Source: Patescibacteria group bacterium | GTDB lineage: Bacteria; Patescibacteriota; Patescibacteriia; UBA2591; UBA6264 | NCBI GenBank assembly: GCA_028713575.1 | Contig: JAQTOB010000011.1 | Span: forward strand, 1 to 18,531 | Direction: 5' to 3' | DNA: 18,531 nucleotides | Position numbers and translations under genes: made by a program | Notes under the pieces: model-generated | Told to the model about the DNA's origin: nothing | Databases searched by the model: none | The model's input: the letters and a program-made list of their open reading frames with translations, nothing else | Part shown: piece after piece, positions 1 to 18,531 of the stretch | Numbering within the stretch: the stretch's first letter is position 1 | Layout of the letters: the number at the start of each line of letters is the position of its first letter

Positions 1-1392
1 AAGACATCTTGCGCCTAATAAACACCCCGTTTCCTCTGGTTTAAATGCTTGGCAAGATTTTATTTTGTCTCCAACTTCCCGATAGACAAGTCGTTGAAAG
101 ATAGCGGCGTCAATAGTGAATCTTTGTCCCATAAAACGGAATCCCTTAATTTCTTTTTCCCTATCCGTTTGAATTGATGCTTCAAGAATCGGCATTGAAT
201 TGATTTGTGGTGGCTCCAGGGTTTTTGTTTTATTGATAAAAGTAATAAGTTTATTCTTGTCGCTTGATACCGACTGAATTGTTGTATTTGCACCATATAC
301 TCTCTCAACCAAGTCTTTGAACTGATAATAAGTAATATCATCACTCTTGCCGACAAAGAAATTTACCGGCTCGTAAATTTTATTCCAGCTAGACTGATTG
401 TTTTCTTTATTTAACGCAAGCGTAATAAGCAATGCCGATTTTACCTCATCATCACTTTTCATTCTGAAAGTAAGACGGCCATACCACATCATTGATTTGA
501 AATAGGTCTTTAATTGTTCTGTTCTGTCATAATGGCCTCTTGGAATATACTGCGAATAATCTTCTTTTAATGCTTCTAGCGGTTGTGGCCCTTGCGGAGT
601 GTCAATCATCACATCCTCTCTGCTGCCGATATTCATTACAGGGGACTTTGCCGTGCCTTGATGTGCCTCAATAAGCGCCAATTCTTGATTGACTTCGTTT
701 ATGACAATTGGCGGAATACCAACCGAAGGATCTAACAGCCTGCTACCAACTGTAAAAAATCCGACATTTCTTTTAGCAGCATTTTCCCATTCTGTTCCTT
801 TCAGATTGTCATATTGGTTCAATGATTCGGAAAGCATACCGACATTAAGCTGTTTTAATTCAGCTGCCAATTCTTGCTCCTCAAGTTGTTTGAGCAAGAA
901 ATCAAACATTAAATGGTAGTTATGAAGTATGGAGTCGGTTGTGATAAAACTCGGCGTATACATATACCGATTTGATTCGTAAAGCGGGAAAAATTCATTA
1001 TGATAAGCTGGTTTGGTTACAAAAGCATTTTTTACAAGCAGATTTTTCTCCGCATCAGAAAAAGTAAAATCATTCGCGTTTGTAACATTGCTTAAATTTT
1101 GACTCACAGAATAAGTCGGGACCTTCGGGCTAATATTTACCGCGACTTCCTCGTAAGTCGCGAACTTGGAAGCGAATGCGACAGCTGGTTTATAAATATC
1201 TTCAACGGATTTCTCAATAATTTCTTGGCCCGATTTCGGCAGGGCAAAATAAACAGCCAAGATAATAATAATAACGACTCCTAAAATACCAGAAATTATC
1301 CAAACTTTTTTCTTAGATTTTGGCTCCAGCATAATTGGCGGCACTTGTTGGGAACTTTCCGGTACTAATTGATTAAAATTTTGATTGTCCAT
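1..1392 (-). CDS. DUF3160-like protein with one N-terminal TM helix; start codon at 1392..1390, C-terminus lies beyond the left window edge (464 codons open)
   Basis: Absent from the ORF track because it has no in-window stop. Reverse complement from ATG at 1392 reads MDNQNFNQLVPESSQQ...KKVWIISGILGVVIIIILAVYFAL...YESNRYMYTPSFITTDSILHNYHLMFDFLLKQLE...YIPRGHYDRTEQLKTYFKSMMWYGR...GFRFMGQRFTIDAAIFQ. I translated every 60-nt line down to position 1 and found no stop. The DUF3160 (PF11369) assignment is from remembered motifs only. Confidence 0.75.
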   Translation of the reverse strand, partial: MDNQNFNQLVPESSQQVPPIMLEPKSKKKVWIISGILGVVIIIILAVYFALPKSGQEIIEKSVEDIYKPAVAFASKFATYEEVAVNISPKVPTYSVSQNLSNVTNANDFTFSDAEKNLLVKNAFVTKPAYHNEFFPLYESNRYMYTPSFITTDSILHNYHLMFDFLLKQLEEQELAAELKQLNVGMLSESLNQYDNLKGTEWENAAKRNVGFFTVGSRLLDPSVGIPPIVINEVNQELALIEAHQGTAKSPVMNIGSREDVMIDTPQGPQPLEALKEDYSQYIPRGHYDRTEQLKTYFKSMMWYGRLTFRMKSDDEVKSALLITLALNKENNQSSWNKIYEPVNFFVGKSDDITYYQFKDLVERVYGANTTIQSVSSDKNKLITFINKTKTLEPPQINSMPILEASIQTDREKEIKGFRFMGQRFTIDAAIFQRLVYREVGDKIKSCQAFKPEETGCLLGARCL

Positions 1393-1458
1393 ATTTTTTA
1401 TTCCTTCTCGACTAAAAAGTTTTAGCCGTTAAAAAAATTAAATTATTATTTATTAAAC

Positions 1459-1570
1459 TTTACAACAGAGGTCACTTTACAACAGGGGCCCGTCCCCCTT
1501 ACAACAGGGCCTGTCCCCCGAAATCATCGCCCTTTTACAACAGGGGTCTGTCCCCCTAAATCATCGCTCT
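1459..1570. repeat. Irregular tandem array of four units: TTACAACAG followed by a GC hairpin (GGGG-N-C-N-GTCCCC); the last two units also carry AAATCATCGC
   Basis: TTACAACAG occurs at 1460, 1477, 1499 and 1535 (spacing 17, 22 and 36 nt). Hairpins are GGGGCCCGTCCCC, GGGCCTGTCCC and GGGGTCTGTCCCC. The array lies upstream of the minus-strand DUF3160-like start. Confidence 0.7.
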
Positions 1571-1630
1571 AAAACCTGCATCAATAAAGTGTTTTAGGAT
1601 GATTTTTCAAATTTAGAACTATTTTGACTA
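1545..1630 (-). repeat. Copy 1 of an ~86-nt conserved intergenic element (copy 2 at 17810..17895, same orientation)
   Basis: Colinear conserved blocks shared with 17810..17895: CTGTCCCCCTAAA, ACC..CATCAA.AAAG.GTTTTA and TTAGAACTA.TTT, with matching spacing. Roughly two thirds identical by eye. Confidence 0.6.
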
Positions 1631-1652
1631 TTGAAATAAAAATTTTTTTAAT

Positions 1653-1721
1653 TGGCGGAGAGGGTGGGATTCGCCAGGCCATTCGACCTGGCGCCCCGTC
1701 GGATGACGGGATGAACCCCCG
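1653..1721 (-). pseudogene. GC-rich patch of tRNA 3'-end-like fragments ending ...CGAATCCCAC-CCTCTCC-G-CCA
   Basis: Minus strand reads CGGGGGTTCATCCCGTCATCCGACGGGGCGCCAGGTCGAATGGCCTGGCGAATCCCACCCTCTCCGCCA. It has three T-arm-like motifs. The final 21 nt look like half a T-loop, a T-stem 3' strand, an acceptor 3' strand, G73 and CCA. No canonical T arm can be folded. Confidence 0.5.
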
Positions 1722-1748
1722 AAAAAAATTATCTAGCTTTTTTAATAT

Positions 1749-1836
1749 TGGCGGTGGGGGCGAGAATCGAACTCGCATGCCCCTTGCGGGACCCTGGTTT
1801 TCGAGACCAGTGCCTTACCGTTCGGCACACCCCACC
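1749..1836 (-). tRNA. tRNA-Ser(CGA), class II, CCA encoded
   Basis: Hand-folded cloverleaf: acceptor GGTGGGG/CCCCACC, D arm GCC..GGC, anticodon arm CTGGT-CTCGAAA-ACCAG, long variable arm with a CCC-GCAA-GGG hairpin, T arm GCGAG-TTCGATT-CTCGC, discriminator G, CCA. Total 88 nt. Confidence 0.9.
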
Positions 1837-1864
1837 TTTTAAAAATTATTTTCGTATTCAATTT

Positions 1865-1897
1865 GACCGTCCGATTCAACCGCTCTCGCACCTCTCC
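1865..1897 (-). pseudogene. tRNA-Ser-like 5' fragment (acceptor 5' strand, D arm, 5' strand of anticodon stem)
   Basis: Minus strand reads GGAGAGG-TG-CGA-GAGCGGTTGAA-TCG-G-ACGGTC. The D-loop GAGCGGTTGAA is the same as in E. coli tRNA-Ser(UGA). GGAGAGG is the exact complement of CCTCTCC at 1657..1663. The fragment starts on the nucleotide after the GNAT stop codon. Confidence 0.6.
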
Positions 1898-2323
1898 TTA
1901 TTTAATTTTAATCGCTTTTCCTAAAAACCAACAGTCGTGACCAAACCATTGTTTTTTTAAAAAATAGCATTCATTAAACCCCATTTTTAAATAAAAATCT
2001 TTGGCTTTATACCTTTTTAAGCTCCAACACCATAATTTGTTTATTTTTTCTCTCCGGCATTTTTTCTCGGCAAACCTCACCAATTCCTTGCCCACTCCCG
2101 GCCTATTAGAAACCAAAGAATAAATTTCATAAGAACCAGCCGCCGGCACTAATCCTATAACTCCAAGGCATTTATTATTTTCCAAAGCCAGATAATAATG
2201 TTTCTTTTCTATATGTTTCTTAATAATATCTTCGTTTGAAAAATGAAAATTCCTTGTGTCTATTTTTTTTACTATTGATTTAATTTTAATAATATCTTTA
2301 ATTGTTGCTAATCTGATTTTCAT
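1898..2323 (-). CDS. GNAT-family N-acetyltransferase
   Basis: 141-aa ORF with a GNAT-like core (LALENNKCLGVIGL...RPGVGKELVRFAEKKCRRE...YLKMGF). Its start overlaps the upstream gene's end by 26 nt. Confidence 0.65.
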   Translation of the reverse strand: MKIRLATIKDIIKIKSIVKKIDTRNFHFSNEDIIKKHIEKKHYYLALENNKCLGVIGLVPAAGSYEIYSLVSNRPGVGKELVRFAEKKCRREKINKLWCWSLKRYKAKDFYLKMGFNECYFLKKQWFGHDCWFLGKAIKIK

Positions 2324-3590
2324 AGTTATCTTTTAAAACTATCCTCAGCCCGATAATTAACCAAAAAACAACAGCCAGATCATTCTTAAAATACGGCGTA
2401 TCAACCAAGCCATGGACCAAAATACAAACCATCGCGCCCATGACTGCGCCATTTAAAATTATATCTCTATTTTCCAAATTTTTAAACCCTTGTTTGAAAA
2501 ACCTTATTAAAATCCAAACAAAAACAATCAAACCAACCAAGCCCACTTCCAGCCAAATGGCCAAAAACAGATTATGCGGATATGGCTGAGGCGGAGCATA
2601 GAAATTTCTTCCGTCACGAGCGATAAAACTATTGGCCTGATAATCGGGGATTAGCCTTTCATATCCGTCCAATCCCGCGCCCAACACTGGTGAAACCTTC
2701 AACAGGGAAACAGCGCCGGACCAGATGTTCAAGCGGAACTGACCGGATAAATCCTGCAAAAGCGCCTTTTCCAAAAAATATTGGCGGGAAAATGGCCAGA
2801 CCATGATTAACAAAAAGGCAATAATCAACCCGGTTAAAACGTATTTCCTGGTTTTTTTCAGAACAACACCCCAAAAAGCCAAGCCAGCAAAAACGCCGAT
2901 AAGCGCGCCCTCTGAACGGGCTAAAACCAGCGCCCAAAAGGTAATAAAAAGAAAGACAAAACAACAAACAACTGACCGGATTTTCCCGCGGAAATTCACA
3001 ATCCCGCCCGCAACCAGAACGATAAGCGGCGCCAAATACAAACCCAAAAAATTAGGATGGGAAAACGGACCAGTCGCCCGCCATACCTGCGCCCGTCCCC
3101 AGACCTCGGTGCTGAAAACTCCCCCTCCCAGCCATTTTTGTAAAATCGCCCAAACAGAACAGCAGAAAGCGGAAAGGCCCAGGGTAAAAATCAATGTTTT
3201 TTTGTCCTGATCGTTTTTTATCAAATCCAACAAAACTATTAAAAACATAGCCGGCTCAATAAAATAGGCCCTCCAAACTCCGGCCGCGGCCCTTAATTCC
3301 GGCGCCACGAACATAGAGATAGTCGCCACAAGCAGCCACAAACAAATTAACCAGCGCCATCCGCTTAATAAATTGTTAAATCGTTTAATTGTTAAATTGT
3401 TAAATCGTTTTATCAGCCAAACCATAAAGAGAATCAAAATCATCAACTCCAAAAAAGTAAAAGGAATTCCGACAAACGAAAATTTTATCTGATAAGTCGG
3501 CAATAAAAACAATGTTAAATATAAAGCATGCCTCGGCTTAAACCAAGAGAGAAAAATGTAAAAAATAAAAAATAAAAAATAAAAAATCAT
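2298..3590 (-). CDS. O-antigen ligase (Wzy_C/RfaL-like) family polytopic membrane protein
   Basis: 430 aa with many TM segments. It carries the family-typical PHNLFLAIWLEVGLVGLIVFVW motif. An ATGA start/stop overlap links it to the flippase gene. Confidence 0.7.
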   Translation of the reverse strand: MIFYFLFFIFYIFLSWFKPRHALYLTLFLLPTYQIKFSFVGIPFTFLELMILILFMVWLIKRFNNLTIKRFNNLLSGWRWLICLWLLVATISMFVAPELRAAAGVWRAYFIEPAMFLIVLLDLIKNDQDKKTLIFTLGLSAFCCSVWAILQKWLGGGVFSTEVWGRAQVWRATGPFSHPNFLGLYLAPLIVLVAGGIVNFRGKIRSVVCCFVFLFITFWALVLARSEGALIGVFAGLAFWGVVLKKTRKYVLTGLIIAFLLIMVWPFSRQYFLEKALLQDLSGQFRLNIWSGAVSLLKVSPVLGAGLDGYERLIPDYQANSFIARDGRNFYAPPQPYPHNLFLAIWLEVGLVGLIVFVWILIRFFKQGFKNLENRDIILNGAVMGAMVCILVHGLVDTPYFKNDLAVVFWLIIGLRIVLKDNYENQISNN

Positions 3591-5032
3591 TTATTTGAAT
3601 TTAAAACGTCTTTTAGTAAATTCCTATCTATTCCCTTAAAAAAATAAAGCGACACCCCATAAACCGCTGCGCCCAAAACAATTGAAAAAACTAAGTTAAA
3701 ATTTTGACAAAGCATCAACACTCCTGACATTGCCAGGCCGGCCATCAAACTTTTAAAAAAAATTTTAAGATTGAACGAGATTCCGGTAGTCTTCCGAAAT
3801 AAAAGAAAGGCAAAAACGAACATCAGTATTTCGCTGAATACCGTTACCCAAGCCGCGCCCCAATAAGAATACTTCGGGATAAAAACGAAATAGCCTATTA
3901 AAGATAAAGCCATAACCAAAAAATAAAAGGGAAGTATTTGTTTTTGTTTTCCCAAGCCAACGGCCAAATTCTTAAAAAGTTCGGCAACAAACAAAATGCC
4001 GGCGGCGATAATTACCACTTTAAGGACGTCTCCGGCCGGACCGAATTCCCGTCCGCCGAGTAAAATCATTATCCTTCCCCCGAGAATAATTGTTCCCAAA
4101 ACCATAGGCAAGGAAATGGCGACCAAAAGGTCAAAACTTTTTTGCACGAGATTCTTTAGTCGCTGACTTTGTTTTTGTTGCCAAGCGCTCGTCATTTTCG
4201 GCAAAATCAATCCCAAAAAAAGCGGCGGCACCGTAATCAATACCTCTAAAATTCGGTAACAAGCGCCATATAATCCTACTTCTTCCGGTGAATGGTAAAA
4301 AGATAGAATCAAAGTGTCCGCCTTGAAATAAAAAACGTTTAGGACAATAGCTAAACCCACGGGCCAGGATTGTCTGATTATTTCCTTCCAAAAAGAAAAA
4401 TCAAAACCGAATTTCAAAGCTGTCTTTTTCGGAACGGAAAAAAATAATATCAAAAAATTTAACAAATGACCAAGTCCAAAAACGCTTAGGACCGCATAAA
4501 AACTGAAGTTGCGCCGGACGAAAATAATCATCAATGTCAGAGTAATTATCTTTCCCCAAATCTCTCCCCAAAAAATTTTCTTCGTCTGCAATGTCTGCTG
4601 ATAAAAAGCGGAAAGCATCTGGATCAAGGTGCAAAAGAAAAAAGAGCCGGATAAAATTCCTACGGCCGTTTTGACCATTCCAGAATAAGGAAGAAAAAGA
4701 CAAAAAACAAAGGCACCACCGTAAAAAATAAAAGCGGAAAAAAATCTTAAGGTAAAAATATTGTTTAAGACAAAACTCGTCCTAACCGGTCTCTCTTGTT
4801 CTGATAAAGAATCTGTCTCTCCTAGATAGCGTAAAGTTATCAAATAAAGGCCGAAATCGGCGATAATGCCGAAAATCTGCAAAAAAGCGACTGCCGTGGA
4901 ATAATAACCGTAATCTTTCGGCCCCAAATAGCGCATCAGCAGGGAAATGACGAAAAGTCCTAAAAACAAGGCTAAGACGCGACCGATTATTTGGATAATA
5001 AAATTTTTAGCAACAGAACGAGTAAGGGTCAT
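3587..5032 (-). CDS. MOP-superfamily polysaccharide/oligosaccharide flippase (Wzx-like)
   Basis: 481 aa with about 12-14 hydrophobic segments. It has the typical N-terminus (NFIIQIIGRVLALFLGLFVISLLMRYLGPKDYGYY). It is the first gene of the envelope operon. Confidence 0.7.
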   Translation of the reverse strand: MTLTRSVAKNFIIQIIGRVLALFLGLFVISLLMRYLGPKDYGYYSTAVAFLQIFGIIADFGLYLITLRYLGETDSLSEQERPVRTSFVLNNIFTLRFFSAFIFYGGAFVFCLFLPYSGMVKTAVGILSGSFFFCTLIQMLSAFYQQTLQTKKIFWGEIWGKIITLTLMIIFVRRNFSFYAVLSVFGLGHLLNFLILFFSVPKKTALKFGFDFSFWKEIIRQSWPVGLAIVLNVFYFKADTLILSFYHSPEEVGLYGACYRILEVLITVPPLFLGLILPKMTSAWQQKQSQRLKNLVQKSFDLLVAISLPMVLGTIILGGRIMILLGGREFGPAGDVLKVVIIAAGILFVAELFKNLAVGLGKQKQILPFYFLVMALSLIGYFVFIPKYSYWGAAWVTVFSEILMFVFAFLLFRKTTGISFNLKIFFKSLMAGLAMSGVLMLCQNFNLVFSIVLGAAVYGVSLYFFKGIDRNLLKDVLNSNK

Positions 5033-5075
5033 AATCCAATAATATCAGAAAAGGTCCGAATTATCAAGATAAAAC

Positions 5076-5104
5076 TTGACGTTATTTCAATGTTAGGTTA
5101 AACT
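5076..5104 (+). promoter_or_regulatory. Sigma70-like promoter TTGACG-N17-TAAACT for the SpoIID-like gene; possibly leaderless
   Basis: The -35 is at 5076..5081 and the -10 at 5099..5104. The ATG at 5112 is only 7 nt past the -10 and no Shine-Dalgarno is visible. Confidence 0.35.
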
Positions 5105-5111
5105 TAAATTT

Positions 5112-6638
5112 ATGTATAAAGTCTACGCAAAATTTTTTATTCTTATCTTATTTTTATCAGTATTCTTCTGTCCGGCAAAAACCGCTCAGGCTGGTACTTA
5201 TCAAGCGGAAAAAACCGAGCAAAGTTATGCCGGAATCATTAAATTGGATTTAGGACAAAGCCTTACTTTCTGGGTCAAATTTAAAAATCTAGGCCCTGAT
5301 CCATGGGAAGGAACCGGACCTGAGTATGTATTTTTAAGAACTATTTCTGGAATGAGGAGCAAGCTGGTCCATTCTAGCTGGTACAACGACCACATCCCCA
5401 ATCGGGTTAATCCCGTCTCCACTATTTATCCCGGAGACGAGGCTTTATTTAGATTCGCTTTATCCGCACCACGAACTGGCGGAACCCATTGGGAAAAATT
5501 CCAACTTTATGCCGGGACCTCTCCCATCCCGGGCGGTGAAATTGAAATTGCTGTAAAAAGTGTCGGCGAAATTAGTGAGCCGGAAATCATTGAACCGGTT
5601 ACTCCTGTCATCCCAACTCAACCCTCTATCCCAGAAGTAACATCACCCTTAGAAAAAACTTGGTGGCAAAACATTCCTACTTCTCCGAATATTATTGATA
5701 ATCCTTACTGGCCAAATCTACCTGACGGTCCGGAAATAAAAGTCGGGTTGCTTTATGTTGAAGAAACGGAAAAAAATAACAATTTGCCCTTTCAAATATC
5801 TTCTTTAAACAATCAATCTTATAATATTTTAGACCAAGATGATAAGCTGTTGGTGAAAAATACTGCTGGGGAAATAATAGAAATTGATTATGATTATAAA
5901 ACAAATCGCTATTTTTTAAATGACAGTCAAGGAAAAAGATTGTTAATGTCCGATTCGTATTTTAAGGTTTCCGCTCCGGAACCAGTCATTTTTAAAATTA
6001 ATTCTTGGCAAAACGGTCCATTTTGGGGAGAAAATGTTAATGACAATGAATTTCGAGGCGACTTAGAAATTAAATATAATTCTTCCACTGAACGTCTCTG
6101 GCTGATAAACCAATTGCCCCTGGAAGATTATGTTAAAAGCATCGCCGAAGTCGGCGATGGTTCCCATGCGGAATTTTTAAAAGCTCAGGCCATAGCGGCC
6201 AGGACTTACGCCTTGTTTCGTTATTTTACTCCGAAATACACCAATACTTCTGACGGTGAAGCGTTTTTCACTGTTCAATCCACCCAGGCCGACCAGGTTT
6301 ATCGCGGTTATCAAAAAGAATTAAGAGCACCGAACATGATTCAAGCGACCGAACAGACTAAAGGAGTCATCGCCACCTATCAAAACGACCCCATTCTTGC
6401 TTATTATTTTGCCCAATCAGATGGACAAACCCGAGACTCCTATTCAGCTAAAATGACCTGGGCTCCGGTTGATTATTTAATCGCTAAAGCCGACCCTCCA
6501 TGTGAAGGGAAAACTCTAACCGGCCATGGCGTCGGCTTGTCCCAAATCGGCGGCATCAATGCCGCCAATCAAGGCGCTAATTATTCTCAAATCCTCAAGT
6601 ATTATTATACCGGCATTGAATTGACAAAAATGTATTAA
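5112..6638 (+). CDS. Secreted SpoIID/LytB-domain protein with an N-terminal Ig-like/NBR1-like region
   Basis: It has a signal peptide (MYKVYAKFFILILFLSVFFCPAKTAQA). The C-terminal half carries SpoIID motifs (AQAIAARTYAL, YYFAQSDGQTRD, GHGVGLSQIGG). Confidence 0.8.
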   Translation: MYKVYAKFFILILFLSVFFCPAKTAQAGTYQAEKTEQSYAGIIKLDLGQSLTFWVKFKNLGPDPWEGTGPEYVFLRTISGMRSKLVHSSWYNDHIPNRVNPVSTIYPGDEALFRFALSAPRTGGTHWEKFQLYAGTSPIPGGEIEIAVKSVGEISEPEIIEPVTPVIPTQPSIPEVTSPLEKTWWQNIPTSPNIIDNPYWPNLPDGPEIKVGLLYVEETEKNNNLPFQISSLNNQSYNILDQDDKLLVKNTAGEIIEIDYDYKTNRYFLNDSQGKRLLMSDSYFKVSAPEPVIFKINSWQNGPFWGENVNDNEFRGDLEIKYNSSTERLWLINQLPLEDYVKSIAEVGDGSHAEFLKAQAIAARTYALFRYFTPKYTNTSDGEAFFTVQSTQADQVYRGYQKELRAPNMIQATEQTKGVIATYQNDPILAYYFAQSDGQTRDSYSAKMTWAPVDYLIAKADPPCEGKTLTGHGVGLSQIGGINAANQGANYSQILKYYYTGIELTKMY

Positions 6639-6656
6639 TGAAAAAAGACAAATATA

Positions 6657-6685
6657 AAATCCCGCTTTATTAAGCGGGATTTTTT
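6657..6685 (+). terminator. Rho-independent terminator after the SpoIID-like gene
   Basis: AAAA-CCCGCTT-TATT-AAGCGGG-ATTTTTT: a 7-bp GC-rich stem followed by a T run. Confidence 0.75.
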
Positions 6686-6696
6686 AATACAAAATC

Positions 6697-6724
6697 AAAA
6701 CGGGTCTGATAACCGACCCGTTTG
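6697..6724 (-). terminator. Terminator hairpin for the convergent minus-strand DksA-like/thiI unit
   Basis: The stem is AAAACGGGTC / GACCCGTTT. On the minus strand the stem is followed by TTTTGATTTT. Confidence 0.6.
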
Positions 6725-6743
6725 AAAAAAATTTCCTCCTTAA

Positions 6744-7244
6744 TTAACTTCCGTTATGGCCGTTGCCATTATGGGAATTCTTACATTTCACGCAGTGTGC
6801 GGTATGGGGCACCTCTTCGACTCTTTCCCTGTCGATAAGACAACCGCATTCCCCACAAAAAACGGCTTGACCAGGAAAGGAAATGAGTTTTTGCTTCATT
6901 TCCATTGATTTTCGCCACACTTTATTACATCGTATGGCAAGGCAACAATTCTTTTCCACTTCGTAGCTATTCCCCCCGTCCGCCATCTTCGGATCGGGAG
7001 GTTCTGAACTTCCCATTTCATCGGTGAAAAATTTTCTGTTGGTTATTCTTCTAGTCAACTGTATTCTGGAAATTTGCTTATCCAGAGCTACGGCCTTAAA
7101 AATAGCCTCTTCTCTAATTTTCGGAGTTAAATTCATGACATTCACCATGAATTTTTTTCTCTCCTCACTAGTGAAATTCACTAGTGCCAGTGCCGGGAAG
7201 TCGGATGCCTGCGTACCTGTCATACTTAATACCTGTTGAAACAT
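6744..7244 (-). CDS. TraR/DksA-type C4 zinc-finger protein
   Basis: The C-terminal CGECGCLIDRERVEEVPHTAHCVKCK matches the C-x2-C-x17-C-x2-C DksA/TraR finger. A strong SD (AAGGAGGA) lies 6 nt upstream of the ATG. Confidence 0.65.
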   Translation of the reverse strand: MFQQVLSMTGTQASDFPALALVNFTSEERKKFMVNVMNLTPKIREEAIFKAVALDKQISRIQLTRRITNRKFFTDEMGSSEPPDPKMADGGNSYEVEKNCCLAIRCNKVWRKSMEMKQKLISFPGQAVFCGECGCLIDRERVEEVPHTAHCVKCKNSHNGNGHNGS

Positions 7245-7307
7245 GAAAGTCCTCCTTTGTTATAAGTTAAATATCTATTTAAATTCTGCTCTATTTTTTG
7301 AAAAATG

Positions 7308-8465
7308 TCAATGCCCCGTTTTCACCCTCTCTAAATTATTTATGGCCACGGAAATCAGATTTTCGTTAACCAGCCCCTTTTCCATTTTCTTAACTTGTTT
7401 TATGTTACCCTTTGTACACGGATGTTTAGGTAAACGTCCCTGGCAATAAAATGTCGTCTGAACGATAGAAATGTCATAAGTTCCAATTTCTCTAGCCCTT
7501 TTAATGGTCTCTTGCTTGTCAAAACCTATCAATGGTCTTAACACAAGCAAGTCCGTTCTTTCTTCGGTTATTTTCATATTCTCAATGGTCTGTGAGGCTA
7601 CCTGTCCCAAGCTATCGCCGGTAATTAGGGCGTTAATATATTTCTTTTGGGCAATTTCCGAAGCAATTTTAAACATGGTTCTTTTACAAATAAGACAACA
7701 ATCCCTTGTCCCTTCTTCTAAAATGGACTTTTGGATTTCCTTAAAAGGAATTAAATATAACGTTGATGGTCCTTGATATTTACTTAAAATGGTTACTATT
7801 TTTTTAACTTTTTCAATTACTTCTTTTTCATGGTCAAGGTAGGAATAGAAGTGAATAAAAGAAACCTTCATCCCTCTTTTCATCATCTGCCAAGCCGCCA
7901 CTGGCGAATCAATGCCATCGGAAAGTAGGACTAGTCCCTGCCCGCTGACGCCAATAGGCAAACCACCCGGCCCGCTTATTTTCTCCAAATAAACAAAAGC
8001 CTTGTTATCCACTATTTCAATAAAAATGGTAATGTCTGGATTTTCCAGCTTAACCTTTTTGCGTAAATTGTTGACTACGAATTCGCCAACTATTTTATTT
8101 ATTTCCTGAGAAGTTAAATTAAAATTTTTATTGGAGCGCTGAGTAAAAATTTTAAATGTCTTAAACTCTTCCTCTCGCAAAATTTCAAAAACCAGCCTTT
8201 CAATCTCCCCAACATCTTGTTTTGTTTCTCGGACAAAAGAGAAATTAGCCAAACCAAAAACATTTTTCAGTTTTTTTTCTATTTCTTTTTTATTTTTTTC
8301 TCCCAAAAGCGTCAACTCAATAATGATCCGCCCTGAAATTCTTTTTATCTTGCTAAAAAAATCCCTATCCAAAACCGTTCTGATATTTTCTATCAATTTT
8401 TCTTCAAAAAAACGGCGATTATTTCCTTTCAGCCCGATTTCGTTATAATGACAAACTATACTCAT
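7308..8465 (-). CDS. thiI: tRNA 4-thiouridine synthase ThiI (THUMP plus PP-loop domains, no rhodanese domain)
   Basis: The N-terminus YNEIGLKGNNRRFFEEKLIENI is typical of ThiI. The PP-loop region reads LLSDGIDSPVAAW (canonical SGGxDS). Length is 385 aa. Confidence 0.85.
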   Translation of the reverse strand: MSIVCHYNEIGLKGNNRRFFEEKLIENIRTVLDRDFFSKIKRISGRIIIELTLLGEKNKKEIEKKLKNVFGLANFSFVRETKQDVGEIERLVFEILREEEFKTFKIFTQRSNKNFNLTSQEINKIVGEFVVNNLRKKVKLENPDITIFIEIVDNKAFVYLEKISGPGGLPIGVSGQGLVLLSDGIDSPVAAWQMMKRGMKVSFIHFYSYLDHEKEVIEKVKKIVTILSKYQGPSTLYLIPFKEIQKSILEEGTRDCCLICKRTMFKIASEIAQKKYINALITGDSLGQVASQTIENMKITEERTDLLVLRPLIGFDKQETIKRAREIGTYDISIVQTTFYCQGRLPKHPCTKGNIKQVKKMEKGLVNENLISVAINNLERVKTGH

Positions 8466-8549
8466 ATTAACATCTTAACATTTAAGGACCAAAACATCAA
8501 TTATTCATTCCCGATTACCCAATCCCTAATCATCTGTGGATAAATCATC

Positions 8550-8579
8550 TTGCCAAAAATATTATTTTTATGTTATTAT
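8550..8579 (+). promoter_or_regulatory. Sigma70-like promoter TTGCCA-N18-TGtTATTAT (extended -10)
   Basis: CTTGCCAAAAATATTATTTTTATGTTATTAT closely resembles the tRNA-Phe promoter at 15180..15208 (CTTGCCAAAATATGATTTATTTGTTAATAT). Confidence 0.5.
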
Positions 8580-8592
8580 AAACATACTTTAA

Positions 8593-8686
8593 CGAGTCGG
8601 CTATGGAAAACTGTCAATTCATAAAAAATATTCACTTTCCCAAGGTTATTGGTTTGTCTTGGATTGAAAACTCAAAGGCCGACTCC
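8593..8686 (+). ncRNA. Candidate structured RNA or leader: ~94-nt imperfect hairpin closed by GAGTCGGC/GCCGACTC
   Basis: It starts about 10 nt after the predicted transcription start. Nested helices are GAGTCGGC/GCCGACTC, TCAATTC/GGATTGA and CCAAG/CTTGG. A weak hairpin plus T6 follows at about 8741..8757. No known family motif was recognised. Confidence 0.3.
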
Positions 8687-8793
8687 TCTTAATAAAAAAT
8701 AATTAAAAAAAATAAATAACAAATAATAAGTCGGCGGGCTGGATGTTGCCGCTTTTTTATAAAACTGAAAAATAAAAATAAGGAGGCGGAAAA

Positions 8794-8961
8794 ATGAATG
8801 ACGAAAAAAATAAGGCCGAGACTAGATGCTATAAAAGCATCCAAAGAAAAATCAATCAGATTATAAAAAGGGGGATATATTGTAAAGCCCCCCAAAAAAA
8901 TAAAAAAAAATATCTGATTGAATTAATCTGTTTAAAAAATTCCATGATTTCCGGCAAATAA
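8794..8961 (+). CDS. Small ORF, 55 aa, basic, low complexity (MNDEKNKAETRCYKSIQRKINQIIKRGIYCKAPQKNKKKYLIELICLKNSMISGK)
   Basis: Below the ORF-track size cut-off. A consensus SD (AAGGAGG, 8780..8786) lies 7 nt upstream of the ATG. It contains homopolymer runs, so the reading frame is fragile. Confidence 0.35.
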   Translation: MNDEKNKAETRCYKSIQRKINQIIKRGIYCKAPQKNKKKYLIELICLKNSMISGK

Positions 8962-8982
8962 AAAAGGAGGCATAGAGACACA

Positions 8983-9159
8983 ATGGAAATATGTATCACT
9001 AATCTAGACAATGAATTTGAAAACCTTTCTCGCAGAAAATCCGCTATTATGAAAAAATTAGAGCGGAGTCGTAATTCTGCGAAAAGGATAAACCTAGAAA
9101 AGGAAATCGCGCAAATAGAAAAAAAAATAGCGCTAATTTCCAAAAAAATAAAAAATTAA
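8983..9159 (+). CDS. Small ORF, 58 aa, predicted coiled coil (MEICITNLDNEFENLSRRKSAIMKKLERSRNSAKRINLEKEIAQIEKKIALISKKIKN)
   Basis: An AAGGAGG SD at 8964..8970 lies 12 nt from the ATG. The residues show heptad-like periodicity. A terminator follows directly. Confidence 0.5.
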   Translation: MEICITNLDNEFENLSRRKSAIMKKLERSRNSAKRINLEKEIAQIEKKIALISKKIKN

Positions 9160-9172
9160 GGGGGAGTATATT

Positions 9173-9201
9173 AAAAAGCCGCCACTAAGACGGCTTTTTT
9201 T
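9173..9201 (+). terminator. Rho-independent terminator after the small ORFs
   Basis: AAAAAGCCG-(9-nt loop)-CGGC followed by a T7 run. Confidence 0.7.
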
Positions 9202-9282
9202 CTTATTTTCTTCTTGATTTCCTTAATTTTTCTGATAAAATTATCATTGTTCTTTCCTCATATCAAATGTCAATGTGTTATT

Positions 9283-9353
9283 CGGGACGTAGTGTAATGG
9301 CAGCACGAGTCTTTTGGGAAGATTTAGCGGGAGTTCGAATCTCCCCGTCCCGA
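9283..9353 (+). tRNA. tRNA-Pro(TGG), CCA not encoded
   Basis: Acceptor CGGGACG/CGTCCCG, D arm GTGT..GCAC, anticodon arm AGTCT-TTTGGGA-AGATT, T arm GGGAG-TTCGAAT-CTCCC, discriminator A. Total 71 nt. Confidence 0.9.
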
Positions 9354-9382
9354 TTTAAAAATTAATATCGTTATAACTCGGC

Positions 9383-9420
9383 AAAAAAAACCCGCCAGAG
9401 GCGGGTCCGCCTTTGGCGGA
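9383..9420. terminator. Tandem GC hairpins (CCCGCC-AGA-GGCGGG, TCCGCC-TTT-GGCGGA); strong terminator for the minus-strand antiporter operon
   Basis: On the minus strand CCCGCC-TCT-GGCGGG is followed by T8. On the plus strand the hairpins follow tRNA-Pro but have no T tail. Confidence 0.65.
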
Positions 9421-9574
9421 AATCAAAATTCAGGTCTATGTACCCCGACCAACATCTTAATGAGAGCCTTAATGCCTTGATGAGGTGGAACCTCGTCAAG
9501 ACCATATCAAGACCATCAAGGTCTCGCCCTCTAATCAATCCAATTATTTTAAAACCAGATAAACTGGCCTTTTA

Positions 9575-10528
9575 TTACCCCCTGATAATCAGATAAACTA
9601 TGTAAATAACGTACAGACTGACGAAAATAATTCCCTGTTTGCGGGTCAATTTGGCTTTTCCTCCGGTCAAAGTAAAAACAAAAAGAAGAAAAGTAACAAG
9701 TAAAACGACTAAAATATCCGTATTTATTTTTGTGGAAACGGGCAATGGTCTGATTAAAGAAGTAATGCCCAAAACCCAAAAAATGTTGAAAATGTTGGAA
9801 CCGACGATGTTGCCTACAGCGATGTCGCTGTTTTTTTTCGCCGCCGCCACCACTGAGGTGGCTAATTCTGGTAAAGAGGTCCCAATGGCTACAACAGTTA
9901 AACCAATTAAGGCCTCACTCACTCCCAGCGACTGAGCGATTAAAAGCGCGCCGTCAACTATCCACTTTCCTCCCAAGACTAGACAACCCGTTCCAGCCAA
10001 AATCATCAAACCGGAAACAGGATACGAAAACTTCTTTATTTTATCGTCCATGTCCACATCCTTGTGCCTGATGCTTATGATGTAATATAAAAAAATCAAA
10101 AAAAACAGGAGCATAACCAGGCCGTCCGTCCGATCCAAAAAGGCCTCAAAAGTATTATTCAAAAAAACGTCACTAGCTAAAATCCATAAAACCACTACGG
10201 CCAAAACCGCCAGAGGAATCTCCTTCCAAATTGTATTATTTTTCACGATCAATGGCCTAACAATCATGGACAAACCGAGAATCAACAAGATATTAATAAT
10301 ATTGCTTCCCAGGATATTTCCCAGGGCGATATCAGCCGTTCCCTTGATGTTAGCAAGAACATTAACAACAAACTCTGGCATAGAAGTGCCGAAGGAAACG
10401 ATTGTCAAGCCGATAACGATCGTAGAAATGCCCGTTTTTTTTGCTAAAGAGGAAGCGCCGTCCACCAGCCAATCCGCCCCTTTGATGAGGAGAAAAAACC
10501 CAATGATAAATAAAAAGTAAGAAAGCAT
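9575..10528 (-). CDS. Ca2+/Na+ antiporter, CaCA family (YrbG-like)
   Basis: 317 aa with about 10 TM segments. Both alpha-repeat signatures are present: GNILGSNIINILLILG and GNIVGSNIFNIFWVLG. Confidence 0.85.
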   Translation of the reverse strand: MLSYFLFIIGFFLLIKGADWLVDGASSLAKKTGISTIVIGLTIVSFGTSMPEFVVNVLANIKGTADIALGNILGSNIINILLILGLSMIVRPLIVKNNTIWKEIPLAVLAVVVLWILASDVFLNNTFEAFLDRTDGLVMLLFFLIFLYYIISIRHKDVDMDDKIKKFSYPVSGLMILAGTGCLVLGGKWIVDGALLIAQSLGVSEALIGLTVVAIGTSLPELATSVVAAAKKNSDIAVGNIVGSNIFNIFWVLGITSLIRPLPVSTKINTDILVVLLVTFLLFVFTLTGGKAKLTRKQGIIFVSLYVIYIVYLIIRG

Positions 10529-10537
10529 ATTCTTTTT

Positions 10538-11785
10538 TTATTCGTATCTTAAGGCCTCAATCGGACTTTTTTTAGAAGCTTTTTTCGCCGGATAAAGGCC
10601 GAATATTATGCCAATAGAGCCGGCCACGCCCAATCCCAAAAGAATGGAGGGAAAAGAAATGACAAATTGCCAATTCTGGCTGAGTTGCTTTGCCAAGACT
10701 AAAGAAGCCAGATAAGACAAACCTATCCCCAGGCCGACGCCGATCAAACCGCCAACAATCGTTAAAATAATTGACTCTATTAAAAAATGAACCATAATAT
10801 CTTTTCCCCTCGCCCCTATGGCTTTTCTTAATCCTATTTCCCATGTTTTTTCAGTTACCGCCACCAGCATGATATTCATAATTCCCACTCCACCAACCAC
10901 TAAGGAAATGGCCGCGACTGAGGTAAGTAAAACGGTCAAAATCCCCGTAATCAAACTAATGGTTTCAATCATTTCTTCCGAAGTGGTTATATGAAAATCG
11001 TCATCTTCCGGGTCATCAATATTATGTAAATCCCTTAATGTTAATTTAATGTCTTCTACCATATTGGGAACTGATTCTTCGTTCTTGGCCATTACGTGAA
11101 TCTCTTGATAATAATCTATTCCTAAGAGATACTTTTGGGCCGTGGTATATGGAATAAGCACGAATTTATCAATATCCATAAAGGAAGAAACTTGTCCTTT
11201 TGCCGGAAAAATTGCTACTACTTTGAAATATTTATCCTTGATTTTTATTTTTTCCCCCAAAGCGTCAGCCGTGCCAAAAAGATCTTCTTTTACTTTGGCG
11301 CCGATGACCGCCACCGCGGCTAAAGATTTTATGTCTTCTTCGGTAAAATATTCTCCTTCTCCCGGATAAATATTATAAAGTTTGGCCATCCAATCGGCAG
11401 TCCATCCCAAAATCGTCGGTTTATATGTTTCTCCTTTATAAGAAACACTTCCCGGAACCATCAAGGATGGGGTGATTTCTTCCAAGTCGGGAACATTGTT
11501 TTTATTTTTTAGAGCCTTGATGTCTCTTTCCTTTAAAGAATCATTAAATAAAGTATCGGCCATGTCTTGAGGGCCCTTAACTTCTTTGCCGGGATTGATC
11601 TGAACGAAATTTCCGCCTAAAGACTTTACTTCGTTTAAAATTAGACTTTCAGCTGACTGCCCAATGGACATAATTAGGATAATGGAAGTAATGCCGATGA
11701 CAATGCCTAAAATTGTCAAAAATGAACGCGCTTTGTTCGTTTTTAACCCGATTAAAACCGTTTTAAGGGAATATTTTATTTTCAT
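10538..11785 (-). CDS. MacB/FtsX-type ABC transporter permease with periplasmic MacB_PCD domain
   Basis: 415 aa. An N-terminal TM is followed by a ~230-aa extracytoplasmic domain and a C-terminal FtsX-like three-TM bundle (GGVGIMNIMLVAVTEKTWEIGLRKAIGARGKDI). Confidence 0.85.
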   Translation of the reverse strand: MKIKYSLKTVLIGLKTNKARSFLTILGIVIGITSIILIMSIGQSAESLILNEVKSLGGNFVQINPGKEVKGPQDMADTLFNDSLKERDIKALKNKNNVPDLEEITPSLMVPGSVSYKGETYKPTILGWTADWMAKLYNIYPGEGEYFTEEDIKSLAAVAVIGAKVKEDLFGTADALGEKIKIKDKYFKVVAIFPAKGQVSSFMDIDKFVLIPYTTAQKYLLGIDYYQEIHVMAKNEESVPNMVEDIKLTLRDLHNIDDPEDDDFHITTSEEMIETISLITGILTVLLTSVAAISLVVGGVGIMNIMLVAVTEKTWEIGLRKAIGARGKDIMVHFLIESIILTIVGGLIGVGLGIGLSYLASLVLAKQLSQNWQFVISFPSILLGLGVAGSIGIIFGLYPAKKASKKSPIEALRYE

Positions 11786-11851
11786 ATGCCAAATTTGTAG
11801 AAATTTTCGGGCTCATTTTGTAGTGAAAAAAATTTCGCTACAAATTTGAGC

Positions 11852-11870
11852 ACCGAGCACTCAATTTATT
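11852..11870. repeat. Left arm of a perfect 19-bp inverted repeat bracketing the GIY-YIG ORF
   Basis: ACCGAGCACTCAATTTATT is the exact reverse complement of 12101..12119. It overlaps the GIY-YIG stop codon at 11866..11868. Confidence 0.9.
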
Positions 11871-12095
11871 CCTCTAAGCTATATTTAAAACGCTCTTTGA
11901 GATGACGAATTGCTTGACCTCTTTGTTTTAATTTTTTTTCTCGATTTCTCGCATCTTTTTCTGATTTGTAGGCTTCGTAATAAATAAGTTCGGGGTTTTT
12001 CTTTCTATGTTCTTTAAATCTTCTTTTTAAATCATCGGTGTAGCCTATATAGATTTTTTTCTTTATCTGATTTTTAATTATTACACGTAATACAT
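11866..12095 (-). pseudogene. Small GIY-YIG (URI-domain) nuclease gene with a 1-nt frameshift at codon 5
   Basis: The minus frame reads ...IIKNQIKKKIYIGYTDDLKRRFKEHRKKNPELIYYEAYKSEKDARNREKKLKQRGQAIRHLKERFKYSLEE*. ATG TAT TAC GTG (MYYV) at 12095 is one base out of frame and runs into TAA TAA. No ATG, GTG or TTG start exists in the main frame. Confidence 0.7.
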
Positions 12096-12100
12096 AAAAA

Positions 12101-12119
12101 AATAAATTGAGTGCTCGGT
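12101..12119. repeat. Right arm of the 19-bp inverted repeat
   Basis: AATAAATTGAGTGCTCGGT lies 5 nt upstream of the MYYV ATG. Confidence 0.9.
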
Positions 12120-12177
12120 AATGATTTTATTATTGAAAAATTTTCGCCCTTCGGGCTTAAAAATTCAGACAAAATCG

Positions 12178-12894
12178 CTATTTAAACAATCCGTCTTTAG
12201 CATAATGGCGATTGATTACTTTTTCGTCGCTTTCAATCAGGCCGTCTTTTAATTTGATGATTCTTTTGGCCATTTCTGAAGTATATTTTTCATGTGTAAC
12301 CATTATAATGGTATGCCCTTTTTCATTAAGATTTTGAATTATATCCATCACTGCTTGACCGGATTTTGAATCAAGATTTCCGGTTGGCTCATCGGCAAAA
12401 ATAACATCCGGGTCATTAACTAAAGCTCGGGCAATGGCCACTCTTTGTTTTTCTCCTCCGGAAAGTTGAGACCGTTCATGTTTTAAACGATGTGAAAGAC
12501 CCACCATTTCAAGCGCCTTTTTTGCTTTATCTTCCCATAATAATTCTTTTATCCTGGAATAATAAAGAGGCAATTTAACATTATCTAAAACATTGGTTCG
12601 GGGAAGCAAATTAAAAGTTTGAAAAATAAATCCCATTTTTTCATTCCTAATGCGGGCCAATTCGTCATCGCTGTATTGATTCATTGACTTGCCTTGAAAA
12701 AAATATTCCCCTTTGGTCGGCCGATCTAAAAATCCTAAAATGTGAAGCAGGGTTGATTTGCCGGAACCAGAAGGACCCATAATCGCCACAAATTCTCCTT
12801 TCTCAACAATAAAAGAATCCCCCCTTAAAGCCGGGGTTTTTATTTCTTCTTCTCCGTAAATTTTCTCTACTTTTTCTATTTTAATCAAAGGCAT
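12178..12894 (-). CDS. ABC transporter ATP-binding protein (MacB/LolD-type ATPase)
   Basis: Walker A is GPSGSGKST, the signature is [15 protein letters not shown], and Walker B is [12 protein letters not shown]. Confidence 0.9.
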
Positions 12895-12897
12895 ATC

Positions 12898-14616
12898 TTA
12901 AGGCATTATTATTTTATCTCCTTCTTCTAAACCGCCAATAACTTCTATTTTTCCCTCTGTACCTTTTGTCCCCACTTCTATTTCCCGTTCTTCAACGACC
13001 TCTTTTTTTTCTTGAATCTCCAACAATTTTACAAAATATTTATTGTCTTTTTTGAAAACCATCCTGCTGGGAATGGTCAAAACGTTCTTTTTCTCAGCTG
13101 TAATAATGTCCATATCAGCAGTCATTCCTGACTTTATTCTTTCATCTTGATCAATAAAGCTAGCGGTTATTTTATAGGTAGCCACTCCTTCTATTATTTT
13201 TTCCGCCGGATCAATACTTGTTATTTTGGCGGCAAAAACTACTTCATTGCCGTAAGCGTCAAGCACGACTTTAACCAAATTGTCCTCTTTAATCTTCGCG
13301 ATATCCGCTTCCGGCACATTGGCTTTCAATCCAAAATCATTTTGAGAAATGACAGAAACTATTGAAACGTTCGGCGAAATAATTTCTCCTACTTTGGCGT
13401 CCTGTCTCGTTACTGTCCCATTTATAGGAGATTTCAAAATTGTTTTTTCTATCTGAACCTGGATATTTTTTATTTCCGCCTCAACTTGTCTGATTTTGGC
13501 GCCTTGGGAAACAATGTTCGTTTCCGCCTGTTCAACTTTTGCTTCCTGCGCTTTTATCTGTTCATCAGTAGCGCCTGATTTTTTTAAGGCTAATTCATTC
13601 TTTGCTAAGTTCAAATTATTTTCGGCGGTATTTATCTGAGCCTGAGCCGCGGCAATATTATTCTTATTGGTATTTTTTTGGGAAGTAATTGCCTGTCTCT
13701 GCGTATTAATGCTGGAAATGGAGGCGTTAATGTTCACTCTGGCCGTGTTGATGTTGCTTTTATAAGTATTTGAAACGGTTTGCGATAAATTCACGGCGTT
13801 ATTAACGACGTCATTCAAGCGGTTTAAAAAATCTCTGATGCTATTTAGATAATCTTCTCCATTAATTAAAAATTGTTCTGGGTTGTCTAAATTAAAATTG
13901 TCAATGTCTGATTTGAACGAAATTAAAATATTTTTAATAGTGAGGCGTCCGCTCTCCGCGTCAATTTTTGCTTGGGAATCAGAGGTAGAAATGGTTAATT
14001 GAGGAAGTTCCGAATTATCATTGGAAAAAAGATCGTCTACCTGCTTATTAACCGCGTCATCGGCATAGAAATAAGCGCTATTTAAAATATCTTCCACGTC
14101 ATCATAAAGGTTAGCTAAATCAACGTCCGCTTTATTTTGAACATTTTCCAAATTTATTTTTTCATTGACCAGGGTTTTCTCCGCGCTGGCCACTTTTGTT
14201 TCCGATAATTGGATATCTTCCGGCTTAGCGCCGTTTTTCAATTCTTTTAAATTAGCTTGTTCTGTTTCCAACATTGCCCGGGCTTGGTTTAGTCCTGCCC
14301 GAACGCTTTCCAAATTAGCTTCGGCTTGAGTTAATTGCGCTTTTAAGTCGGCATTGTCTAAAATAACCATTGATTGGCTGATTGCCACGACGTCCCCGAT
14401 AGCTACATTCACTTCTGCCACTTTTCCGGTTTTTTCAAAGGCCAAATCAACGTTTTCCGCCGCTTCCACCCGGCCGGTCACGTTAACTTCCTGTGTTAAA
14501 TCGGATTTTTCTACTATTACAAAATTATGGGACTCCTCTTTGTTTCTCAGTAAAACAAATAAAATTATTATTACTAGTCCGATAATAACAAAAATGTATT
14601 TTTTCTTAATTTTCAT
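12898..14616 (-). CDS. HlyD/MacA-type membrane-fusion (periplasmic adaptor) protein with an unusually long coiled-coil hairpin
   Basis: 572 aa. It has an N-terminal TM (YIFVIIGLVIIILFVLL) and lipoyl-like segments at both ends (GRVEAAENVDLAFEKTGKVAEV... / SPINGTVTRQDAKVGE). About 300 aa of Q/N/A/E-rich heptad sequence lies between them. A C-terminal beta-barrel-like domain follows. Confidence 0.75.
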   Translation of the reverse strand: MKIKKKYIFVIIGLVIIILFVLLRNKEESHNFVIVEKSDLTQEVNVTGRVEAAENVDLAFEKTGKVAEVNVAIGDVVAISQSMVILDNADLKAQLTQAEANLESVRAGLNQARAMLETEQANLKELKNGAKPEDIQLSETKVASAEKTLVNEKINLENVQNKADVDLANLYDDVEDILNSAYFYADDAVNKQVDDLFSNDNSELPQLTISTSDSQAKIDAESGRLTIKNILISFKSDIDNFNLDNPEQFLINGEDYLNSIRDFLNRLNDVVNNAVNLSQTVSNTYKSNINTARVNINASISSINTQRQAITSQKNTNKNNIAAAQAQINTAENNLNLAKNELALKKSGATDEQIKAQEAKVEQAETNIVSQGAKIRQVEAEIKNIQVQIEKTILKSPINGTVTRQDAKVGEIISPNVSIVSVISQNDFGLKANVPEADIAKIKEDNLVKVVLDAYGNEVVFAAKITSIDPAEKIIEGVATYKITASFIDQDERIKSGMTADMDIITAEKKNVLTIPSRMVFKKDNKYFVKLLEIQEKKEVVEEREIEVGTKGTEGKIEVIGGLEEGDKIIMP

Positions 14617-14645
14617 AAATTATTCACTTAGATTAGATTTCCGTT

Positions 14646-14674
14646 ATTATAACCATTAAATGACCTATTGTCAA
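14646..14674 (-). promoter_or_regulatory. Consensus sigma70 promoter TTGACA-N17-TATAAT for the adaptor/ABC/antiporter operon
   Basis: On the minus strand the -35 is at 14674..14669 and the -10 at 14651..14646, about 30 nt upstream of the ATG at 14616. Confidence 0.6.
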
Positions 14675-14684
14675 GAAAACCCAC

Positions 14685-14700
14685 TTGCCAAATGTGGCAA
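14685..14700. promoter_or_regulatory. 16-bp palindrome TTGCCA-AATG-TGGCAA between the divergent promoters (possible operator)
   Basis: The half-sites are perfect 6-bp inverted repeats, located just upstream of the operon -35. Confidence 0.3.
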
Positions 14701-14719
14701 ATAATGCCCCTTTCTCTAT

Positions 14720-14747
14720 TTGACAAAGATGATAAAAATGATAGAAT
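14720..14747 (+). promoter_or_regulatory. Sigma70-like promoter TTGACA-N16-TAGAAT (TG at -15/-14) for tRNA-Gly
   Basis: The -35 is at 14720..14725 and the -10 at 14742..14747. tRNA-Gly begins at 14806. Confidence 0.55.
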
Positions 14748-14805
14748 CATTATGCTGTAGGTATCGTAATAATGTTTTGTCTTTTCTTATCTCCCTAAAA
14801 ATTAT

Positions 14806-14876
14806 GCGGGATTCGTACAATGGTAGTATGCCACTCTTCCAAGGTGGAGATGCCAGTCCGATTCTGGTATCCCGCT
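14806..14876 (+). tRNA. tRNA-Gly(TCC), CCA not encoded
   Basis: Acceptor GCGGGAT/ATCCCGC, anticodon arm CCACT-CTTCCAA-GGTGG, T arm GCCAG-TCCGATT-CTGGT, discriminator T. Total 71 nt. Confidence 0.9.
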
Positions 14877-14932
14877 TTTCAATATAATTCACTGGGAAAC
14901 GGGGATTCTCAGTCACATTATTTATTTTTTAA

Positions 14933-15132
14933 GGTACGGCTGATCTCCGCCAGCGGGCGGACAGACTACCTTTGGCGGAGACCCCACCTACCCGCTCTTC
15001 TTTTACGCTATTGAAATGGCAGGTTATCTAAGAAAGAATGCCTTGATGATTATTCAAAAAGGTATTCCGTAGCTAAATCATTCCAAAATTTTAACAAAGG
15101 ATAATTAGCGAAGGATACCCCTACCCGCTCCA
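14933..15132 (+). ncRNA. Unassigned structured segment between tRNA-Gly and a terminator; contains two tRNA-Gly-3'-end-like strings
   Basis: There are competing helices: CTCCGCC (14945..14951) can pair with GGCGG (14956..14960) or GGCGGAG (14974..14980). A long imperfect hairpin runs from GGTATTCC (15061) to GGATACC (15119). CCTACCCGCTC occurs at 14987..14997 and 15120..15130, the second followed by CA. I found no tmRNA, SRP or RNase P motifs. Confidence 0.3.
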
Positions 15133-15167
15133 AACAAAAAAACAGATATAGATCTGCTTTTTTGTTT
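15132..15167. terminator. Bidirectional terminator-like hairpin AAACAAAAAAA-CAGAT-ATAG-ATCTG-C-TTTTTTGTTT
   Basis: A perfect 5-bp core is extended by A-run/T-run pairing. Confidence 0.6.
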
Positions 15168-15179
15168 CAGATAAAATTC

Positions 15180-15208
15180 TTGCCAAAATATGATTTATTT
15201 GTTAATAT
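15180..15208 (+). promoter_or_regulatory. Sigma70-like promoter TTGCCA-N17-TAATAT for tRNA-Phe
   Basis: The -35 is at 15180..15185 and the -10 at 15203..15208. The tRNA starts at 15248. Confidence 0.5.
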
Positions 15209-15247
15209 TTTTCTGTATTCCTTGTATATGCTCTTTTCATAAATTAA

Positions 15248-15538
15248 GCCGAGGTAGCTCAGTGGTAGAGCAAATGGCTGGTTTTCGGCCCTTTTAATGG
15301 TAACATTAAATGTAAACCAGGTGAAATCGGGGAAACCTGATGAAAAAAAGGCAATCCCGAGCCAAGCCCTTTTAGAGGGAAGGTGTAGAGACTATCCCGT
15401 AGGGAGTACTCTAAATATTTAGAGGAAGCGCCTGGAATCCTAATAATTTAGGATTATGATATAGTCCGAACCTTTGGGAAACCAAAGTAAAAATTAAGGA
15501 AAACCATTGTGTCGGCAGTCCGATTCTGCCCCTCGGCA
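15248..15538 (+). tRNA. tRNA-Phe(GAA) interrupted in the anticodon loop by a 219-nt group I intron; CCA not encoded
   Basis: Exon 1 (15248..15279) is GCCGAGG-TA-GCTC-AGTGGTA-GAGC-A-AATGG-CT. Exon 2 (15499..15538) is GAAAA-CCATT-GTGTC-GGCAG-TCCGATT-CTGCC-CCTCGGC-A. Joined, they give a canonical 72-nt cloverleaf with loop CU-GAA-AA. Confidence 0.85.
15280..15498 (+). ncRNA. Group I self-splicing intron, IC3-like (tRNA-intron type), with no internal ORF
   Basis: Core strings are nearly identical to the Anabaena tRNA-Leu and Azoarcus tRNA-Ile introns: GGCAATCCCGAGCCAAGCC and GGAAGGTGTAGAGACTAT. P7 pairs GACTAT with ATAGTC. There are GNRA-capped hairpins (TTTAATG-GTAA-CATTAAA, CTTTGG-GAAA-CCAAAG). 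P1 pairs exon GGCU with the guide GGCC, placing a U.G wobble at the 5' splice site. The terminal G is at 15498. Confidence 0.85.
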
Positions 15539-15552
15539 TCTGTTAACGATTA

Positions 15553-15581
15553 TTGACGTGAATAGAACTCCAGATTATAAT
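15553..15581 (+). promoter_or_regulatory. Near-consensus promoter TTGACG-N17-TATAAT for the endonuclease-like ORF
   Basis: The -35 is at 15553..15558 and the -10 at 15576..15581. The spacer overlaps the left arm of the 12-bp inverted repeat. Confidence 0.55.
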
Positions 15582-15609
15582 TAATATATTATTATGTATC
15601 TGGAGTTCT
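15564..15609 (+). terminator. 12-bp perfect inverted repeat AGAACTCCAGAT ... ATCTGGAGTTCT with a 22-nt AT loop, downstream of tRNA-Phe
   Basis: The arms are at 15564..15575 and 15598..15609, followed by TATTTTAAT. It could terminate the tRNA-Phe transcript and/or occlude the overlapping promoter. Confidence 0.4.
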
Positions 15610-15629
15610 TATTTTAATAAATCATTCTT

Positions 15630-16058
15630 ATGCAAACCAAAAAACAAAAAGCAATTCAATTAAGAAAGCTAGGTAAAAGTTACAATGAAATTACAAAAAG
15701 ATTGGGGGTCCCTAAAAGTACTTTATCTACATGGCTTAAAGGGGTTAAAATGCCTCCGATGGTCCAACAAAAAATTTTAAATAACGCTCAAAAAATCTGG
15801 GCTAAAAGCATCACTGATTACAATAAAAAAAGAGCGTCTTTAATCAAAGACAAATGGCAAAAATTTGAGAAAAAAATCAGCAAAAAAATCAATAAATTAT
15901 CAACGGAAAAAATTAAATTGATTGGCACGGCCCTTTATTGGGCAGAAGGTTATAAAAAAACGAGATGGACTGCAATGTTTTGTAATTCTGATCCGGATAT
16001 GGTTCATTTAATGATGAAATTCTTTCGAGAAATATGTCTGATACCGGAAAAAAACTAA
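15630..16058 (+). CDS. N-terminal part of an HTH plus LAGLIDADG-like homing-endonuclease-like protein (frame 0)
   Basis: It has a resolvase-type HTH (LRKLGKSYNEITKRLGVPKSTLSTWLKG). LIGTALYWAEGYK resembles a LAGLIDADG motif. The ORF ends at a TAA directly after GAA AAA AAC. Confidence 0.55.
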   Translation: MQTKKQKAIQLRKLGKSYNEITKRLGVPKSTLSTWLKGVKMPPMVQQKILNNAQKIWAKSITDYNKKRASLIKDKWQKFEKKISKKINKLSTEKIKLIGTALYWAEGYKKTRWTAMFCNSDPDMVHLMMKFFREICLIPEKN

Positions 16059-16303
16059 AACCACAAATACAAATTCATGCTAATATCTCTGAAAAAACAG
16101 CTAAACAATATTGGTCGCGAATTAGCAATCTTCCGATAGAACAATTTAGAAAAACACTGAGACAGACTAGTAGAAGCAGTAAAAATATGCGAGTAAAAAA
16201 CACTTTACCGTATGGTGTTTTTAGGATCTATATTTCCGATGTAGAATTGGTCCATAAATTAAAAGGTTGGATTAAAGGTCTTATAGAACAATCTGAAAAA
16301 TAG
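16034..16303 (+). CDS. C-terminal continuation of the same endonuclease-like protein in the -1 frame
   Basis: The frame is open from the A7 run onward (KLKPQIQIHANISEKTAKQYWSRISNLPIEQF...LPYGVFRIYISDVELVHKLKGWIKGL). Fused to the upstream ORF it gives a protein of about 224 aa. Confidence 0.5.
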   Translation: MSDTGKKLKPQIQIHANISEKTAKQYWSRISNLPIEQFRKTLRQTSRSSKNMRVKNTLPYGVFRIYISDVELVHKLKGWIKGLIEQSEK

Positions 16304-16316
16304 TATATTGTATAAC

Positions 16317-16343
16317 AAAAACTCGTTCCCCTAACGAGTTTTT
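16317..16343. terminator. Bidirectional rho-independent terminator AAAA-ACTCGTT-CCCCT-AACGAGT-TTTT
   Basis: It has a 7-bp stem with A and T runs on either side. It lies between the endonuclease-like ORF and the convergent tRNA-Val. Confidence 0.7.
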
Positions 16344-16355
16344 ATAAATTGAAAA

Positions 16356-16427
16356 TGGGCACTGAGGGATTCGAACCCCCGACCTGCTGGATGTAAACCA
16401 GACGCGCTACCACTGCGCCAAGTGCCC
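16356..16427 (-). tRNA. tRNA-Val(TAC), CCA not encoded
   Basis: Acceptor GGGCACT/AGTGCCC, D arm GCGC-AGTGGTA-GCGC, anticodon loop TTTACAT, T arm GGGGG-TTCGAAT-CCCTC, discriminator A. Total 72 nt, with one 27:43 mismatch. Confidence 0.88.
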
Positions 16428-16448
16428 ATTGATCGGAGATTATACTGT

Positions 16449-16739
16449 TTAGATATTGCCTTCTTTTTCCCTATATTCGTCGAATTTCTCCAAAATTTCG
16501 TTATAACGCTTGAAATATGACTTAACTCTTTCATGGTCCGGATCAGAAAATCTGCTAATCATCTCGTTCATTTTTTCTTCATAAGCGGCAATCAGTTCTT
16601 CTCGGCTGTTAATCTCTGAAGAAATTATTTTATCGTGGATTTCTTTAAGTAAATCAGCCAACTCTTCTGAATTTTGCTCAAATTCTTCATTTAATTTTTT
16701 ATATTTTTCGTCTTCTATTGCTCGTTTCTCTTTAAACAT
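16449..16739 (-). CDS. Hypothetical acidic coiled-coil protein (96 aa)
   Basis: The ORF is E/K-rich and helical in character. I recognise no family. Confidence 0.5.
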   Translation of the reverse strand: MFKEKRAIEDEKYKKLNEEFEQNSEELADLLKEIHDKIISSEINSREELIAAYEEKMNEMISRFSDPDHERVKSYFKRYNEILEKFDEYREKEGNI

Positions 16740-16931
16740 AGATTTATATATAATTTATAAACATATCTCCTGTTAAAATAATACAGAATTTTCAAATTTA
16801 GTCAAATAAAAAAAACACTTGAAATTATCGTCGTTTAGAAAGGGGAAGCGTAACCGCCTCTTGGAATTATTATTGTTACACTTTTTCAGACCTCCCGTAT
16901 ATTGTCGGGCGATGTGTTTTTATACAGTTTA

Positions 16932-17738
16932 TTAAGTGGACTCTCGGCGCCGGCCCGAATCAATCAACTCGGTGATATTTAACGCTACGGCATTTTTTTT
17001 AAGAAAAGCGGCGGCAAAATTATCAGCATAGCTCTCGTATACGGAAGCCCTATATGCGGCTTCCTGAGCATTTATTAAATCTTGTTTTGTCTCTATTTTG
17101 CTAGTATTTATTATTTTGACCAAATTAGGATTTGCTTTTATAAAATCTTCTAGATTGTCAAATTTGGAAAGTTCTTCGCGCAAATCTACAGGGTCAAAAC
17201 CGGGAACAGGCATTGTCAAAAGGTTTGATTCGTAGTGCAAATCCCATTTTTCTGCCGCGTCTGAACCATGATAGTCGGGATTGGTTTCGTAATTTCTAAT
17301 ATAATCACTTGCATGGCCAAGCTCGTGAGCAATAATAAATTGTCTAAGTAAATTTGGCGAAAGCCGTGAAAAACTTATTCCCGGTATCTCGGCAACCCTT
17401 GTAGAAGAAGATCGACGAACATCTTTTAGCCTGCACAGGTGTTTTTTATCCATAGAAACTATAAATATAGTAGGGACAAAAGTTTGTTCATCTACTCGTA
17501 CGCGATCAAAAAAACCGCCGGTATTTGGCTCTTCTTCCGGCGAAATAAAAACGATTTCTACGTGAGAAAGATAATCGTATTGTTCTAGTATAAGCTTTAA
17601 CACGTCAAAAGTTGGCTGGTCTAACCCAAAATCATTTTGCTTGACCAGTTCACAAAGCTGTATCCTTCCTGTTTGCTTGTCTTTATTGTGTTCTATCGGG
17701 TCTGGCTGAAAAAATTTTTCTAATTTATTCCCTGACAT
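16932..17738 (-). CDS. Hypothetical protein with an HExxH zinc-metallopeptidase motif (IIAHELGHASDY)
   Basis: 268-aa ORF with no signal peptide or TM segment. The HELGH motif resembles ImmA/IrrE- or SprT-like minimal metallopeptidases, but the family is not established. Confidence 0.55.
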   Translation of the reverse strand: MSGNKLEKFFQPDPIEHNKDKQTGRIQLCELVKQNDFGLDQPTFDVLKLILEQYDYLSHVEIVFISPEEEPNTGGFFDRVRVDEQTFVPTIFIVSMDKKHLCRLKDVRRSSSTRVAEIPGISFSRLSPNLLRQFIIAHELGHASDYIRNYETNPDYHGSDAAEKWDLHYESNLLTMPVPGFDPVDLREELSKFDNLEDFIKANPNLVKIINTSKIETKQDLINAQEAAYRASVYESYADNFAAAFLKKNAVALNITELIDSGRRREST

Positions 17739-17809
17739 TTGTTTGCCTGTTTATTCCATTGAATATTTTATCAACGACTTCTTACTCCCCGAATCTTTAA
17801 TATTAGTGA

Positions 17810-17895
17810 GGCCTGTCCCCCTAAACTGCCGCCCCAATACCCTCATCAACAAAGCGTTTTAATCAGCCAGCTGACGGGTTAGAACTACTTTACTA
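17810..17895 (-). repeat. Copy 2 of the ~86-nt conserved intergenic element (copy 1 at 1545..1630)
   Basis: See copy 1. It lies about 72 nt upstream of the HExxH gene start, in the same orientation as copy 1. Confidence 0.6.
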
Positions 17896-17964
17896 CTTTT
17901 TACTTTATTTAAAACATTAGTCCCCTGTCTGTTAAAAAATATTTTTGAATTGCGTATAACGTTT

Positions 17965-18035
17965 CGGCATATCTGAAGTTGCGATAGCAATTTGGGAAAG
18001 CATTTTTCGGAGAAAAGTACGAACCAGATATGCCG
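17965..18035. other. 11-bp perfect inverted repeat CGGCATATCTG / CAGATATGCCG enclosing two small hairpins (candidate three-way-junction RNA)
   Basis: The arms are at 17965..17975 and 18025..18035. The inner hairpins are TTGC-GATA-GCAA and TTTTC-GGA-GAAAA. Confidence 0.3.
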
Positions 18036-18052
18036 TGTTGTGCGATGTTGTT

Positions 18053-18526
18053 CTAATTTTTTAATTCCTTAAGTTTTTGGTCCCACCATTCTTTCACGGC
18101 GTTTACATGCGCTTTGTGTCCTACTTTTCGGAAGTATTCAAATTTCTCTTCAAAAACTTCATGATGTTTTTTTAGATTTTCGGGACCCTGCAATGCCCAC
18201 AGTGAATGCTTCAGCTCCGCACTTTCTTTTTTCGCCAAGTACTCCATTGGCAAATACCTGTTTGCCGACACATCAAAATCAATAGGTACCACTAAAAAAT
18301 TATAATTTTTATCAAGTATTTTTTTGGCAAGAATTTTGATTCGCTTCTCACATGTTTGCTCGCAGAAGATGAAAAAACTGGCCTTTTTAATTTTTTGCTT
18401 TTGAATTATCTTATTGCTGTTTAATAAATTTTCCAAAGTTGAAAGAGTTTTATTTTCAGGAATGAAAAGCCAATTTTTGGTTATTGGATTTAAAAATGGT
18501 CGTTCTTTAATAATGGCACTAAACAA
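18053..18526 (-). CDS. Hypothetical protein (157 aa as listed); the listed start is TTG and the frame is still open to the right window edge
   Basis: Codon 18526..18524 is TTG. The 5 nt beyond it contain no stop, so the true start may lie outside the window. I recognise no family. Confidence 0.5.
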   Translation of the reverse strand: MFSAIIKERPFLNPITKNWLFIPENKTLSTLENLLNSNKIIQKQKIKKASFFIFCEQTCEKRIKILAKKILDKNYNFLVVPIDFDVSANRYLPMEYLAKKESAELKHSLWALQGPENLKKHHEVFEEKFEYFRKVGHKAHVNAVKEWWDQKLKELKN

Positions 18527-18531
18527 TTTTT

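Follow-up and report, generated by a model that had tools for sequence, protein, structure and literature searches.

A dead tRNA-Ser(CGA) gene enclosing an intact tRNA-Ser(CGA) in a Patescibacteria genome, and its possible origin from a GIY-YIG-linked palindromic module in tRNA loops

Layout of the locus

In the 18,531-nt stretch of Patescibacteria DNA analysed here (the window), an intact tRNA-Ser(CGA) gene lies between two pieces of a second tRNA-Ser-like gene. This raises the question of whether the outer pieces still form a gene and, if not, what broke it. All of the parts described in the original prediction, which was made from the sequence alone, were found where it had placed them, on the minus strand. 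The 5′ remnant begins right behind the TAA stop codon of a GNAT acetyltransferase gene (1898..2323, minus strand; Pfam PF00583), which lies outside the element and was used as the conserved left anchor for orthologous loci.

Reading along the minus strand, the first part is the 5′ remnant of a dead tRNA-Ser(CGA) gene (1865..1897; GGAGAGGTGCGAGAGCGGTTGAATCGGACGGTC), corresponding to nt 1–33 of a gene termed ‘type B’ and comprising the acceptor 5′ strand, the D arm, the anticodon-stem 5′ strand and C32. It is followed by a 28-nt AT-rich spacer (1837..1864), an intact ‘type C’ tRNA-Ser(CGA) with an encoded CCA (1749..1836), called by ARAGORN and scored by the Rfam tRNA model at 53.9 bits, and a second AT-rich spacer of 27 nt, read from the sequence (1722..1748). 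The last part is a 69-nt GC patch (1653..1721) with the 3′ end CCTCTCC-G-CCA. Three degenerate T-arm-like motifs had been proposed for this patch; it actually holds one T arm, GGGGG-TTCA...AAT-CCCAC, the loop of which is interrupted by a 40-nt two-hairpin module (M; 1672..1711). On one side of M are a C, the T-stem 5′ strand GGGGG and the first half of the T loop, TTCA (1712..1721), and on the other side are the second half of the loop, AAT, the T-stem 3′ strand CCCAC, CCTCTCC, the discriminator G and CCA (1653..1671), all on the minus strand.

Contigs with the window arrangement were found by look-up of the GNAT protein and came from JGI, Logan and ENA samples with differing pipelines. The whole 245 nt, or the part reached, was base-for-base identical in L001–L004 and L006–L008, and L048, from a later DNA scan, was identical from the 3′ patch onwards. 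The 245-nt arrangement of L005, a strain variant with an identical GNAT protein, was nearly identical to that of the window.

Identity of the outer pieces

The 5′ piece was identical at 32 of 33 positions to nt 1–33 of an intact type B tRNA-Ser(CGA) gene in a related locus (L010, 8841–8931), and the last 19 nt of the patch matched the 3′ end of the same gene at 19/19. The same intact type B reference gene is carried by L011. The segment 1653..1671 also matches type A as found in L009, and 1712..1721 matches GTGGGTTCG of the type A and type B genes at seven of nine positions. The outer pieces correspond to nt 1–33 and about nt 48–76 of type B tRNA-Ser(CGA). Given the type B identity of both pieces, the outer gene is a further tRNA-Ser(CGA) and belongs to one isoacceptor with the inner gene.

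The outer ends were confirmed to be complementary, with GGAGAGG/CCTCTCC forming a perfect 7-bp acceptor stem followed by G73 and CCA. About 30 nt have no counterpart in the window (about nt 34–63 of type B, which complete the anticodon arm and form the variable arm), and this missing middle is replaced by the 143 nt of spacer, intact tRNA and spacer. At the 5′ break, C32 is the last nucleotide to follow the tRNA pattern, so that the break falls 3 nt before the TCG^A site is reached; M is absent from this anticodon-loop break. The T loop of the dead gene is cut by M at TTC(A/G)^AATCC, between positions 57 and 58.

It had been suggested that the outer halves might be parts of a split or nested tRNA still joined at the RNA level. 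Such a tRNA would lack the 3′ strand of its anticodon stem and its variable arm, and the joined outer halves gave 0 tRNA genes in ARAGORN; a tRNA-Ser(CGA) was called only when type B nt 34–63 were supplied and M was removed. Applied to the locus in tmRNA mode, with thresholds relaxed and anticodon-loop introns allowed to reach 400 nt, ARAGORN recovered the inner tRNA alone as a product of the locus. An Rfam search at E up to 10 over 1400..2100 likewise returned the inner tRNA and otherwise nothing relevant, with no intron family. The proposed check with tRNA finders and covariance models calls the intact tRNA-Ser(CGA) that had been predicted between the two halves, and leaves the outer fragments uncalled; the Ser-like character of the halves is borne out by the matches to type B. 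An intron-containing or split tRNA was rejected, as removing the inserts in the window yields no tRNA and no intron model matches. The outer pieces are the remains of a dead tRNA-Ser(CGA) gene, neither a split tRNA nor another Ser species, and are to be annotated as a tRNA pseudogene with an inserted repeat rather than as a split or nested tRNA. The low-threshold ARAGORN run also gave one spurious low-score tRNA-Lys on the opposite strand.

The inner tRNA was identical in all independent assemblies that reached that far, L005 included. Its type C sequence is unrelated to types A and B beyond general Ser features and had no close match in any of the fetched loci. From its sequence, the inner type C gene is predicted to be the working replacement copy of tRNA-Ser(CGA).

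The orthologous site in related genomes

Comparison of synteny in relatives, as had been proposed, was informative. Through GNAT homologues with 82–86 % identity, the related loci L009 and L010/L011 were reached. In L009, a single ordinary intact tRNA-Ser(CGA) (‘type A’) abuts the GNAT stop codon. In L010/L011, the GNAT gene is followed by a decayed type A copy, about 400 nt, the intact type B gene and unrelated downstream sequence. The T loop of the decayed type A copy is interrupted by the same M as in the window, and the stretch of about 400 nt holds a frameshifted small GIY-YIG gene, a pseudogene of the gene termed G below. The orthologous site after GNAT is thus seen in three states, namely empty in L009, filled in L010 and that of the window. 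Presence/absence polymorphism at an orthologous site, a mark of GIY-YIG homing-endonuclease elements, was therefore found here.

The module of L010 lies in the same place as M of the window and differs from it in hairpin 2, where an A-T pair is exchanged for G-C in compensatory fashion. Past the 3′ end of the dead gene, the window has the sequence AATTAAA.A.TTTTTA in common with L010 after its module. As this downstream sequence is shared as well, the insertions in the window and in L010 probably go back to one ancestral event. On the DUF3160 side, synteny was rearranged in relatives (HTH gene, tRNA-Ser(GGA), tRNA-Ala) and was of no aid to the history of the locus.

Structure of the module

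M is laid out as two hairpins with stems of 7 bp, the first capped by an ATYC loop and the second by a GRAT loop, and CG stands before the first, between the two and after the second. In the window (1672..1711, minus strand) it reads TCCCGTC-ATCC-GACGGGG, CG, CCAGGTC-GAAT-GGCCTGG, CG, and both hairpins form in a DNA fold. The pattern had one match in the window against 0 expected by chance. The 38-nt core is flanked by CG on both sides in almost all copies, as TTCG-core-CG-AA.

In a set of 36 distinct copies, pairing is kept at 99.2 % of the stem positions, and seven pairs show compensatory changes. This level of pairing was reached by 0 of 500 shuffles, and shifted registers fell to 25–51 %. 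The invariance of hairpin 1 means little in this comparison, because the search pattern fixed hairpin 1 and its conservation is partly by construction; different hairpin-1 sequences of the same architecture also occur. G.T and A.C mismatches are equally rare, with no wobble bias for either strand, M is symmetric in architecture and is found either way round with respect to the sense strand of the tRNA, and the copy in L061 is a perfect 38-nt palindrome. Together, the equal rarity of the mismatches, the symmetry and the L061 copy speak for a palindrome at the level of DNA and against an RNA element.

Distribution of the module in tRNA genes

A search with the M pattern gave three genome records and 73 metagenome contigs (Patescibacteria), with about 70 related copies, and several contigs carry more than one (L016, L025, L032 and L081). 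No M was found in viral contigs. Of the 49 copies that were both unique and clean, the T loop hosts 26 in sense orientation (..GGTTCG|M|AWTCC..) and 13 in antisense orientation (..GGAWTCG|M|AACC..), the antisense sites arising because TTCGAA is a palindrome. The remaining clean copies follow CG elsewhere, for example in anticodon loops, as in tRNA-Arg(TCG) of L016 and L037 and in tRNA-Ser(CGA) of L081 at CTCG^AAAACC. The hosts span at least 25 different isoacceptors.

M was found in broken tRNA copies only. An intact tRNA lies within 400 nt of about 40 of 54 copies, mostly at a distance of 8–45 nt, and the sequence adjoining M is often an exact copy of this neighbouring live tRNA over the stretch between the loop site and the gene end. 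Duplicates from the loop to the 3′ end were exact in L029 (19/19), L082 (19/19), L032 (17/17) and L071 (16/16), and that of L037 (40/40) starts at the anticodon loop. The 5′ part is duplicated in L036 (55/55) and L014 (51/51). The duplicated tRNA segment always ends at a CG^A site. A T-loop intron was considered and rejected, since none of 69 copies gave a tRNA across the junction once M was deleted.

A stand-alone GIY-YIG gene linked to the module

In at least 13 of the M loci, tblastn located an ORF of about 85 aa (G) no further than about 120 nt from the module. It matches the Pfam GIY-YIG family PF01541 with E values of 1e-12 to 1e-16, and among solved structures it is closest to 1YWL and 1ZG2, which are stand-alone UPF0213 proteins. 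G consists of the catalytic domain alone, of the UPF0213/YhbQ type. The 150 ORFs near M in about 55 loci contained a single recurrent family, GIY-YIG.

Two cassette layouts were distinguished. In type I (L036, L010, L016 and L081), a tRNA segment of positions 1–57 or up to the loop is followed by M, G and an intact tRNA. In type II (L071, L024 and L073), an intact tRNA is followed by G, GGTTCG-M and tRNA positions 58–76. Short versions lacking G also exist, at times in tandem (L032 and L082). The half-loop before M is GGTTCG in the latter locus, against GGTCCG in the T loop of the host, from which it follows that the half-loop belongs to the unit and not to the host.

An independent search by G rather than by M returned 460 homologues at E < 1e-8, many of them on very short contigs. 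Five were fetched, chosen solely for long contigs so as to avoid selection bias from M. In all five loci, G was accompanied by an M-type module lying in a tRNA loop and by both an intact tRNA and a partial duplicate, involving tRNA-Gln in three cases, tRNA-Tyr in one and tRNA-Met in one. In L101, a direct repeat consisting of tRNA positions 58–76 and about 36 nt of downstream sequence surrounds the unit of G, GGGTTCG and M. Exact direct repeats of tRNA positions 58–76 or 1–57 flank G/M units in related loci, and the window holds decayed parts. The window contains neither a G gene nor a G remnant, so its tie to the cassettes rests on M and on L010.

The 28-nt spacer of the window was compared in five tests, of which a single one gave a match, a weak local similarity to the sequence between the module and the start of G in L081 that was equalled by 1.1 % of shuffles. 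This hints that the spacer may possibly be a leader left after loss of a module and a GIY-YIG gene. The 27-nt spacer had no informative match elsewhere.

Interpretation of the locus

The window is very probably a composite, element-derived scar, in which the ancestral tRNA-Ser(CGA) gene, of type B and placed right behind GNAT, is dead and a complete, foreign-looking tRNA-Ser(CGA) copy sits inside its remains. Judged from the shared sequence features, it appears to be a late, decayed state of the M/G cassettes. Of the original proposals, that of scars that destroyed one Ser gene fits best, in that a tRNA-Ser(CGA) gene is dead, its break points coincide with or adjoin the two loops and L009 and L010 show the states described above; it fails as to a classical integrase.

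A classical integrase origin would have tyrosine-integrase elements at tRNA-Ser loops leaving partial att copies, with M as a leftover core or arm site. Both of the loops preferred by integrases do have a break in or near them, the inserts are flanked by partial duplicates of the tRNA 3′ part (for example, a 16-nt repeat in L005) and hairpin 2 looks like an inverted-repeat core site. However, no integrase, recombinase or transposase family recurs among the 150 ORFs near M in about 55 loci and no integrase gene is present at the window locus, the inserts between duplicates measure just 10–400 nt and carry G instead, and M lies inside the loop rather than at the end of an island and is absent from viral contigs. 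Integrase scars are accordingly regarded as improbable.

A second alternative is that the outer pieces work as RNA, with the 245 nt transcribed, the inner tRNA freed by RNase P/Z, and the halves or the T-arm, M and CCA serving as a tRNA-like or regulatory RNA. Features in its favour are the retained acceptor complementarity with G73 and CCA, the 19 nt after M that are unchanged relative to the live gene of the relative, and the preservation of the M hairpins by compensatory change. Against this, the missing anticodon-stem 3′ strand and variable arm leave ARAGORN and Rfam without a tRNA call, and the three substitutions of L005 all fall in the outer pieces, two of them breaking A5-U68 and G11-C24 in the acceptor and D stems without compensation. 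An RNA-level function of M itself was rejected, there being no excess of G.T over A.C on either strand and both orientations being used, and the sequence on either side of M has decayed in many loci, L010 and L036 among them. A function of the outer pieces as RNA is therefore considered very improbable. The further suggestion of a chimera, with two tRNA-Ser loci wrongly joined in assembly, to which the ending of several Logan contigs inside or just past the locus, as at repeats, might lend some weight, can practically be dismissed because eight independent assemblies carry the same arrangement and agree base for base as far as each extends, one of them a contig of 517 kb with flanks that continue on both sides.

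Proposed mechanism

With the scar read as element-derived, G and M may constitute an undescribed class of bacterial mobile element, a tentative proposal that joins a Slx1/YhbQ-type nuclease to a 38-bp palindrome targeting CG^A. Held with the same reserve is the idea that the element could spread by duplicating or overwriting tRNA segments, such that alleles in Patescibacteria would be serially replaced and nested wrecks left behind. The literature covered, which lacked many subscription papers, holds no description of M or of the cassette, so that novelty is unproven.

G would have the putative activity of cutting tRNA-loop-coding DNA at (T)TCG^A, with a presumed target that includes the T arm of tRNA genes, GGTTCGAATCC, and the anticodon arm of Ser(CGA). 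A 2-nt staggered cut within TCGA followed by fill-in could leave CG on both sides of the core. The cassette may then be copied in by recombination with tRNA sequence as the homology, and by supplying part of a tRNA or a whole one it would allow the host to keep a live gene, while M would keep the redundant loop site interrupted. tRNA-Ser(CGA) offers two sites, in the T loop and in the CGA anticodon loop, which may be why it is a frequent host. In the lineage of the window, G would later have been deleted, and probably also a second M at the anticodon-loop break.

Two features sit awkwardly with this scheme. Neither of the cassette layouts seen elsewhere accounts for a whole tRNA and both spacers replacing nt 34–47. 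The intact tRNA beside each cassette keeps the presumed target, so self-cleavage would have to be avoided.

Comparison with known systems

The closest functional analogy would be a free-standing GIY-YIG homing endonuclease such as SegB of phage T4, which is encoded in a tRNA gene cluster and is reported to make a 2-nt staggered cut (PMC2330249). The two have in common a small selfish GIY-YIG gene among tRNA genes and the co-inheritance of neighbouring tRNA sequence, and a staggered cut of the SegB type would fit the CG duplicated around M. Unlike the Seg and I-TevI enzymes, G lacks their DNA-binding domains; unlike SegB, it is chromosomal in Patescibacteria rather than carried by a phage, and it is accompanied by the palindromic module and the tandem duplication of tRNA segments.

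Fragments of tRNA genes produced by integrative elements such as genomic islands and prophages have been discussed for prokaryotes (bioRxiv 10.1101/2022.07.05.498093). The loci described here resemble such scars in having partial dead tRNA copies beside an intact gene, duplicates that start at a loop and restoration of the disrupted tRNA. They differ in the lack of an integrase, the tiny inserts of about 70–400 nt, the conserved palindromic module in the loop of the dead copy and the duplication of the tRNA 5′ part as often as the 3′ part.

In its short GC-rich imperfect palindromes, inverted hairpin pairs, multiple copies and stems with compensatory change, M is similar to REP/BIME (MITE-like) sequences. 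It is unlike them in having a defined target, after CG in tRNA loop DNA, and a GIY-YIG partner, and RAYT/Y1 transposases are not among the families that recur near M. With the split and permuted tRNA genes of Archaea (PMC3218864), as with intron-containing tRNAs, the locus shares interruption in the anticodon and T loops and complementary acceptor halves, but the outer gene of the window misses essential parts and gives no tRNA once the insert is removed. The tRNA-Phe gene described below illustrates the form of a live intron-containing tRNA in this window.

Significance of the element family

Taken by itself the locus is a pseudogene wreck of modest interest, and the interesting part is the element family that it exposes. 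The cassette appears to land at the T-loop TTCGAA, the most conserved sequence in biology, and to pay with the spare tRNA parts that it carries. Cleavage by G at that site, if real, would provide a function for the poorly understood UPF0213/YhbQ nuclease family. The scheme, if true, would also account for contig breaks at tRNA genes in these metagenomes and would offer a route for horizontal exchange of tRNA genes between ultra-small bacteria. Similar fragments will mislead tRNA counts in Patescibacteria genomes.

Other tRNA genes of the window

The two Ser sequences had been predicted to be the only ones in the window that encode CCA, which holds, as CCA is encoded in none of the other four tRNAs (Pro, Gly, Val and tRNA-Phe(GAA)). 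Encoded CCA was not a significant mark of element-borne tRNAs (16/47 vs 14/60, p = 0.28). Group I introns occur in bacterial tRNAs, and the tRNA-Phe gene (15248..15539) is interrupted by one at 15270..15488, which the Rfam search does detect in the same window.

Insertions in the broken tRNA copies

The strain variant of the window locus (L005) carries, within 1449..1567, a 103-nt insert with 8-nt terminal inverted repeats, TCCTTCGC/GCGAAGGA. On both sides of it lies a 16-nt direct repeat, CCCACCCCCTCCGCCA, corresponding to the dead tRNA's 3' end. The insert is another small element whose landing site is the same tRNA wreck.

In two further contigs (L099 ~490..700; L103 ~590..700), the GIY-YIG nuclease gene (G) is preceded by dead 5' copies of tRNA-Gln whose D loop and anticodon arm contained, besides the two-hairpin module M, extra single-hairpin insertions. 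These were of the same type as M (GTC-ATCC/GAAT-GAC), so single hairpins may be mobile by themselves.

The G ORFs in contigs L024, L073, L010 and L036 were in the same orientation as the tRNA and lacked a stop codon of their own. Their reading frames continue either into GGTTCG and M, which gives the tail ...GSSRHPTGRHV*, or into the opening nucleotides of the tRNA that lies downstream.

Other repeats

A paired-hairpin module distinct from M was located at window 9390..9428 (+), 37 nt after tRNA-Pro, and consisted of CCCGCC-AGA-GGCGGG followed by TCCGCC-TTT-GGCGGA. Similar CCGCC...GGCGG pairs adjoined tRNA fragments in L014 and L033/L078 and were present downstream in L010; the module may act as a terminator in both directions or belong to a second family of palindromic repeats.

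Between the tRNA-Ser locus and the DUF3160 gene (window ~1470..1570, -), a ~21-nt unit, GGGGGACRGNCCCCTGTTGTAA, was present in 3–4 copies. These repeats differed in both copy number and sequence between the window and contig L001, which are otherwise near-identical.

Related and intron-bearing tRNA genes

Upstream of the DUF3160 gene (85% identical) in the relatives L093/L094 was a tRNA-Ser(GGA) (721..810), whose acceptor (GGTGGGG...CCCCACCGCCA) and the ATATT after it matched the inner type C tRNA-Ser(CGA) of the window. Outside these segments the two tRNAs were unlike.

In tRNA-Phe(GAA) (window 15248..15539, +; Rfam, ARAGORN), a group I intron (15270..15488; RF00028 at 94.5 bits in Rfam) splits the anticodon loop, and ARAGORN called this tRNA only with the intron taken out. 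An HTH-domain ORF was found 3' of it (window 15630..16058).

Follow-up and report, generated by a model that had tools for sequence, protein, structure and literature searches.

A hairpin-closed GIY-YIG nuclease cassette within a three-hairpin repeat occupies an operon gap in a Patescibacteria group bacterium

The window analyzed here, by which we mean the whole stretch of 18,531 nucleotides of contig JAQTOB010000011.1 (assembly GCA_028713575.1), belongs to a Patescibacteria group bacterium whose genome is a metagenome-type assembly of 692 kb in 24 contigs with 35% GC. Its minus strand carries an operon for an HlyD-like adaptor, an ABC ATPase, a MacB/FtsX permease and a Na/Ca exchanger. Neighboring genes in this operon are separated by gaps of 3 and 9 nt, but the ATPase and the permease lie 392 nt apart (11786-12177). 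A first-pass annotation made from the letters of the sequence had singled out both this spacing and a small GIY-YIG open reading frame (ORF) inside the gap. The spacing is as described, and the ORF is indeed a member of this family, matching PF01541 with an E-value of 7e-10. The features of the locus, from upstream to downstream on the minus strand, are the following.

12898-14616, minus strand: HlyD-like adaptor gene
12178-12894, minus strand: ABC ATPase gene
12120-12177, minus strand: H1, the 5' hairpin module of the carrier repeat, starting directly after the ATPase stop and ending ...AAAATCATT before the cassette
11852-12119, minus strand: GIY-YIG cassette of 268 bp bounded by inverted repeats (middle hairpin H2 plus the ORF)
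12101-12119, minus strand: left arm of the inverted repeat (ACCGAGCACTCAATTTATT; perfect over 19 bp), separated from the ATG by 5 nt
12081-12095, minus strand: remnant start of the nuclease gene, ATG TAT TAC GTG followed by TAA, with the ATG at 12095-12093; reads MYYV
11866-12084, minus strand: main frame of the GIY-YIG gene, 72 codons plus TAA
11852-11870, minus strand: right arm of the same 19-bp repeat, which shares bases with the TAA stop
11786-11851, minus strand: H3, the 3' hairpin module of the carrier repeat (GCTCAAATTTGTAG...CTACAAATTTGGCAT), ending at the permease ATG
11783-11785, minus strand: ATG of the MacB-type permease gene, directly adjoining H3
10538-11785, minus strand: MacB/FtsX permease gene
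9575-10528, minus strand: Na/Ca exchanger gene

The orthologous ATPase-permease junction could be located in 19 relatives. In two genomes of the same genus (G001 and G002) the ATPase stop is followed by the permease ATG after 6 and 9 nt, and most of the other junctions examined measure 5-17 nt. Because the same-genus sites are empty, the whole ATPase-permease gap is an insertion, and the first-pass view of an element inserted inside the operon is supported. The same junction is occupied in other relatives as well. G018, from another genus, carries here a 176-nt homologue of the element that has no ORF, while the junction of its congener G013 is 14 nt long. In G014, an unrelated insertion of 258 nt is found.

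The nuclease gene in the window is broken near its start. Approximately 320 relatives of 75-76 residues begin with MYYVYIIKNQ..., and a contig from a sister strain (L025, Logan SRR12486999) has the element at the same site with its N-terminus in frame. Judged against both, one base is absent at 12082/12081. The main frame (12084-11866) has no ATG, GTG or TTG start of its own and is without the first beta-strand and its tyrosine, the first (GIY) strand being out of frame in the window copy. A one-base frameshift directly after MYYV had been recognized in the first pass, and the identical deletion is present in two assemblies from other samples, JGI 3300014206 (L221), where all 392 nt are 100% identical to the window, and Logan SRR22315509 (L222), where 272 nt are 100% identical. 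A sequencing error is therefore unlikely. Programmed frameshifting was also considered and rejected: with a -1 slip after GTG, Val would take the position of the first conserved tyrosine, and a start codon is missing from the main frame. Because the slip that rejoins the frames would replace this tyrosine, the window copy is read as a pseudogene. It is dead, its first strand and tyrosine removed by the one-base deletion, and it probably has little effect on the cell besides lengthening the operon. The gene call of the window itself, of 70 aa, had no exact match on record.

That the copy is decaying, as was originally proposed, is borne out by the frameshift in three assemblies together with two properties of the sister allele. 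First, the L025 allele has lost its stop codon, and its frame continues through the repeat arm to the permease ATG. Second, the element has diverged fast. Between the window and L025 there are 0 substitutions in the 2436 nt of the HlyD and ATPase genes, 10 substitutions (9 of them transitions) and the indel in the 392 nt of the element, and 12 substitutions in the approximately 2.4 kb downstream. Compared with the four neighboring genes (9/4638 nt), the divergence of the element (10/392 nt) is about 13 times higher (Fisher p 4e-7). This excess fits relaxed constraint or conversion from another copy. Moreover, the two alleles are identical upstream of the element and 0.5% divergent downstream of it, which suggests that recombination had a boundary here, as far as a single pair of metagenome assemblies can tell.

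In the part of the frame that follows the break, the window copy has kept all residues that are invariant in the relatives (Y-I-G, R, H, Y-Y-E and R-E), and the conserved residues align with Y17, R27 and H31 of I-TevI. An AlphaFold model of an intact relative (P0003, pLDDT 93) predicts a single domain of beta-beta-alpha-beta-alpha topology with a long C-terminal helix (strands at residues 2-9, 14-20 and 35-43, helices at 23-29 and 46-75). When this model was compared with the PDB, six of the seven top matches were GIY-YIG proteins (1ZG2, 1YWL, I-TevI and Slx1), with E-values that are weak owing to the small size of the protein; the nearest folds are those of UPF0213 proteins, the I-TevI catalytic domain and Slx1. 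The TIGR01453 model matches residues 4-33 only, with a score below its cut-off. The protein consists of one 76-aa domain and has no DNA-binding domain. The GIY-YIG gene is also the sole ORF of the element, which contains no HUH Y1 transposase. GIY-YIG enzymes form no covalent intermediate and, therefore, the nuclease alone cannot be a cut-and-paste transposase.

The perfect 19-bp inverted repeat noted in the first pass does bracket the ORF, with one arm 5 nt before the ATG and the other over the stop. It occurs once in the 692-kb genome, in which this type-A stem has no other copy, yet it recurs at loci of other genomes. Cassettes with the same 19-bp arms were found between rpiB and an rpe-like gene (L206, 95.2% identical to the window), between parA and parB (L026, 90.4%) and between two pilin genes (L027, 88.9%). 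The first of these encodes an intact protein (P0121) and was found in three samples. Directly outside the arms, in H1 and H3, the identity of the window to these three cassettes drops to 49-65%. This drop coincides exactly with the repeat ends and thus marks the cassette as a discrete unit common to unrelated loci, as had been supposed from the window. A scan of the genomes of all species with 16 nt of the repeat arm gave 109 matches, mostly at chance level, with approximately 10 CPR contigs being informative. Paralogous cassettes also adjoin tRNA genes. Several paralogous GIY-YIG cassettes are pseudogenes.

The stem formed by the cassette arms was then compared across 23 distinct H2 sequences. 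Its outer ACC...GGT is conserved, with two of the pairs invariant and the third kept in 22 of the 23 stems (one G.U wobble). Overall, 92.5% of the cells are paired, a percentage that is biased somewhat upward because the 5' arms were found by complementarity, although the register is fixed by the conserved flanks. Compensatory changes are seen in 11 of the 14 pairs, and none of 500 shuffles equaled the score. The consensus of H3 is an 18-bp hairpin with 7 covarying pairs, and its outermost pair, whose two bases adjoin H2 and the ATG, respectively, is G-C in 13 sequences and A-T in 10. From these alignments, the H2 and H3 hairpins are judged to be under selection for pairing.

H1 and H3 flank the cassette and, with the middle hairpin H2, make up the three-hairpin carrier. 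H1 folds as a hairpin in single-stranded DNA and is missing at empty sites, and H1-like modules (...TTTTGTC... an apical GC hairpin ...ACAAAAYCTTT) occupy the same position in approximately 37 copies from 9 genomes. H3 contains the AAATTTGTAG hairpin and the string at 11800-11813. It is here that the first interpretation has to be revised. The CAAATTTGTAG/CTACAAATTTG hairpin is present (11790-11800 / 11838-11848), but the AAATTTGTAG hairpins that precede the permease gene, initially regarded as extra, are the conserved 3' module H3 of the repeat. Likewise, the similar strings on both flanks of the cassette had been taken for a duplicated target. Instead, they are stem halves of H1 and H3 that recur in all copies: the first string (11800-11813) makes up the 3' half of the H3 stem, the second (12135-12157) the apex of H1, and both hold a self-complementary GAAAATTTTC-type run, the building material of the H1 and H3 stems. 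There is no target-site duplication at the ends of the cassette (...CATT/ACC...GGT/GCTC...) or at the outer ends of the element. The outer unit of 392 nt is without terminal repeats, while the cassette has its perfect 19-bp arms.

Copies of the carrier are scattered over a subset of related genomes. The ORF-less copy on contig C5 of the window's genome was used as the query for a BLAST search of 41 related genomes. The ORF-less composite had 8 matches in the window's genome (G000), 6 in G001, 3 in G002, 12 in G003, 20 in G014, 9 in G022, 11 in G039 and 7 in G027, and 0 matches in 29 of the 41 genomes. Within the window's genome, ORF-less copies are situated between rpsI and a flippase-like gene on C2, between rpsU and yqeY on C5, and in front of murJ on C7. 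The copy on C5 wholly replaces a spacer of 17-22 nt that is present in empty relatives. Partial copies are found on C18 and C19, and C4 holds a further ORF-bearing copy. Most carrier copies have lost the ORF or never had one.

From 40 repeat places that were fetched, and nine other copies, 40 copies were parsed, and their junctions are constant: ...AAAAYCTTT / ACC-H2-GGT / RCKCAAATTT...TTTGGY(AT) / ATG. In 35 of these 40, the base of H1 coincides with the end of an upstream ORF, whose stop codon often lies within the stem (TAAAGG...CCTTTA). On the other side, a downstream ATG could be located in 37 copies; it opens a real ORF and, except in two copies with extra DNA inserted, follows H2 at a distance of 57-66 nt. 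The carrier is a repeat that spans the distance from one stop codon to the next start codon.

Several observations point to turnover of the modules of this repeat. In G003, a copy with a GIY-YIG ORF (L159) has the same type of stem (ACCCCCTCCTTTT) as six ORF-less copies (range L156-L162). G014 holds at least nine copies with identical 14-nt H2 arms, and in the copies from this genome that were read, a common H2 of 58 nt is set in different H1 subtypes. Orthologous composites of G001 and G002 have H1 and H3 in common and differ in their H2 types. Nesting is also found, with H2 inside H2 and another inverted-repeat element inside H3 in G014, and in G022 and G009 a different GIY-YIG subfamily occupies H2. 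A pattern search of the 41 genomes for H1 joined directly to H3, which would be the empty carrier, stayed at control level, its two best matches being unrelated sequence, and no excision or empty-carrier intermediate was seen. The GIY genes inspected in G014 carry other arms; among them, no autonomous partner was found for the abundant ORF-less stem.

Taken together, we favor the reading, at a probability of roughly 0.6, that the gap is a two-layer selfish insertion, in which a hairpin-closed GIY-YIG cassette sits within a three-hairpin, MITE-like repeat of CPR-type bacteria and spreads by homing. The inner layer is the 268-bp cassette, with a 76-codon gene for a single-domain GIY-YIG nuclease as its sole content and a 19-bp hairpin to close it. 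The outer layer is H1 and H3, flush against the cassette, in a 392-nt unit that reaches exactly from the ATPase stop to the permease ATG. As for the mechanism, an analogy is offered by the Ssn family (CDD cd10448) of single-domain GIY-YIG nucleases, which bind the hairpin repeats on either side of the genes that encode them and cleave only single-stranded DNA (Chenal et al., 2025; PMC11893778). Like the Ssn enzymes, the cassette nuclease may recognize its hairpin in single-stranded DNA and nick near the base. Host repair or replication would then copy the cassette from a filled copy into other carriers, with H1 and H3 serving as homology arms, and the outcome would be homing among dispersed repeats.

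A bolder version of this proposal goes further and is put forward tentatively, as something we would doubt more readily than accept. It holds that cassette and carrier could form an undescribed class of mobile DNA with a 76-residue GIY-YIG nuclease specific for single-stranded DNA hairpins as its only enzyme, a hydrolase counterpart of IS200/IS605 and REPIN-RAYT. Homing would proceed from carrier to carrier by way of homology in the flanking hairpins, and the carrier itself would be built to fit between stop and start codons and so keep compact operons working.

The strongest competitor of the two-layer selfish insertion is that the three-hairpin unit serves mainly the host, as an RNA cis-element for mRNA processing or stabilization, as an internal start signal, or for stop-start proximity, and that the GIY-YIG cassette is a homing passenger in its middle hairpin. 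Its placement speaks for such a role: the unit always has the sense orientation and lies between the stop codon of one gene and the ATG of the next, with the upstream ORF ending at the base of H1 as described above. Of the 37 copies, nearly all leave 0-2 nt between the end of H3 and the ATG, and every ORF seen is co-oriented with the host genes. H3 is 85-96% identical in other genera and families, and identity of up to 96% across families could reflect a host function rather than mobility. Furthermore, RNA parameters give a fold of three flush hairpins for the ORF-less copy, with a z-score of -8.4. The repeats may also sequester the ORF by folding the mRNA, an alternative already raised in the first-pass annotation. 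As single-stranded DNA, the element of the window folds with a z-score of -3.3. Against an RNA element, the mismatches in the stems comprise 10 G.T(U) and 14 A.C. There is no excess of G.T over A.C and, therefore, nothing points specifically to RNA rather than DNA. Rfam covariance models gave no match near the gathering score in 11500-12500 at E-values up to 10, so that a known RNA family, ribozyme or group I/II intron was rejected as a candidate, as was a promoter or terminator in the gap, for which consensus matches did not rise above those in shuffled sequence. Also against a host element are the same-genus genomes that manage with 6-9 nt at the junction, the patchy distribution among the 41 relatives, and the existence of nested and truncated copies. 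We therefore consider a host element unlikely, if still deserving of attention.

Another suggestion, less probable again, is that of a domesticated Ssn-like system as proposed for Neisseria, in which the hairpins mark DNA and the nuclease restricts or modulates incoming single-stranded DNA in transformation instead of spreading itself. The published Ssn enzymes are likewise small and flanked by their own hairpin repeats, and they modulate natural transformation (PMC11893778). In addition, genomes with composites are richer in GIY-YIG genes (median 4, against 1 in those without; Spearman 0.43), a comparison of 41 relatives that are kin and thus descriptive only. On the other hand, the window copy and several paralogues are pseudogenes, and one genome can hold many divergent GIY copies with different stems. 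The stem of this cassette occurs nowhere else in its genome, so there would be nothing to police. The SRM motif, HGTCWYN(0-2)YYVSBRHN(0-5)WNVSBRGN(0-2)RNCYNB, was absent in and near the element in a regular-expression search of the genome, which gave 2 matches against a mean of 0.6 in Markov controls; the hairpins that do flank the gene are of other sequence. Finally, next to no credence is due to an assembly artefact or a chance palindrome as the source of the frameshift or of the arrangement as a whole, even for a metagenome-type assembly in 24 contigs, given that the sequence recurs with its deletion in L221 and L222 from other samples and that a perfect 19-bp repeat greatly exceeds what chance would produce and is found again, with the same ORF, at further loci.

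If the nuclease drives the spread of the hairpins, a minimal mobile element would consist of one 76-residue hydrolase and one hairpin, and Ssn-type nucleases for single-stranded DNA would have a natural role outside Neisseria. For annotation, the two-layer insertion accounts for many features of CPR genomes: unexpectedly long gaps, orphan genes labeled "GIY-YIG family", and intergenic blocks of high conservation. Furthermore, each type of cassette has its own stem sequence, which provides a catalogue of candidate sequence-specific cutters of single-stranded DNA.

How does this element relate to known systems? The first-pass statement that small GIY-YIG genes are not usually described with repeats of their own is partly outdated, as hairpin repeats flank the Ssn genes (PMC11893778). 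For the three-hairpin composite or for GIY-YIG cassettes bounded by inverted repeats in CPR-type bacteria, full-text literature searches found no description, and this widespread family appears to be undescribed in the literature searched. With classical DDE-type insertion sequences and MITEs the element shares multiple copies, filled and empty sites and, in the cassette, terminal inverted repeats, but not a target-site duplication. The Correia/NEMIS MITEs, too, are short repeats that insert between genes, form hairpins, are co-transcribed and occur in nested copies. Unlike them, the element is without outer terminal repeats or target duplication, some of its copies contain a nuclease gene, and it is placed exactly from stop codon to start codon.

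Free-standing GIY-YIG homing genes, such as phage T4 Seg and the catalytic domain of I-TevI, resemble the cassette in their GIY-YIG core, their intergenic insertion, their presence or absence among close relatives, and their cycles of gain and decay. In contrast, the cassette has no DNA-binding domain, is enclosed in its own inverted repeat and is nested in a repeat family at many unrelated loci of cellular chromosomes. GIY-YIG ORFs have also been observed in CPR rRNA genes, where they are inserted but not in introns (Tsurumaki et al., 2024; PMC11270868), and these may be the same kind of cassette. The REP/REPIN-RAYT and IS200/IS605 systems likewise have dispersed intergenic hairpins, a small enzyme gene flanked by the same hairpins, gene-less copies that outnumber the gene-bearing ones, and no target duplication. 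However, the enzyme here is a GIY-YIG hydrolase and not an HUH tyrosine transposase, there is no covalent strand transfer, and the position of the element is tied to start codons.

Among published systems, Ssn/NTS comes closest, represented by SsnA of Neisseria meningitidis, for which an IS-like NTS-ssnA-NTS layout and the analogy to REP/RAYT were drawn by the authors; CPR bacteria are not mentioned in that work (PMC11893778). The two systems differ in that the arms of the cassette pair across the ORF into one long-range hairpin while the Ssn repeats are self-contained hairpins. Moreover, the cassette is set in a three-hairpin carrier from stop to start, and its copies are multiple, divergent and often broken. 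Nevertheless, both encode a single-domain GIY-YIG protein of fewer than 100 residues without a DNA-binding domain (75-76 aa in the relatives described here), and both place its gene between repeats that fold into hairpins and are also found gene-less elsewhere in the genomes. By this analogy, the cassette and the Ssn/NTS system appear to be related in kind.

Between the window and L025, a sister-strain contig (Logan SRR12486999) with the same site, divergence changes in a stepwise manner. When positions 9393-14892 of the window are compared with this contig, there is 1 difference across the ~2.7 kb upstream of the 392-nt element in the ATPase-permease gap, the element itself differs by 10 substitutions and 1 indel, and the ~2.4 kb downstream of it holds 12 differences. 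The step in strain divergence coincides with the element, where it looks like a recombination boundary. In L221, an assembly (JGI 3300014206) from a strain otherwise identical, the HlyD-like gene call is split in two (435+ and 122 residues), and a break in the gene is therefore suggested.

The source genome (G000) holds further GIY-YIG genes besides the 268-bp cassette within the element:

C4:50520-51280, carrier-borne GIY-YIG cassette, the second codon an in-frame TAG
C6:41432-41629, GIY-YIG remnant without the N-terminal strand
C14:127-336, small GIY-YIG gene, tRNA-associated
C14:5524-5682, small GIY-YIG gene, tRNA-associated
C1:50869-51102, small GIY-YIG gene, tRNA-associated
C12:15434-15526, small GIY-YIG gene, tRNA-associated
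C17:1597-1809, intact GIY-YIG paralogue (55% identity) with a closing inverted repeat of 14 bp

The carrier is a three-hairpin repeat (H1-H2-H3) that in nearly all cases spans the stop codon of one gene to the ATG of the next, and its middle hairpin, H2, occurs with or without an ORF. On C4, the cassette is followed by a second hairpin without an ORF (CCCAGCACATAA...), ahead of the next gene. On C6, TCTACGAGGCG-type units lie in tandem repeat upstream of the remnant. Each of the four tRNA-associated genes has copies of one tRNA gene on both sides: one is a 5' copy, truncated and interrupted by a hairpin, and the other is intact. The C17 paralogue is embedded in a dead partial copy of a wecB-like gene, which comprises the initial ~16 codons and lies immediately upstream of the intact gene. 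The left flank of the paralogue (...AACTTT/ACC) is similar to the H1/H2 junction of the carrier.

At L027, where a near-identical cassette occupies a pilin/pilin junction, a short dead frame, ATGGTTTTCCACAGC..., follows the H3 module (~3100-3150). It is similar to the start of a flippase-like gene 3' of a carrier on C2 of G000 (C2:1858-1880) and may be a gene start carried over from an earlier site.

Nested insertions are found in G014, a related genome bearing carrier copies. At L164 and L170 one H2 hairpin sits within the loop of another, and at L165 a different inverted-repeat element of ~110 nt is nested within H3. The orthologous ATPase-permease junction of this genome (L009) is occupied by an unrelated, AT-rich 258-nt insertion, which has a short inverted repeat of its own (AAAATGACA/TGTCATTTT).

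Hairpins with the 16-nt arm of the cassette are also contained in 23S rRNA gene sequence on two CPR contigs (L067 and L104) from the genome scan. Non-intron GIY-YIG insertions have been reported in CPR rRNA genes (PMC11270868), and the hairpins may be related to these.

Follow-up and report, generated by a model that had tools for sequence, protein, structure and literature searches.

Does the 219-nt insert that splits a tRNA-Phe(GAA) gene of a Patescibacteria group bacterium remove itself as a group I intron, and is the gene lying just downstream a nuclease that could spread it? The locus is part of an 18,531-nt stretch of DNA (contig JAQTOB010000011.1), the whole of which we call the window. 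Group I introns of bacterial tRNA genes are classically described in tRNA-Leu(UAA), tRNA-fMet, tRNA-Ile(CAU), and tRNA-Arg(CCU). In its default mode ARAGORN called four tRNA genes in the window but missed the split tRNA-Phe gene; run with the -i option, it returned the interrupted gene. The gene, its parts, and a promoter-like site are as follows.

15248–15538, + strand: split tRNA-Phe(GAA) gene (ARAGORN -i: tRNA-Phe(gaa), i(33,219))
15248–15279, + strand: tRNA-Phe exon 1, tRNA nt 1–33, ending in C32 U33, 32 nt (ARAGORN -i, joined-exon cloverleaf)
15280–15498, + strand: group I intron, 219 nt, without an ORF (RF00028; ARAGORN i(33,219))
15499–15538, + strand: tRNA-Phe exon 2, G34 to A73, 40 nt, CCA not encoded (ARAGORN)
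15180–15208, + strand: promoter-like sequence TTGCCA-17-TAATAT with a TG extension, some 40 nt before the tRNA-Phe gene (consensus scan only)

When joined, the exons fold in ARAGORN into a 72-nt cloverleaf with the anticodon GAA, the discriminator base A73, and a 3′ end reading ...GGCA, and the product belongs to the tRNA-Phe class by anticodon and discriminator alike. Across the junction the ligated tRNA would read ...AAUGGCU followed by GAAAACCAUU.... A sequence-only reading of this DNA had proposed both an intron splitting tRNA-Phe(GAA) and exons that join into a proper tRNA-Phe, and the ARAGORN call, together with the RF00028 match given below, upholds the two proposals. The same sequence is present at 99.6% identity in a 517-kb JGI contig, an NCBI MAG contig is 100% identical to the window across the intron, and Logan contigs match further parts of the window; since it is found in these independent assemblies, the split-gene sequence is not an assembly artefact. 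The site at 15180–15208 is a putative promoter of the gene.

If one goes by the joined exons alone, the position of the junction is uncertain by 1 nt, since G stands at both 15280 and 15499. It is fixed between U33 and G34 by the U-1 rule taken together with P1 and P10, in agreement with the insertion point proposed from the letters alone. The elements that define the splice sites are these.

15280–15290, + strand: internal guide sequence GGUUUUCGGCC; direct pairing in 30/30 Phe introns
15498, + strand: terminal guanosine (omega G); G in 30/30 Phe introns

In P1, positions 15287–15290 pair with the exon sequence GGCU (GGCU/GGCC), and the wobble is that of U33 (15279) with G15287. The 7-bp P10 joins exon 2 GAAAACC to intron GGUUUUC (15280–15286); apart from the wobble, the guide is thus the complement of the anticodon stem-loop as ligated. 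Both splice-site hallmarks of group I introns, a U in the U.G wobble of P1 and an omega G accompanied by a P10, are thus present, and the P1 with a U.G at the splice site and the terminal G that had been read from the sequence correspond to U33.G15287 and G15498. P1 (4–6 bp) and P10 (4–8 bp) were found in all 30 Phe introns analysed, a set made up of 28 introns from genomes, one from a syntenic strain, and one from a further locus, with the window counted among them. The U.G at the 5′ splice site occurs in 27/27 aligned Phe introns, and CU/GAA with U-1 and omega G is common to the window and all of the at least 28 relatives from our genome scan (see below), in two of which the splice calls by ARAGORN were corrected by hand. 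The guide also tracks the loop of its host: CUGAAAA goes with UUUUC, and CUGAAGA with UCUUC or UCUUU, P10 covarying with tRNA position 37, while the P1 strand of the guide varies with the host anticodon stem. The P1 of the window has only four contiguous pairs, plus G15280–C15286, which we counted against self-splicing.

The body of the intron was compared with known families by covariance model. RF00028 (Intron_gpI) matches positions 15270–15488 on the + strand over the full model (positions 1–253 of 253) with 94.5 bits and an E value of 1.4e-23; the score lies above the gathering score of 50, and the insert is by this measure a significant member of the family, as had been supposed from its letters. 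The core strings quoted in that reading, GGCAATCCCGAGCCAAGCC (15350–15368) and GGAAGGTGTAGAGACTAT (15378–15395), are present as described, and so are P7 GACTAT/ATAGTC and the GNRA-capped P2 and P9. The fold is listed below with its conservation among relatives; pairing statistics cover 45 pairs in 27 Phe introns aligned with MAFFT, and the other helices were compared by anchor-based parsing.

15294–15309, + strand: P2 hairpin UUAAUG-GUAA-CAUUAA, GNRA loop; double changes in 6/6 pairs, 96.9% of cells paired
15317–15323, + strand: P3 5′ strand CCAGGUG, partner 15429–15435; 7/7 pairs in all 29 parsed introns
15327–15384, + strand: P4-P6 domain (Rfam alignment)
15327–15332 with 15355–15360, + strand: P4 UCGGGG/UCCCGA; 100% paired in 27 sequences
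inside the P4-P6 domain, + strand: P5 CCU/AGG with an A-rich loop; hairpin position kept, sequence varies
15361–15384, + strand: P6 GCC/GGU, 100% paired in 27 sequences, and P6a CCCU/AGGG, place kept, sequence varies
15390–15395, + strand: P7 5′ strand GACUAU, partner AUAGUC at 15461–15466; five GACUA/UAGUC pairs invariant in 27 sequences
15395–15424, + strand: insert between P7 and P3′, with P7.1 UCCC-GUA-GGGA (15395–15405) and P7.2 CUCUAA-AUAU-UUAGAG (15409–15424)
15429–15435, + strand: P3 3′ strand CGCCUGG
15436–15455, + strand: P8 hairpin AAUCCUAA-UAAU-UUAGGAUU; hairpin at the same place in 30/30 introns, sequences differ
15456–15466, + strand: J8/7 and P7 3′ strand (AUGAU AUAGUC); columns invariant or nearly so
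15472–15487, + strand: P9 hairpin CUUUGG-GAAA-CCAAAG, GNRA loop; double changes in 6/6 pairs

Over the 45 pairs and 27 sequences, 93.7% of the cells are paired, against 29–49% when the 3′ partners are slid by 1–3 columns. Both sides have changed in 21 of the 45 pairs, and the covariation score is 0.304 compared with 0.116 in shuffles, a value that none of 500 shuffles reached. P3 is fully paired in 29/29 introns, with compensatory changes at three positions and many compensatory combinations. Hairpins P2, P6a, P7.1/P7.2, P8, and P9 keep their place across the relatives while their sequences vary, and the P9 hairpin is missing in about 12 of 30. The core helices P3 to P8, including the P3/P7 pseudoknot, thus have comparative support. 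P7.1 and P7.2 are kept, with covariation, in the relatives that have the same type of insert as the window (L028, L040, L062, L077, L079, L084, L094, and L124); the P7.1 loop of the window has three nucleotides (GUA) compared with GNRA-type 4-nt loops in relatives, a second point that we set against self-splicing. Comparison with L124, from a related strain, gives 97% identity for the intron and 77–89% for the flanks; the six positions at which the two introns differ all fall in loops or joining regions. An intron that is better conserved than its flanks and changes only in loops and joiners argues for selection on the RNA.

With these features in hand, we hold with high confidence that the insert is an ORF-less self-splicing group I intron in the anticodon loop of a Patescibacteria (CPR) tRNA-Phe(GAA), placed between U33 and G34, and an instance of the Phe.2Ug type discussed below. 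Self-splicing is very probable; from the sequence features and established group I chemistry we infer both catalysis and the need for splicing in Phe decoding. The gene would be transcribed as a precursor of about 291 nt, in which the guide (15280–15290) would form P1 with the last bases of exon 1, U33 taking part in the U.G wobble, and P10 with the first bases of exon 2, and so hold both halves of the anticodon loop next to each other. P7 is expected to be the guanosine-binding helix, as established for group I introns in general, and an external guanosine bound there would attack after U33. The terminal G15498 would then replace the external guanosine, the freed 3′-OH of U33 would attack after G15498, and the exons would be ligated into a normal 72-nt tRNA-Phe with release of the intron.

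An intron of this kind has been catalogued before. Williams (2020 preprint) lists “Phe.2Ug” among 17 new split-tRNA types, and the accompanying seed alignment includes “Mba55.Phe.2Ug”, which has a Phe host, the same site, U-1, and omega G. The window intron belongs to this type: it has a tRNA-Phe(GAA) host, insertion at loop position 2 (33/34; CU/GAAAA), U-1, and omega G, and shares with Phe.2Ug the conserved core AAUCCCGAGCC, GGUGUAGAGACUA, AGCGCC, AUAGUCC as well as the presence of an extra structure between P7 and P3′. The claim that a Phe(GAA) host falls outside the classic cases is correct as far as the four classical hosts go; its novelty is not, Phe.2Ug being described in Williams (2020 preprint) and frequent in public genomes. 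When one genome per species was scanned for the P7-insert-P3′-P7′ arrangement, at least 119 loci were found: at least 40 split tRNA-Asn(GUU) genes, at least 28 of tRNA-Phe(GAA) (two hand-corrected), at least 18 of tRNA-Thr(UGU), at least 8 of tRNA-Gln, and at least 5 of tRNA-Leu(UAA), with other hosts making up the remainder. Among the matches listed, the genomes are mostly those of Patescibacteria and the closest relatives are about 72% identical to the window intron. A metagenome scan added 22 further split tRNA-Phe genes. The combination of host and site is therefore known and common, and the window intron is a further member of its type. A 2025 preprint by Nakagawa and colleagues also has, by its title, the tRNA introns of Patescibacteria as its subject. 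Two other groups from the genome scan may be mentioned. In Myxococcota (L012, L088–L090, and L111), tRNA-Leu(UAA) is split at 33/34 and not at the classical 34/35; these introns have a single-hairpin insert between P7 and P3′ and correspond to Leu.2Ug of Williams. The split tRNA-Gln genes of Burkholderiales and other Betaproteobacteria (L009, L013, L014, L053, L074, L078, and L085) have, in their best splice assignment, U-1 and a C, not a G, as the last intron base, which is either a boundary error of ARAGORN or an unusual omega position.

The subgroup of the intron is less straightforward. The IC3 subgroup was reportedly defined by Michel and Westhof in 1990 as being without P7.1 and P7.2, and these helices between P7 and P3′ are a peripheral feature of the IA type. 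Judged by inspection and not by a subgroup classifier, the P4-P6/J6-7/P7 core of the window, AAUCCCGAGCCAAGCC...GGAAGGUGUAGAGACUA, is a nearly exact match to the Leu, Arg, Ile, and fMet IC3 seeds. The 32 nt between P7 and P3′, a segment that the Rfam alignment treats as an insertion, fold as two hairpins; the intron here departs from IC3 and agrees with IA (IA3-like) in the presence of P7.1/P7.2, the one IA trait considered. The intron is an IC3-like core sequence with an IA-type P7.1/P7.2 insert. The label “IC3-like” given by the sequence-only reading accordingly fits the P4-P6/J6-7/P7 core sequence and does not fit the 32-nt two-hairpin insert (15395–15424). In the Williams 2020 seed alignment, the insert columns are filled only in Phe.2Ug, Lys.2Ug, Asn.4Ug, Leu.1Ug, and tmRNA introns. 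Phe introns have two versions of the insert. The Phe.2Ug seed and most relatives carry one hairpin with the conserved loop UGAGYCCCAACAAUAA, whereas the window and about eight relatives have the rarer form with two hairpins, P7.1 + AGUAC + P7.2, which is the usual form in split tRNA-Thr(UGU) and tRNA-Tyr genes.

The classical IC3 introns, namely those of Azoarcus tRNA-Ile(CAU), cyanobacterial and plastid tRNA-Leu(UAA), Agrobacterium tRNA-Arg(CCU), and cyanobacterial tRNA-fMet, resemble the window intron in being small, without an ORF, and inserted in the anticodon loop, in having GNRA loops on P2 and P9 and a P4-P6/J6-7/P7 core of almost the same sequence, and in possessing a guide sequence that spans both exon ends. 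The cyanobacterial tRNA-fMet intron (fMet.2Ug) even shares the 33/34 site. The window intron differs from them in its host tRNA, in having P7.1/P7.2, which they lack, and in its P3 (NNNGGUG/CGCCNNN), which is unlike that of Azoarcus-type introns. In the alignment of Williams, the same P7–P3′ extra-helix columns are occupied in the IA3-type introns of the tmRNA T-loop in Clostridium botulinum and others (Cbo40.tmRNA, Tsu4.tmRNA); however, their host RNA and site differ from those of the window, and their P4-P6 and J6/7 core is far less window-like than that of the IC3 tRNA introns.

The second part of the question concerns the gene downstream of tRNA-Phe. Its features in the window are as follows.

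15630–16303, + strand: frameshifted gene for a 224-aa protein, HTH plus a C-terminal domain of unmatched fold (defined by the continuous ORF of relatives)
15553–15581, + strand: promoter-like TTGACG-17-TATAAT between tRNA and ORF (consensus scan)

The gene reads as two overlapping ORFs, 15630–16058 and 16034–16303, with the break at an A7 run (16048–16054); in relatives it is a single continuous ORF of 220–235 aa. If one base is added at the A7 run, the result is a 224-aa protein whose whole length aligns at 92% identity with an intact protein of the same size, encoded at a syntenic locus in which the intron is also present. Compared with the intact copy in L124, the gene has lost 1 nt at the frame break, a deletion common to all three assemblies of the strain. 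The deletion creates A_AAA_AAC followed by TAA (16048–16057), a −1 slippery heptamer of canonical form that lies in the correct frame, and expression of the split ORF by −1 frameshifting is conceivable; given a 1-nt deletion compared with an intact close relative, a pseudogene is the simpler reading. The site at 15553–15581 is a putative promoter, judging from its match to the consensus. Between the 3′ end of tRNA-Phe and the ORF start there is an imperfect 23-nt inverted repeat, AGAACTCCAGAT...ATCTGGAGTTCT (15564–15609), whose 5′ arm overlaps the TTGACG-17-TATAAT site; termination, operator function, and protein binding are candidate roles for it. The gene is described here as a neighbour of the intron.

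The sequence-only reading called this an endonuclease-like gene lying 92 nt downstream. The ORF starts 91 nt past tRNA-Phe, and the protein offers nothing of a nuclease in the searches made. For the reconstructed protein and 18 relatives, Pfam, NCBIfam, and PHROGs recognised the N-terminal HTH as the only known part; they gave HTH families and no nuclease family. A PDB profile search likewise returned HTH matches and none to the C-terminal domain, and hhalign comparisons with I-CreI and I-SceI gave probabilities below 1%. Two confident structure models (pLDDT 89 and 94) had no Foldseek match at E<1e-3 and no nuclease fold among their hits, the best of which were OmpA-like domains with a TM score of about 0.44. 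In these profile and model searches, neither a family profile nor a nuclease fold was found for any of the LAGLIDADG, GIY-YIG, HNH, and PD-(D/E)xK homing endonucleases, and the description as endonuclease-like is therefore unsupported. A LAGLIDADG identity had been considered on the strength of “LYWAEGYK...NSDPEM” and was dropped after the profiles, the PDB search, hhalign, and Foldseek all proved negative.

The protein belongs to a large family of 5,972 clusters at 50% identity (E<=1e-3), almost all unannotated. In its members, of about 224 aa, the HTH is joined to a conserved alpha/beta domain at the C terminus, in which the motifs LYWAEG, NSD, and PYG are invariant, and the family sits in Patescibacteria tRNA gene clusters. 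We collected loci of the family (L124, L128, L131, L134, and L136–L215), among them 80 metagenome loci, 74 of which are informative. The HTH gene is directly beside tRNA-Phe(GAA), 13–100 nt away, in about 54 of these 74; 32 of the approximately 54 adjacent tRNA-Phe genes are without an intron and 22 have one. Other copies lie beside tRNA-Glu, tRNA-Val, or tRNA-Pro, or have no tRNA gene within range. The family is clearly linked to tRNA-Phe genes, whether the intron is present or not; a link to the intron or to its mobility is only hypothetical. In a locus with an uninterrupted tRNA-Phe and an HTH gene (L131), a large serine recombinase gene (3236–4870, − strand) directly follows the next tRNA gene (Gly), which hints at an integrated element in that tRNA cluster.

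A rival reading is that the gene keeps the intron mobile. The HTH protein, acting as a free-standing nuclease of the homing type, would cut tRNA-Phe alleles that have no intron, in or close to the insertion site, and repair would copy intron and gene together, as in collaborative (“trans”) homing. The frequent placement next to tRNA-Phe(GAA) speaks for it, as do homologues adjoining 8 of the at least 28 Phe introns of the genome scan and two copies adjoining split tRNA-Tyr genes in Omnitrophota. The sporadic distribution of the family, its position either upstream or downstream, and the occurrence of frameshifted and tandem-duplicated copies are typical of selfish genes. There is also a precedent: a passage in PMC3984707 describes collaborative homing of the ORF-less psbA intron and the adjacent free-standing F-CphI in cyanophage S-PM2 (Zeng, Bonocora & Shub 2009). 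In contrast to that system, the protein encoded beside the window intron has no recognisable nuclease domain or fold and its gene is frameshifted, while the family occurs just as often next to tRNA-Phe genes that have no interruption; the 32 intron-less neighbours indicate that the HTH gene needs no intron. With no nuclease signature in Pfam, NCBIfam, PHROGs, the PDB profiles, hhalign, or Foldseek, we consider homing of this kind unlikely. Equally speculative is the wider idea that the family is a new free-standing selfish gene that targets tRNA genes by means of an unrecognised nuclease or recombination domain, with the Phe intron riding along or protecting tRNA-Phe. If true, it would amount to collaborative homing in bacterial chromosomes, seen at several stages: loci with the gene alone, loci with both gene and intron, and loci such as that of the window, where the intron stands beside a decayed gene. 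The anticodon stems of tRNA-Phe genes beside the HTH gene hold no clue to a nuclease target: those with an intron differ from intron-less ones only by a G/C-richer lower stem, which the pairing of P1 leads one to expect.

The decay of the neighbouring ORF could also mean that the whole locus is a dead copy, a tRNA-Phe pseudogene with a decaying intron, while an uninterrupted tRNA-Phe elsewhere serves Phe decoding. We regard this as very improbable. The exon cloverleaf is flawless, with GAA and A73, and the window keeps every core position that does not vary among 27 relatives; the conservation of the intron over its flanks between strains, with changes confined to loops and joining regions, is likewise not what a dead copy would show. 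No second Phe gene was found in 50 split-tRNA-Phe loci within the 2–8 kb of sequence available per locus. Complete CPR genomes, furthermore, had tRNAs for all amino acids, some of them with hard-to-detect group I introns (Lui et al. 2021, PMC8172020). The idea that the insert is some other element, or an archaeal- or eukaryal-type intron spliced by proteins, and resembles group I introns by chance is effectively refuted by the covariance-model match (E 1.4e-23) and the covariation supporting the P3/P7 pseudoknot core, and is further contradicted by the 33/34 site (the canonical site of protein-spliced tRNA introns is 37/38), by a P1, P10, and omega G that fit group I chemistry, and by the bacterial host, proteins of the window carrying the NCBI label “Patescibacteria group bacterium”.

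If the self-splicing intron sits in the sole tRNA-Phe gene of the organism, all phenylalanine decoding would rest on a ribozyme. For several tRNAs of Patescibacteria and cyanobacteria such dependence on a ribozyme is already accepted, and the tRNA-Phe intron thus adds an example and not a principle. Because standard tRNA finders miss the split gene, such genomes appear to lack tRNA-Phe, and recognition of the intron restores a complete tRNA set in their annotation. Of the leads from this locus, the most open is the HTH gene family that accompanies tRNA-Phe genes.

Two minor features of the window lie outside the tRNA-Phe gene. A small GIY-YIG-like reading frame (…IYIGYTDDLKRRFKEH…; about 11866–12078, − strand) is located between genes for a MacB-type permease and an ABC ATPase; in the window it lacks an ATG, GTG, or TTG start codon, and a 70-aa GIY-YIG protein is called in the NCBI MAG contig. 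Between tRNA-Gly and tRNA-Phe, a 133-nt segment (14998–15130) is missing from the otherwise identical NCBI MAG contig (L121). Copies of an 11-nt direct repeat, CCTACCCGCTC (14987–14997 and 15120–15130), flank this segment, which is a strain-level indel.
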